Positions 1 through 64,000 of a stretch of 64,000 nucleotides of DNA are shown piece by piece. The notes beneath the pieces are model-generated. The model was not told where the DNA came from and ran no database searches. It saw only the letters and a program-made list of their open reading frames with translations. Each line of letters begins with the position of its first letter. Within the stretch, counting starts at the first letter, position 1. The position numbers were made by a program, and so were the translations under genes. The stretch is from Candidatus Omnitrophota bacterium (GTDB lineage: Bacteria; Omnitrophota; Gorgyraeia; Zapsychrales; JANLHA01), in the NCBI GenBank assembly GCA_029560465.1, contig JAKQKX010000063.1, positions 3,796 to 67,795 on the forward strand, read 5' to 3'.

Positions 1-1150
1 GGGGCGCCAAGGACGCACAGGTTTCCTTCAAGACGGGCAGGGAACACAGGGCGTTGCGCAAGGCCAGGAGGTCTTTGGGCTGGGTTAACCCGCAGGAGAG
101 TTTTGACAGGCACTTTTCGATATCCGGAAAACCGTTCAGCAATTCTTTCAGCCTTTTCTGGACGCCGGGTTCATTTTTTAGAAGAGTGACAGCCGCCTGC
201 CGTTCCAGAATCGCCCCCGGACTTTTAAGCGGGTGGAATAACCAGTCTCTAAGTTGCCGGCGGCCCAGCGCGCAGAGCGTCCGGTTCATGGTTTCATAAA
301 GGCTGTCCAGTTCCAGCCCGAGGGTCGCGGCTGGGGAAATATGCACGTATTGCTGGTCGGCGTACAGGGCGATCCGGTCGATGTGCTTGAGCGGCTGTTT
401 ATTCATCATGCGGAGGTATTCCAGCAGCGCACCGGCCGCGGATATCGCTGCCGGAAGATCGTCAATGCCGAACCCGGCAAGGTTTTGAACCGCGAAATGA
501 TCTTGTAATGTTTTCCGGGCCAGGTCAGGATTAAAGATCCAGTCTTCGTGAGGGCTGAGGACGACGGTGTTGGTTTTCATCAGAGGGTGGTGGATCATGT
601 CCCGTATCGTATCCGCCCGGCTTTCCGGGTAAAGGCATTCCGTGACCGGCAGGCGGGCCAGGACTTCCAGCATTTGCCGGGCCGAAGGGTATGCGTTGGC
701 CAGTATGGCGCCGGCCGCCGGGTCGATAAAAGCGATTCCGAGCGGGTCTTTGCTTTTCATCCCCGGGCTGACGCACATCAGGTAGCGGGCGTCGGACGAC
801 GCGTCGTCAAGAAATGTGCCGGACGTGATCGTGCGGATGACATCCCGCTGGACGATCCCTTGGGCCTGGGAGGGGTCTTCCAATTGTTCACAGATCGCCA
901 CTTTTTTTCCGGCCTTGATAAGACGGGCAATATATCCCTCTGCCGCGTGATAGGGGATTCCGCACATGGGGACATGACTGGCCGTGCCTTTGCCGCGGGA
1001 GGTGAGGACCAGGTCCAACAGGCGGGACGCTTCCTTGGCGTCGTCAAAAAACATTTCGTAGAAATCACCAAGGCGGAAAAAGAGAATGCAGTCCCGGTGT
1101 TGGGCTTTAATTTTGTGGTACTGCTTGAGCATCGGGGTTGCTGTTTCCAT
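1..1150 (-). CDS. mutS: DNA mismatch repair protein MutS, N-terminal ~383 aa; gene continues beyond window start
   Basis: Manual minus-strand translation from ATG at 1150: METATPMLKQYHKIKAQHRDCILFFRLGDFYEMFFDDAKEASRLLDLVLTSRGKG...GIPYHAAEGYIARLIKAGKKVAICEQ matches the MutS N-terminal mismatch-binding domain. Frame stays open to position 1. Not in ORF track because it has no stop in the window. Confidence 0.85.
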   Translation of the reverse strand, partial: METATPMLKQYHKIKAQHRDCILFFRLGDFYEMFFDDAKEASRLLDLVLTSRGKGTASHVPMCGIPYHAAEGYIARLIKAGKKVAICEQLEDPSQAQGIVQRDVIRTITSGTFLDDASSDARYLMCVSPGMKSKDPLGIAFIDPAAGAILANAYPSARQMLEVLARLPVTECLYPESRADTIRDMIHHPLMKTNTVVLSPHEDWIFNPDLARKTLQDHFAVQNLAGFGIDDLPAAISAAGALLEYLRMMNKQPLKHIDRIALYADQQYVHISPAATLGLELDSLYETMNRTLCALGRRQLRDWLFHPLKSPGAILERQAAVTLLKNEPGVQKRLKELLNGFPDIEKCLSKLSCGLTQPKDLLALRNALCSLPVLKETCASLAP

Positions 1151-1515
1151 AGGGGACAAGGGTCTAATCCGCTAAATCCGCGTGAGGCAGAATCCGTGAG
1201 CGGTCGGCGTCTTCTTCGTCGTTATTTCTGCCATGCCCAGGCTGTTTTCTGGGATATAAATCCACATAGTTATAACACAAATCTCCCTTTTGGTGAATAA
1301 AAGATTGTTAACGGTTTTAAGAAAAGACAAATAAATTTACCCGTGTGCGCCAGGCGGCTTGCGAAACAAGGGAGCCGTTGCCGTGGGTTCAGCCCCGGGC
1401 TTCCCTAACGTTTTTATAGAAAAATTTATAATTTATTGTTAACAAACAACTTAAATCTTTAAAATTCCATTTTTTTAATGGAAGTTCATGATAAAATACC
1501 ATTAATGATAGAATA

Positions 1516-1544
1516 TTGCGAAATTTCCGCATAAATGTTATACT
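1516..1544 (+). promoter_or_regulatory. Putative sigma70-type promoter (TTGCGA-17 nt-TATACT) in AT-rich divergent region between mutS and the 1601 gene
   Basis: -35-like TTGCGA at 1516-1521, 17-nt spacer, -10-like TATACT at 1539-1544. The 300-bp intergenic region is very AT-rich and also carries the palindrome TTCCATTTTTTTAATGGAA (about 1466-1486). Confidence 0.25.
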
Positions 1545-1600
1545 TATAACACTAATAGTATTATTATTCCGTCAATAATCCATAAAAAAGAGGGGCAATA

Positions 1601-3196
1601 ATGATAAGGCTAAAAACAGGGGTTAGTCTGATTTTTGTGTTGTGTCTTTTTCTTGCGCTGAATCCGTTGGCCAGTGCTTATGAAAGCAGTCTGATTGCCG
1701 ATCACCTGGTGATGGAGGGGAAGAATTATTATGCCTCCGGTGATTATGCCCGCGCCATTCATGAATTAAGCAAAGCCCTGCTGATCGACCCTCATAACGC
1801 TGAAGCCCAGTACTATTTAAATCAGCTGGGCGCGGCGGCGGGGGTGTTGCTGGGCCGCGGCAGCTCCTCCATGAGCCAAATGGCCCACATGTCCAGGAAT
1901 TTGGAGTGGTATAAAGCCGAATTAGCTAAAACGGAAAGAGATAATATTGAAAAGGCGCGTCTGACTCAAGCGCTGGAAGCCGAGAAAGAGAGGTTGAACC
2001 AAAAGCTCGTCAATAGAGAGAAAGAGAACAAGGTTTTGCAGCAGAAGATCGGCGATGTGCAGTCGCATTTCCGTAAGAAAGCCAGCCAGGACCGGGCCAT
2101 GATCAACGATTTGGAAAAGATCACTGCTCAAAAAGAGAGAGAGATCGCCTGCCTGAATGATGAGCTGTGCACGCTGGAAGAGACGTTATTGACCAAAGTG
2201 GAGTTGGTCGAAGAGCAGGACAAAGAGATTAAAGATCTCGCCCGGAACATACAGGAAGTTAAAAAAGTGTCTCAACAGCGCGCGGCGGAAGATCAGGTGC
2301 TTATTAAGAGTATCGAAGCCGCTTCGGAACATAAGAGTAAAGAAATTGCCAAGCTAAGCACGGATTTGGTAGAAACGAAAGGCCAGTTGGCAACCAGCAA
2401 GCAGACGCTCACGGAACAGGATAAAAGGATGAAAGAACTTGCCGATGAAATCAGCTCCCTGGAAAAAGAGCTGAACACGACAGAGAAGCGCTGGGAAAGC
2501 ACGAAAGTGGATTACGAGAAGACGATTCAAAACCTGGAAGAGGAGATTGTGCATAGCAAGACACAGTTCTCGGCGACGGATAAACAGTACAGCCAGAAGA
2601 TAAAGAATCTGCAGGGCGCTTTGCGGGAGAAGAGGAACGAGCTTAAGGCCAAGGAGAACCGTTTGATCGCCACGAATTATAAATTGGAAATGACGCAACA
2701 GGCCTTGGAAGCGAAGAACCAGGTCATAGGACAGTTGCGTAAATCCCTCTTGGCTTTGGAACAGGAGCTTGTGCATGTGCAGGCCCGTAATCAGAATGAG
2801 GTCCTTGCCAAAGAGTCCGGGAAAAACGTTTCTAAAGGGGATCAGGAACGGATTGATTTTATCCGTAAGCAGGATCAGTCGATCCTGGATTTGAAGCAGA
2901 AACTCGCGGACGCCCGTCAGGAAATTCGAAAGATTGAAAAGAGCACGGGAGAGAGCGATGTCAAGAAGCTGCTGGACCTTAAAGAACAGTTAACTATCGT
3001 GAAATTACAGCTTCAGGATCAGGGCGCCCAAACATCTCAAAACAGGGAGCAGTATGATCTTTTAAAAAGCCGGTTGGTGGACACGGAAAAACGTCTTGAG
3101 GTTTTGGTCCAGATTTCCCGGGACAAAGATATTCAGGTCAAAGAAATTGAGCGGCAGTTGTCAGAGGTCCTGACACAGGGTCGGGTTAATTTCTAA
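1601..3196 (+). CDS. Secreted protein with N-terminal TPR-like segment and long coiled-coil region
   Basis: Signal peptide MIRLKTGVSLIFVLCLFLALNPLASAYE, TPR-like NYYASGDYARAIHELSKALLIDPHNAEAQYYL, then about 400 aa of E/K/Q/L-rich heptad-like sequence. RBS-like AAGAGGGG upstream. Confidence 0.7.
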   Translation: MIRLKTGVSLIFVLCLFLALNPLASAYESSLIADHLVMEGKNYYASGDYARAIHELSKALLIDPHNAEAQYYLNQLGAAAGVLLGRGSSSMSQMAHMSRNLEWYKAELAKTERDNIEKARLTQALEAEKERLNQKLVNREKENKVLQQKIGDVQSHFRKKASQDRAMINDLEKITAQKEREIACLNDELCTLEETLLTKVELVEEQDKEIKDLARNIQEVKKVSQQRAAEDQVLIKSIEAASEHKSKEIAKLSTDLVETKGQLATSKQTLTEQDKRMKELADEISSLEKELNTTEKRWESTKVDYEKTIQNLEEEIVHSKTQFSATDKQYSQKIKNLQGALREKRNELKAKENRLIATNYKLEMTQQALEAKNQVIGQLRKSLLALEQELVHVQARNQNEVLAKESGKNVSKGDQERIDFIRKQDQSILDLKQKLADARQEIRKIEKSTGESDVKKLLDLKEQLTIVKLQLQDQGAQTSQNREQYDLLKSRLVDTEKRLEVLVQISRDKDIQVKEIERQLSEVLTQGRVNF

Positions 3197-3250
3197 CGAA
3201 AATTTTGCTGCCTTGGAATTCTTTTGGAAGCGGCCGGGGTTTTTTTTGAA

Positions 3251-3274
3251 GCAACCCGAAAGGGTTGCTTTTTT
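3251..3274 (+). terminator. Rho-independent terminator after the coiled-coil gene
   Basis: GCAACCC-GAAA-GGGTTGC hairpin followed by TTTTTT. Confidence 0.7.
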
Positions 3275-4176
3275 CAATCAAAGGGCCGGTTATAAAAAAT
3301 CCATCCATATCAACAAAAATTATAAAGAGATATGGAATGTTCGTTGGCAATCATGGCTTCTATGATACAATAACGTATCCGTGCCCAGAGCACTGTGACA
3401 AAATTATGCTGAACCGTAAAATTATTTTTGACCAAATAACGGCTTTGCTTGAAAAAAAAGTGACACCCGAAGAGATGTACGGGTGGGCTCTCGGGGTCGT
3501 TGTCACGCAGGAATATGAAAAAAGTATCCAGGAGGACCCTCTTATTCATACGGTGCTTGAAGACCTTATGAATATCGCCCAGGGGTCTGTGAATCGGCGC
3601 CCTTCGGAGGATTTGCTGGATTATTACCGGCGGTGCCTCGCCGGGCAGGATGATTATGACTCCAAGATGGCCTCATCACTGTCGAGCAAAGCATACGCGC
3701 GCTTAAAGGGCGCGGAATCCGACGAGCCCTCCTTCGCCGGGCTGAACCGGGGCCTCAAGAAATCCTACAAGAGATCCAAACGGGGGTTCCTGATTTTTTT
3801 GAGAGCGTATGTTTATTTCTTCGCCATTTGCATTATCGCTATTCATCTCGCCTCCATGTTATCTCCGGACCTGGTGGATTATGATGGTTCCGGGAACACC
3901 AATCGGTATATTATGACGGAAGCCATCCCTCACGTGACGTACGCGTTTATTCTCCTGGTGCCGTTCCACTGGCTTGTCAGAAACCAGTGGCTTTTTTTTT
4001 CCTTGCCCGCCATGATCTTCGGGGCTTTTTATTATTGGCGGGTTTCGATCGAATTGATTATTAAGCTGTCGCTTCATCAGTTTTTTATTTTGGTCATTTT
4101 GCCTTTCGGCGCTATCCCGGCCACGGTCGCATTGGTGTTGCTGCTGGTTGAATGGAAACGCACCCGAAGGAGGTAG
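3265..4176 (+). CDS. Hypothetical membrane protein (soluble N-terminal half, 3-4 C-terminal TM helices); start may be the internal ATG near 3337
   Basis: ORF track. Hydrophobic C-terminal segments FLIFLRAYVYFFAICIIAIHLASML and ILVILPFGAIPATVALVLLLV. The listed start overlaps the upstream terminator, so a downstream start is likely. Confidence 0.45.
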   Translation: MLFSIKGPVIKNPSISTKIIKRYGMFVGNHGFYDTITYPCPEHCDKIMLNRKIIFDQITALLEKKVTPEEMYGWALGVVVTQEYEKSIQEDPLIHTVLEDLMNIAQGSVNRRPSEDLLDYYRRCLAGQDDYDSKMASSLSSKAYARLKGAESDEPSFAGLNRGLKKSYKRSKRGFLIFLRAYVYFFAICIIAIHLASMLSPDLVDYDGSGNTNRYIMTEAIPHVTYAFILLVPFHWLVRNQWLFFSLPAMIFGAFYYWRVSIELIIKLSLHQFFILVILPFGAIPATVALVLLLVEWKRTRRR

Positions 4177-4265
4177 GGAGCACTCATTTCGGCGCGGCGA
4201 ATTTTCCCGACGAAAGATCTTTCAGGATGGGTTTCTTGGGTATTTCTGATTTGGCTTGAGAATTA

Positions 4266-4826
4266 TTGATTTCAAAAGACATGAGGTCGCGCTGGTTTTG
4301 CGCGCAGCCAGCACAACAAGGGATAAGGCTTTTTGCCTTTATGGACTATTTTGAAGAACAATCGCAGAAGGGCAGCCCCCGGGGCATTTATACGGTTGGT
4401 TTATGGCTTTTGATATCAACCGCCCCAGGTCTTTATTGGTCTTATCAGATGGGAGAAAAGTTGGTCTTTTCCCATTTAACTCCTGTCATAGCGGCGTATA
4501 CTATCGTGGCGGTTATCTGCGGGGCGGGCCTGTTTTTTAAACGGGAGTGGGCCAGAAAGGGGGCGGTGTGGCTGTTATCTATGCTGTTTATTTGGGCCCT
4601 TGTGGTTATTTACTGGCTCCTTGGGCCATCGATCAAGCCCCTGGCTTTCTGGCTGACCGATTACGTGGCGCTTGAGCAGGGCGTGATCCAGAACATTTTG
4701 TTCACGTTGTTCATTGCTTATATTCTCTGGCCGGTTATGGCTATTTTTTATTTAACATATCCCGGCGTCAAGATGCAATTTCGGAAGAATCCGCCCCCAA
4801 GAAGCGTTAAGAAGAAAATAATATAA
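4266..4826 (+). CDS. Hypothetical polytopic membrane protein
   Basis: ORF track; multiple hydrophobic helices; start uncertain. Confidence 0.45.
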   Translation: MISKDMRSRWFCAQPAQQGIRLFAFMDYFEEQSQKGSPRGIYTVGLWLLISTAPGLYWSYQMGEKLVFSHLTPVIAAYTIVAVICGAGLFFKREWARKGAVWLLSMLFIWALVVIYWLLGPSIKPLAFWLTDYVALEQGVIQNILFTLFIAYILWPVMAIFYLTYPGVKMQFRKNPPPRSVKKKII

Positions 4827-4885
4827 GAATAAAATAATATAAGAATAAAAGATCTCCGGAGTATGTCTACACAAAGGGAGGGGTT

Positions 4886-5263
4886 ATGAGCAAGAAGATT
4901 TTGGTGACCGATGATAATAAAAGGATCACGGATCTGCTTGGGAAGATGCTTTCCATGAAAGGATACGAAGTCCTGACGGCCGAATCCGGTCAGGAAGCCA
5001 TCATGAAAGCCCAGAGTTTTGCTCCGGATCTTGTGATTATGGATCTCATGCTTCCGGACATGCAGGGGTCTGATGTGGTCCGTGAGCTCAAGAGCCAGCC
5101 ATCGTGCGCGGCGATCCCGGTTATCTTTTTGTCTGGCATTGCGGAAGATACGGATTCCGGCGCGTGCTCTACGCTGCAGGTTGACGGCGTTATCTATAAG
5201 TCTTTTGCCAAACCTTTTGACATGGATAAGTTTTCCAGGGAGATCGCGCGGGTCCTTTCCTGA
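4886..5263 (+). CDS. Single-domain response regulator (CheY-like receiver)
   Basis: KILVTDDN...DLVIMDLMLPDMQG...IPVIFLSG...K receiver signature with phospho-acceptor Asp context; strong RBS AAAGGGAGGGG. Confidence 0.85.
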   Translation: MSKKILVTDDNKRITDLLGKMLSMKGYEVLTAESGQEAIMKAQSFAPDLVIMDLMLPDMQGSDVVRELKSQPSCAAIPVIFLSGIAEDTDSGACSTLQVDGVIYKSFAKPFDMDKFSREIARVLS

Positions 5264-5266
5264 TGT

Positions 5267-5599
5267 TTATTGAACCAGGACAGGGCTCTTCAGCGGGGTT
5301 TCATAGGTTTTTGAGGGATTCTTTTCAGCCAGGTTCCTTGGGGCCGGGGATGTCGGCTTGAGCTGTTTGACCGGAGCCAGAAGATCATTCTCTGGGTCTA
5401 TGACGACGGGTCGGGCCGTGTTTTCGGCGATTTGACCGGACACAATTTGAGTCTTTTCCGGAACGGCTGTTTGGGGCACATCCGGTGTTTGCATGGCTTG
5501 GATGAGCTGATAATTGTATAAACTAATCATGACAATCCCGCCGAGCACAATGAGTCCGCTGAAACCGAGTAAAATTTTAGTGAATGAGTGTCCTGTCAT
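5267..5599 (-). CDS. Small membrane-anchored protein, last gene of the minor-pilin operon
   Basis: One N-terminal TM helix (ILLGFSGLIVLGGIVMISLY). Its ATG overlaps the stop of the upstream PilX-like gene as ATGA, which suggests translational coupling. Confidence 0.5.
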   Translation of the reverse strand: MTGHSFTKILLGFSGLIVLGGIVMISLYNYQLIQAMQTPDVPQTAVPEKTQIVSGQIAENTARPVVIDPENDLLAPVKQLKPTSPAPRNLAEKNPSKTYETPLKSPVLVQ

Positions 5600-7299
5600 T
5601 CCCCCTCCTGCCAGACCATGCGGTCGGTGATATCATTTGTAAAGGCAATAAATGTGTTGAGCGTCGGGAAATAAGGCGGGGCGGTCCCGACCAGCATCCT
5701 TTCATCATAAATGAAGTTCCGGCCGTACCCGGAGATTTGCTGTCCGGTAGAGCCGTTAAATAATCCGAATGCCCCGTAGTCATCCGTGACCACCCCGCCT
5801 AAAAGGGTGGCCGTCCCCCGGGGGCCAACCCCGGAGTCGTCGTAACTGTCAACTTGGAAAATTCCGTTTTGCGCCAGGACCGTCCCGTGCACCTGAATGT
5901 TGTCAGGGGCCGAGGTTCCGATCCTGATGTCGCCCTCCCAGGTCACCAGGCCCAGAAGATTGTTCGTTCCCGCGGCTGACGGCGGGATATATCCGGCATC
6001 ACCGGGATTCCCGACTGCGGGGGTATAATCGGAATAGACCAGGTTGTCCGTGATTTTAATATCATCTTTTCCCGATATCGTGACCGTGCTGTTGGCCGCC
6101 ACGGTGCCTTTGAGGCTGGCGACGTTCCCGTTCACATGAATGATCGTCCCGGAGTCGTCTAACCCGTCCGGAAGGCCTGTGTATGTCTGGCTGGTCCCGG
6201 CGACTAAGTCCTCCACGGTTGTCTGGTTGTTGGCCGCGTCGGTCGTGACGCGTATGGTTGTGCCGCCCTGTGTCAAGGTATAGACCTGGTTGTTGCCGCT
6301 CACGGACAGGATAACGGACGAAGCGTTTCCTCGGACATAGATCCCTCCCGTGAGGTTGCTGCCGTCATTGGGCACGTAAATTCCATCGGTGCCGAACGTC
6401 TGGCCCCCCAAGGCCTGATCAACGACATCCTGCTGCTGGGTGGCCAGGTTCAGGGAAATCGTCCCGGCGTTCCGGTTGAATCCATTATTAAAAGTTGGAA
6501 TATCGTATGTGCCGTTGGAATCAGCATTGAGGAGGACCGGCGAACCCTGGTTGTAAAAACGGGCGGTTTGTTTGTCCTGGGAGGCGATATCTTCAAAGGT
6601 CCCGCTGGGGTTAAGGGCGAAATTAAAGCGGTCATTCGTGTGCACCGGCCCGGCGAAATTTGTTTTGTCTGTGAACCAGACCTGGCTCCCGGTAGGGGTG
6701 TTTTGCGTGTTCGTGAAGAGCGCGAATTTTGCGAAATTATCTTTCTGGACCCTGACCGTGAAGTCGCCGCTTAGCATAATGGTGTTGGAAGCGCCTCCGG
6801 CGGTCCCGGTTGTCATTACCCGGTAGCTATAGGGGAAGTCCCAGGCGTCCGTCCCGGCGGCGACAGGGTCGGTCTTTTCTGTCATGATGATCATGTATTG
6901 ATAGCTGTTTTGCCCCAAGGATCCGGTGTGGTTGTATTCCGCTTGCTCGCCGTTATGGGACAAGACCGGAGAATTGTTATGCCGGACCGTGTTTAAAAGC
7001 CAGCCAAGCCCGTCCCCGGAGGAAACTTTATTGGAGGCGAAATTGATGACCCCGCTTGGGTTCGCGTTGGCGATCGTGTTGCGAAGGTAATTGTTGATAA
7101 GAATATCCAGCTGATGCAGGGCTTGCTGGTTCCCTCCCTGGGCGGCTAAAGACGCTTCCGCCATGTCCCGTTCCGCCCGGGCTTCTTTGTTCTCTTGGGC
7201 GGCCCGGAGCACAAAGATTCCGCTTGTCCCCATCAGTATAACCATAAACATCAGGGTGATCGCCATGGCAACGCCTTTATTGTTACGGATATTCGTCAT
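5596..7299 (-). CDS. Large PilX-N-domain protein (type IV pilus minor pilin/tip-associated protein), 567 aa
   Basis: N-terminus MTNIRNNKGVAMAITLMFMVILMGTSGIFVLRAAQENKEARAERDMAEASLAAQ matches the PilX N-terminal domain pattern (hydrophobic helix, then charged helix). The remainder is G/T/N/S-rich and beta-like. RBS AAGGAA upstream. Confidence 0.7.
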   Translation of the reverse strand: MTNIRNNKGVAMAITLMFMVILMGTSGIFVLRAAQENKEARAERDMAEASLAAQGGNQQALHQLDILINNYLRNTIANANPSGVINFASNKVSSGDGLGWLLNTVRHNNSPVLSHNGEQAEYNHTGSLGQNSYQYMIIMTEKTDPVAAGTDAWDFPYSYRVMTTGTAGGASNTIMLSGDFTVRVQKDNFAKFALFTNTQNTPTGSQVWFTDKTNFAGPVHTNDRFNFALNPSGTFEDIASQDKQTARFYNQGSPVLLNADSNGTYDIPTFNNGFNRNAGTISLNLATQQQDVVDQALGGQTFGTDGIYVPNDGSNLTGGIYVRGNASSVILSVSGNNQVYTLTQGGTTIRVTTDAANNQTTVEDLVAGTSQTYTGLPDGLDDSGTIIHVNGNVASLKGTVAANSTVTISGKDDIKITDNLVYSDYTPAVGNPGDAGYIPPSAAGTNNLLGLVTWEGDIRIGTSAPDNIQVHGTVLAQNGIFQVDSYDDSGVGPRGTATLLGGVVTDDYGAFGLFNGSTGQQISGYGRNFIYDERMLVGTAPPYFPTLNTFIAFTNDITDRMVWQEGE

Positions 7300-7303
7300 G
7301 ATT

Positions 7304-8080
7304 TTAGTTTTTATTCCTTAATAAGACGTCCAGGCTTCCTTCCAGCGGAAGTGTCCCGAAAGGAGGGGCCTTACGTTCAAGCTGGACGTTTAGGGTTACA
7401 ATGGTTTGCGCGCCGTTTAAGCTAACCTGAAAATCAGAAATGTTCTGGGCAAAAATATCTGAATGAATGACGGCGTTGGAGCTGTCCAGGACCTGCCGTA
7501 ATAATTGTCCGCTCGCATTGATCGCATATTCGATGGTCCGGTTATTGTAAACGGAGGTGTCGCACGCGGAGCAGTCCCCCAGGCGGTCGCCGTGCGCCAG
7601 ATGCGCCTTGACGGCGTTGACCGACACTTCGATGGTCTGTTCATTGCTCGGATTGCCGGGAGGAAGGTGGCAAATCGTGACCTTGTTGTTCCCGTTCAAC
7701 GGATAATTGGACCCGCAGCCGGTCTTAAGCCAGGTGACCGGCGCTCCCCAGAACCGGATGGCCCCGTTTTCATCTATAGCCTGCGCCCCGCAGACGCAGA
7801 TCGGAATAGAGAAGCGTAAAATGTCCGACCCGTTGACGCCGGCCCCATCCTGGATGGATACTTTTAAATTGTTGCTGCTGTCCTCTCCCGATTGTTGAAG
7901 TTCGCTGGCAATCCGCTGTAAAGCCCGCCGCAGGTTTTGCTGCATCTGGATTTTCGCGTCGGTCACTGACCAGGCGTTGTTCCCGGCGATAAAAAGGAGG
8001 AAGCCCGCCAGCGTAATCATCGAGAAGATGGCGACCGCAACCAGCATTTCCACCATAGAGAACCCTTTTTGCGATTTCAT
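7304..8080 (-). CDS. Type IV pilin-like protein (PilW/minor pseudopilin-like) with prepilin N-terminal methylation motif
   Basis: MKSQKG/FSMVEMLVAVAIFSMITLAGF is a class III signal peptide (cleavage after G, Glu at +5). RBS AAGGA. Confidence 0.8.
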   Translation of the reverse strand: MKSQKGFSMVEMLVAVAIFSMITLAGFLLFIAGNNAWSVTDAKIQMQQNLRRALQRIASELQQSGEDSSNNLKVSIQDGAGVNGSDILRFSIPICVCGAQAIDENGAIRFWGAPVTWLKTGCGSNYPLNGNNKVTICHLPPGNPSNEQTIEVSVNAVKAHLAHGDRLGDCSACDTSVYNNRTIEYAINASGQLLRQVLDSSNAVIHSDIFAQNISDFQVSLNGAQTIVTLNVQLERKAPPFGTLPLEGSLDVLLRNKN

Positions 8081-8091
8081 GAGTAATCCTT

Positions 8092-8553
8092 TTATAAATT
8101 GACCCTCACCGAGGCCAACTGCACGGCGGAATCCAATATGCCGTTATTGTTGATGTCTTCCCCGGCATCAATTTGTCCGTCCAGATCAAGGTCTTCTCCG
8201 ACCACCCGCCCTGTCCGCTCCCGCCAGGAAAAAGACGCGGTGATCTCCAGCAGGTCCGGGTTTGAATCGTCAATATACACAACGCCCTTCCCATTTAAGT
8301 CCGGGGCCGTAAATGTGGTGTTGTTAAAAGTGCTGTGCACTTGCGTGAAAGAGGTGTTTTCTATTTCCGCCATTTTATTTTTACACGCTAAAACCGCCAT
8401 GGATGAATGGCGGGCCATTTCGCTGAGTTCCATGCATTTAATAAAGGAAAGGATCGTGCCCATAAACAAAGGAAGCAGGATAACGGTGGTAATTAGCAGC
8501 TCAGGAAGGGTGAGGCCCTTGTGAGCGTTAAATCTGGTTCTTCTGATACGCAT
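8092..8553 (-). CDS. Type IV pilin-like protein (PilV/FimT/GspH-like minor pilin) with prepilin motif
   Basis: ..MRIRRTRFNAHKG/LTLPELLITTVILLPLF prepilin motif. Start placed at the internal ATG (8553), which gives a 13-aa leader and an AAGGA RBS. The ORF track start is 8586. Confidence 0.7.
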   Translation of the reverse strand: MRIRRTRFNAHKGLTLPELLITTVILLPLFMGTILSFIKCMELSEMARHSSMAVLACKNKMAEIENTSFTQVHSTFNNTTFTAPDLNGKGVVYIDDSNPDLLEITASFSWRERTGRVVGEDLDLDGQIDAGEDINNNGILDSAVQLASVRVNL

Positions 8554-8957
8554 CGGATCGTCCTTGTTAATGATGCTTAAAACCATAACTCATCAATGGC
8601 CCCAGTTAGTTAAAGTATAAAATATTTGCGTCATGAAAGCAAAAGTTCTTTGCAGTTTATCAGAAACGTGAAATCGTCCCGCCGGAGGCCTTGTCGACGG
8701 GCGGATGTTAAACAGGAAGCCGGGGGTATTCAGGAGGCCGGAGGGAAGAGTCCTCCTGGTTGGGGTTTGGGGGTTAAACCAAGGATCCGGGAGCGGGTTC
8801 CCGGGCATTAAAAAATAGAGAATGCCTTGCCCGCCCATTTTTTTAAGATTAAAATATTGTCAGTTTTAAGGTTACATGAAAACCTGGAAACAAGAGTGTG
8901 TTATAAATCAGCAACGCGTAAGAATATTAATAATAGTTTTGATTTTAAGGAGGCGGT

Positions 8958-9197
8958 ATGCCAGCCGGGGTTGTTAACTTGTGCGGAAAAATATGCCCGT
9001 TCCCGATTTTTATTATTATAGGGCAGGTTGACAAAATGAAGCCGGGTGATTCTTTGTCCTTCCTGGTTGATGATCCTTTGGTATTAAAATCAGCTCCGGA
9101 GGAACTGGAAGATTATGCCGGGATAACCCACAGCATTAAGCCGGTTCAGGAGGGTTGGATTATTTCTATTAATATGGAGTCAGATGGGGGACGATAA
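8958..9197 (+). CDS. TusA-like sulfurtransferase / sulfur-carrier (SirA/YedF/YeeD family)
   Basis: Conserved Cys in LCGKICPFPI (CPxP-like), VDDP...EGWIISI two-layer sandwich pattern; strong RBS AAGGAGG; immediately upstream of the YeeE/YedE genes. Confidence 0.7.
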   Translation: MPAGVVNLCGKICPFPIFIIIGQVDKMKPGDSLSFLVDDPLVLKSAPEELEDYAGITHSIKPVQEGWIISINMESDGGR

Positions 9198-9199
9198 GC

Positions 9200-9616
9200 A
9201 TGAAAAACTGGACAGATAACCGGGCTCTGATGGTTGCCGGGTTTGCGGCGCTTAACGTGGTCATGTATTTGACGATCAAAAAATTCTGGATCGGGGGAAG
9301 CAGCTTTTTGCCGATGATCGGCAAGCCGGGACCCGATAACAAATTTTTATTTTCCTTTATTGTTAACCTCGGCGTGATCGCCGGGGCTTTCCTGGGGGCG
9401 GTCAGCAGCGGTGAGTTCCGCCTGCGCCTGCCGCAGAATTTTTCCCGGTCTATCATCGGAGGCATTTTGATCGGCGTCGGCGTCACCCTGGCGCCGGGAA
9501 CCTGCACGACAGCGTTTGTAACAGGCATCCCGATGCTGTCTGTCGCGTCTTTCCTTTCCGCCGCCGGAATATTTATCGGCGCTTTCATGGTGTATGGTCT
9601 AACCTGGAGGAGGTGA
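9200..9616 (+). CDS. YeeE/YedE family sulfur-transport membrane protein, first half
   Basis: Membrane protein with IGGILIGVGVTLAPGTCTT motif (Gly-rich loop plus Cys typical of the YeeE/YedE thiosulfate-transporter repeat). Confidence 0.7.
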   Translation: MKNWTDNRALMVAGFAALNVVMYLTIKKFWIGGSSFLPMIGKPGPDNKFLFSFIVNLGVIAGAFLGAVSSGEFRLRLPQNFSRSIIGGILIGVGVTLAPGTCTTAFVTGIPMLSVASFLSAAGIFIGAFMVYGLTWRR

Positions 9617-9619
9617 CCT

Positions 9620-10147
9620 GTGCTTTGGATAGGATTTTTATTTGGGATAGGGTTTGGTTTCTTTGTGCAGAGAGCCGGCCTTTGTTTTGCCCATGGCTTA
9701 GGTGAAATTTTTATGGGGAAAGGCAAAAGGATCGCCCGATATTTTTTGCTGATTTTTGTCATCACCGGAACAGGATTCTGGTTGTCCGGGGCCGTATCTC
9801 CGTTATTGGGATTGAAACCTGTTGGAGAAATCCGGGGACACGGTTTTTATAATGTTCTTTCCGGCTTGATTTTCGGCGCGGGGATCGCCCTCAATGGAGG
9901 CTGTGTTTTAGGAACCCTCCGGCAGATCGGGGAGGGGAATCTTTCGTTTCTGGTCGTCTTCATTGCGTTGATTCCCGGGATGGCGCTCGTGGTTTATGGG
10001 TTGAATCCTTTATTAGAGAAAGGATATCAGGCCCAGCAAGTTGTTCTTCCTGACCTGCTCGGGGTACCGGGCGGTGTTGTCATGGGGGCCCTTGTCTTGG
10101 CCGCTTTGGCGGGGTTGAAATATATACGGTCACTGAAGAAAGGATAA
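9620..10147 (+). CDS. YeeE/YedE family sulfur-transport membrane protein, second half
   Basis: GAGIALNGGCVLGT motif; GTG start preceded by GGAGGAGG. The split two-gene arrangement with a tusA-like partner is typical of this family. Confidence 0.7.
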   Translation: MLWIGFLFGIGFGFFVQRAGLCFAHGLGEIFMGKGKRIARYFLLIFVITGTGFWLSGAVSPLLGLKPVGEIRGHGFYNVLSGLIFGAGIALNGGCVLGTLRQIGEGNLSFLVVFIALIPGMALVVYGLNPLLEKGYQAQQVVLPDLLGVPGGVVMGALVLAALAGLKYIRSLKKG

Positions 10148-10156
10148 GATAAGGTT

Positions 10157-12601
10157 GTGGATCCGAAAAGAAATGAAATGAAAGAGGTGTCGCAGCACGC
10201 CCTGGAGGTCTTTGAGGAGAGAAACCGGGCTTTTCGCGTGTTGTATGACACGATTATTGAGCTGGAAACATGTAAAGACGTTTCGCCTTATATTATCTTA
10301 GCCCGGAATCTAAAAAGAATATGCCAGGCCGAAGTCGTGGCCATCGGCCATATTAAAGACGGCTTTTGCGACTTTTCTTTGGAATCGGTTGTCCCTGAAT
10401 CAGGCGGAGACGGGGGAGGGCGCTTGCCGGACCCCACCCGGGTTACCATGCCCGAGGATGTCGCCCATTTATTAAGGAAGACGCCGCTAGAGGAGTGCCT
10501 CACGCCCGAAGCCTGCTTGGGTCCGGACTTTCTTAAGGCCGTGCTTAACGGCCGCTATTCGCATGAGGCGTTCTCTTTTTTCCGCTTTTCCTGCAAGAGT
10601 GATGAGCGTTTGATCGCCGCGGGCATGATTGCGGTTGATAAAGCGCGAAAAATTAAGACTCGGGATATTATTGAAATCTACCTTAATTTCGCTGGAATGG
10701 TGATTGAGCGTTTCTATTCGATCGAGATTATTAAGGATAGCGAGAGAACCTTAAAGCAACTTCTTGATTCCATCCCAACGGGAATTATGATCATCGATAG
10801 CCGGGCGAAATGTGTTTTGGGTGCCAATACCGCGGCCCGGGCATTGATCGGTTGCCAGGGGCGCAATATTATCGGGGCGTCTTGCAAGGATTTGTTTTGT
10901 TTGAATACCGGAGAAGGCTGCCCGATTACGGACAAGAAAATGAAGACGGATTTTTCCGAACAGCAGTTACGGAAAGATAACGGGGACATCCTGCCTGTTT
11001 TAAAAAGTGTTGTTCCGATTCAATTGAACGGCCGGGATGTTTTTATTGAAAGCTTTATCGATATTTCCGAACGCAAGCGCAGCGAGGCGGTTATCGCTGA
11101 AGAAAAGGAACGGCTGGCCGTGACCCTGCGGTCTATCGGGGACGGGGTTATTACCGTCAACCGGAAGAAGGAGATCCTGTTGATCAATAAGGTGGCGGAA
11201 AGCCTGCTGGGAGTCCGGCAGGTTGAGGTGGCCGGAAAAAATTTTGATGAAACGGTCCGCATCCTTGATGCCAAAACCCAAGAGCCCATCAGGGGGTTCA
11301 TGGACCGGGTGGTGGAGAAGGGGGACATTGTCGAATTGCGCGAAGGGCTCCTTGTGTCCCGGGACGGAATTCATAAGCTGATCAGCGACAGCGTCGCGCC
11401 GATCCGGAATGTAGACAGTGAGATTATTGGGGCGGTTTTGGTGTTCCGGGATATCAGCGAGAAACGCCGGATGGAAGAGGATCTTATCAAGAAGCAGAAG
11501 CTGGACTCTTTGGGGCTTTTGGCCGGCGGGATCGCGCATGATTTTAATAATATTTTGGCGGTGATCGTGACCCAGGTGGCCATCGCGAAACTTACCGATG
11601 GCATTGACGCGCCTATCAAACAAATGCTGGAAGACATTCAAGCGGAGGCTTTGCGCGCGAGGACCCTGACCCAGCAGTTGATGACGTTTTCCAAAGGGGG
11701 AGCCCCGGTCAAGAAACTGGCCTTTTTAAAAGAGGTTATCATGGAATCGAGCAAATTTGTTTTGCATGGCTCGAATGTTTTATGCGAATTTTCCATCCCC
11801 GACGACCTTTGGGCGGTTGAGATCGATGAGGGGCAGATTAATCAGGTTATTCAGAACATGGTTCTGAACGCCCAGCAAGCCATGCCCCAGGGCGGGAAGG
11901 TTTATATCACCGCGAATAATATTTCTCTCCGGGAGCGGTTTCAAAGTTTGCAGGCCGGTTCGTATGTCCGCCTGGACATCGCGGATTCCGGAGAGGGCAT
12001 TGATCCGGAGATTCAGGAGAAAATTTTCGACCCGTATTTCACGACAAAGCCCTCGGGAACAGGGTTGGGGCTGGCCATTGTTTTTTCTATTGTTAAGCAC
12101 CATGGCGGCATGGTGGTCGTTGAATCGGATCTGGGCAAGGGCGCGCTGTTTTCGGTTTATTTGCCGGCGTGCCAGGATGTTCCCGTGAGGCAGCCCAGCG
12201 AGAAGAAAGACATTCCGGTCTTGTCCGGGCATAAAAAGATTCTGTTAATGGATGACGAGGACGCGTTGCGCAATTCGATGGCCAGTTTACTTAAGAATTA
12301 CGGGTTTGATGTCCACGCGGTGGCGCACGGAGAAGACGCGCTTCAGAAATTCCAGAAAGAAAAAATCGCCCAACAGCCTTTTGACCTGGTGATCCTGGAT
12401 TTAACGATCAAAGGCGGGCTGGGGGGGAAAGAGACGGCGTGGAAGCTGCGGGAGGTTTCCCGGGATGTTAAAATCATCGCGGCCAGCGGGTATTCGCAGG
12501 ATCCGATTTTAGCCCATTACCAGGAATATGGCTTTGATGGAATTGTGGTCAAGCCTTTCACCATGGATGAGCTGATACACGCGATCAATTCGTTATTATA
12601 G
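10157..12601 (+). CDS. Hybrid sensor histidine kinase (PAS domains, HisKA, HATPase_c, C-terminal receiver)
   Basis: H-box LAGGIAHDFNNILAVI, G-boxes DSGEGI and GTGLGL, C-terminal receiver KILLMDDEDALR...DLVILDL...K. GTG start. Confidence 0.85.
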   Translation: MDPKRNEMKEVSQHALEVFEERNRAFRVLYDTIIELETCKDVSPYIILARNLKRICQAEVVAIGHIKDGFCDFSLESVVPESGGDGGGRLPDPTRVTMPEDVAHLLRKTPLEECLTPEACLGPDFLKAVLNGRYSHEAFSFFRFSCKSDERLIAAGMIAVDKARKIKTRDIIEIYLNFAGMVIERFYSIEIIKDSERTLKQLLDSIPTGIMIIDSRAKCVLGANTAARALIGCQGRNIIGASCKDLFCLNTGEGCPITDKKMKTDFSEQQLRKDNGDILPVLKSVVPIQLNGRDVFIESFIDISERKRSEAVIAEEKERLAVTLRSIGDGVITVNRKKEILLINKVAESLLGVRQVEVAGKNFDETVRILDAKTQEPIRGFMDRVVEKGDIVELREGLLVSRDGIHKLISDSVAPIRNVDSEIIGAVLVFRDISEKRRMEEDLIKKQKLDSLGLLAGGIAHDFNNILAVIVTQVAIAKLTDGIDAPIKQMLEDIQAEALRARTLTQQLMTFSKGGAPVKKLAFLKEVIMESSKFVLHGSNVLCEFSIPDDLWAVEIDEGQINQVIQNMVLNAQQAMPQGGKVYITANNISLRERFQSLQAGSYVRLDIADSGEGIDPEIQEKIFDPYFTTKPSGTGLGLAIVFSIVKHHGGMVVVESDLGKGALFSVYLPACQDVPVRQPSEKKDIPVLSGHKKILLMDDEDALRNSMASLLKNYGFDVHAVAHGEDALQKFQKEKIAQQPFDLVILDLTIKGGLGGKETAWKLREVSRDVKIIAASGYSQDPILAHYQEYGFDGIVVKPFTMDELIHAINSLL

Positions 12602-12663
12602 TTTTTTGAGCTCCGCGCTTTCGTGCGGCACATTCTCGCCTTGGCGTGGTATAATCAGGCATC

Positions 12664-13755
12664 ATGATACACCGTAAAGACACGAAGATCCCCGGCATCA
12701 AACTTTTTCTCACCTACCTTCACAAAGGGTTGTTCGCCGTTAACCTGCGGATGCTCAAGAATTTCATTTTTTCCAGGTTGAGGCGCACGCAGCTGGAGCG
12801 GATTTTTGTCTGCCCGTCGCATGCCTGCAATGCCCGCTGCGTCCACTGTTATGAGAATTTTTCCGGACAGCCCGCCGCCTCGCTCACCACCGACGACGTT
12901 CATAACATCGTCGAGCAGTTCCACGCCTTGGGCGGGTATCAGGTCTATTTTTGCAGCGGTGAATTTCTTTTGCGCCCGGACGCCCTGGCGCTTATCCGTT
13001 ACGTGTCGTCCAGGCATATGGTGAGCAGTATCACGACTAACGGCTTGCTTTTAAGCGGCCCTTTGCTTGATGACTTAAAAGCCGCCGGCCTGACCGAGCT
13101 TATTGTTTCGATCGACAGCGCTGACCCGCGGCGCCATGATGAGCGGCGCGGGGTGCCGGGCTGTTTTGAAAAGGCGGCCGCCGGGCTTAAATTGGCGCGT
13201 GAGAGAGGGATCATCACCTATATCTGGACATATGTTTCCAGGTCCAACGCCGATGAGCTGGACGGGATCATCGCCCTCGGCCAGCGGCTGCAGGTTGAGC
13301 TGGTTTACGTGTTTTTCCCGCTTTTGTCCGGAAAATTCTTTGACCGTTTTGACGAAAATTTGTCTTTTGAGGAAAGGGAAGAATACCGGCACCGGTATAA
13401 CGAACGGGAGGGCGTTCTGCTCGAGTTCCCCACCGAAGGGACCCCGTGCACCGGCGGGGGGCTTGACCATGTGTGTGTCATGCCGTCCGGGGACGTGACG
13501 TTTTGCCCCCCGGTCCCGTATTCCTACGGCAACGTCCACACAACGCCTCTGAAGGAGTGTCTTCGGGCCGCGCGCGAGGACTACCGGCGTTTCCCGCAAT
13601 GCACCCGGGGGCAATGCCCGGTCAATTTCCCGGAATACCGGGATAAGTGCCGCGCCCGGTTTCTTCATCAACCGTCCCCGCCGGAAACGGATTCAAGGGA
13701 AGGCGAAACTTTATCCCGCAGGGAAGGGGCTTCTGATTTTAAATGGCATAAATAA
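12664..13755 (+). CDS. Radical SAM enzyme with C-terminal SPASM/twitch-like cysteine cluster
   Basis: CNARCVHC (Cx3Cx2C radical SAM motif); C-terminal cysteines CTGGG...CVMPSGDVTFCPP...CTRGQCP. Confidence 0.8.
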   Translation: MIHRKDTKIPGIKLFLTYLHKGLFAVNLRMLKNFIFSRLRRTQLERIFVCPSHACNARCVHCYENFSGQPAASLTTDDVHNIVEQFHALGGYQVYFCSGEFLLRPDALALIRYVSSRHMVSSITTNGLLLSGPLLDDLKAAGLTELIVSIDSADPRRHDERRGVPGCFEKAAAGLKLARERGIITYIWTYVSRSNADELDGIIALGQRLQVELVYVFFPLLSGKFFDRFDENLSFEEREEYRHRYNEREGVLLEFPTEGTPCTGGGLDHVCVMPSGDVTFCPPVPYSYGNVHTTPLKECLRAAREDYRRFPQCTRGQCPVNFPEYRDKCRARFLHQPSPPETDSREGETLSRREGASDFKWHK

Positions 13756-13819
13756 TGCAAGTTTTTGTCCGTTGAAGTATACTAAGAACGGCCGTAACAG
13801 TCCTTGAAAGGGGTTTTTT

Positions 13820-14509
13820 ATGCCGTACGACCGAGAAGATCCGGGCCATGCTCGCCATATCCATCTGACGCCCGGGCAGGAGAAGGGGTTTGGGGAAGAC
13901 TCTTTCGGTGAAAAGTTAAAGGTGGTGATCGACAGCTTGCCGCCGGAAGGCGTGAACCTGTCGGAAATCCGCGACCTTTTCGGCCAGGACGGGCTGTTGC
14001 TTCTGACCGCCTTTCTCACTATCCCTTTTATGGTCCCGGTTTCGATTCCGGGTGTGAGCACGGTGTTCGGGGCCGCTATTCTGCTGATCGGCGTCAGCCG
14101 CCTTGGGCGCCGTCATTTGTGGCTGCCGAAGCGCTTTGAAGAACGCGTCCTGCCGGCTGATAAGCTCCGCGCCGCCTTGAACCAGGGGCTGAAATTTTTT
14201 CATCAACTGGAACGATTAACCCGCCCGCGCCGCCTGAAAAGCCTGACGGCTGACGGCTTGACCGCGGCTCTGAACAACGGCGCGCTCATCCTGGGGGCGG
14301 TTCTTCTTATGGCCCCGTTCGGGTTCGTGCCTTTCAGCAATACCCTGCCGGGCCTGGCCTTGCTGCTTTTTGCCATCGGGCTGCTGCAGCGCGACGGGAT
14401 TTTTATCCTGTGGGGGCACCTGGTCAATGCCGTCACGATCATTTATTTCGCGTTTCTTATCGCCGGCGGCACCGCGCTGGTCCAGAAGGTGATAGCATAT
14501 TTTAGGTGA
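13820..14509 (+). CDS. ExoD-family (exopolysaccharide synthesis) membrane protein
   Basis: About 230-aa membrane protein with LLLLTAFLTIPFMVPVSIPGVSTVFGAAILLIG pattern, recalled from the ExoD family. Confidence 0.55.
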   Translation: MPYDREDPGHARHIHLTPGQEKGFGEDSFGEKLKVVIDSLPPEGVNLSEIRDLFGQDGLLLLTAFLTIPFMVPVSIPGVSTVFGAAILLIGVSRLGRRHLWLPKRFEERVLPADKLRAALNQGLKFFHQLERLTRPRRLKSLTADGLTAALNNGALILGAVLLMAPFGFVPFSNTLPGLALLLFAIGLLQRDGIFILWGHLVNAVTIIYFAFLIAGGTALVQKVIAYFR

Positions 14510-14635
14510 GAGGTTTTCTTAATAAGCCGTTTTTTTACAGCAGGGTATTTAAAACCCCGGTCCGCAAGGCGGGATGAAATTGGCCGCCCCGGGTTCTTTG
14601 GACGGGCAGGGTTTTTAATGAAAGCGAGGTGGGTG

Positions 14636-15037
14636 ATGGAGGGAGACATCCGGGAGATAAAGATTATCGGCGTGGACAGAGACGGGATTAAGTTCAGCCC
14701 GGATAAAAACGAATGCTGGGTCGTCCCGTTTAAGCTTTCGTTGAATCCGGATGAGCCGTGGCAGAAGAAATTTTATGAAGTCCAGCAGAAAGACACCAGC
14801 CCCCTGAAAAGGAAAGCGCGGGTTGTCGAGGCCGTCTTAAACGTGGAGGTTTCAGGCGCGGATGATTTACAGAAGATCCTTGATATTTTGAAGATCGCGG
14901 TTGCGGAAACCAATGTTTTGTGCGAGGAGGATCATCAGCGTAAGATTAAAGTCCGTCAGCAATTGGAGGTCTTGCAGCAAAAACAAAGGGACGCGACGCT
15001 GAAATTTAAAGAAGATGCGGATAACCTGCTTTTTTGA
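14636..15037 (+). CDS. Hypothetical cytoplasmic protein
   Basis: ORF track (listed from 14618); start moved to ATG 14636, preceded by GAGGTGGGTG. Confidence 0.4.
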   Translation: MEGDIREIKIIGVDRDGIKFSPDKNECWVVPFKLSLNPDEPWQKKFYEVQQKDTSPLKRKARVVEAVLNVEVSGADDLQKILDILKIAVAETNVLCEEDHQRKIKVRQQLEVLQQKQRDATLKFKEDADNLLF

Positions 15038-15041
15038 CGAC

Positions 15042-15398
15042 ATGAACCACAAATTAAATATGCTGTTAGTCCTCGCCCTCCTGGGGGCCGGGTGCGCCAC
15101 GGCGGGGGACCCGCACGCCGGGGTGAGGGCCCTTTCCAACACGGACCCAGCGAGGGAAGAAGACATCCTTAAACATATCCGTTTTCTGGAAAAGGCCGAT
15201 GGCCGCGGGGATTGCGCCATTGAAGTGCTCCGGGTGGAAGACCGCGGGATGGAGCTGATGGCTTATGTGGAATATTGGGTCGTGCGAAGCTGCGGGGTGA
15301 AGACCGTTTATAAGGTCCGCAAGGCGCCGATCGGGCCCGGGCAATACAAATACACGGTGACTTATCCTTCCGCCGCGGATTTGATGACTGTGGAATAA
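15042..15398 (+). CDS. Small lipoprotein (hypothetical)
   Basis: MNHKLNMLLVLALLGAGC lipobox (LLGAG/C) when started at the internal ATG; the track lists 15015. Confidence 0.5.
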   Translation: MNHKLNMLLVLALLGAGCATAGDPHAGVRALSNTDPAREEDILKHIRFLEKADGRGDCAIEVLRVEDRGMELMAYVEYWVVRSCGVKTVYKVRKAPIGPGQYKYTVTYPSAADLMTVE

Positions 15399-15408
15399 AG
15401 GAATAGGC

Positions 15409-15864
15409 ATGATTTTAGACATTTTAACGAACGCGCGCCGTTATCGGGGGATAAGCGAGGGGTTCACGAACGCATTTGAATTCCTCTCTCGCCCGGATTT
15501 GAAAGAGCTGCCGGCGGGGAAATATGACATAGACGGCGCGCGCGTTTACGCGACGGTGTCTAAGGGGCCGGGCCGCAGGAAAGAGGATTCTCTGCTTGAA
15601 GCGCATGAGAAATATATTGATATCCAATTGGTCCTGGCGGGCACCGATAACATGGGATGGAAGCCCAAGTCATTGTGTCAACAGCCAGCCGGGGAATATG
15701 ATCACAAATCCGATGTGCGGTTTTTTAAGGACGAACCCGACGCCTGGCTTTCCACCGCGAGCGGGGCGTTTGCGATTTTCTTCCCGGAAGACGCGCACAT
15801 GCCGCAGATATCGGCAGGCCAGCTTCACAAGGTCGTTGTCAAGGTGGCGGCGGACCTGGGCTAA
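15409..15864 (+). CDS. YhcH/YjgK/YiaL family protein (DUF386; TabA-like)
   Basis: MILDILTNARRY...FTNAFEFL...LPAGKYDIDG...YATVS...EAHEKYIDIQLVLAG...AIFFPEDAHMP follows the family consensus closely. Confidence 0.8.
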   Translation: MILDILTNARRYRGISEGFTNAFEFLSRPDLKELPAGKYDIDGARVYATVSKGPGRRKEDSLLEAHEKYIDIQLVLAGTDNMGWKPKSLCQQPAGEYDHKSDVRFFKDEPDAWLSTASGAFAIFFPEDAHMPQISAGQLHKVVVKVAADLG

Positions 15865-15906
15865 GGGGTTTTAAACGGGCTGTTTGATGGGAGGAGAGGG
15901 CGCAAG

Positions 15907-16830
15907 ATGATAATTCTTATTACAGGACTGCTTGTCGGCGTATCGGAAAGAGTCATTGCCTGGCGTTGGCTGCGCGCGGAAACTCAAGCGCGAGGCGAAC
16001 ATTTTGTTTTATGGGCCACTCTTACCGTCGTGTTCCCCCTGATCGGACTCCCGCTCTACCTTCTTTTCCGTTCCCATGCCCGCCTGTTTTCCTGTCCGCA
16101 CTGTCAGTCCCCGTCGCCAGAGGGCCGTCCCCGTTGCCTGCACTGCGGCACGGCCTGGCCCGCTTCCGGAGCGGATGATGGGGATGCCCTGTCCTGGAAG
16201 TTCCCTGACGGTGTCGTGGTCCCCCTGGCGGCCATCGCCGCTGTCGCCATGAGGCCTCTGTTCGCGTCTTTGCGGTTTTATGACAGACAGATACTTCTGC
16301 GGCCGGGGCTCGCGCTCATTTTAATCGGCGTAACGTACGCTTTATTGATAGGGATATACGCGTGGATCCTCGTCAAAACGCAGCGCGCCGGATGGCAAAA
16401 CAACCCTTTGCCGCTGTTAACCGGAGTCACCCTCGCCCTGGCCACGATTGTCCGCCTCGGCGGCATCAGGAGCGGAGGAATGGTGGTGATCGCCGCGGGC
16501 GTCCTCGTTTTGGCGATCGCTCTGGTCATGTCCGCCAGCCTGCATCTGGCGGTGTATGACGTTCGCCGGACAGTCATGGGGCTGGCGCTCGGGTGGATCG
16601 TTGCCGTCATCACGAATATTTTGGCGATGCCGTATTTCGGTATCACCCAATTCCCGATGATGATATTGCTCATAGCCCCGTTTATGTTGGCTGCCGCGGC
16701 CCTGTCTTTGCGCGCGCGGTTTGTCCGCGGTTCCGACCCGCGGTTGCGTGTCGCGTTCCTTCAGGTCGCCGCGCCGCTTTGGGGGCTGCTGGGCATCGCG
16801 CTTCTGATGGCGTTTCTGGCGAATCACTAA
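15907..16830 (+). CDS. Polytopic membrane protein with PLDc_N-like N-terminal helical hairpin and a CxxC...CxxC zinc-ribbon loop
   Basis: WRWLRAE...VLWATLTVVFPLIGLPLYLLFR resembles the cardiolipin-synthase N-terminal (PLDc_N) motif; CPHCQSPSPEGRPRCLHCG; 6-7 further TM helices. Confidence 0.5.
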   Translation: MIILITGLLVGVSERVIAWRWLRAETQARGEHFVLWATLTVVFPLIGLPLYLLFRSHARLFSCPHCQSPSPEGRPRCLHCGTAWPASGADDGDALSWKFPDGVVVPLAAIAAVAMRPLFASLRFYDRQILLRPGLALILIGVTYALLIGIYAWILVKTQRAGWQNNPLPLLTGVTLALATIVRLGGIRSGGMVVIAAGVLVLAIALVMSASLHLAVYDVRRTVMGLALGWIVAVITNILAMPYFGITQFPMMILLIAPFMLAAAALSLRARFVRGSDPRLRVAFLQVAAPLWGLLGIALLMAFLANH

Positions 16831-16885
16831 AGCCCTGAGGACAGAGAGTGTCGTTGAATTTAGACGTTAAAAAGGAGAAAAGCCG

Positions 16886-17446
16886 GTGATGGATATTATC
16901 CTGGAGGTCTTGCGGACGGTCATGGTGGGCGTCATCCTGTGGGTGCTGTTTCGAAGACGGAATTTGATGGAACTCAGTCAAATTGAAGGGTGGCGGCACT
17001 TGACAATCGGGTTCGCCTTGGTTTTTTTCGGGACACTGATTGACATCACGGATAATTTTGAGCGTCTAAATCAATTTATCATCATCGGCGACACGCCCGC
17101 GCAGGCGTTCTTGGAAAAAGTCGTCGGCTACCTTTTTGGCTTCATGTTTTTGGCGATGGGAATATTGCGGTGGCTGCCCAAGGTCGTGGAACACCAGGAG
17201 TCGATGAAGAAGGATCTTCAGCAGGCGGAAAGCAAGGTGAAAATTCTCAGCGGCTTTCTTCCTATCTGCGCCTCATGCAAGAAGATTCGCAATGATGCTG
17301 GATATTGGACGCAGATCGAATCTTACATCCGTGACCATTCGGAAGCCGAGTTTTCGCACAGCATTTGCCCGGAATGCATGAAGAAGCTTTACGCTGAATT
17401 TTCAAGGGAAAAGGATGCCCCTGCCGAACAACCGCGTCAACTTTGA
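16886..17446 (+). CDS. Membrane protein with conserved C-terminal Cys/His module (CxxC...H...CPxC)
   Basis: Three to four N-terminal TM helices, then LPICASCKKIRNDAGYWTQIESYIRDHSEAEFSHSICPECMKKLY. Confidence 0.55.
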   Translation: MMDIILEVLRTVMVGVILWVLFRRRNLMELSQIEGWRHLTIGFALVFFGTLIDITDNFERLNQFIIIGDTPAQAFLEKVVGYLFGFMFLAMGILRWLPKVVEHQESMKKDLQQAESKVKILSGFLPICASCKKIRNDAGYWTQIESYIRDHSEAEFSHSICPECMKKLYAEFSREKDAPAEQPRQL

Positions 17447-17460
17447 AAGGCGGGCCTGTT

Positions 17461-18486
17461 TTATTGATGCGGCTCGATGATGACTTTAAGCGAGTCTTGC
17501 GCTTCCGCCACCAATTGGAAGCCCCGCCCGGTTTCTTTAAGCGGCAAACGGTGCGTGATTAAAGGGGTTATATCGACGCGCCTGGAGCGCAGGAGTTCGA
17601 TCGCCACCACCGCGTCATACGGCGCGTTGCCGTATGAGGGCGCGAGTTTGATTTCGTTGCGCCAGAAATCATTGAGCGGCACGGGCAGCTCTACCCCCGG
17701 CACGGTGCAGGCAAAGGCCAAAACCATTCCGCCCCGCTCCACCGACCGCAACGCCTGTTGAAACGCGGTTAAGGCCCCGGTGCAGACAATCGCCAGGTCC
17801 GCCAGCCAGCCGCCGTTCATTTCCCTGACCAGTTCCGGCACGTCTTCTTTAGCGTCGATCACCGCGTCGGCGCCTAATTGTTTCGCCATCCTTAACCGGT
17901 ACGCGTTGATGTCCACGGCGATGATCCGGCCCGCGCCAACGGCTTTAGCGGCCAGAATGTGCAGCAGCCCGGAAATGCCGCTGCCAATGACCAGGACCGT
18001 CTGCCCTGGTTTTAAGGCAGCGATGCGCTGGCCGCGGATCACGCAGGCCAGGGGCTCGATAAACGCGCCGTCTTCATAGGAGACTTCCGGCGACAGCACA
18101 AACACGCCGCGGTCAACGTTCAAGGCCGGCACGCGGATGTATTCGGCAAACCCGCCTGGAAAATAATTCGTGGTGTGCAGGGTTTCGCAGGCCGTGTGGT
18201 AACCGGCCAGGCAATACCGGCACGTGTTGCAGGGGATGTGGTGCGAAACAAAAACACGATCGCCCGGCTTGTACTTTTTCACGCCTTCGCCAATTTCCGT
18301 GATGTCCCCGGCGATTTCATGGCCCAGCACAATCGGCGCTTTTTTGATGCGGTACCACTCCAAAACGTCGCTGCCGCAAATGCCGCTGGCGATGACTTTG
18401 ACCACCAGCTCGCCCGGCCCGGCGTGGGGCGTGGGCATCTCCTCAAGCCGCACATCCTTGTTGTTGTAATACATCGCGACGTTCAT
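17461..18486 (-). CDS. Zinc-dependent alcohol dehydrogenase (MDR family; sorbitol/threonine dehydrogenase-like)
   Basis: GICGSD...GHEIAGD catalytic Zn motif, structural Zn Cys cluster CNTCRYC...C, Rossmann GSGISG. Confidence 0.85.
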   Translation of the reverse strand: MNVAMYYNNKDVRLEEMPTPHAGPGELVVKVIASGICGSDVLEWYRIKKAPIVLGHEIAGDITEIGEGVKKYKPGDRVFVSHHIPCNTCRYCLAGYHTACETLHTTNYFPGGFAEYIRVPALNVDRGVFVLSPEVSYEDGAFIEPLACVIRGQRIAALKPGQTVLVIGSGISGLLHILAAKAVGAGRIIAVDINAYRLRMAKQLGADAVIDAKEDVPELVREMNGGWLADLAIVCTGALTAFQQALRSVERGGMVLAFACTVPGVELPVPLNDFWRNEIKLAPSYGNAPYDAVVAIELLRSRRVDITPLITHRLPLKETGRGFQLVAEAQDSLKVIIEPHQ

Positions 18487-18492
18487 GAATGT

Positions 18493-19284
18493 TTACCGGC
18501 CTTTCACTTCGTCGAATATTTTTTTCGCTTTTTTCACATCGGCGCCTTCGTGGATGACGGCTTGCAGGGCCCGCGCCATGGCCGCGGGGTGGGGGCTCTG
18601 CCAGACATTGCGGCCCAGGTTCACGCCGATGGCCCCGTCCTCTAGGCCGGAATAAACGAATTCAAACACTTCCGTTTCGGTTTCGCATTTTGGCCCGCCG
18701 GCGATCACGACCGGCACCGGGCAGCCGGCCACCACTTTGGAGAAATCTTTATCGCAGAAGTAGGTTTTCACCACCCGCGCGCCCAGCTCGGCGCAGATGC
18801 GGCAGCACAGGGCCAGGTAGCGCGCCTCGCGTTTGTCCATTTCCTTGCCCACGGCTGTCACGGCCATGACCGGCACGCCGTACGGCTCACACAGGTTCAC
18901 CATTTGGGCCAAATTGGACAGCGTCTGTTTTTCATAATCGCTGCCGATGAACACCGACACGCCGACGGCGCTGGCGTTCAGGCGTAAAATTTCGTCTATC
19001 GAGGTCGTCAGCGTTTCGTTCGCCAGGTCCTGGCCCACCATGCTGGTGCCGCCGGACACGCGCAGGATCACCGGCTTGGAGGTTGCCGCGTCGATGCAGG
19101 CGCGCAAGGTGCCGCGCGTCACGAACAGGGCGTCGCAATATCCGATGACCGGCTTGATGGTTTCGGCGGGTTTTTCCAGCCCGGACGTCGGCCCCTGAAA
19201 ATAGCCGTGATCGATCGGCATAAAGAAACATTTCCCGTCCGGTTTAATAAGCTGGCTCAAGCGGTTCTTCATTCCCCAGTCCAT
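18493..19284 (-). CDS. Class I aldolase of the DhnA/FbaB-LsrF-AroA' (DeoC-like) family
   Basis: About 260 aa TIM-barrel-like sequence with FMPIDHGY...VKTYF (Schiff-base Lys context); 6-bp gap to the downstream Zn-ADH, so probably one operon. Confidence 0.7.
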   Translation of the reverse strand: MDWGMKNRLSQLIKPDGKCFFMPIDHGYFQGPTSGLEKPAETIKPVIGYCDALFVTRGTLRACIDAATSKPVILRVSGGTSMVGQDLANETLTTSIDEILRLNASAVGVSVFIGSDYEKQTLSNLAQMVNLCEPYGVPVMAVTAVGKEMDKREARYLALCCRICAELGARVVKTYFCDKDFSKVVAGCPVPVVIAGGPKCETETEVFEFVYSGLEDGAIGVNLGRNVWQSPHPAAMARALQAVIHEGADVKKAKKIFDEVKGR

Positions 19285-19458
19285 GGCGCCTCCTTGTTGT
19301 CAATGGCCCGATATTTTTTAAGAGTACTATGAGCTACTTTATCCATTCCCCGCCGAAAAATCAAGGTAATTTTTCCGCTAAAAATGATATAATCTAACGC
19401 GGTTTCGCGGGCTTAATAACAGAGGACTGGTGTTCTATAAGGAAGAAGGGAATCCGTC

Positions 19459-20637
19459 ATGCACACGTTCGCGTATCAGAAAAATCAGCGTTATTTCGCG
19501 CAAATCGCGGATGGGCTGGAGGACTTGGGGAAGGAGGAGCTCGCCCGCCTCGGCGCGACAGACGTGAAGCCCTCCTACCGGGGGATTTATTTCTCGGCCG
19601 CCCCGGCCGCCCTGTACCGCGTCAATTACAGCGCCCGGCTCATCAGCCGGGTGATGGCCCCGTTGTTGACCTTTGATTGCCACAGCGACCGGTATTTATA
19701 TAAAACCGCGCGGTCCCTGCCCTGGACCGATTTGCTGACCCTTAAAACCACGTTCGCGGTGTTCACCAACGTGGCCAACAGCAATATCCGCCATTCGCAA
19801 TATGCCTCGCAGAAGCTGAAAGACGCGATCGTGGACCAGTTCCGGGACGCCTGCGGCGACCGGCCGCAAGTGGAACCGTTGTCCCCCGACGTCTGGATCA
19901 ACCTGTATATCCACAACAATAAAGCGACGATCAGTTTGGAGACGTCCGGCGGGTCTTTGCACCGCCGCGGCTACCGGCAGGAATCGGTGGAAGCGCCGAT
20001 GCAGGAAACGGTGGCGGCCGCGGTCATCCAGTTAAGCGGCTGGGACGGGGAACGGCCGCTGTACGACCCCATGTGCGGCTCCGGCACGTTGTTGACCGAA
20101 GCGCTCATGCGCGCCTGCCGGATCCCGTCCGGCTACCTGCGGGCGCGTTTCGGATTTGAGCGGCTGCCGGATTTTGACGCCGCGGTTTGGGGTAAAGTGA
20201 AACAGGAGTGCGACAAGCAAATCCGGCCCCTGCCGGCCGGGCTGATCGGCGGGAGCGACGTGTCCCGGGCCGCGGTTGAGGTGGCGCAAAAAAATTGCCG
20301 GATGCTGCCGGGCGGGGGGCAGATCACGATCAAGACGCGGCGTTTTCAGGATATCGAGGCCCTTGAGGACGCCGTGATTATCTGCAATCCGCCTTACGGC
20401 GTGCGCATGAACACCGCCCGGCAGGCGTCGACACTGCTCAAGGAATTCGACACCTTTTTGAAAAAGCGCTGCCAGGGGTCCACCGCCTACGTGTATCTCG
20501 GCAAAAAGGAGCTGCTGCCCCAGATCGCGCTTAGGCCAACCTGGAAAAAGCCGCTCAAGAACGGCGGCTTACAGGGTTTCCTGACAAAGTACGAGATCGC
20601 GGGGGAAAAGAAGGGGAAAGGAAGCGGACGCCATTGA
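19459..20637 (+). CDS. THUMP-domain class I SAM-dependent RNA methyltransferase (RlmL/COG0116-like)
   Basis: N-terminal THUMP-like region, DPMCGSGTLLTEA (motif I) and NPPYG (motif IV). Confidence 0.8.
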   Translation: MHTFAYQKNQRYFAQIADGLEDLGKEELARLGATDVKPSYRGIYFSAAPAALYRVNYSARLISRVMAPLLTFDCHSDRYLYKTARSLPWTDLLTLKTTFAVFTNVANSNIRHSQYASQKLKDAIVDQFRDACGDRPQVEPLSPDVWINLYIHNNKATISLETSGGSLHRRGYRQESVEAPMQETVAAAVIQLSGWDGERPLYDPMCGSGTLLTEALMRACRIPSGYLRARFGFERLPDFDAAVWGKVKQECDKQIRPLPAGLIGGSDVSRAAVEVAQKNCRMLPGGGQITIKTRRFQDIEALEDAVIICNPPYGVRMNTARQASTLLKEFDTFLKKRCQGSTAYVYLGKKELLPQIALRPTWKKPLKNGGLQGFLTKYEIAGEKKGKGSGRH

Positions 20638-20663
20638 AGCGGCCCTGTTTATCTGTGTTTAAT

Positions 20664-20866
20664 TTGGGGGACATGTACCTAATTCGCTTATGAATTAGGT
20701 GCGTGTCCCCGGAATTTACTGCTTATACGACGTTCCGGATAAGTGATATTACAGGGCAAATGGATACCATTTTATAAAAAACAGGGCTATAATAATGAAA
20801 AATCGGGGTAAAAATTGAATTATTCAAATGCCAAGAAACAACGCCAACCAGCAAATGGATAAGTCG
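20664..20866 (+). repeat. Copy 1 of a ~200-bp repeated intergenic element containing a 19-bp-stem hairpin (20667-20710)
   Basis: Near-identical to 27733-27972 (a few substitutions plus a 47-nt indel). Hairpin GGGGACATGTACCTAATTC-GCTTAT-GAATTAGGTGCGTGTCCCC. Lies between a GC-rich upstream gene and an AT-rich downstream cassette. Confidence 0.85.
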
Positions 20867-20905
20867 TTAAAGAAACGTTCGGCATGGAAACGCATATAAC
20901 ACAAA

Positions 20906-22054
20906 ATGACTATTGATCAAAAATATCAAATTGATTTTGTATTAGTAACTCACACCAAAGGTATCTTTTTTAATCCACATCGTCCTGAAGGTTTAGCGTT
21001 CACGCCTTCCACTAAAACAGGGTTGCGTTTCGTTCTCAAGCCATCAGACCCAAAAGGCGATGCGTGTGGTCATCGGGAGGGACTTGAATGCAGACTTTAT
21101 TCATCATATCCGGCAACGAAAGAACAGTTTGATTTTGTAGTTGCAATAAATAATCATAGGGTTATGCTTCGCGTTGCTGATGATATTTCTCTCCCATATA
21201 AACCGAAAGAAGAAATCCTTATAAATAAGGATGGTAAATACAAAGACGGTTTTTCTCCGCGTCGTTATTTGTGTCCATCTGATATTCAACAACTAATAAA
21301 AAATGTCGAGTCGGAACTAGCCTCTCAAACAAGTCAGTTTCTTAAACTGCTTCGATGGCGTCAAGGGATTGATGCTCCAGGCGAAGTTATAGAACACCGA
21401 TCACTTTACTGGAAAGTTGAAGCGGGGGATTGTCATTCAGTCCCTTTAGACGGTGGGTCGCACCATACGGTTGTAGTGCCGGAGATGTATGGCATACATT
21501 GGGATTCTGCTGATTCAGTAGATTTACAAAAGCTTTGGGCACAGGATGATATTGCAGAGCCCCTTGGGCATGCTTTAGTAAGAGAAGCAGCAGCTCTTGC
21601 TTCCGAGTCTCCAAGGAGTGCAATATTAATTATGACAGCAGCACTTGAAACAGCGGTTAAAATGCATATTAGCAACATTGCGCCTGATACGGATTGGCTA
21701 ATGGAGGAAATACCGTCACCACCAATTTTCAAGATGCTACGAGACTATATCCCTTTAATTCATGGTAGACGAGGCAGTGGGTTAGTCTGGTGGGTGAATG
21801 TGAACCCCTTTGTTAAGAAGGTGCAGAAACTTATTGAACTTCGTAACAAGGTCGCGCACACTGGGAAAATTCCTCAGGATGCTGCCCCCATTCATGAGAA
21901 CCTCGAATTAGTATCCGATCTGCTCTATTTGTTGGATGTGTTGGCTGGTCACGATTGGGCAAAGTCACTTGCAAGTCATAAATTTCGTGAAGCACTTGGT
22001 TGGCCCAACCCAACTCATGGCAGGACGACAAGCAAGATAACATGGGGACATTAG
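20906..22054 (+). CDS. AT-rich hypothetical protein with C-terminal HEPN-like domain (Rx4H motif; DUF4145/Apea-like)
   Basis: GC far below window average. C-terminus ...ALETAVKMHISN...VKKVQKLIELRNKVAHTGKIP contains the R-x4-H HEPN signature after a conserved helix; N-terminal ~250 aa unknown. Confidence 0.5.
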   Translation: MTIDQKYQIDFVLVTHTKGIFFNPHRPEGLAFTPSTKTGLRFVLKPSDPKGDACGHREGLECRLYSSYPATKEQFDFVVAINNHRVMLRVADDISLPYKPKEEILINKDGKYKDGFSPRRYLCPSDIQQLIKNVESELASQTSQFLKLLRWRQGIDAPGEVIEHRSLYWKVEAGDCHSVPLDGGSHHTVVVPEMYGIHWDSADSVDLQKLWAQDDIAEPLGHALVREAAALASESPRSAILIMTAALETAVKMHISNIAPDTDWLMEEIPSPPIFKMLRDYIPLIHGRRGSGLVWWVNVNPFVKKVQKLIELRNKVAHTGKIPQDAAPIHENLELVSDLLYLLDVLAGHDWAKSLASHKFREALGWPNPTHGRTTSKITWGH

Positions 22055-22275
22055 AACTAAACAAAGTGGGAATGCCGAACAAGCGCATTCACGCGGGCGC
22101 CGCTACGCGTCGCCGGTGATGCACAGGCGTTAGATGTAAAATAAGGAACAATAATGGACATAATTTCCCCATTAATAATAGTAGTTTTATTTTACAGAAT
22201 TAAATTAGGTGATGAGCGAAAATTCGGGATATTAGCTTTTGATATTCCTAAATAGTAAGCGTTCGGGGGTAATTA

Positions 22276-23268
22276 ATGATGGATAACGCAAAATTGATAT
22301 TTCAACAGTTCGCAAATGATGGTATTGACTATATTTATCAGAATATACTAAGTAAGTCATTAGAAGATACATGGGTTGAATGTAAAGGCAAAAGCGATCC
22401 CTCGCACCCAACACTAGACGAAAAGGATAAGTCAAATTTTGCAAAGAATTTGTCTGGTTTTGCTAATACAAGCGGTGGCGTTTTAATTTTTGGGTTAAAA
22501 GCAACAAAGAATTCAGAAGGATTTGACGTCGTTACAGGGGTACAGCCTATTAAAGACATAGATTCATTTGAAGCTGCTTTAAGAGAACAGGAACCTCGTA
22601 TAGTTGAAAGGGCAATATCAGGAATAGAATATAAAAGGATTTATACTGACAAAAATAAAAAAGAAGGCATTTTGCTTGTTTATGTCCCCGAGAGTACCAA
22701 TCCGCCTCATAGAAGTGTGAAAGACAAACATTTTTATCTGCGGGCTGGAGGGTCTTGTTATCCAATGGATTTGCCTCAGATTGAAAGTTTGGTACTTAAA
22801 AATATAAAACCAGAATTAGAAATAGATTTCTTTTTTCTTACGAATATGAATATATCAGATCCCCAGCAAGATTCAAGGGTGGATTTCATTATGGATTTTC
22901 AAATAAAAAATATCGGTAGAGCCATGGCCAAGAATATATTCGTAAGATTAGAGTTTCCTGGTGGGGGTATATATGAAATTTTCCCAGCTAAAAAAGGTGT
23001 CTATGATAAAGCCAACACGGAAACAAAAAGTGTCGTCTACGATTGGCATTATGATAAACCTATCCATCCTAATATATGCGTTCCAATAGAAGAGGCGACG
23101 CTTTTAGTATCTTGTAACTGCAGAATACCTCTTAGTTTTCCTCGATTCTTATTTGATGTTTCCATTTGTGCCGAGAACATGACATTGAAGTCAAAGAATT
23201 ACAATAAAAGCGGAGACGAAATGTTTAAGTTATTAATGGATCGAGGGGTAAGAAGAAAAATAACATGA
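22276..23268 (+). CDS. AlbA_2 / Schlafen-like (divergent AAA, putative DNA-binding) domain protein
   Basis: EDTWVECKGKSD...LSGFANTSGGVLIFGLK matches the AlbA_2 core (E..E.K....AFANT.GG.L..G). AT-rich. Confidence 0.6.
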   Translation: MMDNAKLIFQQFANDGIDYIYQNILSKSLEDTWVECKGKSDPSHPTLDEKDKSNFAKNLSGFANTSGGVLIFGLKATKNSEGFDVVTGVQPIKDIDSFEAALREQEPRIVERAISGIEYKRIYTDKNKKEGILLVYVPESTNPPHRSVKDKHFYLRAGGSCYPMDLPQIESLVLKNIKPELEIDFFFLTNMNISDPQQDSRVDFIMDFQIKNIGRAMAKNIFVRLEFPGGGIYEIFPAKKGVYDKANTETKSVVYDWHYDKPIHPNICVPIEEATLLVSCNCRIPLSFPRFLFDVSICAENMTLKSKNYNKSGDEMFKLLMDRGVRRKIT

Positions 23269-23283
23269 TGAGTCCTAGTCGAG

Positions 23284-23361
23284 TTATCACATCCTCGGCA
23301 TTAACGCCGTGATGTTTTTTGTCATCGTTGCCGCTGCGCTTTATGGCAAGTCAACCGCGCT
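23284..23361 (+). pseudogene. 78-bp fragment of the cation-diffusion-facilitator gene (identical to 30234-30311)
   Basis: Perfect nucleotide identity over 78 bp to the internal part of the CDF gene at 30132-30773 (encodes LGINAVMFFVIVAAALYGKSTALLA); flanks differ on both sides. Confidence 0.85.
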
Positions 23362-23463
23362 GCTGGCTCTTTGGGGTGTCCATAACAACCGCATGAACCG
23401 GATCGTGTCCCTGTTGGGCCACTCCGGGTTATGCGCGGCGTTCGACGAAGAAAGGAGGACGCA

Positions 23464-24090
23464 ATGAAATTCAACTGCATAAACTGCGGACAGAGCTTGG
23501 AGGCTGATTCAGACATGGCCGGGACTTCGGTGACATGCCCGGTTTGTTCCAAAGACATAAAAGTGCCGGGCCCGAAGGACCAGCCGATCCGAGTCCGACG
23601 AACGACCCCACCGCCAGTTCCTCAACAGCCTTTTTCAGAGACATCCCCGCTCAACACGGGATTACAGCCCAGAAGCTTCTTCGGCACCGCGTCTATGATC
23701 TTTGGGGTCACGTCCCCTCTGTTTGCGCTTGGGTTCGACTTCCTGATGTCCCTGCAAACGGGTGTACCTTTCGGGAGAATGCTGACCATATCCATACCGA
23801 CGGGATTTATGTTCGGGCTCCTTTTCGGGCTGATCATGGCCGCATTCCTGAAAGCAGACACCATCACTGTCAACATCCGGGATAGAGATGACTTTGTCTC
23901 TCGAATCAATGTGGCCATGTCTCAGATCGGTTTCTATCCGGAAACGGGATCAGGCAACTTCCTGATCTTTAAACCTTCCTTTTGGGCCGGATTGATGTCC
24001 GGACGGTTTTCAATAGTAATTCAAGGCAGCAAAGCGACAATCGTAGGCCCGAGTAAGTATCTGAAGAATATCCAGAAGAGGTTCGTATAG
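23464..24090 (+). CDS. Zinc-ribbon (CxxC...CxxC) membrane protein, hypothetical
   Basis: MKFNCINCGQ...VTCPVCSK, then a Pro-rich linker and 2-3 TM helices; strong RBS GAAAGGAGG; GC like the host core genome. Confidence 0.55.
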   Translation: MKFNCINCGQSLEADSDMAGTSVTCPVCSKDIKVPGPKDQPIRVRRTTPPPVPQQPFSETSPLNTGLQPRSFFGTASMIFGVTSPLFALGFDFLMSLQTGVPFGRMLTISIPTGFMFGLLFGLIMAAFLKADTITVNIRDRDDFVSRINVAMSQIGFYPETGSGNFLIFKPSFWAGLMSGRFSIVIQGSKATIVGPSKYLKNIQKRFV

Positions 24091-24202
24091 GTAGTGCCGA
24101 ACAAGCCGGATGCATGCGACGGCTTGCAGCCGCGCGTGATGCGCAGGTGTTATTTTAGTTGATTTCATTGCAATTACTTATCATATATGTTAAGATTATG
24201 GC

Positions 24203-24841
24203 ATGGAATTTGAAGAGTTTGTGTATAAAGTACAAGATTTGCCGGTTATCATTACAGAATATTTTTCTGCCGGGCAGAAGGATAGTCTGCCGATGGAGGT
24301 CCAGTTAAGTCGTTGGAAAAAGTCCGGTAAAATTATTCAACTCAAGCGGGGGGTATATCTTTTAGCAGAACCTTACCGAAAACGGCAAGTTTACGAATTT
24401 TATCTTGCAGGCCTTCTCCAACAGCCTTCCTATATCAGTTTGGAAAAAGCTTTTGAATTTCATAATCTTATCCCTGAAGCCGTAAATAGCTTTACCAGCG
24501 TTACTCCTAAAAGACACGCATGTTATGAGACCCCTGTTGGTCGTTTTGATTATCGGCACATTCGAGAGTCATTATTTTGGGGATATCAATCCGTAACCCT
24601 TTATGGCCAGACGGCGTTTATGGCTTTGCCTGAAAAGGCGCTTTTGGATTTTTTTTATCTTTCCCCGCATGAGCCGGATGAAGATTATTTGAAGGAGATG
24701 CGTCTGCAAAATTTAGATTTAATTGAACCTGAAAAAATGGAGTATTTTTCGCGTAGATTTGGAAAGCCGAAGTTGCGGCGCACCGCCGAGGCGATGATCA
24801 AACTGTGTGAAAAAGAAAGACAGGAAGAAAAAACGTTATGA
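24203..24841 (+). CDS. abiEi: AbiEi-family antitoxin / transcriptional regulator (type IV TA, abortive infection)
   Basis: About 210 aa with an N-terminal winged-HTH-like region; 4-bp ATGA overlap with the downstream AbiEii nucleotidyltransferase gene. Confidence 0.65.
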   Translation: MEFEEFVYKVQDLPVIITEYFSAGQKDSLPMEVQLSRWKKSGKIIQLKRGVYLLAEPYRKRQVYEFYLAGLLQQPSYISLEKAFEFHNLIPEAVNSFTSVTPKRHACYETPVGRFDYRHIRESLFWGYQSVTLYGQTAFMALPEKALLDFFYLSPHEPDEDYLKEMRLQNLDLIEPEKMEYFSRRFGKPKLRRTAEAMIKLCEKERQEEKTL

Positions 24842-25659
24842 AAGATTATTGTTTAGAACTGGCGGCTGCTAAAAGTGGGTATGACGCTAAACTCAACACG
24901 ATGCGGGAATATTTACAGGCGTATATTCTGCGAATTATGCAACAACAGCATATTTTTAGAACGACAGCTTTTATGGGTGGTACGGCCTTAAGGTTCATAT
25001 ATAAATTACCCCGTTTTTCTGAAGACCTGGACTTTTCTCTGGTTGATCAACCGGATTGGAAGTTTGCCGATTTGATTGCCAATATTAAAAAACAATTTAT
25101 GGATGCTGGATATAATATTCATGTCAAATACAAGGATCAGAAAACAGTGCAACATGCTTTCTTCCATTTTGATCAACTTTTGTATGATGCGGACCTGTCA
25201 CCTATACGAGATCAAAAATTCAGCATCAAATTGGAGGTTGATACCAATCCACCGCTGGGTGCGGGAGTAGAAACAAAGGTTTCCAATATCTATTTCCCGG
25301 TCAGTTTCTTGACGTACGATCTGCCATCTTTGTTTGCCGGAAAGCTTCACGCTTTGTTGAGCCGCGGGTTTACCAAGGGCCGTGATTTTTATGATTTGGC
25401 CTGGTATCTTTCCCGCTTTGATGGTGGGATTAAACCAAATTTCAACATGCTTAATCATGCGCTTGTGCAGTCCCATTGGCAGGGGGCGGAGTTAAATGAA
25501 AAAAACGGGTGGTCTGAATTAACAAAAATCGTCAAGGCGGCTGACTGGAAAAAGGTCAGAGAGGATGTTGAGAAATTCCTTGAAAATCCCAAGGATATGG
25601 ATGTTTACACGCAAGAGACTGTGTTGGGATTAGTGGCGAGTTGGGATAAAGAAGAATAA
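24838..25659 (+). CDS. abiEii: AbiEii/AbiGii-family nucleotidyltransferase toxin (DUF1814)
   Basis: FMGGTALRFIYKLPRFSEDLDF matches the GGTAL...R.SxDxDF nucleotidyltransferase motif of AbiEii. Confidence 0.8.
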   Translation: MKDYCLELAAAKSGYDAKLNTMREYLQAYILRIMQQQHIFRTTAFMGGTALRFIYKLPRFSEDLDFSLVDQPDWKFADLIANIKKQFMDAGYNIHVKYKDQKTVQHAFFHFDQLLYDADLSPIRDQKFSIKLEVDTNPPLGAGVETKVSNIYFPVSFLTYDLPSLFAGKLHALLSRGFTKGRDFYDLAWYLSRFDGGIKPNFNMLNHALVQSHWQGAELNEKNGWSELTKIVKAADWKKVREDVEKFLENPKDMDVYTQETVLGLVASWDKEE

Positions 25660-25771
25660 TCAGCGCCTGGCTCCCGGGGACGAAAAATCATATGGCCGCC
25701 CCGCCCCTCCGACCGTAAGAATGAAAAATGGGCCGGTAACCGATATTTCCAAACGAAAGGCTGGATAACCT

Positions 25772-26314
25772 ATGAACATGGCATCACGGCTTCTTCTTTT
25801 AACCGTATTCGTTAGCGTGTGTTCCGGATGTTGTGTCGCGTATGTTGTCACCGTGCCTGCCGCCGTAGTCAGCGCTGCTTTTATGAAAAAACATAAAGTC
25901 CATACTTCACAAGAGGTCCGCACGAAAGATGGCGCGCACGTTTATTTCTTGCAGCTGTCGGTCCCCCTGACAACGCTTCAAAAGGCCGACGGGCCGGAAC
26001 TGCTTTTTTTCTCGGTCATTGCGCGATCGCAATTTAATCCTGCAAAACCATGCGTATATCGGATATTTGCGCAAAAGATCCGGGATGGGAAAGAAGTCGG
26101 CGGCCCCGCCGTGGTCCTGGAATGGCGAATCAAGCATCCCCATGAGCCCCGTTGGGATATACAGGAGTTGTTTTTTGATCCCGTCAGAATGATTTCAGAT
26201 AAAAGGATAAGGGATACCGGAATCATCTATCGCGTTCGGGGCAAGAAAGCGGAGCGGGAACAATTTCTGGCTGTTCTTGAGAAAGACATTCTGGGCCGGA
26301 TTACCCAGGAATAA
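25772..26314 (+). CDS. Hypothetical lipoprotein/secreted protein
   Basis: Signal peptide with Cys-rich end LLLLTVFVSVCSGCC. Confidence 0.45.
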   Translation: MNMASRLLLLTVFVSVCSGCCVAYVVTVPAAVVSAAFMKKHKVHTSQEVRTKDGAHVYFLQLSVPLTTLQKADGPELLFFSVIARSQFNPAKPCVYRIFAQKIRDGKEVGGPAVVLEWRIKHPHEPRWDIQELFFDPVRMISDKRIRDTGIIYRVRGKKAEREQFLAVLEKDILGRITQE

Positions 26315-26352
26315 TGAGGGGGATTCTGACGGTATTATAAAGAAGGAGAATC

Positions 26353-26592
26353 ATGGATAAACAGATTTTTATATCTTTAGCGTGTATCATCGCGGGATTA
26401 TTCAGCTCAATTTGCGCCGGGATGGATTTTGATTTTTTTATGAATCACAGAAAAGCCCGATTCTTTGTGAAAATATTGGGCAGAAACGGCGCTCGGATTC
26501 TTTATGTTTTACTCGGCATCGCCATGATTATTGTTGGCGTTGGTTTTTTTACCGGGATCATCCCCTTGCAAGGGGAGCCTGTTTTTCAGTGA
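26353..26592 (+). CDS. Small membrane protein (2 TM), hypothetical
   Basis: ORF track; two hydrophobic helices; RBS AAGGAG. Confidence 0.35.
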   Translation: MDKQIFISLACIIAGLFSSICAGMDFDFFMNHRKARFFVKILGRNGARILYVLLGIAMIIVGVGFFTGIIPLQGEPVFQ

Positions 26593-26687
26593 TAAATAAT
26601 TTTGATAACGCCCGGCCTGATTGCCCGCTTTAAAACGGGGGGACAACTGCCGGGTGAACTCATGCGTCCGGCCGGGAGGATAAAACC

Positions 26688-27491
26688 ATGGCAAAAGCAT
26701 ACGTTCACGGATACGATCCGCGGGAGAACATTCGCTTACAGGATCAGGCCACCACCTTGGTTGACCTGCTGCATTCGGACACGGCCTATCCGGCGGGAAG
26801 CCGCGTCCTGGAAGCCGGCTGCGGAGTCGGCGCGCAAACGGTGACCTTGGCGAGAAACAGCCCCGGGGCGTCCATCGTGTCCATTGATATCGCGGAGGAA
26901 TCGCTCGCGCAGGCGGAGCGGATTGTCCGGGCGGCAGGGATGCCCAACGTCCGGTTCCAGCAGGCGGACATCTACCACTTACCCTTTGCCCCGCAATCAT
27001 TTGACCACGTCTTTGTTTGTTTTGTGCTGGAGCACTTGAGAGAGCCGGGCGCTGCCTTGCGGAAGCTGAAAGAGTGCCTGCGGCCGGGCGGAACCATCAC
27101 CGTCATTGAAGGCGACCACGGCTCTGCCTGCTTTCATCCCGACAGCGATGCGGCGCGCGCCGCGATTCACAGCCAGGTCGAATTGCAGTCTCGCGCGGGC
27201 GGCAACGCGCTCATGGGAAGGGCGCTGTATCCGTTGCTGGTTACAGCGGGCTATCGTGATGTCCGGGTGTCCCCCCGGATGGTATATGTTGATTCCAGCA
27301 AGCCGGAACTGGTCGACGGATTCACGAAGAAGACATTTACGGCGATGATCGAGGGTGTGCGTCAATCGGCGATCGAGGAGGGCGTCATCGAGCCCGCGCT
27401 GTTCGACCAGGGAATCAAGGACCTGTACCGAACGGCCGAGCCCGACGGCACATTCTGCTACACCTTTTTCAAAGCCCTGGGAAAAGCATGA
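26688..27491 (+). CDS. Class I SAM-dependent methyltransferase
   Basis: VLEAGCGVGAQTV motif I, acidic motif II ISIDIAEE, FDHVFVCFVLEHL; RBS GGGAGGA. Confidence 0.75.
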   Translation: MAKAYVHGYDPRENIRLQDQATTLVDLLHSDTAYPAGSRVLEAGCGVGAQTVTLARNSPGASIVSIDIAEESLAQAERIVRAAGMPNVRFQQADIYHLPFAPQSFDHVFVCFVLEHLREPGAALRKLKECLRPGGTITVIEGDHGSACFHPDSDAARAAIHSQVELQSRAGGNALMGRALYPLLVTAGYRDVRVSPRMVYVDSSKPELVDGFTKKTFTAMIEGVRQSAIEEGVIEPALFDQGIKDLYRTAEPDGTFCYTFFKALGKA

Positions 27492-27520
27492 ACGCCGAAC
27501 CATGAAAGGAGATTCTTAAC

Positions 27521-27733
27521 ATGCAGGTATTGGGGGTTTTGCTGTTGATCGCTGGTTTGGTCTTTGGAGCCGTTGGTATCTGGAGGAAAAAGAATCCTGG
27601 AGGCCCTGTCTTCTTTGGTCATGTAACGGACAGCATCCGGGACCTCTATGGTGTTAAAACGCCTGGCCATTGGCCGATCATCGTGGGGGCAATTTTGTTC
27701 CTGGCCGGCCTTGTCCTCGTGCTGCTGAAGTAG
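27521..27733 (+). CDS. Small 2-TM membrane protein
   Basis: Two TM helices; RBS AAAGGAG. Confidence 0.45.
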   Translation: MQVLGVLLLIAGLVFGAVGIWRKKNPGGPVFFGHVTDSIRDLYGVKTPGHWPIIVGAILFLAGLVLVLLK

Positions 27734-27972
27734 GCCGGGTTTTGGGGACAGATGACTTAATTCGCTTATGAATTAGGTGCGTATCCCCGGAATTTTGGAA
27801 TTTGCCCGGAATTTCTGTGTTAAAGTGGAAACCCTGATTATCCGACGTTCCGGATAAGTGATATTACAGGGCAAATGGATACCATTTTATAAAAAACAGG
27901 GCTATAATAATGAAAAATCGGGGTAAAAATTGAATTATTCAAATGCCAAGAAACACCGCCAACCAGCAAATG
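27733..27972 (+). repeat. Copy 2 of the repeated intergenic element with hairpin (27735-27779)
   Basis: See copy 1. Carries an extra 47 nt with three reiterations of CCGGAATTT; again directly 5' of an AT-rich cassette. Confidence 0.85.
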
Positions 27973-28011
27973 GATAAGTCGTATAATAATTGTTCGCTAT
28001 AAGGGATATAG

Positions 28012-28605
28012 ATGACAGAGCAAGAAAAGAGGAATATTGAAGAATCAATTGATAACGTAAAAAACGCCTTCCAGAGAGCGCCAAACGTCCTTCTTACTGA
28101 GGAAGATCTTCGTGTGCACCTTTGCCATAGACTTATCAATCATTTCGGTACGGAAAATAGGACAAACGATGGCGACATATCAATATCATTACATACGGAA
28201 ATACGCTGGTACGGGAATGGAAATCTAAAGACTCGATCTGATATTGTGCTTGTTGACGTTTCAAGTCTTGACGTTAGTAAGCATTTTAAACTGCCTAGCA
28301 AAGGTTATGGATTCAACATTCCTAAGGCTATTATTGAATTGAAATTCCGCCGTCCGAACGGAGAAGCTACATCCCAATTTCTTAAGAAGATACGTCAAGA
28401 TATCATAAAGCTTCAAGAACTCATCCGAGTTTTTGAGACTGTTCAAGGACAAAACACGGTTGCGTTCTGGATGGTCGTATTTGACAAGAAGCACAATATT
28501 CAGTGTAATATTGACGAACTAAAAATTCCACCCGGTGTGAATGTTACATATTGTTTTGCAGAAAGTAGCGAACAAACGCCTGCACCGGACGCTGTGCGCC
28601 GGTGA
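28012..28605 (+). CDS. AT-rich hypothetical protein with PD-(D/E)xK nuclease-like motif arrangement
   Basis: Helix with E (EEDLRVHLCHRLINHF), beta-strand ending in D (RSDIVLVD), then AIIELKF (ExK); spacing typical of restriction-endonuclease-like fold; GC roughly 35%. Confidence 0.5.
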   Translation: MTEQEKRNIEESIDNVKNAFQRAPNVLLTEEDLRVHLCHRLINHFGTENRTNDGDISISLHTEIRWYGNGNLKTRSDIVLVDVSSLDVSKHFKLPSKGYGFNIPKAIIELKFRRPNGEATSQFLKKIRQDIIKLQELIRVFETVQGQNTVAFWMVVFDKKHNIQCNIDELKIPPGVNVTYCFAESSEQTPAPDAVRR

Positions 28606-28639
28606 GGTGCCGCGTTAGATTTATAGAAAAGGGGGTTTT

Positions 28640-29017
28640 ATGACTCAGCTAATAATTGGTTATTTAATATCTACAGTTGTTGGAGCATTTATCATGAAGT
28701 TTGTTATGGAGAAAAAAGTATGGGGAAAATGGCTGCAAGATAAAGAAGAAAAAAATGAAGATAAGAAAAAAAATATAAAAAAAATATCAATGCTAGTGGG
28801 CATTCTTGAACGTGTTTTATATACTACCGCAATAATAATGGGCCAATATTCTTTTATTGCTATATGGTTAGGTATTAAAGTTGCACCAAAATGGGGCAAG
28901 TGGCATGAGGAAGAAAATCGTGGTATCTTTAATGCATTTTTGATAGGCAATGCGTTATCTATTATCATAGCCTTCGTGGGAGCATGGGTTATTAAACCAA
29001 GTATTCTTAAAATATAA
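28640..29017 (+). CDS. Small 4-TM membrane protein with K/E-rich cytoplasmic loop
   Basis: Four hydrophobic helices; loop KEEKNEDKKKNIKK; RBS AAAGGGGG; very AT-rich. Confidence 0.5.
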   Translation: MTQLIIGYLISTVVGAFIMKFVMEKKVWGKWLQDKEEKNEDKKKNIKKISMLVGILERVLYTTAIIMGQYSFIAIWLGIKVAPKWGKWHEEENRGIFNAFLIGNALSIIIAFVGAWVIKPSILKI

Positions 29018-29193
29018 TCAGGAAATCTAACACCTATAAGGCCCCGGAAGTCGAGATAAAGAGTTTGCCCGACGAAGATTTTTAAAGATTTTTGAAATTT
29101 ATAAAGAAGAGTTGTTCATTGGATTTGTGTAAAAATGTCTATCTGTGGATTGGGCGGCAATCCGGTTGTCGGTATATTGAGGAGGTTGCGTTC

Positions 29194-29907
29194 ATGGTTC
29201 TACGAGAATGTCCGTCTGAGGAAGAGTGGAACGAGATTTTTGGCAATTCTCTATTCCCGGATATCCTAAAATTTGTAGATAGTTTAAAACGTTCTGGTAA
29301 GACTTATGAAGATGGCTTTGAATTTATACGGGGAATAGAAACGCGTGAATATTACTTTCAACTTCGCCACAGAATAGCAGATACAGCAATAAGTTATGTG
29401 TTTGTAGTGTACTTCTATAATAAGGGTATACCTGATAAACGTTGGTCTGTTTCTCCCGGCAGGGACGGATGTTCTGTGGAATACTTCCCAGATTTTGAAA
29501 ATATACATTATGAAATAAAGAAATGGTTCGACTACTATTCTGACGTTTTCTACTATAAGTTATTTTCGGCCCTAGACATCGTTGGTCATATCTTAAACAA
29601 CACTCAAAATCTTAAGATCAAAAAAAGTAAAGTTTCGTTTTCCAGAAGCCTCAGAAAACTTGAGGGCATCAATGATGAATTATTTGAAACCATTAATTCC
29701 ATCAATCAAAATCAGGATTTTAAGACGGCCCAAGAAATTAGAAATGATATAACACATAATTACTTGCCAAGCTCAGTGGGGGTTTCTGTAACTATTGATG
29801 AAAAGCAAGGAATCGTTGGAGAAAGAGCTTACATTACCTCCTGTGATATCATTAACAATATTAACTCAATGCTTAAATTGTTTAAGCAAATTTTAGACGC
29901 TATATGA
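29194..29907 (+). CDS. Abi-like protein with C-terminal HEPN motif (Rx4H)
   Basis: TAQEIRNDITHNYLPS carries R-x4-H; start chosen at ATG 29194 preceded by GAGGAGG (track lists a TTG at 29092); AT-rich. Confidence 0.5.
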   Translation: MVLRECPSEEEWNEIFGNSLFPDILKFVDSLKRSGKTYEDGFEFIRGIETREYYFQLRHRIADTAISYVFVVYFYNKGIPDKRWSVSPGRDGCSVEYFPDFENIHYEIKKWFDYYSDVFYYKLFSALDIVGHILNNTQNLKIKKSKVSFSRSLRKLEGINDELFETINSINQNQDFKTAQEIRNDITHNYLPSSVGVSVTIDEKQGIVGERAYITSCDIINNINSMLKLFKQILDAI

Positions 29908-30131
29908 AAAATAGCCCAACAAAAAATGCAGCGGATGCGTAGTCAGGCCCCTGATTTTGGGCGTTGTGTGAAAAAAAACAGGGGAAACTTGTCCACACAA
30001 ATAATCCAACCCTGCCATCTGTTATGGGGCAATACATCACCCCTTTCTTTGTACAGGATAAAAATGGCTAAAAATATTCCACTAACGATTCAATTGAGCG
30101 GATCGGCCTTGCGGCCTCCCGCTTATTTTGG

Positions 30132-30773
30132 ATGTTAGATCGCTATAAGGATTGCGCTATGAGTGGTTGTTGTGACAAGGATTGTTCTTTAGAACGCCTG
30201 CGGGAACGGCAGCGCGGAACGTTGCAAATTGTCCTCGGCATTAACGCCGTGATGTTTTTTGTCATCGTTGCCGCTGCGCTTTATGGCAAGTCAACCGCGC
30301 TGCTGGCTGACAGTCTTGATAATCTTGGAGACGCATTGACATACGGCCTTAGCCTCTACGCGGTTTCGAGGGGCACTGCCGTTAAGGCCAAAGTCGCCCT
30401 GTTTAAGGGCGGGCTTATTTTCCTGGCGGCTGTTACCGTGGCCGCTCAAATTATTTACAAGTTTTTTGTCCCAGGTCTGCCCATTTTCGAGGTTATGGGC
30501 GCGTTCAGTCTTCTTGGCCTTGCCGCAAACTCCCTTTGTCTTTTTCTGCTGTGGCGACATCGCCACGAAGATGTGAATATGAGTTCCGTGTGGGAGTGCT
30601 CGCGAAACGACATCGCATCCAATCTTTCGGTTTTCGTGGCGGCCGGCGCGGTCTGGTTCACCGGTTCAGGCTGGCCTGATATTGTGGTTGCCGTGGGTCT
30701 CGTGTGGCTTTTAATGCGTTCCGCTCTTCGCGTTATTTCTTCAGCGATGGTAGAGCTTCGTACGGCAGCCTGA
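30132..30773 (+). CDS. Cation diffusion facilitator (CzcD-like) transporter, short form (213 aa, TM domain only)
   Basis: Cys-rich N-terminus CAMSGCCDKDC, TM helices with DSLDNLGDALTYGLSLYA (CDF signature-like). The cytoplasmic C-terminal domain found in most CDFs is absent. Confidence 0.7.
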   Translation: MLDRYKDCAMSGCCDKDCSLERLRERQRGTLQIVLGINAVMFFVIVAAALYGKSTALLADSLDNLGDALTYGLSLYAVSRGTAVKAKVALFKGGLIFLAAVTVAAQIIYKFFVPGLPIFEVMGAFSLLGLAANSLCLFLLWRHRHEDVNMSSVWECSRNDIASNLSVFVAAGAVWFTGSGWPDIVVAVGLVWLLMRSALRVISSAMVELRTAA

Positions 30774-30920
30774 CAATTCGCTCAACACGGACGGGTCAAA
30801 GCACCGCAGGAGTAAAACAACAACCGCTTCGCGGACAACCGCAGGACAAGGCTGTTGAGCAACAGTTCGAGGATGAATAAAGAATATGTCTAGGGACCTG
30901 CTCCCCGGGAAAGACTGCGA

Positions 30921-30985
30921 TTGCAGGATCAGGCGGCCACTCTGGTTGACTTGTTGCGTTCCGGCCATGGGGCGCTTCCGGCTGT
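30921..30985 (+). pseudogene. Diverged remnant of a paralogous methyltransferase N-terminus (homologous to 26733-26795)
   Basis: About 72% nucleotide identity over ~58 nt; encodes RLQDQAATLVDLLRS versus RLQDQATTLVDLLHS in the intact MTase; reading frame diverges afterwards. Confidence 0.35.
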
Positions 30986-31018
30986 AGCGGGCCGCGGTAA
31001 AACAAAAAGGAGAAAAAA

Positions 31019-31489
31019 ATGGAAAAAGGAACATGCTGCCCTCAATTTAACCCGGCTCTGTGGGAAGAAAAAAGTTATAAGTGGGATAAAAAAATATTTA
31101 TTAAGGATAACGTTTTCACGGTGTTTTACATGCCCATGAATTTTGGCCCGGTGATAAAAAGAATGATGGCAAAGATTGAAAAGGCGGGGGCCAAGGCGCT
31201 GGACTGGATGGCTTTATCAGACCACACTTCCCCATGGAACATGGATTTATACGTCGCGGTTGACAGAGAAGTGCCGGGAGCCCACAATACGGCCATTTCC
31301 GGAGATTTTTTCAGCAAGGTGTACGAAGGCCCATTTAAAGATACCGGCAAATGGTGCAAAGATTTTGAAGCGTTTGCTAAGAATAAAAATTTGAACATAA
31401 ACAAATTATATATGTGGTACACGACATGCCCCAAATGCGCCCAGAAATACGGGAAAAATTATGTCGTCATAATGGGGAAAACCAGTTAA
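31019..31489 (+). CDS. Hypothetical protein with C-terminal CPKC motif
   Basis: ORF track; RBS AAAGGAG; no family recognised. Confidence 0.45.
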   Translation: MEKGTCCPQFNPALWEEKSYKWDKKIFIKDNVFTVFYMPMNFGPVIKRMMAKIEKAGAKALDWMALSDHTSPWNMDLYVAVDREVPGAHNTAISGDFFSKVYEGPFKDTGKWCKDFEAFAKNKNLNINKLYMWYTTCPKCAQKYGKNYVVIMGKTS

Positions 31490-31588
31490 GATTTTGATAG
31501 GGCCAGCCGGCGAATTTTGCCTTTTTGCGCGCGGGCGGTTCAGGCCGGGGACCTTTTCATTAAATGGCTGAACAAAGGAGGAACGGCT

Positions 31589-31996
31589 ATGGCATTGTTT
31601 GAATGGGATGAAACTTTTAGTGTTAATGTCGTTGAGATTGATCAACAGCACCGGAAGCTTGTTGAGATGGTTAATGAACTTCACGATGCCATGGGCGCAG
31701 GAAAGAGCAAGGAGATTTTAGGCAAGATTATCAAAGGCCTCAGTAATTATGCAAAGATACATTTCGCGACAGAGGAAAAATATTTTGACCAGTTTGGCTA
31801 TCCTGACGCCGACAGTCATAAAGACGAACATGCCAATTTCGCGCAGAAAGTTGCCGAGTTTAAAGAGGGGTTTGACGCGGGGAGACTCGGGTTGTCTATA
31901 GAGGTGATGAGGTTTTTGTCGACATGGCTCAAAAGCCACATCAAAGATGTTGATAAGAAATACGGGCCTTTTTTCAATGAGAATGGCCTGAAATAG
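31589..31996 (+). CDS. Bacteriohemerythrin (hemerythrin-like O2/metal-binding protein)
   Basis: MALFEWDETFSVNVVEIDQQHRKLVEMVNELHDAM...H...E..H...H...D hemerythrin His/Asp ligand pattern; start at ATG 31589 after AAAGGAGG (track ORF starts earlier). Confidence 0.8.
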   Translation: MALFEWDETFSVNVVEIDQQHRKLVEMVNELHDAMGAGKSKEILGKIIKGLSNYAKIHFATEEKYFDQFGYPDADSHKDEHANFAQKVAEFKEGFDAGRLGLSIEVMRFLSTWLKSHIKDVDKKYGPFFNENGLK

Positions 31997-32097
31997 GCCA
32001 ACCACGAGGCGGTTCCTTTGCTAACTAGATTGACCTTGAGATGTCCAGGGTTTATTTTTAAAACTGGTGTATCAAAGCGTATCGCAGGAGGTGGGGC

Positions 32098-34431
32098 ATG
32101 AACGAGGAGATATTTCACGATATTTGCGACTTCCTTGAGGTTCCAATCTTCATCATCAATGTGGAGGCCGCCGGGTGTTTCACGTTCAGCTATCTTAACC
32201 CGGCCTTTGAGAAAGCCACGGGCCTTGGCCAGGAGGGCGTCGTTGGCAGGCGGTTTGAAGATATCTCCGGGTTTCCCGGGGAAGGCGCTGCCCTGTTACG
32301 GGTCAGATGCCAACGCTGCCTGGAGGAGGGAACCCCAAGCGGTGACGGCGATGAGGAGCGCCCTGTCCCCATGGGCCGCCAGTCTTTTTCCACGGTTCTG
32401 GTCCCAATGCGCGGCGCTGCCGGCAAGACGGGCCATATCGCGGGAATGCTCCGGACCAGTGCCAAGCGCCGGCAGGCCGAGAAGGACTTGCGGCAGTCGC
32501 ACGATCTGCTTCGGGCCATCATCGAAGCCGTCCCGACGGCGATCATTGGCCTGGATTTGGACGGAAACGTGCATACCGTGTGGAACGCGGCCGCGGAGAA
32601 GATGCTGGGCTGGAGCGCGCAGGAGGTGATGGGCCGCCCGCTGCCGACCGTGCCCGCCGGAAGCCAGGAGGAATTCCGGGGCTTTCGGGAAAGTATCCGC
32701 AGGGGGCTTACCCTTAACGGCGTGGAAGTGCGCCGCCAGAAACGTGACGGCACGCCTATTGATTACAGCATCTATGCCTCGCCCCTCCATGACGCGGAAG
32801 GGCACATTTCCGGCAACATCGCCGTATTGGTGGACATCGGGGAACGCAAGCGGGCCAAGCAGGCTGTCGAAGAGAGTGAAAATAAAATGCGCAGCATTCT
32901 GGAGAACATCGGGATAGGTGTGTCGCTTATAAGTCCCGGCATGGAGATCCTTGAAATGAATCGCCAGATGCGGGAATGGTTCCCTAACGTCGAGCTGAGC
33001 CAGCATCCCGTCTGTTACCAGGTGTTCAACAACCCGCCGGGGGAAGGAGTCTGCGACTACTGTCCGACGCGCAAGACCTTCCAGGACGGGTTGGTTCATA
33101 AAGCCACGACGACAACGCCGCAGGGAGACCGCGTACGCCATTACCACGTTGTCTCTTCCCCTATTTTCAACGCGTCAAAGGAGGTTACGGCCGTCATCGA
33201 GATGGTGGAGGATATCACGGAGCAGGAACAGGCCGACAAGGAAACGGCGCGGTTGCAGGCGCAGCTGGCCCAGGCGCAGAAGATGGAATCCGTGGGGCGG
33301 CTCGCGGGCGGCGTGGCCCACGACTTCAACAACATGCTCTCCGTGATTATCGGGTATACGGAACTGGCGCTCATGGATATCGCCCCGGCCGATCCGCGTT
33401 ATCCCCATCTTCAGGAAGTCGTGGCCGCTGCCCGGCGGTCGGCCTCCTTCACCAGACAACTGTTGGCCTTTGCGCGCCGACAGACCGTTTCTCCGCGTAT
33501 TTTAAACCTGAACGACACCGTAGCCGGCATGCTCAATATGCTCGAGCGGCTCATCGGCGAGAACATCAAGTTGTCCTGGGTGCCGGCCGTGGACTTGTGG
33601 CCTGTTAAGATGGATTCCAGCCAGATCGATCAGGTGCTGACAAACCTGTGCGTCAATGCCCGGGATGCGATTTCCGGGGCGGGGAAGGTCACCATCACGA
33701 CAGGGAATTGCACTTTTGATGACGCTTATTGCGCCAGCCACAAGGGGCTTGTTCCCGGCGATTACACCCTGCTTTCCGTCACGGACGATGGTTATGGCAT
33801 GGATGAGGAAACACAATCCCATATTTTCGAGCCCTTTTTCAGCACAAAAGACCTGAAGAAAGGCACCGGCCTGGGATTAGCCACTGTGTACGGGATTGTC
33901 AAACAGAACAATGGTTATATTGACGTATTTAGCAAGCCGGGACAGGGAACGGCGTTCAAGGTGTATTTCCCGCGGCAGAAGGCCCATCGGGTGGAGGCGG
34001 GGGGGAAGCCAGAGGCGGAAATATCGATACAGGGAACCGAAACCATTCTGGTCGTTGATGATGAAAATGTGGTCCTGAATTTGTGCGCGCATATCCTCCA
34101 GGTGTTGGGGTATACGCCCTTGATGGCCAAGTCGCCCCAGGAGGCCATGTGTCTGTTCGAGAAGCACGCGCAGGACATTCAACTGTTGCTCACCGACGTG
34201 GTGTTGCCGGAGATGACTGGCCGGGATCTGGCGCAAAGGCTTGTTTCTGTTAAGCCCGGTTTGAAATGTTTGTATATGTCAGGGTATGCGCCCCACATCA
34301 TTGCCCCTCGGGGAGTCCTGGAGAAGGGGATTCATTTCATACCGAAGCCGATTTCAATGAAGGACTTGGGGGTTGCGGTGCGTCAGGTGCTTGACGAGAC
34401 GCCGTCCGGGGATAATGAAGAGGCGGGCTAA
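32098..34431 (+). CDS. Hybrid sensor histidine kinase (multiple PAS, HisKA, HATPase_c, receiver)
   Basis: H-box LAGGVAHDFNNMLSVI, G-box GTGLGLATV, receiver ILVVDDE...LLLTDVVLPEMTG; RBS GCAGGAGGTGG. Confidence 0.85.
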   Translation: MNEEIFHDICDFLEVPIFIINVEAAGCFTFSYLNPAFEKATGLGQEGVVGRRFEDISGFPGEGAALLRVRCQRCLEEGTPSGDGDEERPVPMGRQSFSTVLVPMRGAAGKTGHIAGMLRTSAKRRQAEKDLRQSHDLLRAIIEAVPTAIIGLDLDGNVHTVWNAAAEKMLGWSAQEVMGRPLPTVPAGSQEEFRGFRESIRRGLTLNGVEVRRQKRDGTPIDYSIYASPLHDAEGHISGNIAVLVDIGERKRAKQAVEESENKMRSILENIGIGVSLISPGMEILEMNRQMREWFPNVELSQHPVCYQVFNNPPGEGVCDYCPTRKTFQDGLVHKATTTTPQGDRVRHYHVVSSPIFNASKEVTAVIEMVEDITEQEQADKETARLQAQLAQAQKMESVGRLAGGVAHDFNNMLSVIIGYTELALMDIAPADPRYPHLQEVVAAARRSASFTRQLLAFARRQTVSPRILNLNDTVAGMLNMLERLIGENIKLSWVPAVDLWPVKMDSSQIDQVLTNLCVNARDAISGAGKVTITTGNCTFDDAYCASHKGLVPGDYTLLSVTDDGYGMDEETQSHIFEPFFSTKDLKKGTGLGLATVYGIVKQNNGYIDVFSKPGQGTAFKVYFPRQKAHRVEAGGKPEAEISIQGTETILVVDDENVVLNLCAHILQVLGYTPLMAKSPQEAMCLFEKHAQDIQLLLTDVVLPEMTGRDLAQRLVSVKPGLKCLYMSGYAPHIIAPRGVLEKGIHFIPKPISMKDLGVAVRQVLDETPSGDNEEAG

Positions 34432-34522
34432 CACAGAGGATCCGAAGCGAAAGCCCCGGGGGAGGATATCCGGAGTTCCCCGCGCGGGGCGCCGGATTAA
34501 GGAAAGGGGCATCAGGCACATC

Positions 34523-34891
34523 ATGAAAACACGGAAAGAAATCATAAGAGAATACAAGGAAAGAAAAATTTCGGCGGGAATTTTTCAGATCAGGAACACC
34601 CTTAAGAATAAAGTGTTGCTGGGCAGCAGTAAAAACCTTGAAGGCATATGGAACAGCAACCGTTTTCAGCTGTCGGCCGGCGCGCACAGGAATAAAAAAT
34701 TACAAGAGGACTGGAATGAATGCGGAGCGGAATGTTTTATTTTTGAGATATTGGAAGTCATTGAAGAAAAAGACGGGCCGTGTTTCAATATGGAGGATGA
34801 GTTAACGTTGCTTGAACAGATATGGGTTGAGAAAATCAAGCCTTTTGACAGCAACGGATATAATGACAACAGCAATATCAGGGTGGCGTAA
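34523..34891 (+). CDS. Small stand-alone GIY-YIG nuclease-domain protein (YhbQ/UPF0213-like)
   Basis: GIFQIRN...LLGSSKNLEGIWNSNRFQLSAGAHRNKKLQEDWNECGAECFIFEILE matches the GIY-YIG consensus (GIY..YIG..N...R...H...N...E). Confidence 0.7.
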   Translation: MKTRKEIIREYKERKISAGIFQIRNTLKNKVLLGSSKNLEGIWNSNRFQLSAGAHRNKKLQEDWNECGAECFIFEILEVIEEKDGPCFNMEDELTLLEQIWVEKIKPFDSNGYNDNSNIRVA

Positions 34892-34974
34892 CATGTTATG
34901 CCACGAAAATATTTGAAAGGACACACGGCAAGAGGGCGCGCGGGCGTTTCTGTCGCATGTCCAATGAGGCCTAT

Positions 34975-36507
34975 TTATCCCCACCAGCTCCTGTCTAGGC
35001 TTCTGTATTGGATGGCCTCGGCGATGTGCTCGGGCAAAATCCGCTTTGAGCCGGCGAGGTCGCTGACCGTGCGCGCGATTTTAATGATTTTGTCATGGGC
35101 CCGGGCCGAGAAGTTGAGTTCTTCGATGGCCTGTTTTAGGAGGCCGCGACATTCCGGGGACAAGGGGCAGTATTCTTTGAGTTGACGATGATTGAGCTGT
35201 GCGTTGACGGTGATGCTGGTGCCGGCAAACCGCTTTTTTTGAATTTCCCGGGCCTTGATGGTCCTTTCTTTTATTTGCGCCGACGTTTCTCCTCTTGTGT
35301 TGGACAGGAGTTCTGCCGGAGGGAGGGGAGGGACATCCAGATGAATATCAATGCGGTCCAGAAGAGGGCCGGACACTTTCGAAATATAACGCTGGATCTG
35401 CCAGGAGGAACACCGGCATTCTCTTTTCGGGTCGGTGAAAAATCCGCACGGGCAGGGGTTCATGGCGGCGACGAACATGAAGTTGGCCGGGAACTGCATG
35501 GTTTTTGACGCGCGCGCGATGGTGACGTGTTTGTCTTCCAGGGGCTGGCGCAGCGCCTCAAGCGCGTTGCGGTTGAATTCCGGAAGTTCGTCCAGGAAAA
35601 GAATACCGTTGTGGGCCAGGGTCACCTCTCCCGGGCGCGGGTTCGATCCGCCTCCGACCAAGGCCACATCAGAGGTCGTGTGATGTGGGGCGCGGAAAGG
35701 GCGCTGGGTCACCATCCCTGTTTTTGATTTCACCAGGCCCATCGCGGAATAAATCCGGGTTGTCTCCAGGATCTCTTCCCGGCTCATTTTAGGGACAATG
35801 CTGTTTAATCGTCGAAGAACCAGCGACTTTCCTGTCCCGGGGCTTCCCATTAATAGGCAATTGTGGGCCCCGGCGGCGCAGACCTCGAGCCCGCGCTTGA
35901 CATGCGATAGACCTTTGACATCGGCAAAATCCAGTTCTTCGTCATCAGGCTGGCTTGTTAACAAGGATGGGTCGGTTTTGAAAGGCCGGATGCTTTCGGG
36001 ATCAGAGAGGAAATGGATCACCTGATTTAGCGAATCGACCGGATAAACGTCCATGACGTCGGCTATAGCCGCTTCCGGCGCGTTGGCCGACGGCAGAAGG
36101 AGCCCTTTAAAACGGTTTTTATCCATGGACAGCGCGATGGATAACGCGCCCTTGACGGGCTTCACTTTTCCATCTAAAGAGAGTTCTCCCAAAATGGCGT
36201 ATTCATTTAATCGTTGGGGAGAAATTTGTTCGGATGACGCTAATATTCCTAAGGCAATCGGCAAATCAAAGGACGGGCCTTCCTTTTTTGTGTCCGCCGG
36301 GGAAAGATTGATGGTGCTTCTTGAAATGGGGAATTTGTGCCCGCTGTTTTTAATGGCCGCGCGGACGCGTTCTTTGCTTTCTTTAAGCGTGTTGTCGGGG
36401 AGCCCGACAATGATCGTTGCCGGCAGGCCGCGCGAGCAATCGACCTCGATCGTGACTAAATACGAATCTATGCCGTTTAGGGCGTAACTGTAAGTTTTTG
36501 ATAACAT
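34975..36507 (-). CDS. YifB/ComM family Mg-chelatase-like AAA+ ATPase
   Basis: True start MLSKTYSYALNGIDSYLVTIEVDCSRGLPATIIVGLPD (the N-terminal Lon-like domain typical of YifB); Walker A GSPGTGKS; MCM/ChlI-like C-terminus. The track ORF is extended 96 codons upstream without support. Confidence 0.85.
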   Translation of the reverse strand: MLSKTYSYALNGIDSYLVTIEVDCSRGLPATIIVGLPDNTLKESKERVRAAIKNSGHKFPISRSTINLSPADTKKEGPSFDLPIALGILASSEQISPQRLNEYAILGELSLDGKVKPVKGALSIALSMDKNRFKGLLLPSANAPEAAIADVMDVYPVDSLNQVIHFLSDPESIRPFKTDPSLLTSQPDDEELDFADVKGLSHVKRGLEVCAAGAHNCLLMGSPGTGKSLVLRRLNSIVPKMSREEILETTRIYSAMGLVKSKTGMVTQRPFRAPHHTTSDVALVGGGSNPRPGEVTLAHNGILFLDELPEFNRNALEALRQPLEDKHVTIARASKTMQFPANFMFVAAMNPCPCGFFTDPKRECRCSSWQIQRYISKVSGPLLDRIDIHLDVPPLPPAELLSNTRGETSAQIKERTIKAREIQKKRFAGTSITVNAQLNHRQLKEYCPLSPECRGLLKQAIEELNFSARAHDKIIKIARTVSDLAGSKRILPEHIAEAIQYRSLDRSWWG

Positions 36508-36960
36508 TATATTTCCATTTTTTGGTTTAATTGTGTGGATGAAATCCGATCCGGCCTTCCGGCTTTTCCAGTGGTTCCAGTAATTTTTTAATGGCCTTAA
36601 AAACGATCTTGAATTGATGATCGTATTTCCTTTGGCAGCTTGCGGGTGCCGCCCCAGCTTGATGTGCCCAAGAGGTTGGCCGGGGAGAAAAAGCCAGGGC
36701 CGCGTTCGGCTGTGAAAGGAACGGCACCGCTTCCGACAGGGTGCGCGCCGGGACCTGCCCGCTGGCAACCCTTTCCCAACACCCACTTTGATCATAACCG
36801 GGCCTCCATCCCGGAAATGCCGTCATTTGAAATTCGGGTTGGTACAGGACAAAGAGTCTTTCTTTTGGGGGGGTTTTTAAAATAAGGGAAAAAAGGGGAA
36901 CGCGTGGGGTGAAATCTTATTATTATCAATAATAATATCAAAAGAAGAAAATTAAAGACC

Positions 36961-36989
36961 TTGCTTTTTTAAGAAAGCAAAATTATAAT
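36961..36989 (+). promoter_or_regulatory. Putative sigma70 promoter (TTGCTT-17 nt-TATAAT) for the 37098 gene
   Basis: -35 TTGCTT at 36961-36966, 17-nt spacer, consensus -10 TATAAT at 36984-36989, in an AT-rich intergenic region; the spacer is itself an inverted repeat TTGCTTT/AAAGCAA. Confidence 0.35.
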
Positions 36990-37097
36990 GTAAACTAACA
37001 TAAATCAGGTGTCATGTCAAATTTTACCAAACGCATGTTATTAATCTCTGTCCCGCTTATGGTTAAGCGCGGGCCTTTCGGTATCCTTTAAAAGTTT

Positions 37098-37568
37098 ATG
37101 GAAATTTTCGTAATACTTGTAAAAGAAGTTTTACGCAACAAAATTTTGGTCATTACACTAACGGTCTGGGCTCTGGCCCAGTGCATCAAAGTGTTTCTGG
37201 GGGTGATCCGGGAACGGCGGTTTAATTTCCGCTGGTTTATCGGAACCGGGGGCATGCCCTCCAGCCACGCTGCGGGCGCGACCGCCTTAGCCACGACGAT
37301 CGGGATGGAGCGCGGGTTTGACTCGGTGATCTTCGCTTTGTCCGCGGTTTTCGCTTTGGTCACGATGTTTGACGCCCAGGGGGTCCGCCGGGCCACGGGC
37401 CAGCAGGCGGAGATATTGAACAGGATTCTTGAAGATATCTACTGGAGGGGAAAGATTGAAACCAACCGCCTGGTGGAGCTTATCGGGCACACCCCTATCC
37501 AGGTTTTTATTGGTTCCATTATCGGCTGCCTGATGTCGATTGCGTTTTATGGCATGTGGGGCCGTTAA
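37098..37568 (+). CDS. Divergent PAP2 family membrane protein (DUF212/YuiD-like)
   Basis: GGMPSSHAAGATALA motif typical of the divergent PAP2 family; 4 TM helices. Confidence 0.75.
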   Translation: MEIFVILVKEVLRNKILVITLTVWALAQCIKVFLGVIRERRFNFRWFIGTGGMPSSHAAGATALATTIGMERGFDSVIFALSAVFALVTMFDAQGVRRATGQQAEILNRILEDIYWRGKIETNRLVELIGHTPIQVFIGSIIGCLMSIAFYGMWGR

Positions 37569-37619
37569 TATCCGTCCGGGGGCAGATTCAAATTCACCCG
37601 CCAATAAAGGAGTGGAATT

Positions 37620-38438
37620 GTGAATAATCGATTGGTGATTATAGGTGGAGTGTTTGTTGGGGTTCTTGTGCTGTGGTTTAGTTTATCCCGGGGCAAGAAG
37701 CCGGAACCGGTCGCGCAGGCGGACCCGAAACAGGTCAATGTCGCCGAGTTGTATAAACGGGCGAGCGGGTTCGAAAAGAACGGCGACCACGTCAAGGCGC
37801 GGGTGATTTACCAGGAGATTTTAAAGAAGTATCCGGATTACGACAATATCATGAATGTCCAGAAAGACCTGGAAGAGCTGAATATGAACCTTATTTTCTC
37901 CACAACAACCGTGCCGGGGAAGACGTTGACGCATGAAGTGATGCCCGGAGACACGCTCGGCAAGATCGCCAAACGTTACGGTACGACGGTGGAGCTGATT
38001 AAAAAAAGCAACGCTTTAAAGAGCGACGTGATCCGGATCTCGCAGAAATTGCGTGTCTGGACCGGTCATTTTAATATATTCGTCGACAAATCACAGAATG
38101 TCCTGATTTTGAAAGACGGCGATGAAATTGTGAAGGTCTATCTCGTTTCCACCGGTGAGAATTCCAGCACGCCGGTGGGCACGTTTAAGATCACTTCAAA
38201 ATTGGTGGACCCGGTTTGGTTCAGCCGCGGGATCGTTGTCCCGCCGGAGAGCCCGGAAAATGTCCTGGGCACGCGGTGGATGGGGTTTGACCTTCCCGGG
38301 TACGGCATTCACGGCACGATCGAGCCGGAAACGATCGGGCAGGCGGTGACCGCGGGGTGCGTCCGCATGAGGAACGCGGACGTGGAAGAGCTCTATAGCC
38401 TGATCCCCATGGGGACCGAAGTGGTTATTGTCGACTAA
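37620..38438 (+). CDS. L,D-transpeptidase (YkuD domain) with LysM domain and N-terminal membrane anchor
   Basis: LysM: HEVMPGDTLGKIAKRYGTTVELIKKSN; YkuD catalytic motif GIHGT...TAGCVRM; GTG start. Confidence 0.8.
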   Translation: MNNRLVIIGGVFVGVLVLWFSLSRGKKPEPVAQADPKQVNVAELYKRASGFEKNGDHVKARVIYQEILKKYPDYDNIMNVQKDLEELNMNLIFSTTTVPGKTLTHEVMPGDTLGKIAKRYGTTVELIKKSNALKSDVIRISQKLRVWTGHFNIFVDKSQNVLILKDGDEIVKVYLVSTGENSSTPVGTFKITSKLVDPVWFSRGIVVPPESPENVLGTRWMGFDLPGYGIHGTIEPETIGQAVTAGCVRMRNADVEELYSLIPMGTEVVIVD

Positions 38439-38486
38439 AGGCGTGAAGGACAGCGGGGTTTTTTTATAAGGAGCGGAAAGAGAGAC

Positions 38487-39473
38487 ATGAACGGCCTGGA
38501 TTTCGAAAAACCTATCATGGAATTGCAAGCGAAGATTGACCAGCTGAAAAGTTTCGGCACGAACAAGCGGATCAATATCGATCCCGAGATCAAAAAGTTG
38601 GAGCAGAAGCTGGAGAAGATGAAGCAGGCGATTTACAGCAACCTGACGGAATGGCAGCGGGTTCAGATCGCCCGGCATCCGGCCCGGCCTTACACGCTGG
38701 ACTATATTCATATGATCGCCTCTGATTTTGTCGAGATGCACGGGGACCGGCTGTTTTCCGACGACCAGGCCCTCCTGGGAGGGCTGGCCAGGATTGACCA
38801 GCACAAAGTCATGATTATCGGGCATCAGAAAGGGCGGGATATTAAGGAAAATATCATGCGGAATTTCGGTTGCGCCCATCCAGAGGGCTACCGCAAAGCC
38901 ATCCGCCTGATGCAGCTGGCCGGAAAATTTCAGTTGCCAATCATCACCCTGATTGACACGCCCGGGGCGTATCCCGGCATCGGCGCTGAAGAGCGCGGAC
39001 AGGCCCAGGCCATCGCCTCGAACCTTAAAGATATGTCTTTGATCCCTTCGCCGATCATCGCGATTGTTATCGGGGAAGGCGGCAGCGGCGGGGCCATCGG
39101 CATCGGCGTCGCCAACCGGGTTTACATTTTACAGAACGCGTATTATTCCGTCATTTCCCCGGAAGGCTGCGCTTCGATCCTTTGGCGCAACAGCGTGAAG
39201 GCGCCTGACGCCGCCAACGCGTTAAAGCTGACCGGCGAACATTTAAAAAAATTTGGCATTGTCGATGATATTATCCCGGAGCCGCCGGGCGGAGCGCATC
39301 ATGACCCCCAGTTCGTCGCGAAAAATATAAAGAAAGTCATTCTTAAGGCTATCAAGGAGTTATCCGCCAAATCCCGGGAGGAGCTGTTGGAGGACCGTTA
39401 TAATAAGTTCCGAAGCATCGGCGTATTCCTGGAGAACGGCGCGGCGGGCGCGGCTGACACCCCGGCTTCATGA
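38487..39473 (+). CDS. accA: Acetyl-CoA carboxylase carboxyltransferase subunit alpha
   Basis: MNGLDFEKPIMELQAKIDQLK...ARHPARPYTLDYI...GAYPGIGAEERGQ matches AccA along its full length. Confidence 0.9.
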   Translation: MNGLDFEKPIMELQAKIDQLKSFGTNKRINIDPEIKKLEQKLEKMKQAIYSNLTEWQRVQIARHPARPYTLDYIHMIASDFVEMHGDRLFSDDQALLGGLARIDQHKVMIIGHQKGRDIKENIMRNFGCAHPEGYRKAIRLMQLAGKFQLPIITLIDTPGAYPGIGAEERGQAQAIASNLKDMSLIPSPIIAIVIGEGGSGGAIGIGVANRVYILQNAYYSVISPEGCASILWRNSVKAPDAANALKLTGEHLKKFGIVDDIIPEPPGGAHHDPQFVAKNIKKVILKAIKELSAKSREELLEDRYNKFRSIGVFLENGAAGAADTPAS

Positions 39474-39575
39474 CGCCTCCCGGTAAGCCGGGCCTTATCC
39501 CCTCCCGCGTTTTTTCTGTTCGTTAACCATCACAGGCCGTAAGAGGAATCGAGAAGAGCGGCCTTTTAGAAAGCC

Positions 39576-40715
39576 ATGACTCAAGGGGAATTGTCCCATA
39601 AAGAGGATGTTCGGAATTTGTCCTTCGAGGACCTGAAGAGGTATTTGGAAGGCGCCGGGGAAAAAAGTTTTCGCGCGGATCAGGTTTTTGAGTGGATTTA
39701 TCAAAAGGGCGCCTGGTCGTTTGACGGCATGAGCAATTTGCCCAAGCCGCTCCGGGACAGGCTGGCGCGGGATTTTTATTGCCGCCCTTTTGTCTCTGTC
39801 CAGAAGCAGGTTTCCCCCGAAGGCACCACCAAATTTCTTTTCGAGCTTAATGATCATGAAAAAATTGAGAGCGTCCTGATCCCGGCCCAGGGACGGGCCA
39901 CGGCCTGTGTTTCCACCCAGGCGGGCTGCAAATTCGGCTGTAAATTCTGCGCCAGCGGCGTCGGCGGCTGGGTGAGAAATTTGACGTGCGCCGAGATCGT
40001 GACGCAGGTCCTGGGTGTAAGGGAAGAATCCCTCAAACATAAAAAGCCCCTGACGAACATTGTTTTTATGGGCACCGGCGAGCCGCTGGATAATTTTGAG
40101 AACCTCATGGCCGCCATCCGGATCATCAATTCCGACAAGGGCATGAACATCGGCGCCCGTCACATGACCGTTTCCACGGCGGGGCTGATCCCGGGGATGA
40201 AAGAGCTGGCCCAAGCGGGCCTGCAGGTCGAGCTGGCGGTTTCGCTGCACGGATATGATGATGAAACCCGAAGCTTCCTCATGCCGGTGAATAAAAAGTA
40301 TCCCCTGAAAGAACTGATGGCCGCCTGCCTGGAATACATCCGGGAAACGAACCGCCAGATCACTTTTGAATACATTTTAATCAGGAACCTGACCTGCACG
40401 GAAAAGGCCGCACGGGCTTTGGGGAAGTTGTTAAAAGGGATGCTTTGTAAAATGAACCTGATCCCGTACAACCCCGTCCCGGAATTTGATTATGAACCGC
40501 CTAATAAATTGGAATTGCTCGCCTTTACGACCCGCCTTTCGCAATTAGGGATTCACGCCACCGTCCGGATGCCGCGGGGCCGGGAGGTCCAGGCCGCCTG
40601 CGGGCAATTGCGGCAGGGGCCAACGCCGCCGCGCGCCCACGGGCCTGGCCGGGTGAGCCCGGCGCGGCCTTATGGCCGGAGGGGGCAGCGCGTTCCCCGG
40701 GGGAGGCGGGTATGA
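39576..40715 (+). CDS. rlmN: Dual-specificity RNA methyltransferase RlmN (radical SAM)
   Basis: CVSTQAGCKFGCKFCASG radical SAM motif; RlmN-type N-terminal domain; ATGA overlap with the next gene. Confidence 0.85.
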   Translation: MTQGELSHKEDVRNLSFEDLKRYLEGAGEKSFRADQVFEWIYQKGAWSFDGMSNLPKPLRDRLARDFYCRPFVSVQKQVSPEGTTKFLFELNDHEKIESVLIPAQGRATACVSTQAGCKFGCKFCASGVGGWVRNLTCAEIVTQVLGVREESLKHKKPLTNIVFMGTGEPLDNFENLMAAIRIINSDKGMNIGARHMTVSTAGLIPGMKELAQAGLQVELAVSLHGYDDETRSFLMPVNKKYPLKELMAACLEYIRETNRQITFEYILIRNLTCTEKAARALGKLLKGMLCKMNLIPYNPVPEFDYEPPNKLELLAFTTRLSQLGIHATVRMPRGREVQAACGQLRQGPTPPRAHGPGRVSPARPYGRRGQRVPRGRRV

Positions 40716-42547
40716 AGAAGATCAAGGGGAAAAATAAGAAGAGCGCGGCCGTTTCCGAGAATTGGTGGACCCGGGTGTCCCGGGAGAAGGCCTTAGGGTT
40801 GGGGTTTATTTTCTTTGTGACGCTCCTGGCCTTCAGCAATATTTTTGGCAATCAGTTTGTCCTGGATGATTTTGATTTTATCGCACACTGGCCGTTGATC
40901 CGGGACCTGCGGAATTTTCCGCGTTTTTTTGTGGAGTATATCCCGCCGGACGGGCAGCCCGGCGTGTATTCTCCTCTTAAAACCCTCTGGCACGCGCTCA
41001 ATTTCCAGTTGTGGGGCCAGGAGGTTTTTGGGTATCACCTCGTTTCTCTTTTTATTCACGGCGCCGGGATTTGGCTTGTCTATCAGATCGCTTATGAATT
41101 GTTGCGGCGCAGGGACGTTTCTTTCTGGACGGCGCTTGTGTTCGCGGTGCATCCGGCCCATGTTGAAGCCGTCACGTTTATGACGGCCAGCGTGGACACC
41201 CTCGGGATCGTGTTTTTGTTCGCGAGTTTTTATTCTCATTTGCGGGCTAACCGGCGGGAAGGCCGGGTTCCGGTTTTCTGGAAAGGCGGGGCCGCGGAGG
41301 ACGAAAACAAACCGGCGGGCAGGCGCGGCCGGGAATCCGACGGCGTGCCGGGCCGGGACCGGGCCTGGGCGATTTGTTTTGCGGGTTTGGCGGTCTTCAG
41401 CCATGAGCTGGCGATTTCGCTGCCGTTATTGATTGTGTTTTATGAGCGGTTTTTTACGCGGCCCCGCCGGACATGGCGCGGCCTTGTGGCCTTGGTCTGG
41501 CCTTTTTTTATCATTGTCGCGGGGTATGTTTTATGCAAGTGGCGGGTGTTGGGGATGATCAACCGCGGCGGGTATGTCGCCGGCAGTTTTAGCCTGACCA
41601 TGGCGGTTATCGTCAAAGCCTGGGCGAAATACCTGGCCACACTTGTTTTTCCATTTCAATTGTCCCATAACCCGGTGATCGCGCCGGGGATTTTTGCTTT
41701 TGATCCGTCCGACTTTAATCCGTCCGCAGTCCTGGCGCAGTCTCTGACCGATAGGCACACGTTAGGGGCGCTGGCTGTTCTGGGGTTGCTGGCCCTTTGG
41801 GTGCTTCTCTCCTGGAAGAGCCGGCCGCTCATCGCGTTTGGCAGCGGATGGTTGTTTATCTCTCTGTTGCCGGGCGCCAATATCGTGCCCAGTTCGGTTT
41901 ATTTCGCGGAGCGGTATCTGTATCCCGGGTCCCTGGGTTTTTGCCTTGTGTTGGCCGCGGGGATTGTCCATTCCTTTCAGGCCGCGTCCAGTTCCAACCG
42001 GGCGTGGCTTAAAGGCGCGGCCGCCGCAGTCGCCGCGCTGATCGTCCTGTTCTACGGGGCCAGGACCTGGGCGCGCAACGCGGACTGGAAAGACAACCGC
42101 CGGCTGTATGAATCGACGGTGCGGATGAACCCCGAAAGCGCCGTGATGCACAGTAATCTGGGGATCGTGTACGCCCAGGAAGGGGAGTGGGACCTTGCCC
42201 TGAACGCCTTTCAAACCGCCATTGCTTTGAAACCGGACGACGCGCATTTTTATTTCGCCGTGGCCCCGGTGTATTTAGAGAAAGGGCTTCCGGACCACGC
42301 GATCGCCGCTTACCGGAAGGCCATCGTTTTAAACCCCAATTTTGCCGAAGCGTATTTTAACCTGGCCGGCGTGTACGCCCAGCTCGGGGATGAGGATGAG
42401 GTCCGGGGCAATCTGAATCAGTCCATGTGGCTTTTTAAGCGGCAGGGCCGCGTCCTGGAAGCGGGCATGCTGCTTCAGCATATCGACTCGGTTCTGCAAT
42501 CCCCGCCCGGGACGGGTCAGGACATTTTAACCCAGGGGCTTTTTTAA
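40712..42547 (+). CDS. TMTC-like GT-C-fold glycosyltransferase (DUF1736 membrane domain plus C-terminal TPR repeats)
   Basis: N-terminal polytopic domain with first-loop DD motif (VLDDFDFIAHW); C-terminal TPR repeats (AVMHSNLGIVYAQEGEWDLALNAFQTAIALKPDDAHFYF...). Confidence 0.7.
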   Translation: MKKIKGKNKKSAAVSENWWTRVSREKALGLGFIFFVTLLAFSNIFGNQFVLDDFDFIAHWPLIRDLRNFPRFFVEYIPPDGQPGVYSPLKTLWHALNFQLWGQEVFGYHLVSLFIHGAGIWLVYQIAYELLRRRDVSFWTALVFAVHPAHVEAVTFMTASVDTLGIVFLFASFYSHLRANRREGRVPVFWKGGAAEDENKPAGRRGRESDGVPGRDRAWAICFAGLAVFSHELAISLPLLIVFYERFFTRPRRTWRGLVALVWPFFIIVAGYVLCKWRVLGMINRGGYVAGSFSLTMAVIVKAWAKYLATLVFPFQLSHNPVIAPGIFAFDPSDFNPSAVLAQSLTDRHTLGALAVLGLLALWVLLSWKSRPLIAFGSGWLFISLLPGANIVPSSVYFAERYLYPGSLGFCLVLAAGIVHSFQAASSSNRAWLKGAAAAVAALIVLFYGARTWARNADWKDNRRLYESTVRMNPESAVMHSNLGIVYAQEGEWDLALNAFQTAIALKPDDAHFYFAVAPVYLEKGLPDHAIAAYRKAIVLNPNFAEAYFNLAGVYAQLGDEDEVRGNLNQSMWLFKRQGRVLEAGMLLQHIDSVLQSPPGTGQDILTQGLF

Positions 42548-43245
42548 TGCTTGAGCTGTCCGTCGTGATCCCTGTTTATAATTCCAAAAAGTTTATCGTC
42601 CCCGCCGTGGAGGAACTGACCGCATTGTGCGACCGGCAGGAATGGGCCTATGAAATTTTGCTGCGGGATGACGGCAGCTCCGATGATAGCGCCGGCGTCC
42701 TGCGCCTCCTTTCAGGGAAACACCCCCGGGTGCGGTGCGTGTTTAATGAGAGGAACCGGGGGCTGGGGTTTACGTTAAGGCGGTTGTTTGAAGAAGCGAA
42801 GGGCCGGACCGTGGTGTATTGCGACGTCGATCTTCCTTTTGGCGTCGGCGTCTTCCGTGACCTGGTCGCTTTGAATAAAAAACATGACCTGGTTGTCGTG
42901 TCCCGCTACCTTTCTGCGAAGCAGGGCCGTATTCCGTTTTTGCGCAAGGCGGTCAGCCGGCTGTATTTTGGGCTTTGCCGGATGCTTTTTCAGGTTCGGG
43001 TTTTTGACATCGGCTCCGGGACGGTCGCTTTCTCCCGCGAGGCGTTAACGCGGATTCCGCTGCACGCGGACGGCTTCGATATTCATATCGAAATCATGAC
43101 CGCGTTTCATAACCATGGTTGTTCTATCCTCGAGATCCCTGCCCCTTATTCTGAGAAAGGGCCCGGGACATTTTCCATCCTCCGTCACGGCCCCCGGGTC
43201 GTCATCGACACGGTGCGCCTGTGGCGTAAAAGTTTTAAGAAGTGA
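42547..43245 (+). CDS. GT2-family glycosyltransferase (polyprenol-phosphate sugar synthase-like)
   Basis: VVIPVYNS...LLRDDGSSDDS...DVDLPF GT2 motifs; start overlaps the stop of the TMTC-like gene. Confidence 0.8.
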   Translation: MLELSVVIPVYNSKKFIVPAVEELTALCDRQEWAYEILLRDDGSSDDSAGVLRLLSGKHPRVRCVFNERNRGLGFTLRRLFEEAKGRTVVYCDVDLPFGVGVFRDLVALNKKHDLVVVSRYLSAKQGRIPFLRKAVSRLYFGLCRMLFQVRVFDIGSGTVAFSREALTRIPLHADGFDIHIEIMTAFHNHGCSILEIPAPYSEKGPGTFSILRHGPRVVIDTVRLWRKSFKK

Positions 43246-43294
43246 ATCGTGACGGATTGCCTCCTGGAAGCAACAGACAAAACCGTAAAAAATT

Positions 43295-43870
43295 TTAGGG
43301 CAGTTGGATATGTTTCTGGGTGAAGGTCTTGATGATTTCCTTGATCTTCGGATGCTGGAGCAGGCGCTGGAAGTCTGGGTTTTGCTGGATCGTCCCCGGG
43401 TCTAGCGTCGAGAGGTCTTTCATGAGGTTGCTGTCCTGGATGATTTTCACTACGTCCGGATCCGTCATCAAATCCTGGATAAGCGTCAGGATTTGCGGAT
43501 CGCTCATCAGCGTCTGTTGCACCGCCTGCAGGGCGTCCGGGGAATTAAGAATCTGCGTCCCCGGGGAAAGGTTGCCGCCCAGGATCGGCAGGCGCGCGGG
43601 CGCTTCTTCCTTCCGCTGAAAATTTCCTGAAGAGATGCTTTGAATGTCTGCCGGGTTGACGCGGATTTCCCCCAGGTGCTCGGTCTGGATGATATAGGCC
43701 CCGTTCTGCACGGAAACCAATCTTCCCCGGATAAGCGTGCCGTCATTTAAAGAGATAAACTGCAGGGGAACGGAAGATGTGTCGCCTTCGGCCGCGGCCG
43801 GCAGAGGGAGGAGAGAGAAAAACATGGGCAGAAGGAATACCGTAATAATTTTCAGTAAACGGTTATTCAT
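43295..43870 (-). CDS. Secreted hypothetical protein
   Basis: Signal peptide MNNRLLKIITVFLLPMFFSLLPLPAAAEG; Q/D/L-rich repeats. Confidence 0.5.
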   Translation of the reverse strand: MNNRLLKIITVFLLPMFFSLLPLPAAAEGDTSSVPLQFISLNDGTLIRGRLVSVQNGAYIIQTEHLGEIRVNPADIQSISSGNFQRKEEAPARLPILGGNLSPGTQILNSPDALQAVQQTLMSDPQILTLIQDLMTDPDVVKIIQDSNLMKDLSTLDPGTIQQNPDFQRLLQHPKIKEIIKTFTQKHIQLP

Positions 43871-43959
43871 GAGTAATAGTTTAGCATTGAATCATGAGGT
43901 AAGCAATGCTGGGGTTAGCCGGGGTTTTTTAGGTGTTGCCGGCGGCCGGCGTGAAAGTG

Positions 43960-45492
43960 TCATTCTTTTATGACCCGGTAAAGTTTTTCCACGCCGATGC
44001 GCAGCCGGGTGGCGCCCTGGTGCCAGTCTTCCGAAAGGGTTTCTCCCTGGTATTCGAGCCGGTAGTGCGTTTTCATGAATTTGGAAAACCGCTGTCCCGG
44101 GTCATAACTGAGCAACCCCGAAGAGGTGATATAGACCGGGACGCCGTCCTGGAGCAGCCCGTCCAGCCGGGCCTGGAAATCTTTCAGGTCCGCCGGCGTG
44201 ATGAAGAAAGGGTCGTTGGGCCGGCGCAGCATATCCCTGCGGCCGTAATAAATGATAAACGGGAATTCGTCCCCGCAGATGATTTTAGCCGCGGGTTCGG
44301 TGCGCCTTCCCACGAAACGGGCGAAGTCAGGCAGCAGCGCATGCCGGTGGCGGAAACGCAGGATCGGGTGAATGTTCACGAACATGGTGACAACGATGAG
44401 GGCGAACGCAAATTGAGTGAGCAGCCGGAAACGGGCGTTGGGGAAGCTTTTAAGATGAGAAAAGAAGGCCCCGGCGCAGATCATCAGCGGGATGATGGCG
44501 ATGAGGATGAACCTGGGCGTTGTCATGGCGAGGTTCCCGAGAAAGAGAAGCGGCCAGAAGAACCACGCGCCCAGGAAGGCGGCCGATAGCCGCTGTTTGT
44601 TTTTAATCAAGAGGAGGAACCCCAGCAGGGCGGCGATGACGCCGAAGGGAGTCATGCTGAAAAAGATGACTTGGAAACTGTCGCCTAAAGCCGGGGACAG
44701 GAAGCCCAAAAAGTTTGGCGTCGTGCTGGCGGCCCAATATCGTTTAAGCTGGCTGCAATATCCGTTTTGGGCGGATAAGATGAAAAGCGGAAGGTGAAAA
44801 AGGAGCGCGGTTACGCCGGAGCCGAGCCAAAGAAAAAAGAAGTCGCTTGAGAACCGGCGGCAGGCTGTCTTGGTGTCCGGCCTCGGGCCGCCGGTTCTGG
44901 ATGCCAGGGCTCCCAGAAGGATTGAGACGGGCGCGGTCATGAGCGCGAATTCCTGAATCCGGGACGCGCCCATGCAGCCCAGCCAGAAAGCACTTGAGGC
45001 GATGTCCCTGATGGCCCGGGTTTCTTTGTATTGGAGGAGCGATAAAAGGCCGAAATGCAGGAACAATAGGCTGGGAACATGGCTCATCCCGTACGTCGAT
45101 ATTCCTAAAAAGACGGGGAACACCGACAACAACAGCGCGCTGTATATCGCCGCCGGGCGGTTGAGAAGTTTTTGAACAACCAGGTAATGGACCGGTACTG
45201 TTATGGAGCTAATGACCACACTCATGAGGTTGACGGCCAGGACCGGATCGGCGTTGCCGGCAAGCTGTGTCAGCGCCAAAAAGAGGGCGCCCAGGAGAAC
45301 CGTCAGGGGGTAGCCTGTCCCGAAAACGTACTGGGGCTGGAGCAACTGAAGGGTACGCTCCGCCTGGATAGCCAGGGAAAGGCAGTCTCCGTTAAAAGGG
45401 CCCCGGCTGATCACCGATAACCGTAACAGCAAATTCAGCCCTCCTAATAAAAGAGGGATCATCGCGGGATGGAAGGGGGGGCGGGTTTTCAT
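43960..45492 (-). CDS. Polytopic membrane protein, probable GT-C-type glycosyltransferase (paralog of 45489-47051)
   Basis: At least 10 TM helices; shares N-terminal LLLRLSxISxGPxxxDC...AxQAExTL and C-terminal L(S/Y)EDWHxGA motifs with the upstream paralog; ATGA overlap. Confidence 0.55.
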   Translation of the reverse strand: MKTRPPFHPAMIPLLLGGLNLLLRLSVISRGPFNGDCLSLAIQAERTLQLLQPQYVFGTGYPLTVLLGALFLALTQLAGNADPVLAVNLMSVVISSITVPVHYLVVQKLLNRPAAIYSALLLSVFPVFLGISTYGMSHVPSLLFLHFGLLSLLQYKETRAIRDIASSAFWLGCMGASRIQEFALMTAPVSILLGALASRTGGPRPDTKTACRRFSSDFFFLWLGSGVTALLFHLPLFILSAQNGYCSQLKRYWAASTTPNFLGFLSPALGDSFQVIFFSMTPFGVIAALLGFLLLIKNKQRLSAAFLGAWFFWPLLFLGNLAMTTPRFILIAIIPLMICAGAFFSHLKSFPNARFRLLTQFAFALIVVTMFVNIHPILRFRHRHALLPDFARFVGRRTEPAAKIICGDEFPFIIYYGRRDMLRRPNDPFFITPADLKDFQARLDGLLQDGVPVYITSSGLLSYDPGQRFSKFMKTHYRLEYQGETLSEDWHQGATRLRIGVEKLYRVIKE

Positions 45493-47051
45493 TCGTTGAC
45501 GATCCTGTAAACAGCCACCGGGTAAATAAACTGGTACATCGCGCCCCGGTGCCAGTCTTCATAGAGTTTTTCCCCGATGCAGATAAGGGAATAATTCTCC
45601 TTTAGAAAGTCCGTGAACTGGCGCCCGGGGTTGTGGGCGGACATGGTGATGTAATTGATATAGACTTCATGCCCGTTGGCGAGAGCCTGGTCGATTTTTT
45701 GTTTGAAAAGATCGAGGTCCGCCGCGGAATAAGGGGCCTGGACCTTTAAAGGGAGCCGCAGCAACTCCGGGCCGTTATAGTAACGCAGGAAATCCCCTTC
45801 ATCGCCGGGAATCATCACGGCCCCCGGCGCGGCCTGGTCATTGAGCCAGCGGACATAATCGGGTAACAGCGCGTAACGGTGCTGGTAGTCTAAAACGGGG
45901 TAGACGCGGTAGAAACACAGCCAGGCCAGAAGGATGGTGATAAGGACGGTCATGGTTTTAAAATATCCTTTAGGCTGCCGGTAAAGTGAGGCCAGGGCCG
46001 CTCCCGCCAGGATATAGAGCGCCGGCAAGGCGCATAAAAAGAAACGGGGCATGACGATATCCAGACGGCTGAACACCAAAAACGGGACCGCGTACCAGGC
46101 GATCAAAAACGTAACTAAAGGTTTATTTACTCTATATATAATAACATGGCCCAGGGCGATAAGCACGAGGCCGAGCGGCGAAAAATTATCGGCCCAATAA
46201 ATCAGGGAGAGGAGAAGATAGCGGACGGACAGGATGTCCAGCCGGCTGAAGATTTCAAAGTCCCAGAAAGAGCGCAGGCCAGGGCCGGGTGCTTTCGCGG
46301 TCAGCGGCAGGTAAAATAATCCGATGATAATGAACGCGATTGTCAAGGCCGCTTTAATCCGTAAGCCCGGTGATTTTGCCGGCGGGGGTTCTTGCGGGGA
46401 CAGGGGAAGGTGAAACAGGACCAGGACCGCGGGCAGCAGGGTGATAAAATCCTGGAGGCGGGCCGCGCCCCATAAGCCCAGCGCGATTCCAGCGGCCAGC
46501 AGCCCTCCGGCGCGGAGGCGTGTTTTAACCTGAAGAATAATGAGCAGGCTGAACAAGCATAAGAACAGGCTTAGGACGGGCGTGTTGCCGAACACGGACA
46601 GGCTCAAGAAAATCGGGCTGGCCGAAAACAGCAGGCTGCTTATAACCGCCGTGGTTGGGTCAACAAGTTTTTTGGTGATGATAAAAAAAAGCGGGACACA
46701 AAGCGCGCTGACGAACACGCTCATCCCGTTTACCGCGGTCACGGCGTCGTAAGCGGTGAAGACCCGCGCCAGCCAGGCGCTGGAGGCGGCGATCATGGCG
46801 CTCAAGGGGAACCCGTGGCTGTGGAGGTAATGCAGTGAGCCGGTCTTAAGCGTGAGTTCGGCCTGATAGGCCATGGTGACGCAGTCCAGATGATAGGGCC
46901 CTTTGCTGATTAGAGAGAGGCGCAGCAGAAGGTTGCCGATAAAAAGAGTCACAGGAATAAAGGCGGATCGTAAAAGGCGCATCACGGATAGGTTTAAAGG
47001 GCGCGTGGCCCGGTTGTTTTCATCGGCGCGGCTTAAAGGATCGTTGAACAT
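45489..47051 (-). CDS. Polytopic membrane protein, probable GT-C-type glycosyltransferase (paralog)
   Basis: As above. Confidence 0.55.
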   Translation of the reverse strand: MFNDPLSRADENNRATRPLNLSVMRLLRSAFIPVTLFIGNLLLRLSLISKGPYHLDCVTMAYQAELTLKTGSLHYLHSHGFPLSAMIAASSAWLARVFTAYDAVTAVNGMSVFVSALCVPLFFIITKKLVDPTTAVISSLLFSASPIFLSLSVFGNTPVLSLFLCLFSLLIILQVKTRLRAGGLLAAGIALGLWGAARLQDFITLLPAVLVLFHLPLSPQEPPPAKSPGLRIKAALTIAFIIIGLFYLPLTAKAPGPGLRSFWDFEIFSRLDILSVRYLLLSLIYWADNFSPLGLVLIALGHVIIYRVNKPLVTFLIAWYAVPFLVFSRLDIVMPRFFLCALPALYILAGAALASLYRQPKGYFKTMTVLITILLAWLCFYRVYPVLDYQHRYALLPDYVRWLNDQAAPGAVMIPGDEGDFLRYYNGPELLRLPLKVQAPYSAADLDLFKQKIDQALANGHEVYINYITMSAHNPGRQFTDFLKENYSLICIGEKLYEDWHRGAMYQFIYPVAVYRIVNE

Positions 47052-47270
47052 TTACCACTTTAAGTTACCATAAAATCATGAGGCACGGAACCGAAAAATT
47101 GACCAGTTTGTGCCGGAGTTGTGTCAACAAAGGGCCGACAGGGTACGGGGCGCATCGGCCCTCCACGGTTGAAGATGATGATTTATCCCGCAAAGATACT
47201 TGGGCATATTTCCCGGCAATACTTGACAATACTTATATGACTAAATATGCTTTAGTGGGAGGTGAGAAAA

Positions 47271-47492
47271 ATGATGAAACCAATAAGTCTTAAAATAGAA
47301 GAAGATCAACTGAAATTGTTAGAGGCCGTTTCCGCTGAAACACATATCCCAAAGTCAACACTGATACGGGAAGGGCTTGATTTTGTCATCCGCCAGCATA
47401 GGGAAGATATTGTTTCCGCGGATCTGCAAAAAGAAATTCATGCCCTTATTGATGAGGATAAAGATTTGCTGAAGAAATTGGCAAAGGCATGA
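47271..47492 (+). CDS. Ribbon-helix-helix antitoxin (Phd/CopG-like) of a Doc TA module
   Basis: MMKPISLKIEEDQLKLLEAVSAE RHH beta-strand/helix pattern; RBS GGGAGGTGAG; ATGA overlap with doc. Confidence 0.7.
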   Translation: MMKPISLKIEEDQLKLLEAVSAETHIPKSTLIREGLDFVIRQHREDIVSADLQKEIHALIDEDKDLLKKLAKA

Positions 47493-47875
47493 AATATCTT
47501 TACCCGAAGCAAGTCATTTATCTGCATAAACAAATCATATCAGAAACCGGTGGAACGCAGGGCGTCAGAGATAGGGGGCTTTTAGAGTCCGCTGTTTATC
47601 GGCCGCAGGCTTCTTTTGGCGGGCGTGACCTTTATCCGGATCTTTATTCAAAAACCGCTGTGTTGTGTTATTTCATAATTCATAATTATCCTTTTGTCGA
47701 TGGGAATAAACGGGTGGGGTACGAAGGAATGCGCCTGATGTTAAGAGTCAATGGTTATGATATCAACGCCTCTCCAAAAGAGAAATTTGAATTTATTATG
47801 AGTATCGCAAAAGGAGAAATGAACGAACGGAATATTGCTTATTGGATAAGCACGCACAGTTCAACGATCGGTTAA
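47489..47875 (+). CDS. doc: Doc (death-on-curing) Fic-family toxin
   Basis: HNYPFVDGNKRVG Fic/Doc active-site motif (HxFx[D/N]GNKR). Confidence 0.85.
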   Translation: MKYLYPKQVIYLHKQIISETGGTQGVRDRGLLESAVYRPQASFGGRDLYPDLYSKTAVLCYFIIHNYPFVDGNKRVGYEGMRLMLRVNGYDINASPKEKFEFIMSIAKGEMNERNIAYWISTHSSTIG

Positions 47876-47985
47876 CGAGTGTTTTTTATGGTGGCGAGAG
47901 ACTGTTATGCTGCCCCTTAAGCCGGGTTGTGTGTCGGGATGGGAGATTAAAAAATAACTTGTCGTTGAGGAAAAATAAAATTAAG

Positions 47986-48069
47986 TGCTGGAGGAGGGAG
48001 TTGAACCCTCATGAGGTTGCCCTCACTGGTTTTTGAGACCAGCGCGTATGCCAATTCCGCCACTCCAGC
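47986..48069 (-). tRNA. tRNA-Leu (anticodon CAA)
   Basis: Manual fold: acceptor GCTGGAG/CTCCAGC, anticodon stem CTGGT/ACCAG with loop CTCAAAA, long variable arm TGAGG-GCAA-CCTCA, T-arm GAGGG-TTCAACT-CCCTC; no CCA encoded. Confidence 0.8.
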
Positions 48070-48087
48070 AGAGAATCGGAGAAATCC

Positions 48088-48438
48088 TTACGGCCAAATA
48101 TGGAAAATTTTCTTGATATCTTTTTGGCGCAGATAATAAATGACAAACCCGTGATAGAGGATGGATATCCCATTTTTTATCGGGGACGGCACCGTGGTTT
48201 CCATCGCGCCGTTAAGATGAATGATGCCCAGAAAAATTAGGAGTTTGCTTAAGAGCACCACGGAGGCGAAGTAAAGCAACGCCCGGTAAGCCAGTTTTTT
48301 GAACCGGAGAATCCCGACGCCAATGGAAAACGATGTTAACGCGGCCGTAATGACAAAGAACAGGACATTGTTTGGCTTGGCGTTGGAGCCCAGCAACACG
48401 GCCCACCCCGTCCCCAGGAGTGTCCCCCCGCCAATCAT
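48088..48438 (-). CDS. Small membrane protein between the two tRNA genes (hypothetical)
   Basis: ORF track 154-aa ORF trimmed to the internal Met so that it does not overlap tRNA-Ala; 3-4 TM helices. Confidence 0.35.
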   Translation of the reverse strand: MIGGGTLLGTGWAVLLGSNAKPNNVLFFVITAALTSFSIGVGILRFKKLAYRALLYFASVVLLSKLLIFLGIIHLNGAMETTVPSPIKNGISILYHGFVIYYLRQKDIKKIFHIWP

Positions 48439-48503
48439 GATTTCAATGATACCGATAAATAAAATAACCCGAAAGCTTTTCAATTTTCGGAATTCGCGCG
48501 AAA

Positions 48504-48579
<76 letters not shown>

Positions 48580-48681
48580 GTTAAATTTTTTGTCAATATA
48601 GCATTGGGTCGTGTTTTTGTCAATGAAGTGTTCTGGAACCTGCCGGAACGCCCGCGGGCCCGCCTTCCGCGCCCCGATTGA

Positions 48682-48713
48682 ATGTAAACTAAAAACAGGG
48701 ATTAAGTTGACAT
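48682..48713 (+). promoter_or_regulatory. Candidate BirA operator (bioO-like inverted repeat ATGTAAAC-N16-GTTGACAT) upstream of birA-bio operon
   Basis: Half-sites resemble the TGTAAACC / GGTTTACA BirA-box consensus with a 16-nt spacer, about 60 nt upstream of birA. Confidence 0.4.
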
Positions 48714-48771
48714 TTTAATAAAATAAGGATAATATTGGTGGTGTTATGAAAGGGCTTCTCTGCCGCAGAAT

Positions 48772-49734
48772 ATGATCCCGGAAGAAATTATCCAGTATTT
48801 AAAATCCAACGCCACGTTTGTGTCCGGCCAGAAATTAAGCCAGCATTTGAAAATAAGCCGGGCCGCGGTCTGGAAGTATGTCCACGAGTTAAGGGAGTCG
48901 GGGTACCGGATTGAAGCGGTCCCTCACCGGGGGTATCGCCTTAAATTCGTTCCGGATAAACTGCTCCCCTGGGAGATCCGCGCGGGGCTGGCGACACGGG
49001 TTCTGGGGCATGAGGTTTTTTGTTATGACACCCTGCCTTCCACCATGGATGAGGCGTTCCGGCTGGCCGAGGGGAATCAATGCCGGGAAGGCGCTTTGGT
49101 CTGCGCGGAATCACAAACGCGGGGCCGCGGCCGGATGGGGCGGACCTGGTTTTCTCCCAAAGGGAAAGGGATTTACGCCTCACTTGTTTTAAAGCCGTTT
49201 CTTGCTCCCTCGGAAGTGAGCTGGATCACGTTTGTGGCGGCGATCGCGGTCTGCGAAGGCATCCGGCAGACGACCGGGCTTGCCGCCGCCATCAAGTGGC
49301 CGAATGATGTCTTAATAAAGAGGAAGAAGGTGGCCGGGATCCTGACCGAGATGAACGCGGAGGTGGACCGGGTCCATTTTGTGGTGGTTGGTTTAGGGTT
49401 GAATGTCAATATCGATAAAGCCCATCTTCCGCCGCAGGCCACGTCTTTGAGAATGGAGTTGGGCGGGAAAGTGTCCCGGGTCCTGTTCCTGCAGGCGGTT
49501 TTAAAACAAATGGAACACTGGTATGGTTGCCTGCTGGAGCGCCGTTTCACGCCGGTCCTGGAGCGGTGGAAGGAGTTGTCCGTGACGCTCGGCCGCCGGA
49601 TCCGGATCTCGGAGCACCATAAGGCGATCGAAGGCAAGGCGGTGGACCTGTCGGATGACGGCGGGCTTATTGTCCTTAACAGCGACGGGGATTTGATCAA
49701 GAAGATGACTGGTGACGTGGAATTCCTCGATTGA
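48772..49734 (+). CDS. birA: Bifunctional biotin-[acetyl-CoA-carboxylase] ligase and bio operon repressor BirA
   Basis: N-terminal HTH (LSQHLKISRAAVWKYVHELRESGYRI), ligase motif GRGRMGRTWFSPKGKGIY, C-terminal SH3-like domain. Confidence 0.85.
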   Translation: MIPEEIIQYLKSNATFVSGQKLSQHLKISRAAVWKYVHELRESGYRIEAVPHRGYRLKFVPDKLLPWEIRAGLATRVLGHEVFCYDTLPSTMDEAFRLAEGNQCREGALVCAESQTRGRGRMGRTWFSPKGKGIYASLVLKPFLAPSEVSWITFVAAIAVCEGIRQTTGLAAAIKWPNDVLIKRKKVAGILTEMNAEVDRVHFVVVGLGLNVNIDKAHLPPQATSLRMELGGKVSRVLFLQAVLKQMEHWYGCLLERRFTPVLERWKELSVTLGRRIRISEHHKAIEGKAVDLSDDGGLIVLNSDGDLIKKMTGDVEFLD

Positions 49735-49771
49735 TTAGGGGAAAGGCCGGTCAGCATGAAAGGGGAACAGG

Positions 49772-50947
49772 GTGTTTAACGCGAGGCTCCAGGCGGAGCT
49801 GGATGAATTGGAAGAGAAAGGGCTGCGCCGGGTTCTGCGCGGACTGGATGGCGCTCAGGACCGTGTGGTCGGGATCGGCGGCAAGGCCTACATCAATTTT
49901 TGTTCCAATAATTATCTGGGGCTCGCCGCGGACGTCCGTTTGCGGGACGCGGCGGCGGCCTCGTTACAGCAGTCGGGCTTCGGGGCGGGCGCTTCCCGGC
50001 TGGTCTGCGGGACGTTGTCCGAACACCAGAAGCTCGAGGAGCGCCTGGCGGTTTTTAAAGGCGCGGAACGGTGTGTTTTATTTAACTGCGGGTACATGGC
50101 CAATGTTGGGATCATCGCGTCGCTGTTCGGTCGAGGTGATTTGATCCTTTCCGACCGGCTTAACCACGCGTCCATCATTGACGGGATTGTGTTAAGCCGG
50201 GCGGATTTCCGCCGGTACCCCCATTGCGACATGGCGGGCCTGGAGCGGTTGCTGCGGGAGGCCGGGGGAAAATACAGGACAATCGCCGTCATCACCGAAT
50301 CCGTTTTTAGCATGGATGGCGATCTGGCCCCTCTGGATCAGATCGTGCGGATGACCAAACAGCATGGGGCCGTGTTGATGGTGGACGAGGCGCACGCGGC
50401 CGGGGTTTTCGGGGCTGGCGGCCGGGGCGCGGTGGAACATTTCGGCTGCGGGAGTGATGTCGCCATCCAGATGGGCACGCTGTCCAAGGCGTTCGGCTCT
50501 TTCGGCGCCTATGTCTGCGGTTCCACGCGGCTGATAGAGTATGTCATGAACCGGGCGCGGAGTTTTATTTACACGACGGCGCTCCCCCCGTCGGTGGCGG
50601 CGGCGTCATTAAAAGCCCTGGAGATCATTGAGGCCGAACCGGGGCGGAGGGAAGCGTTATGGCGAAACGCCACGGAGATGCGCCGGAGGTTGAAAGAGGC
50701 CGGCTTTGATACGTTGCGTTCCGTGAGCCCGATTATCCCGGTTGTGGTCGGTGACGAAAAGCGGGCGACAACGTTTTCGGCGAAGCTTTTTGAGCAGGGG
50801 CTTCTCGTCACAGCGATCCGCCCGCCGACTGTTCCGGCGAACACGGCCCGGCTGCGGGTCACGGTGACGGCAAGTCACACGCCGGATGATCTGGAGTGTT
50901 TGTTGAGGCGGATGAAAACGGTCGGGGAGGAATTATGCCTTATTTAA
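49772..50947 (+). CDS. bioF: 8-amino-7-oxononanoate synthase
   Basis: PLP-dependent AONS family: FCSNNYLGLA, MDGD...HA, K in TLSKAFGSFG; GTG start. Confidence 0.85.
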   Translation: MFNARLQAELDELEEKGLRRVLRGLDGAQDRVVGIGGKAYINFCSNNYLGLAADVRLRDAAAASLQQSGFGAGASRLVCGTLSEHQKLEERLAVFKGAERCVLFNCGYMANVGIIASLFGRGDLILSDRLNHASIIDGIVLSRADFRRYPHCDMAGLERLLREAGGKYRTIAVITESVFSMDGDLAPLDQIVRMTKQHGAVLMVDEAHAAGVFGAGGRGAVEHFGCGSDVAIQMGTLSKAFGSFGAYVCGSTRLIEYVMNRARSFIYTTALPPSVAAASLKALEIIEAEPGRREALWRNATEMRRRLKEAGFDTLRSVSPIIPVVVGDEKRATTFSAKLFEQGLLVTAIRPPTVPANTARLRVTVTASHTPDDLECLLRRMKTVGEELCLI

Positions 50948-51780
50948 CATCAAGCCGCGGCATGCGCTGGCATTATGAAGAGGAGGGAACGGGCCCGGGG
51001 CTCCTTTTCCTGCACGGCTGGGGCGTTGACCGGAGGATATGGCGGCAGCAGTTCAAGTTTTTTTCCCGTGATTACTGCACCGTCGCGCTGGATCTCCCCG
51101 GGCACGGGCAGAGCGAATGGCGGCCGTCATCCCTGGCGGACATGGCGGAAGATATCCGCGAGCTTTTCCTCAGGAAAAATGGGGGATGGAGGATTGTGGC
51201 CAGCTCTCTCGGCGGGCTGGTGGCCTTTCAGCTGGCGGCCTGCGAACCGTCCAGGATCCGCGCTCTGGTTTTTGTGGGGTCACTGCCGAAATTCGTGCGG
51301 GATGAAGGGGCTCTTTACGGCCTAACGCCCGCTCGTATCATGAAGCTGCAGGAGCAGCTGCGGACCGATTACCCGGTGATCGTGCGGATTTTTTTCCGGT
51401 CCCTTTTCACGCGGTCGGAGCGGAACAGCCGCCGGTACAAATGGATTCAGACTTTTCGTCGGCAGGAGCAGTCCCCGGATCGCGACGCTTTGGCGGAATT
51501 TCTTGATATCCTGGTCACGGCAGATTTGCGGCCGGTCCTCTCCCGATGCGGGATTCCGGTTCACATGATCAACGGAACAGAGGATTATATTTGCCCCCGC
51601 CCTGTTTATGAACAGATGAAAAGGGATTATCCGGCCTTGACTGTGGACTGGCTGCCGGATTGCGGTCATTTTCCGTTCTTGACGAAACCGTATGAATTTA
51701 ACGGTAAGCTTAAAGAGTTCCTGGATCGCGTCGGGGGCGACCGGGAGGGGCGCGCGAAAGCGGCTGGGGGGGCCTTATGA
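50935..51780 (+). CDS. bioH: Alpha/beta-hydrolase, BioH-like pimeloyl-ACP methyl ester esterase
   Basis: LLFLHGWGVD...ASSLGG (GxSxG)...D...H triad context; start at the internal ATG after GGGAGGAATT; position between bioF and bioC. Confidence 0.7.
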   Translation: MPYLTSSRGMRWHYEEEGTGPGLLFLHGWGVDRRIWRQQFKFFSRDYCTVALDLPGHGQSEWRPSSLADMAEDIRELFLRKNGGWRIVASSLGGLVAFQLAACEPSRIRALVFVGSLPKFVRDEGALYGLTPARIMKLQEQLRTDYPVIVRIFFRSLFTRSERNSRRYKWIQTFRRQEQSPDRDALAEFLDILVTADLRPVLSRCGIPVHMINGTEDYICPRPVYEQMKRDYPALTVDWLPDCGHFPFLTKPYEFNGKLKEFLDRVGGDREGRAKAAGGAL

Positions 51781-52568
51781 TCCAGCGAAGGGTTCAGAAA
51801 GCTTTTTCCGGGTCAGCCGTGCGGTATGACCAGAACGCGCTTCTGCAGAGGGATGTCAGCCGTCAGTTGCTGGCGGCGGCTGCGGCCCTGCCGGACGACG
51901 GGGCTGTGCTCGACATCGGCATGGGGACCGGGCGGATGGCCGCTGAACTGAAGTGCCGGCGGCCCCGTGTCCATGTCGTGGGCGTAGATCTGGCTTTCGG
52001 CATGGTCGCTTTTGCCAGACGCCGACACCGGCAGGTTCAGGCGGTGCAGGCTGATGCGTTACGGCTCCCTTTCAAAAACAGCTGCTTCGACGCTGTTGTG
52101 TCGAATTTGGCATTTCAATGGATCGATGATTTGTCGCAGGCGTTTTATCAGATCAACCGGGTTTTGAAAATGGACGGGCCGTTTTTGTTAACGGTGTTTA
52201 CGCGTAAAACGTTATGGGAACTGTACCAGTCTTTAGGCGAAACCGCGCGGCGTCCCGCGGGCGGGCGGCTAATATCAGATTCCCGCCTTCCGGAGGAGAG
52301 AGAAGTTTTTAAGGCTCTCGAAGGAACGGGGTTCAGTATAGAGAATAAAAACAGACAGGAGAACCGTCAGCAATACGCGAGTCTGATGGCCCTTTTGCGG
52401 TGGCTGAAAGCGACCGGGGCCAACGCGATGAACAGCGATATTTTCGTCGGCCCGCAGTGGCTTCAGGATGCTGAACGGTATTACCACTATAATTTTCAAT
52501 GGCACGATGGCGTGCAGGCCACGTTTGAGATTATGCAGGTCGTGGCCAGAAAGAGGAAATCATTATGA
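51777..52568 (+). CDS. bioC: Malonyl-ACP O-methyltransferase
   Basis: VLDIGMGTGRMAAEL SAM motif I; BioC-like length; ATGA overlaps on both sides. Confidence 0.8.
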   Translation: MIQRRVQKAFSGSAVRYDQNALLQRDVSRQLLAAAAALPDDGAVLDIGMGTGRMAAELKCRRPRVHVVGVDLAFGMVAFARRRHRQVQAVQADALRLPFKNSCFDAVVSNLAFQWIDDLSQAFYQINRVLKMDGPFLLTVFTRKTLWELYQSLGETARRPAGGRLISDSRLPEEREVFKALEGTGFSIENKNRQENRQQYASLMALLRWLKATGANAMNSDIFVGPQWLQDAERYYHYNFQWHDGVQATFEIMQVVARKRKSL

Positions 52569-54820
52569 GAAGAGACAGACATTTACCCAAGAAATCAAAG
52601 CAAGAAGTTGAGGCTGATGCGATCAACCCCATGGATGTCCTGGATATGATGGCGGACGACGATATGCCTGAGGAACAGGCGTCCCGGCCGCAGCCTCGGA
52701 ACCCCCGGCGCAGGCACGCACCGCGTGGCCGGCGCCCGGTGGAAACACCGGCCGTGGAGGCGAAAGGGAGAGGAATTTTTATAACCGGCACGGACACGGG
52801 CGTCGGGAAGACGGTCGCGCTTTGCGTCCTGGGGACACTGTTGCAGAAGAAAGGGCTTAATATCGGGGTGATGAAGCCTGTGCAGTGCGGCGGGCAGGAT
52901 GCGGATATCCTTTCCCGGATGTTTGATCCCAAAGACGATATGCAGGATATTAATCCTTTTAAAGCCACGGCGGAGCTTCCTCCGCATGTGGCGTTTCATC
53001 AGGAGAAAATCCGTTTTCATCCGCAGACGGTTTTGGATAAGTATAATCGGATCCGGGAGAAGCACGACCTGACCCTGGTGGAAGGGGCTGGTGGGCTGAT
53101 GGTGCCGCTTTTTGACACGTATTTTATGGCGGACTTGATTAAAGATATGGATTTGGATGTCGTGTTGGTGGCGCGGCTGGGCCTGGGGACGATTAATCAC
53201 ACCTTGCTGACACTGCGGCAGGCTGAAGACGCGGGGCTAAATGTGATCGGTGTTATTTTCAATGAGCCCGCGCTTTCTCCCCGGGGGATGGCCGAGAGAA
53301 CCAATCCTTCGACGATACGCCGCATGAGCCGGGTCCCGGTGCTGGGGATCATCCCTCACCTGGGCCAGCCCGCCCCGGAACAATACCAGGCTGAAATCGT
53401 GAAGCGGTGTTCCCGCACCATGAATATCAAACCGTTGTTAAGAAAATCGCCGGAAGCCAGGCCGCTTCCCTGGGGGGCCTGGGATAAACAGGTCATCTGG
53501 CATCCGTTTACTCAGATGAAAGATTGGCTGAAGGAGGATCCGCTGGTGATCCATAAGGCGAAGGGATCGTATGTGGAGGATGTGTCCGGGCGGAAATATA
53601 TTGACGGTGTTTCCAGCCTGTGGGTGAATGTTCACGGGCACGGGCACCCGGTGTTGAACCGCGCCATTAAAGAGCAGGTCAACCGGCTGAGCCATTCGAC
53701 GTTCTTAGGATTATCCAATGTCCCCGCGATCGCGCTCGCCAAGAAGCTTGTGGAGATCGCGCCTTCGGGATTGCAGAAGGTGTTTTACTCGGATAGCGGT
53801 TCGACGGCCGTTGAGGTCGCGATTAAGATGGCGTATCAATACTGGCACAATAGGGGTAAAAACCGGAAGACCCTGATCGCGCATTTGGCCCACTCGTACC
53901 ATGGCGACACCTGCGGGAGCGTCAGCGTTGGAGGCATCGCGCTGTTCCATAAGGTGTATGAGAAATTGATTTTTAAAACTTTGGAAATCCCGTTTCCTGA
54001 TTTCTACCGTTCACCGGAGGGCAAGACATATCCGGGTTATACGGAAGAATGCCTGCAGGCCATGGCCGAGACCTTCAAACGCCGGCAGCATGAGCTCGCG
54101 GCCATTGTTGTTGAGCCGCTGGTGCAGGGCGCCGCTGGCATGATTGTCTGGCCGGAAGGGGTCTTGAAGAAAATACGGGAGTTGTGCCATAAATACAATA
54201 TATTTTTAATCGCGGATGAGGTCGCGACGGGTTTCGGCCGGACCGGCACCATGTTTGCCTGCGAGCAGGAAAAGGTCAGCCCGGATTTCCTCTGCATCGC
54301 GAAAGGCTTAACCGGCGGCACCCTCCCATTGGCGGCGACGTTGACGACCCAGCGCGTGTTTGACGGCTTTTGTTATGATTATGAATCCCAGAAAACGTTT
54401 TTTCACGGGCACACGTATACGGGGAATCCCGTGTGCTGCGCCGCGGCGCTGGCGAATTTGAGTATTTTTGAGAAAGAGCAGACGTTGCAGAAATTGCAGC
54501 CTAAAATTAAATACCTCACAAAAGCGCTTCAGCGGTTTTCCGCCCTTCCTCACGTCGGGGATATTCGGCAAAAAGGCTTCATGGTCGGGATAGAGCTTGT
54601 CGCGGATAAAACTTTGAAAACTCCGTATGCTTGGAAAGATAAGATCGGGGTCAGGGTGTGCTGGGAGGCCCGGGCGAAGGGCGTGATCCTGCGGCCGCTG
54701 GGGGACGTGATCGTCCTCATGCCGCCCTTGTCGGTGAGCCGAAGCGAGATGGACCAGCTTTTGGATGCGGCATACGAGGCGGTGAAAAACGTGACGGCGG
54801 AAAGCGCTGCCGCAGAATAA
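52565..54820 (+). CDS. bioDA: Fused dethiobiotin synthetase and adenosylmethionine-8-amino-7-oxononanoate aminotransferase (BioD-BioA), 751 aa
   Basis: BioD P-loop GIFITGTDTGVGKTV...KPVQCG in the N-terminal third; BioA aminotransferase class III (VIWHPFTQM..., PLP Lys region DEVATGFGRTG) in the C-terminal 450 aa; acidic/Pro-rich 65-aa N-terminal extension. Confidence 0.8.
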   Translation: MRRDRHLPKKSKQEVEADAINPMDVLDMMADDDMPEEQASRPQPRNPRRRHAPRGRRPVETPAVEAKGRGIFITGTDTGVGKTVALCVLGTLLQKKGLNIGVMKPVQCGGQDADILSRMFDPKDDMQDINPFKATAELPPHVAFHQEKIRFHPQTVLDKYNRIREKHDLTLVEGAGGLMVPLFDTYFMADLIKDMDLDVVLVARLGLGTINHTLLTLRQAEDAGLNVIGVIFNEPALSPRGMAERTNPSTIRRMSRVPVLGIIPHLGQPAPEQYQAEIVKRCSRTMNIKPLLRKSPEARPLPWGAWDKQVIWHPFTQMKDWLKEDPLVIHKAKGSYVEDVSGRKYIDGVSSLWVNVHGHGHPVLNRAIKEQVNRLSHSTFLGLSNVPAIALAKKLVEIAPSGLQKVFYSDSGSTAVEVAIKMAYQYWHNRGKNRKTLIAHLAHSYHGDTCGSVSVGGIALFHKVYEKLIFKTLEIPFPDFYRSPEGKTYPGYTEECLQAMAETFKRRQHELAAIVVEPLVQGAAGMIVWPEGVLKKIRELCHKYNIFLIADEVATGFGRTGTMFACEQEKVSPDFLCIAKGLTGGTLPLAATLTTQRVFDGFCYDYESQKTFFHGHTYTGNPVCCAAALANLSIFEKEQTLQKLQPKIKYLTKALQRFSALPHVGDIRQKGFMVGIELVADKTLKTPYAWKDKIGVRVCWEARAKGVILRPLGDVIVLMPPLSVSRSEMDQLLDAAYEAVKNVTAESAAAE

Positions 54821-54894
54821 TCCGGCGAGGGTCTCCGTCCGCCCGGGCGGACGGGAATAGCCGGCACAGCCGTTAGAGAGCGTGTGGGAGCGGG

Positions 54895-56019
54895 GTGACG
54901 ATGGGGAACGACAACAGGCGGAAAAAGGTCGCGGTCGCCATGAGCGGCGGAGTTGATTCTTCGGTGGCGGCGGCGCTTCTGAAAGAGCAGGGATACGAGG
55001 TTGAAGGCGTGACGATGTGTTTTAATATCCAGCACACCGCCGGCCGCCGGCCCTCTTGCTGCGGGGTGGAAGGCATTCAGGCCGCCCGGGCCGCCGCCCA
55101 ATGCCTTTCGATCCCTCATCATGTCCTGGATTTTGCCGGAGACATAGAAGAATTGGTCGTTCAAAATTTTATTCAGGAATATTGCCGCGGGCGCACGCCT
55201 AACCCGTGCGTGCGGTGTAATCAGTATTTAAAGTTCGGCACGCTGCGGGTTTTAGTTCAACAGCTGGGCATGGATTATTTGGCGACCGGACATTATGCCC
55301 GGATTGACCGCGATGATCAGACCGGACGTTTTAGACTTCGGAAAGGAACAGATGCCAAGAAAGACCAAACCTATTTCCTGTACGGGCTTCCCGAGGCTGC
55401 CTTGCCGTTCGTCCTTTTTCCTTTAGGTGATTTGACGAAGACGGATGTCCGGGCCCTGGCGCGCCGTATGGGCTTGCCGACGTCCGAGAGGCTGGAAAGC
55501 CAGGATATCTGTTTTATATCGTCGGGCGGATACAAGACGTTTATCCAGGGACGGCTGGGGGAGCAGGTGTTTGTCCCTGGCCTGTTTAAGAATCCGCAGG
55601 GGGAGGTCGTGGGCCGGCATCAGGGGATCGCCCGTTACACGATTGGCCAGAGAGACCAGCTCGGCATCGCGTTAGGGGTTCCGGTGTATGTTTACCGGAT
55701 CGACCCTGATGAGAACACCGTTTATGTCGGGCCGGAAGAGTATCTTTACGCAGAAGGCTTGCTGGCCGGAGAGATGAATTACCTGCAGCCGATGATCTCT
55801 CAACGAACAGTTGAGGTCCTGGCCCGGATTCGTTATAATGCTCCGGATGTAAAGGGGCGGTTGACTGTTTTGGGACCCGGGACGTGCCGGCTTGTTTTTG
55901 ATGAGCCGCAGAAGTCAGTCACGCCCGGCCAATCCGTGGTTTTGTATGAGGGAGACACTGTCCTGGGCGGCGGCGTGATTGAAACGCCGCTGTGTCCGGC
56001 GTGTCCCGGATCGTCATGA
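54895..56019 (+). CDS. mnmA: tRNA-specific 2-thiouridylase MnmA
   Basis: KKVAVAMSGGVDSSVAA PP-loop; conserved Cys pair; GTG start (alternative ATG at 54901). Confidence 0.85.
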   Translation: MTMGNDNRRKKVAVAMSGGVDSSVAAALLKEQGYEVEGVTMCFNIQHTAGRRPSCCGVEGIQAARAAAQCLSIPHHVLDFAGDIEELVVQNFIQEYCRGRTPNPCVRCNQYLKFGTLRVLVQQLGMDYLATGHYARIDRDDQTGRFRLRKGTDAKKDQTYFLYGLPEAALPFVLFPLGDLTKTDVRALARRMGLPTSERLESQDICFISSGGYKTFIQGRLGEQVFVPGLFKNPQGEVVGRHQGIARYTIGQRDQLGIALGVPVYVYRIDPDENTVYVGPEEYLYAEGLLAGEMNYLQPMISQRTVEVLARIRYNAPDVKGRLTVLGPGTCRLVFDEPQKSVTPGQSVVLYEGDTVLGGGVIETPLCPACPGSS

Positions 56020-56056
56020 GTCCGTTGGTCAACGTGTTTATCAGAAAGGATAAAAG

Positions 56057-57331
56057 ATGAAGATTAAATTTGATCAGAAAAATCTGGAGGGGTTCCTGTC
56101 TATTAAGGATTTTGAAGGCGTTCAGCCGGCCGTCGATAAGGCGCATCACGATTTGTTGAAGAAAACCGGGAAGGGAAGCGATTATACCGGGTGGCTGGAC
56201 TTGCCGGAAAAGACGACGGATTCCACTTTGGATGAAATTTTGGGCTTGGCCCGGACGGTCCGGGAGCATTCTGATTGTCTGATCGGGATCGGGATCGGCG
56301 GGTCTTATGTCGGCATCAGGGCCTCGCTGGAATTTCTAATTTCCGACCAGAAAATGCCGGTCTATTACGCCGGTCATAATCTGAGCGCCGGTTATTTATA
56401 TCATTTGATGGAACAACTGAAGGACAAGCGCATCACGGTCGTGGTGATCTCTAAATCCGGGACCACCACGGAGCCGGCGTTGGCGTTTCGTATCATTAAG
56501 AATTTTATGGAAGAAAAATATTCCCCGGCCGAGCTGAAAAAGCGCATCATCACGATCACGGACGCGGAGAAAGGCGCGCTGCGTTCAATTACAAAAAAGG
56601 AAGGCTACCAGTCGTTTTCGATCAACAATGACGTGGGCGGGCGTTTTTCGGTTTTAACGCCCGTGGGGCTTGTCCCTTTGGCTTTGGCGGGTATCGATAT
56701 CAAAAGTTTGATCCAGGGGGCCCGGCAGGCGGCGGTCGATTACGGGGTCATGGATATGGGAAAGAATCCGGCCTACCAATATGCCGCCGCGCGCTATCTT
56801 TTGTATCAGAGGGGGAAAGTCATCGAGGTGTTATCAACCTTTTACCAGCGGCTGTCCTTTGTCGAAGAGTGGTGGAAACAATTGTTCGGTGAGAGCGAGG
56901 GCAAGGATGGCAAAGGGATTTTTCCGACATCACTCAGCTTTACGACGGACCTGCATTCCATGGGGCAGCTGCTCCAGGAAGGGGAACGGAACATGTTTGA
57001 AACTTTTCTTATGGCGGAAAATTCCGGGCACGAGGTAATTATCCCGTCTGATGACGCGAACTTGGATAACTTTAATTGTGTGGCCGGCAAAGACCTGGAT
57101 TTTGTGAATAAGCAGGCGTACAAGGCAACCGCCATGGCGCATTATGAGGGGGGCGTCCCGAATATGACCATCACGATTCCCTGTTTTGACGCGGGGACTT
57201 TGGGAGAATTGTATTACTTCTTTGAGAAGGCGGTGGCCATTACAGGGTATTTGCTGGAAGTAAACCCGTTTAATCAGCCCGGAGTCGAGGCGTATAAAAA
57301 GAAAATGTTCGCGCTTTTAGGCAGGAAATAA
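56057..57331 (+). CDS. pgi: Glucose-6-phosphate isomerase (short bacterial/archaeal type)
   Basis: SIS domains; GIGGSYVG; ...GESEGKDGKGIFP... Confidence 0.85.
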   Translation: MKIKFDQKNLEGFLSIKDFEGVQPAVDKAHHDLLKKTGKGSDYTGWLDLPEKTTDSTLDEILGLARTVREHSDCLIGIGIGGSYVGIRASLEFLISDQKMPVYYAGHNLSAGYLYHLMEQLKDKRITVVVISKSGTTTEPALAFRIIKNFMEEKYSPAELKKRIITITDAEKGALRSITKKEGYQSFSINNDVGGRFSVLTPVGLVPLALAGIDIKSLIQGARQAAVDYGVMDMGKNPAYQYAAARYLLYQRGKVIEVLSTFYQRLSFVEEWWKQLFGESEGKDGKGIFPTSLSFTTDLHSMGQLLQEGERNMFETFLMAENSGHEVIIPSDDANLDNFNCVAGKDLDFVNKQAYKATAMAHYEGGVPNMTITIPCFDAGTLGELYYFFEKAVAITGYLLEVNPFNQPGVEAYKKKMFALLGRK

Positions 57332-57556
57332 TCTTGGGGGCACAAAAAATAAGGACGATCAGTACTGGATCGTCCTTATAAGGTGATAGGCCTTCAGACG
57401 CTTTCGCTATCATCCAACCTCCATACCATATACAACTAAATTATGCACCATGGGAACGCATTTTTCAAGAGTAATTTTAAAAATAATTTTTCCAAAATTA
57501 TAGAATGAGTGTTGCATTCTAAGACGGCTTGACATAAGATAAAAAATGATATTTAA

Positions 57557-58108
57557 GTGATTTATTCGCAAGGTCATAGAATGAAACAGAAAAAGTCAGG
57601 TTCTCCTTCACAAACGCCCCGCGTTCAATTGAAGCTTGGGATTTTTTTTGTTTTTTTGGCTTTCCTGGGTTTGGGTGTTGTTGTTGTGCTCATTCTCGGG
57701 AAGATGAGCGTCCGGGATGAAGAATTAGCGCTTCTTAAGGCTCAGGTGAGCCTGTCCGAGGAAACGAAAGCCGAGGTTGAAGAGACGAATATGGCGCTTC
57801 TAAACGCCTTGGGCGCGGAAGTATCGGTGTCCCGGGTGGTTCAGGCGGCTGATAAAGTCTACGATGCGAAAGTCAAGAATACGAAGGATGGTTATCTGTG
57901 GGTGGACCGGGCATCCGCCACTTGGGTTGTGACGTTAGGCGCTTTGAACGGGTTATCAGAAGGGAACCGGCTTTCTGTGTTTGACGGCAATGAAAAGATT
58001 GACACGGTGGAGGTGTCGATGGCGATGGACGTCATTTCTTATGTTCTCCCAACGGAACGATTAAAGAATCAATATAACGCGGATTATTTTCGTGTCGTCA
58101 AGGAATGA
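57557..58108 (+). CDS. Membrane-anchored hypothetical protein
   Basis: One N-terminal TM helix (LGIFFVFLAFLGLGVVVVLILG), then a soluble domain. Confidence 0.45.
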   Translation: MIYSQGHRMKQKKSGSPSQTPRVQLKLGIFFVFLAFLGLGVVVVLILGKMSVRDEELALLKAQVSLSEETKAEVEETNMALLNALGAEVSVSRVVQAADKVYDAKVKNTKDGYLWVDRASATWVVTLGALNGLSEGNRLSVFDGNEKIDTVEVSMAMDVISYVLPTERLKNQYNADYFRVVKE

Positions 58109-58604
58109 GGTTCGTGTGTCGGGTTTTTTAGACCAGTTTCGAAAGACCATTGTCCAATCTGTGTGGAAGGACACGCCTGACATTCCCTCGCGGATTGAGC
58201 TTGACGATAAGATCGCGTTGGGCGTGCTTTTGTGGGTTGTGGCGGAAGAGGACAAAACGTTTTTGCCGGAAGAAGAGTCTGCGATCAAAGAAATCCTGGA
58301 AACGCAGGGAGGGGTTACGCCCGAAGTCATGCCTGTCGTTCTTGGCGCTATCAAGCTGGCGGCCCGGGAGAGAATAGACCTATTCACTTTCACCCGGGAA
58401 GTCAGCCAGGATTTGCCTTACGCGGCCAAGAAAGAGATTGTCGAGAATTTATTCCGGGTGGCCTGCGCGGACGGGGACTTGGCTCATGAAGAGCAGGGCG
58501 TGATTCGTAAGATTGCCGGCCTTTGCGGGGTTGACCACAAGGATTTTATTGCGGCTAAATTAAGAATCAAAAAAGAATTCGGCCTGGACACATTCGGTTT
58601 TTGA
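58092..58604 (+). CDS. TerB-like (tellurite resistance TerB / DjlA-N) domain protein
   Basis: ALGVLLWVVAEEDKTFLPEEESAIKEIL... and LFRVACADGDLAHEEQGVIRKIA follow the TerB two-repeat amphipathic pattern. Confidence 0.55.
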   Translation: MSSRNEVRVSGFLDQFRKTIVQSVWKDTPDIPSRIELDDKIALGVLLWVVAEEDKTFLPEEESAIKEILETQGGVTPEVMPVVLGAIKLAARERIDLFTFTREVSQDLPYAAKKEIVENLFRVACADGDLAHEEQGVIRKIAGLCGVDHKDFIAAKLRIKKEFGLDTFGF

Positions 58605-58820
58605 GCGGGACGTTGTCGATTCCGCGTTTCAGGCCGGGTGTTTTTTAGATTCCCGAGATTTAAAACACGCAGGGGTTTTGGCGTGGTATAAATATAAAAA
58701 AAAGGTTTTGAATTTTTTATATTAAAGATATATAATTGGCGCGGAATTTGAAAAAGGGATAAAAGGCTGCATTCATAACTAATTATATCCCTTAAGTTTT
58801 CTTACCACGAAGGAGGGCGT

Positions 58821-59087
58821 ATGAAGATTACCGACGTTCGTGAATTGCTGAAAAATAAACAGGTTATTGAGGAAATCAACCGGCATTTGTGGATTGAAAG
58901 CCAGAAAGCAGGTTACAGCATCGGCATTGAGAGGGCAACGGATGAATGGTTGCGGCTTTATGCCGAAGGATGGATGAAGTATCACATGCCGGAGAAATAC
59001 CAGTCGTTGCAATTAAAGAAAAAGAAAGAAGCCGAAAAGGGCGAAAAAAAGAAGTCTGGAAAGACGGGTAAAAAAAGATCTAGCTAA
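58821..59087 (+). CDS. Small hypothetical protein with Lys-rich tail
   Basis: RBS AAGGAGGG; followed by a clear terminator. Confidence 0.5.
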   Translation: MKITDVRELLKNKQVIEEINRHLWIESQKAGYSIGIERATDEWLRLYAEGWMKYHMPEKYQSLQLKKKKEAEKGEKKKSGKTGKKRSS

Positions 59088-59116
59088 TCCCCGTTCATTT
59101 TTATTTTTGAGGCATA

Positions 59117-59155
59117 CGAAAGGACAAACTCCGGTTTGTCCTTTCGTGTTTTATT
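59117..59155 (+). terminator. Rho-independent terminator
   Basis: CGAAAGGACAAAC-TCCGG-TTTGTCCTTTCG hairpin followed by TGTTTTATT. Confidence 0.75.
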
Positions 59156-59172
59156 CAGGGGGAATGTTGACG

Positions 59173-61551
59173 TCAGGACGCCCCGGGGTTCTGCTGCGGC
59201 CAGCGAGGAGAGGGAAGCCGGCCACTTTGTCTGGTGCTTAGAAAGAGCAGGAGCAGGAGGGAGACGAGGCTGACCATACTGCCTATTTTGAATGAAGCCG
59301 GGGAGAACACGAAACGGACTCTATGGTGCCCGGCGGGGAGGAAGACCGAGCGGATGAAATAATCGGTCTGGAATATTTTTGAGGGTTTCCCATTCACATA
59401 AACTTTCCAGTCGGGATGATAGGCATCGCTCAGGATAAGGAATCCGGGGGATTGCATATTAACCCCCAGGGCGACCTGATTGGCGGAATACTGGCTGATG
59501 TTAACAGCGGATCCGTCCTCTATCGGCGTGGATTTAAGCAGTTGCTGGACCGGCATAACCGGCGGATGGTTAATCACGGCGACATGCCGGGTTTGATCTT
59601 TTAGCTGTTGAAGGACGCGCAACGACTGCTCATCATCCGTCTGGAAAATCGCTTTGTGGACGATAAAAGCGCGGGGATAGGCCCGAGGCCTTTCATAGAT
59701 TTCCACTTTATCCCGGTAGACGCGTGTGTAGTTTTTTGTCACGTTTTTCAAGTGTGGGAATTTTTTTTCAAATGCCGAATCCGTTGGCTTGATGATATAA
59801 CGCACATTCAGCAAGTCGAGGATATTTTCGCTGTAAGGCAACGGGATCGCCCTTAAAGCCGGGGGCCGCAGATCGCCGCGGAAATGGTTCGGGACGAAAA
59901 GCGTGTTGACCAGGCGGACAAAACGTTTCGGAACCAGGCCGAAAAAGAACCCGAGGTCGTCGACTTCAAATCCGGAAGCGGTGTTGGGGTAGAAGGCCCA
60001 GAAGTTCCCGTAGCTTCTTACCCGTTGAGGCTGGTCCTTGATAAAGTTGATGTACGGCACCTCACCGAAGGAGCGGAATCGAAACGGCCTTTCCCGGTGA
60101 ATGTGGGAAAAGAGTTCCACGAAGAGAACCGCCAAAAGCAGCAGTCCGGTCACGGTCCGGGTCAGGATTTTTTTGTCCCGGCAGAACAAGAGGCCCTGAA
60201 AGACCACGATGAGTGAAAACGCTGCCAGGCTTGCGCGCAGCGCCTGCGGTTGTCCGTCGGGGTTTTGCAGCAGGAGGAGATGGGCGGTCACGATGCCGAT
60301 CAAGAGCAGGCTGAAAGGAATCCCTTTTAAGAATAAATTCCGGCTGTTGAGGATGCCGCGGGTCCCCATGCCGGCGCAAACGGCCAGAGAAAATGCGGCG
60401 AGAACCGGTGCGTGCGGGGCAAAGCGACAGACGCTGAATCCCGGAAGATGTCCGATCCAGTTGATGTAAGGCAGGGCGTATTGTTTGCTGATGATCAGAA
60501 AGGCCATCAGCGCAAAGAAACTATTGGCATGCTTTTTATGATTGTTGAAGAAGCTCATGAATGTCAGGGCGAAGGGCAGTAAGCCAATGTATCCGCCCCA
60601 CCATCCGGAGAACATCCATTGATAGGTGAGCGGGACCTTTTGGAAAAAATACGGGATCACGAGGCTTAGCGCGCGGGAGCGCTGTTCTTCCAAAAGAAGG
60701 CCTACTTGGGGAGGGTGCCCGTGCCAGAATTCGAACAGAAGGTTTTTAAAGAACGGGAACGTAATAAAAGCGGAGAGCCCTGCTGCTAAAAGGTACGCCA
60801 GGAGGCCATGCTTGACGGCTTGTTGGGGTGACACGGAATGCCTCAAGACAAAAACCCGGTATAGGAAGAAGCATAAACAATATACGTTAACCAAAAGGAT
60901 GTGTTCCGGGTGGCCTCCTAAAACACTCAACGTGACGGCGGCGGACAAAAGCGCCGTGTCGACCGGGCGCTTCTTGCGGAGCAAGCGTTCGATGCTCAGC
61001 AAGATGAGGGGGGTTGTGATGTCGACGTTGGTCGTCCAGTATTGGAGGGATAAAAGCGGCCCGCTGAGCATGAAGGCGACGGCGGAGCAGAGGGAAGGGA
61101 TTGTTTTGAGCCCCAGCGTGCGCATGAACCAGTACGTGAAGCATCCGGCGACAAGGAATCTGGCGAGGATCATGATGTCCCACGCGAAGAGTTCTGGGAG
61201 AAGATAGAGGATAAACATCAGCGGATAAAACATGCCGACTTCGATCATGCCGATGAGCGGATACCCGCAAGCCTGGTGGGGGTTCCAAAGAGGGAGAATG
61301 CCTTTTCGAAGGTTGCGTTTGATAAATTCATAAACGGGCTCCTCCATAACCGGGGAATCCGTTCCGTTAACGGGAATAAATTTAGGTTTGTTGTTTTCCT
61401 GGCCGTAAGCGCCGGTCGGCAAGGCCTGGGAGTTGGCGGTCGTGACTTTAAATGTTTTGTTCAGGAAGACGACATCGTAGAACGCGATCACAAGCAGGAT
61501 CGTCAGAAAAACAGGAATAAGAAGCGTCTGATTTTTCACCCGGGGAATCAT
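59173..61551 (-). CDS. YfhO-family polytopic membrane protein (putative GT-C glycosyltransferase)
   Basis: About 790 aa, over 12 TM helices; N-terminal region with conserved Pro/Trp pattern resembling YfhO. Confidence 0.7.
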   Translation of the reverse strand: MIPRVKNQTLLIPVFLTILLVIAFYDVVFLNKTFKVTTANSQALPTGAYGQENNKPKFIPVNGTDSPVMEEPVYEFIKRNLRKGILPLWNPHQACGYPLIGMIEVGMFYPLMFILYLLPELFAWDIMILARFLVAGCFTYWFMRTLGLKTIPSLCSAVAFMLSGPLLSLQYWTTNVDITTPLILLSIERLLRKKRPVDTALLSAAVTLSVLGGHPEHILLVNVYCLCFFLYRVFVLRHSVSPQQAVKHGLLAYLLAAGLSAFITFPFFKNLLFEFWHGHPPQVGLLLEEQRSRALSLVIPYFFQKVPLTYQWMFSGWWGGYIGLLPFALTFMSFFNNHKKHANSFFALMAFLIISKQYALPYINWIGHLPGFSVCRFAPHAPVLAAFSLAVCAGMGTRGILNSRNLFLKGIPFSLLLIGIVTAHLLLLQNPDGQPQALRASLAAFSLIVVFQGLLFCRDKKILTRTVTGLLLLAVLFVELFSHIHRERPFRFRSFGEVPYINFIKDQPQRVRSYGNFWAFYPNTASGFEVDDLGFFFGLVPKRFVRLVNTLFVPNHFRGDLRPPALRAIPLPYSENILDLLNVRYIIKPTDSAFEKKFPHLKNVTKNYTRVYRDKVEIYERPRAYPRAFIVHKAIFQTDDEQSLRVLQQLKDQTRHVAVINHPPVMPVQQLLKSTPIEDGSAVNISQYSANQVALGVNMQSPGFLILSDAYHPDWKVYVNGKPSKIFQTDYFIRSVFLPAGHHRVRFVFSPASFKIGSMVSLVSLLLLLFLSTRQSGRLPSPRWPQQNPGAS

Positions 61552-61666
61552 GGTCCTTATAGTATAATAATGATAGCGTTGTCAATCAAGCGGAGTTATG
61601 GAATCGTGAGGAGAAAAAGAAAACCCCCTAAGGATATCAGGGGGTTTTCAAGGGCTATAGAAAAAA

Positions 61667-61759
61667 TTACTTTCTTTTAGCAGCAGTTTTTTTCTTCGCA
61701 ACTTTCTTAACGGCTTTCTTAACTGTCTTTTTTTTGGCTGCTTTCTTTTTTACTGGCAT
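61667..61759 (-). CDS. 30-aa lysine/alanine-rich basic protein (histone H1-like tail protein), not in ORF track
   Basis: Manual translation MPVKKKAAKKKTVKKAVKKVAKKKTAAKRK; perfect RBS AGGAGAAAGG 6 nt upstream of the ATG; flanked by an extremely AT-rich region. Confidence 0.5.
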   Translation of the reverse strand: MPVKKKAAKKKTVKKAVKKVAKKKTAAKRK

Positions 61760-61998
61760 GTTCCTTTCTCCTTTCGTGAAAGAAATTTTAAATATTGTTA
61801 CTTAAATAATAACACACACATAATAAGATGCAAAAAATAATTTATATTTTTTAATAAAAATTATTTTTATAAATGTTTTATAAAAGGATAAAATTTTATT
61901 TTTATTTCATTTTTCTCGACGGGCGTCCTGTTCCGGAAGAAAGAGGCGAGATGCCGTTGCGGAGCGGATAAGTTTTTATCCAGGAAGCGATTTACAAT

Positions 61999-63117
61999 AT
62001 GCCGTCATTATATGTTCATATTCCTTTTTGTTTAAGAAAATGTTTTTATTGTTCGTTTACGGTTGCGATTTCCAAGGAACATCACGCGTCTCGCTATGTG
62101 GCCTGCATTTTGCGGGAAGCCCAGCGGTATCAGGGGGAGACCCTCGATTCTATTTATATCGGAGGCGGGACGCCGAGCATGCTGACGGAGGGCGCGTTGC
62201 GTAAACTTTTTAAAGAGCTCCCGGGGATATTCCGCTGCGCCCCTGGCCTGGAAGTAACCATTGAAGCCAACCCCGAGACTATTGATTTTGCGAAAGCGGA
62301 GCTTCTCTTTTCTTTGGGAGTGACCCGCGTGAGCCTTGGCGTGCAAACGTTTCATGAAAAATATTTGCGTTGGATGGGCCGCACCCATACAGCAGAGCAG
62401 TCTGTGCGGGCCGTGGCCGCTTTACAGTCGGCGCTGTTAACCAATATTAATTTGGACCTGATGTATTCTTTCCCCGGAGAAACCATGTCTGAACTTGAAA
62501 GTGACGTGAAACACCTGGCCGGCTTGGGCTGTGCCCATGTGTCGCTCTATGCGTTAAGCGTCGAACCTTATAGTCGTTTTTATGTCCAGGGGATTCAACC
62601 GCTACCACGGGATACCGAAGCCGCATTTTATGAAGATGTCCGGCGGAGACTCTCTCGGAGCGGCTATCGTCAGTATGAGATCAGTAATTTTTGCCGTTCC
62701 GGCAAGGAGTCGTTTCATAACAAGAATTACTGGCTTGGAGGCGATTATATCGGTCTTGGCGTGAGCGCTCATTCGCACCGTCAAGGGCGCCGGAGCTGGA
62801 ACACCGCGCAGCTGAATGCCTACATGGCGGCCATCGAGAGTGGCGCGAACCCCGAAGAAGGGCACGAAGTGTTGACGCCTGAACAACAGTTCAGGGAGGC
62901 GGTTGCTTTCGGGTTGAGGATGAATCAGGGGGTGGATGTTCAACGGTTGGAAGAACGCTACCGTATGGCTGCGCCAGAGGCGCTGGAGGCAAGGGTTCGG
63001 TCCTTTATCCATGAAGGGTGGCTGGATGAGAAAGAGGCCGGGCCAGGACGCCCGTTATGGCTGGTAACGGATCGGGGACGGCTGGTCCTGGACACATTGA
63101 TGCCCTATATTATATAA
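61999..63117 (+). CDS. hemW: Radical SAM heme chaperone HemW (HemN-like, oxygen-independent coproporphyrinogen III oxidase family)
   Basis: LYVHIPFCLRKCFYCSF (Cx3Cx2C), HemN C-terminal domain. Confidence 0.85.
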   Translation: MPSLYVHIPFCLRKCFYCSFTVAISKEHHASRYVACILREAQRYQGETLDSIYIGGGTPSMLTEGALRKLFKELPGIFRCAPGLEVTIEANPETIDFAKAELLFSLGVTRVSLGVQTFHEKYLRWMGRTHTAEQSVRAVAALQSALLTNINLDLMYSFPGETMSELESDVKHLAGLGCAHVSLYALSVEPYSRFYVQGIQPLPRDTEAAFYEDVRRRLSRSGYRQYEISNFCRSGKESFHNKNYWLGGDYIGLGVSAHSHRQGRRSWNTAQLNAYMAAIESGANPEEGHEVLTPEQQFREAVAFGLRMNQGVDVQRLEERYRMAAPEALEARVRSFIHEGWLDEKEAGPGRPLWLVTDRGRLVLDTLMPYII

Positions 63118-63131
63118 GAGAAGAGAGGGAG

Positions 63132-64000
63132 TTAGAACGGGAGCCCGTTTTGATCTGCGATAGTCCGGCTCTGGTGGAATAATTCCAGAAGGAGGCGTTG
63201 GACGTAACGGCGATATTGTTCCTTGATTTGAAGCTGTTGAAATATTTTTTCTGATTTTCGAAGGCGGGTCAGAATATGGTCCAGGCTGTAGGCCAGGCTG
63301 CCCGTTTCTATAAAAATTTTACGGACGGCCAGAAGATCCTTATGCGTTATTTTGGGCTTGGTGAATATTTCCATGAACCGAGCTTTATGTTTTCCTTGAA
63401 GCTGACTGTAAGCGTGGCACACCAGCAAGGTTTTTTTGGATTCCGCGATATCGCTCAATATGGATTTCCCGATGTTTTTTTGCGTGTCAAATACCCCTAT
63501 AATATCGTCTTGAATCTGGAACGCCTGCCCGATCAGGAGGCCGAGCTCGGCCAGAAGTTGTATGTCCTGTTCGCCGGCTCCGGCCAGGATCGCTCCCACG
63601 ACCAGGGGGCAGTCAAAAGTGTACCGGGCCGTTTTGAGTGAGTAGTTGAGAAAGACGTCCTTCTCGGAAACCTGCGGGACCGTTTTCGTCCCATGCAGGG
63701 TGTCAATGAATTCTCCCATAGCCGTGAACACGGCGGTCTGGATGAAGTATTTGAGCGCTCGTTCTTTCCGGTCCCGGTGTTCATTGATAGAGAGAAAAGC
63801 ATCGATCGCCAGGGCGTATACGATGTCCCCAACGACAATGCTCAAGTCGGTCCCTAACCGCTGGCGGTCGCTGGCCTTCGCGGCTTTTTCCATCATCTTG
63901 TGCATGGTCGGCTTGCCTCGGCGCAGATCGGAGCGGTCAATGATGTCATCGTGAATCAGCATGAAGTTGTGGAGAAGTTCGATGCAGGTTGACACATAAT
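63132..64000 (-). CDS. Polyprenyl diphosphate synthase (FPP/GGPP synthase family), C-terminal part; gene continues beyond window end
   Basis: First Asp-rich motif LIHDDIID and second GQAFQIQDDIIG. The first motif lies only ~13 residues from the listed Met, so the true start is upstream of position 64000. Confidence 0.8.
   Translation of the reverse strand, partial: YVSTCIELLHNFMLIHDDIIDRSDLRRGKPTMHKMMEKAAKASDRQRLGTDLSIVVGDIVYALAIDAFLSINEHRDRKERALKYFIQTAVFTAMGEFIDTLHGTKTVPQVSEKDVFLNYSLKTARYTFDCPLVVGAILAGAGEQDIQLLAELGLLIGQAFQIQDDIIGVFDTQKNIGKSILSDIAESKKTLLVCHAYSQLQGKHKARFMEIFTKPKITHKDLLAVRKIFIETGSLAYSLDHILTRLRKSEKIFQQLQIKEQYRRYVQRLLLELFHQSRTIADQNGLPF

Follow-up and report, generated by a model that had tools for sequence, protein, structure and literature searches.

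The window, the whole 64-kb stretch of DNA that was analysed, carries a cassette of three co-directional genes. The first, g1 (28012-28605), encodes a protein of 197 aa with a PD-(D/E)xK (restriction-endonuclease) fold that belongs to an unannotated family. The second, g2 (28640-29017), follows after a gap of 34 nt and encodes a small membrane protein of 125 aa from a large unannotated family. The third, g3 (29194-29907), encodes a 237-aa HEPN protein of the Cthe_2314 family with the motif R183-x4-H188, and is predicted to be a stand-alone effector of the RNase type. Between g2 and g3 lies a + strand spacer of 176 nt (29018-29193), of which only the last ~32 nt are common with g3 relatives. 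The three open reading frames are present as a preliminary description of this DNA had listed them, all on the + strand, and they are regarded as real genes because each has a family of homologues at the protein level. An assembly artefact is unlikely for the cassette, since contigs from two other datasets are identical to the window over their extent. One is a JGI metagenome contig (L008), which contains the entire cassette through the hemerythrin gene, and the other is a contig of an ENA metagenome assembly (L009), which ends inside g3.

The GC content of the cassette is 0.367 as a whole (g1 0.407, g2 0.315, g3 0.350), in line with the value of about 35% first given for the genes. The compositional foreignness attributed to the cassette is evident from the comparison of this 36.7% with a window mean of 51.8%. 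The latter also corrects the figure of about 57% that had been given for the surroundings; the flanking core genes range from 0.53 to 0.61. As described earlier, the genes sit between a repeated hairpin-containing element and a gene for a CDF cation-efflux protein (30132-30773, + strand; PF01545, E=6e-14), which is taken as the right border of a cargo slot. All genes from 19.4 to 34.4 kb lie on the same strand and show a mosaic GC content. The proposed hotspot placement agrees with a variable region rich in defence genes, which includes an AbiEi/AbiEii pair at 24203-25659, 2.4 kb upstream of the cassette, as well as genes for a Schlafen/AlbA_2 protein and a possible HEPN protein in another AT-rich cargo (20906-23268) downstream of the first copy of the element. 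PADLOC-DB 2.0 returned no family for any of the three proteins at E<=1, in agreement with the original remark that this combination was not recognised as one of the named defence systems. A sequence search of the PDB with profiles of all three families returned nothing.

The repeated element is ~220-260 nt long and occurs exactly twice in the window, where no second copy would be expected by chance. Copy B (27740-27996, + strand) combines a strong hairpin (about 27741-27792) with a conserved AT-rich tail and stops 15 nt short of the start codon of g1. Copy A (20663-20881) precedes the other AT-rich gene pair. The copies align in two segments with 89% and 95% identity, and copy B has a 38-nt insertion. 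The hairpin folds with -33 kcal/mol (z = -2.83). A simple scan for the sigma-70 consensus detected no + strand promoter in the element, and consensus sites for promoters and terminators were not more numerous than in shuffled sequences. In addition, a 77-nt segment of the CDF gene (30232-30308) is repeated with 100% identity at 23292-23368, behind the other cargo, so that a different AT-rich cargo is framed by copy A and the CDF fragment. This duplicated frame hints at a strain-variable cargo slot in the source organism.

For g1, the ordered E...D...ExK elements proposed earlier were found to be E63, D77, E109, and K111, all of them invariant in 60 family members. In the structural model, the catalytic D77 (RSDIVL) and E109-L-K111 (IIELK) lie on strands 72-81 and 104-113, and the alpha-beta-beta-beta-alpha-beta core of PD-(D/E)xK enzymes is present. 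On the basis of this model, g1 is a predicted DNA nuclease of the BamHI/BglII-like PD-(D/E)xK type. The neighbours of its relatives are mostly restriction-modification and defence genes. In 21 of 80 loci, the g1 relative starts -23 to +8 nt behind a gene for an Eco57I/N6_Mtase protein of about 1150-1230 aa, and this subclade behind large N6-adenine DNA methyltransferases is arranged like a restriction-modification pair. The nearest relatives, with 79% and 71% identity, reside in defence islands with HsdR, SduA_C, AAA_15/21, GmrSD_N or AAA_13, and are likewise orphans without a neighbouring methyltransferase. No homologue of a partner methyltransferase was detected in the 64-kb window by tblastn with the methyltransferases that accompany g1 relatives; the sole NPPY protein of the window is an rRNA methyltransferase of the RlmL type (19459-20637). 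A restriction-type nuclease that is active as an orphan would be expected to be toxic, suggesting either an unseen partner or a regulated or modification-dependent enzyme. Plasmid relatives of g1 were not found. The family is well conserved and comprises at least 80 clusters, for which neither Pfam nor PADLOC nor NCBIfam provides a model; its members repeatedly accompany large N6-adenine methyltransferases and are at home in defence islands.

The four transmembrane segments and the K/E-rich loop assigned to g2 are both recognizable in the protein. Hydrophobic stretches extend over residues 1-23, 49-84, and 96-121, the middle one being long enough to fit two helices, so that four segments are probable, and residues 26-50 contain nine K/R and five D/E. 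The gene is preceded by an AAGGGGG ribosome-binding site, and its start at 28640 is supported because the N-terminal transmembrane segment is conserved. A word-index search retrieved 3 relatives, and an exhaustive HMMER profile search retrieved 1552 representatives at E<=1e-3, of which 409 remained at E<=1e-10. Across the family, G54, W76, and K80 do not vary, and E57, R58, and Y61 hardly do. No match to g2 was obtained in PADLOC or the PDB, or in Pfam/NCBIfam above the curated threshold. Its relatives occur beside an HNH nuclease (L007), near a SIR2 gene and a DUF4145 protein (a faint Pfam match) with an Rx4H-like motif (L004), and as a solitary gene flanked by about 0.9 kb of non-coding DNA on either side (L106). 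They are not present in about 0.7 Mb of defence-rich loci, and no plasmid relatives were found for g2 or for three further members of the family. Fusion partners of the family comprise one M48 peptidase and are otherwise uninformative, the only cluster name, "MFS family permease", is evidently spurious, and an alignment of 42 sequences was too diverse for a pattern scan. Taken together, g2 is considered a membrane protein of a widespread unannotated family, unlinked to either neighbour, and it may have a role outside defence.

The third gene has a clear family assignment. Its product matches PF18730 (HEPN_Cthe2314) with E=5e-28 and 98.7 bits against a cut-off of 27.1, over model positions 4-158 of 174, and all 35 of its homologous clusters carry the same domain. 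The HEPN Rx4H motif read earlier in IRNDITHN stands, with R183, H188, and N189 invariant in 32 members. An AGGAGG sequence at 29180-29185 precedes the ATG, and conservation with three relatives (L010, L011, L012) starts about 32-35 nt before it; both fit the ATG at 29194, so a longer TTG frame from 29092 is not the gene. Relatives of g3 appear monocistronic and are located beside Type ISP/Type III restriction systems, Abi_C, and Fic, with further ones carried by plasmids and, as tblastn revealed, by SPbeta-like Bacillus phages. For Cthe_2314, Anantharaman et al. 2013 (PMC3710099) list the gene context as "None detected". No experimentally established activity or role was found for the family. 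Judged from its sequence, g3 is a predicted RNase-type HEPN effector that stands alone.

The preliminary description had joined the three genes into one candidate defence system, a claim that depends on whether the families travel together. By tblastn and HMM searches, no g2- or g3-family frame was detected in any of 84 loci with g1 relatives, and no g1- or g2-family frame in any of 18 loci with g3 relatives. Nor were g1- or g3-family frames found in the three other contexts of g2 relatives (seven loci, including L004-L007 and L106-L107). The search for g2 in the g1 and g3 loci used a broad HMM derived from 151 members of its family. Of the three genes, g2 is tested least stringently, because only three independent contexts are available outside the source genome. 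Co-conservation of the triplet in other genomes, the absence of which had been set beforehand as speaking against a single system, was never observed. Small membrane proteins that are not homologous to g2 are not regular neighbours either: small frames with at least two transmembrane segments, on the same strand and within 1.5 kb, were present in 10/84 g1 loci and 1/15 g3 loci.

The borders of DNA homology lead in the same direction. Between g1 and its relative in L013, the DNA is 84% identical, and the similarity is confined to positions 27994-28590 of the window. For g3, blastn revealed 88% identity with L010 and L011, confined to 29162-29934. Homology to the nearest relatives therefore does not run on beyond the borders of g1 and g3, at odds with a cassette that moves as one module, and the closest relatives of g1 (79%) and g3 (85%) are found in quite different surroundings. 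The GC contents of the three genes (0.41, 0.32, and 0.35) are also unlike one another. At the junction of the g1 and g2 modules, a GC-rich + strand stem-loop (28578-28612) reaches from the last codons of g1 across its stop, and the homology to L013 breaks at 28590, just within it. The stem-loop was classified as terminator-like by the scan; its folding energy of -26.3 kcal/mol corresponds to z = -1.3, which is not significant.

Because the relatives never travel together, the cassette is best understood as a stack of independent genes and not as a new three-gene system. With a probability of roughly two in three, the chromosome here has a cargo slot, within a variable stretch rich in defence genes, in which three independent single-gene modules have been stacked head to tail; we infer that each of them would act independently. 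Several features speak against independence, namely adjacency, co-orientation, shared AT-richness, and the short g1-g2 gap. Adjacency and the 34-nt gap would allow co-transcription and a lineage-specific functional link. As no new tripartite defence system emerges, neither cloning nor naming the cassette as such a system is warranted. The analysis removes a false lead, and the remaining points are modest additions to the catalogue of defence islands.

A more elaborate view of the slot builds on the repeated element. Together, the element (~250 nt) and the 5' portion of the CDF gene would mark out a dedicated site of cargo exchange, at which promoterless single-gene defence modules are captured and expressed from the shared element, following an integron-like logic but without attC sites or an integrase. 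The stack of g1, g2, and g3 would be one allele and the HEPN-like/Schlafen pair at 20906-23268 another. This proposal is based on the two element copies, each ending 15-25 nt ahead of a different cargo, on the exact 77-nt CDF fragment, and on module homology that begins 18-32 nt before the start codons. As a joint claim it is regarded as unlikely.

The stack of single genes could also conceal a two-gene unit with an unrelated third gene. It might consist of g2 and g3, as a HEPN-TM-like pair or as a toxin whose immunity protein sits in the membrane, or of g1 and g2, as a nuclease with a membrane partner. The distance of 34 nt between g1 and g2 agrees with such a unit, as do the g2 relatives beside the HNH nuclease and near the Rx4H-like DUF4145 protein and SIR2. 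However, no g1 or g3 locus contains a g2-family frame, one g2 relative stands alone, and small membrane proteins are rare neighbours of g1 and g3 relatives, which makes a two-gene unit rather improbable. Two of the three g2 contexts (L007, L004) have a nuclease-type gene nearby, which could hint that the membrane protein is loosely paired with nucleases.

To a similar degree, it is doubtful that the three are prophage remnants or common accessory or housekeeping genes whose AT-richness is a coincidence. The three families have no experimentally proven function, and the g2 family is missing from the defence-rich loci that were searched, as might be expected of such genes. Against this stand the restriction-modification and defence genes that dominate the neighbourhoods of g1 relatives, the intact catalytic motif and the defence contexts of the g3 HEPN family, and the AbiE and Schlafen-type genes of the same island. 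None of the three proteins matched PHROG, and pattern scans of IMG/VR did not find relatives of any of the three families; such scans are less sensitive than tblastn, which recovered g3 relatives in SPbeta-like phages. A phage origin of the cassette was set aside on these empty scans, although g3 relatives occur in such phages.

The claim that a g1 nuclease, a g2 membrane effector or sensor, and a g3 HEPN RNase form an undescribed abortive-infection system can appeal to adjacency, a common strand, common low GC, and a defence-rich region, as well as to the lack of any named system matching the proteins. HEPN and membrane parts can cooperate, as exemplified by HEPN-TM (PMC12948488). Nevertheless, no two of the families occur together in 84 g1 loci, 18 g3 loci or three other g2 contexts, homology is broken at the g1 and g3 borders, the nearest relatives live in unlike surroundings, and the 176-nt spacer between g2 and g3 is non-conserved. 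A joint system of all three genes is therefore very unlikely. Hardly credible is an integron-like array of promoterless cassettes caught at attC-type sites behind a common promoter: single-gene modules with homology from 18-32 nt ahead of the start codon, one strand throughout 19.4-34.4 kb with mosaic GC, one type of upstream element before two different cargos, and isolated RYYYAAC-/GTTRRRY-like heptamers in the spacers would suit it, but the spacers have no paired attC-like structure (z = -1.3, +1.6, -0.2 against shuffles), g3 homology stops 27 nt past the stop codon, too short for an attC site, neither an integrase nor a transposase was found among the window frames tested, and Rfam gave no matches, so this integron/CALIN reading was dropped on the spacer folds, the homology ends near stop codons, and the missing integrase. 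Non-coding or antitoxin RNAs in the spacers were likewise rejected. At the gathering threshold, Rfam returned two distant tRNAs only, a permissive search of 27400-30400 gave one chance-level match (E=0.14), and the g2-g3 spacer, with a fold z of +1.6, had no Rfam match.

If the modules are independent, g1 would serve on its own, in defence or as a toxin, by cutting DNA. The product of g3 would be a latent RNase, presumably a dimer of the kind typical of HEPN proteins, with a composite Rx4H site. Upon infection or another trigger, it might cleave cellular RNA and thereby abort the infection. This proposal for g3 is modelled on other single-gene HEPN defences.

Compared with known systems, g1 resembles Type II enzymes in fold and departs from them in other respects. 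Identity to the structural group of BamHI, BglII, BstYI, OkrAI, and BstEII is only 8-11%, and the Pfam models of these enzymes do not match g1. Conservation in the g1 family, with 40-79% identity across many environments, is unusual among restriction enzymes. The adjacent cognate methyltransferase of Type II restriction-modification is absent for g1 here, whereas it is present for about a quarter of its relatives. Among the membrane effectors of defence systems, no described transmembrane effector family is homologous to g2. HEPN-TM, named as an immune system encoded by phage-inducible chromosomal islands (PICIs) in a 2026 review (PMC12948488), shares with the cassette a HEPN and a membrane part in a defence context. 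In the cassette, these parts are separate genes with a non-conserved spacer of 176 nt, and their families never occur together. HEPN-MNT and AbiE-type pairs have in common with g3 a HEPN-type toxin in a mobile, AT-rich setting; however, the nucleotidyltransferase antitoxin of HEPN-MNT/type VII toxin-antitoxin systems does not adjoin g3 or its relatives, and there is no nucleotidyltransferase domain in g1 or g2.

Single-gene HEPN defences such as Tha, ApeA, and the Abi proteins are latent until infection and act thereafter as RNases. ApeA and lactococcal AbiD/F/J/U2/V belong to this group (in part PMC3710099). Tha, from Staphylococcus aureus prophages, is a published example, a single HEPN gene whose product acts as a non-specific RNase (PMC11087260). 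No sequence kinship with g3 extends past the HEPN motif in any of these proteins, PADLOC, whose models cover many of these proteins, gave no match to g3, and a counterpart of the antisense inhibitor gene of Tha is not evident at g3. Within the Cthe_2314-like HEPN family (PF18730; PMC3710099), g3 is an ordinary member, in keeping with the usual length of about 230-250 aa and with the solitary context on record for the family. Like Tha, ApeA, and the Abi proteins, g3 stands alone, and its relatives are likewise found in temperate phages (SPbeta-like) and on plasmids. The Cthe_2314 HEPN family thus appears as a solitary and highly mobile gene of chromosomal islands, plasmids, and SPbeta-like phages, and is therefore a clean candidate for a test of single-gene abortive infection.

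The AT-rich cassette is an ordinary defence-island stack, and its three genes, encoding a PD-(D/E)xK nuclease-like protein (g1), a small membrane protein (g2) and a Cthe_2314-family HEPN protein (g3), are probably independent modules, a reading given a probability of about two in three. The co-directional plus-strand ORFs of the preliminary description were found in place: g1 at 28012-28605 (197 aa), g2 at 28640-29017 (125 aa) and g3 at 29194-29907 (237 aa). The start of g3 is best read as 29194, where an ATG follows AGGAGG (29180-29185); conservation with three relatives, in DNA and protein, begins about 32-35 nt before this codon and does not support a longer ORF from a TTG at 29092. The claimed contrast in composition is real, with 36.7% GC in the cassette (g1 40.7%, g2 31.5%, g3 35.0%), against a background nearer 52% than the 57% first quoted (window mean 51.8%; flanking core genes 53-61%). 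Both described flanks are present, a repeated hairpin element upstream and a CDF transporter gene downstream (30132-30773, plus strand). An assembly artefact is unlikely, since contigs of two further datasets match the window without a difference throughout their length: one from a JGI metagenome (L008) spans the whole cassette, and one from an ENA metagenome assembly (L009) ends inside g3.

From an RlmL-type gene (19459-20637) as far as the CDF gene, GC-poor and GC-rich stretches form a mosaic in which all genes lie on one strand. The hairpin-bearing element upstream of g1 (copy B, 27740-27996, plus strand) has a sole other copy in the window (copy A, 20663-20881); the copies are 89-95% identical, where chance predicts none, and the hairpin folds at -33 kcal/mol (z = -2.8). 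Copy A is followed by a gene for a 382-aa protein (20906-22054) that matches HEPN_RiboL-PSP weakly (E=3e-3) and has an ELRNKVAH (Rx4H) motif, and by one for a 330-aa Schlafen/AlbA_2 protein (22276-23268, E=1e-15), neither of which matches PADLOC. Then comes a 77-nt fragment of the CDF gene (23292-23368), 100% identical to 30232-30308. Further on lie a zinc-ribbon membrane protein, AbiEi/AbiEii (24203-24841 and 24838-25659; overlapping stop and start, 41% GC), which form a complete type IV toxin-antitoxin/abortive-infection pair, a lipoprotein-like ORF, a 79-aa Imm17-family membrane protein (26353-26592, E=7e-10) from a polymorphic-toxin immunity family, with no toxin gene evident beside it, a small-molecule-type SAM methyltransferase (26688-27491), a 70-aa membrane protein, copy B and g1-g2-g3. 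A second scar of rearrangement lies just 3' of the CDF gene, in the form of a diverged 5'-end fragment of the SAM methyltransferase gene (30879-30961, 71% identity). The frame of element, cargo and CDF 5' part occurs twice in the window, each time around a different AT-rich cargo, which points to a strain-variable cargo slot; the two frames look like two alleles of one slot, tandemly joined. That the repeated element marks an integron-like capture slot is improbable. An integron as such was rejected on the spacer-fold and homology-border tests, and neither integrase nor transposase was found among the window ORFs tested.

The independence of the three genes is indicated by the surroundings of their relatives. 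None of the 84 loci with a g1 relative (80 from metagenomes and four by exact look-up) carries a g2- or g3-family ORF, as judged by tblastn and family HMMs. The 18 loci with a g3 relative, drawn from genomes, metagenomes, plasmids and phages and retaining 850 nt or more on the upstream side in 14 cases, contain no ORF of the g1 or g2 family, and a broad g2 HMM made from 151 sequences did not change this. The three other contexts of g2 (seven loci) hold no g1 or g3 relative. DNA homology is similarly confined. The closest relative of g1 (79% protein and 84% DNA identity) matches the window only over 27994-28590, and that of g3 (85% and 88%) only over 29162-29934, so that each appears as a separate module of ORF and ribosome-binding site. 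This border comparison covers g1 and g3, g2 having no close DNA relative; a lineage-specific link of g2 with one neighbour is doubtful. Small membrane proteins able to stand in for g2 are rare, occurring near 10 of 84 g1 loci and 1 of 15 g3 loci. The single three-gene defence system of the preliminary description is more doubtful still, as the triplet is co-conserved in none of these loci, the outcome which that description had itself named as contrary to it.

The PD-(D/E)xK fold proposed for g1 is right, since a confident AlphaFold model (pLDDT 88.9, pTM 0.86) has D77 in the second strand of the core and E109-x-K111 in the third. These residues are invariant in an alignment of 60 sequences, together with E30, D32, R34, S57, H61, E63, R65, W66, S76, P95, K97, R113 and D158. 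Within this superfamily, the protein comes closest in structure to the BamHI/BglII group. It has no threshold-passing match in Pfam, PADLOC, NCBIfam or PHROGs, its homologues form 80 clusters of which none is named, and the family has no model in these four libraries searched. Genes for restriction-modification and defence make up most of the neighbourhood of the family. A large adenine methyltransferase of Eco57I/N6_Mtase type (about 1150-1230 aa), which matches the PADLOC Type IIG, DrmMI and PglX models, precedes the g1 relative at a distance of -23 to +8 nt in 21 of 80 loci, an arrangement typical of methyltransferase-nuclease pairs. Five to eight of these loci continue with an RmrA-like M78 peptidase, a DUF4411 gene and a PLD-SNF2 helicase. 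The relatives nearest to g1 (50-79% identity) are without a methyltransferase partner and are found either at the margins of defence islands containing HsdR, SduA_C, AAA_15/21 and GmrSD_N or behind an AAA_13 ATPase. The window, too, lacks a DNA methyltransferase of the kind found as partner.

Around distant g1 relatives, a conserved operon was observed (L050 1723-11424; also L037, L049, L069 and L075). It comprises genes for a SarA/Rot-like regulator, a methyltransferase of Eco57I type (about 1230 aa), whose stop overlaps the start of the g1 relative, the g1 relative itself, an RmrA-like M78 peptidase, a DUF4411 protein and a PLD-SNF2 helicase (about 1070 aa) with the HKD+Snf2 model as top PADLOC match, followed by DrmD models. 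The operon may represent a restriction-modification-like system not described before, in which a RosmerTA-like pair is embedded.

The g2 protein belongs to a large family, unannotated like that of g1. Beside the K/E-rich loop reported earlier, it has three hydrophobic stretches, of which the middle one is twice as long. An indexed search returned only 3 relatives, and an exhaustive HMMER profile search 1552 representatives (E<=1e-3), in most cases of 110-200 aa. G54, W76 and K80 are invariant and the E57-R58 pair nearly so; no relative was found in Pfam, PADLOC or PDB. In one protein (P0233, 704 aa), the family forms the C-terminal domain beside an M48 peptidase domain. The other gene contexts are varied: g2 relatives adjoin TrmB, SIR2 and a DUF4145 (faint Pfam match) protein with an Rx4H-like motif (L004-L006), adjoin an HNH nuclease gene (L007), or stand alone beside IS110 and integrase remnants (L106-L107). 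At L007 (231-1774), a 191-aa member lies 69 nt upstream of the HNH endonuclease gene. At L004 (638-3417), the g2 relative is followed 3' by a TrmB-like wHTH, a 196-aa protein, the DUF4145-like protein (242 aa) and SIR2; no member of this cluster matches PADLOC, and the cluster is possibly a candidate defence module in its own right.

The HEPN assignment of g3 is unambiguous (PF18730, E=5e-28), and 32 relatives show no variation at R183, H188 and N189 of its IRNDITHN (Rx4H) motif. The family was described in 2013, and g3 is a plain representative of it. The relatives of g3 are solitary genes, separated from their neighbours on both sides by a few hundred nt, which agrees with the "None detected" entered as gene context for Cthe_2314 (Anantharaman et al. 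2013, PMC3710099). They adjoin Type ISP and Type III restriction genes, Abi_C and Fic, and occur on plasmids of Desulfosporosinus, Leptospira, Clostridium, Staphylococcus and Bacillus. SPbeta-like Bacillus phages carry them as well, at most about 1 kb from the record end in phi3T and related records and about 21 kb from one end in SPbetaL8; the genes in SPbetaL8 (21328-22080) and phi3T (127366-128010) have no annotation beyond hypothetical protein. A possible partner for a family member is hinted at in one case only, by a 193-aa ORF without family match, located 4-22 nt upstream of one g3 relative on two different contigs (L101 5397-5978, L102 349-930).

The cassette would thus consist of three autonomous genes. 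The g1 product is predicted to be a restriction-type DNA nuclease, and such an orphan may spare its host through dependence on modification, through regulation, or because a methyltransferase encoded at another place in the genome serves it. By analogy, g3 would encode a latent HEPN RNase acting as a single-gene abortive-infection effector. A published precedent for such single-gene action is Tha, a single HEPN protein whose non-specific RNase activity is switched on by phage tail proteins (PMC11087260).
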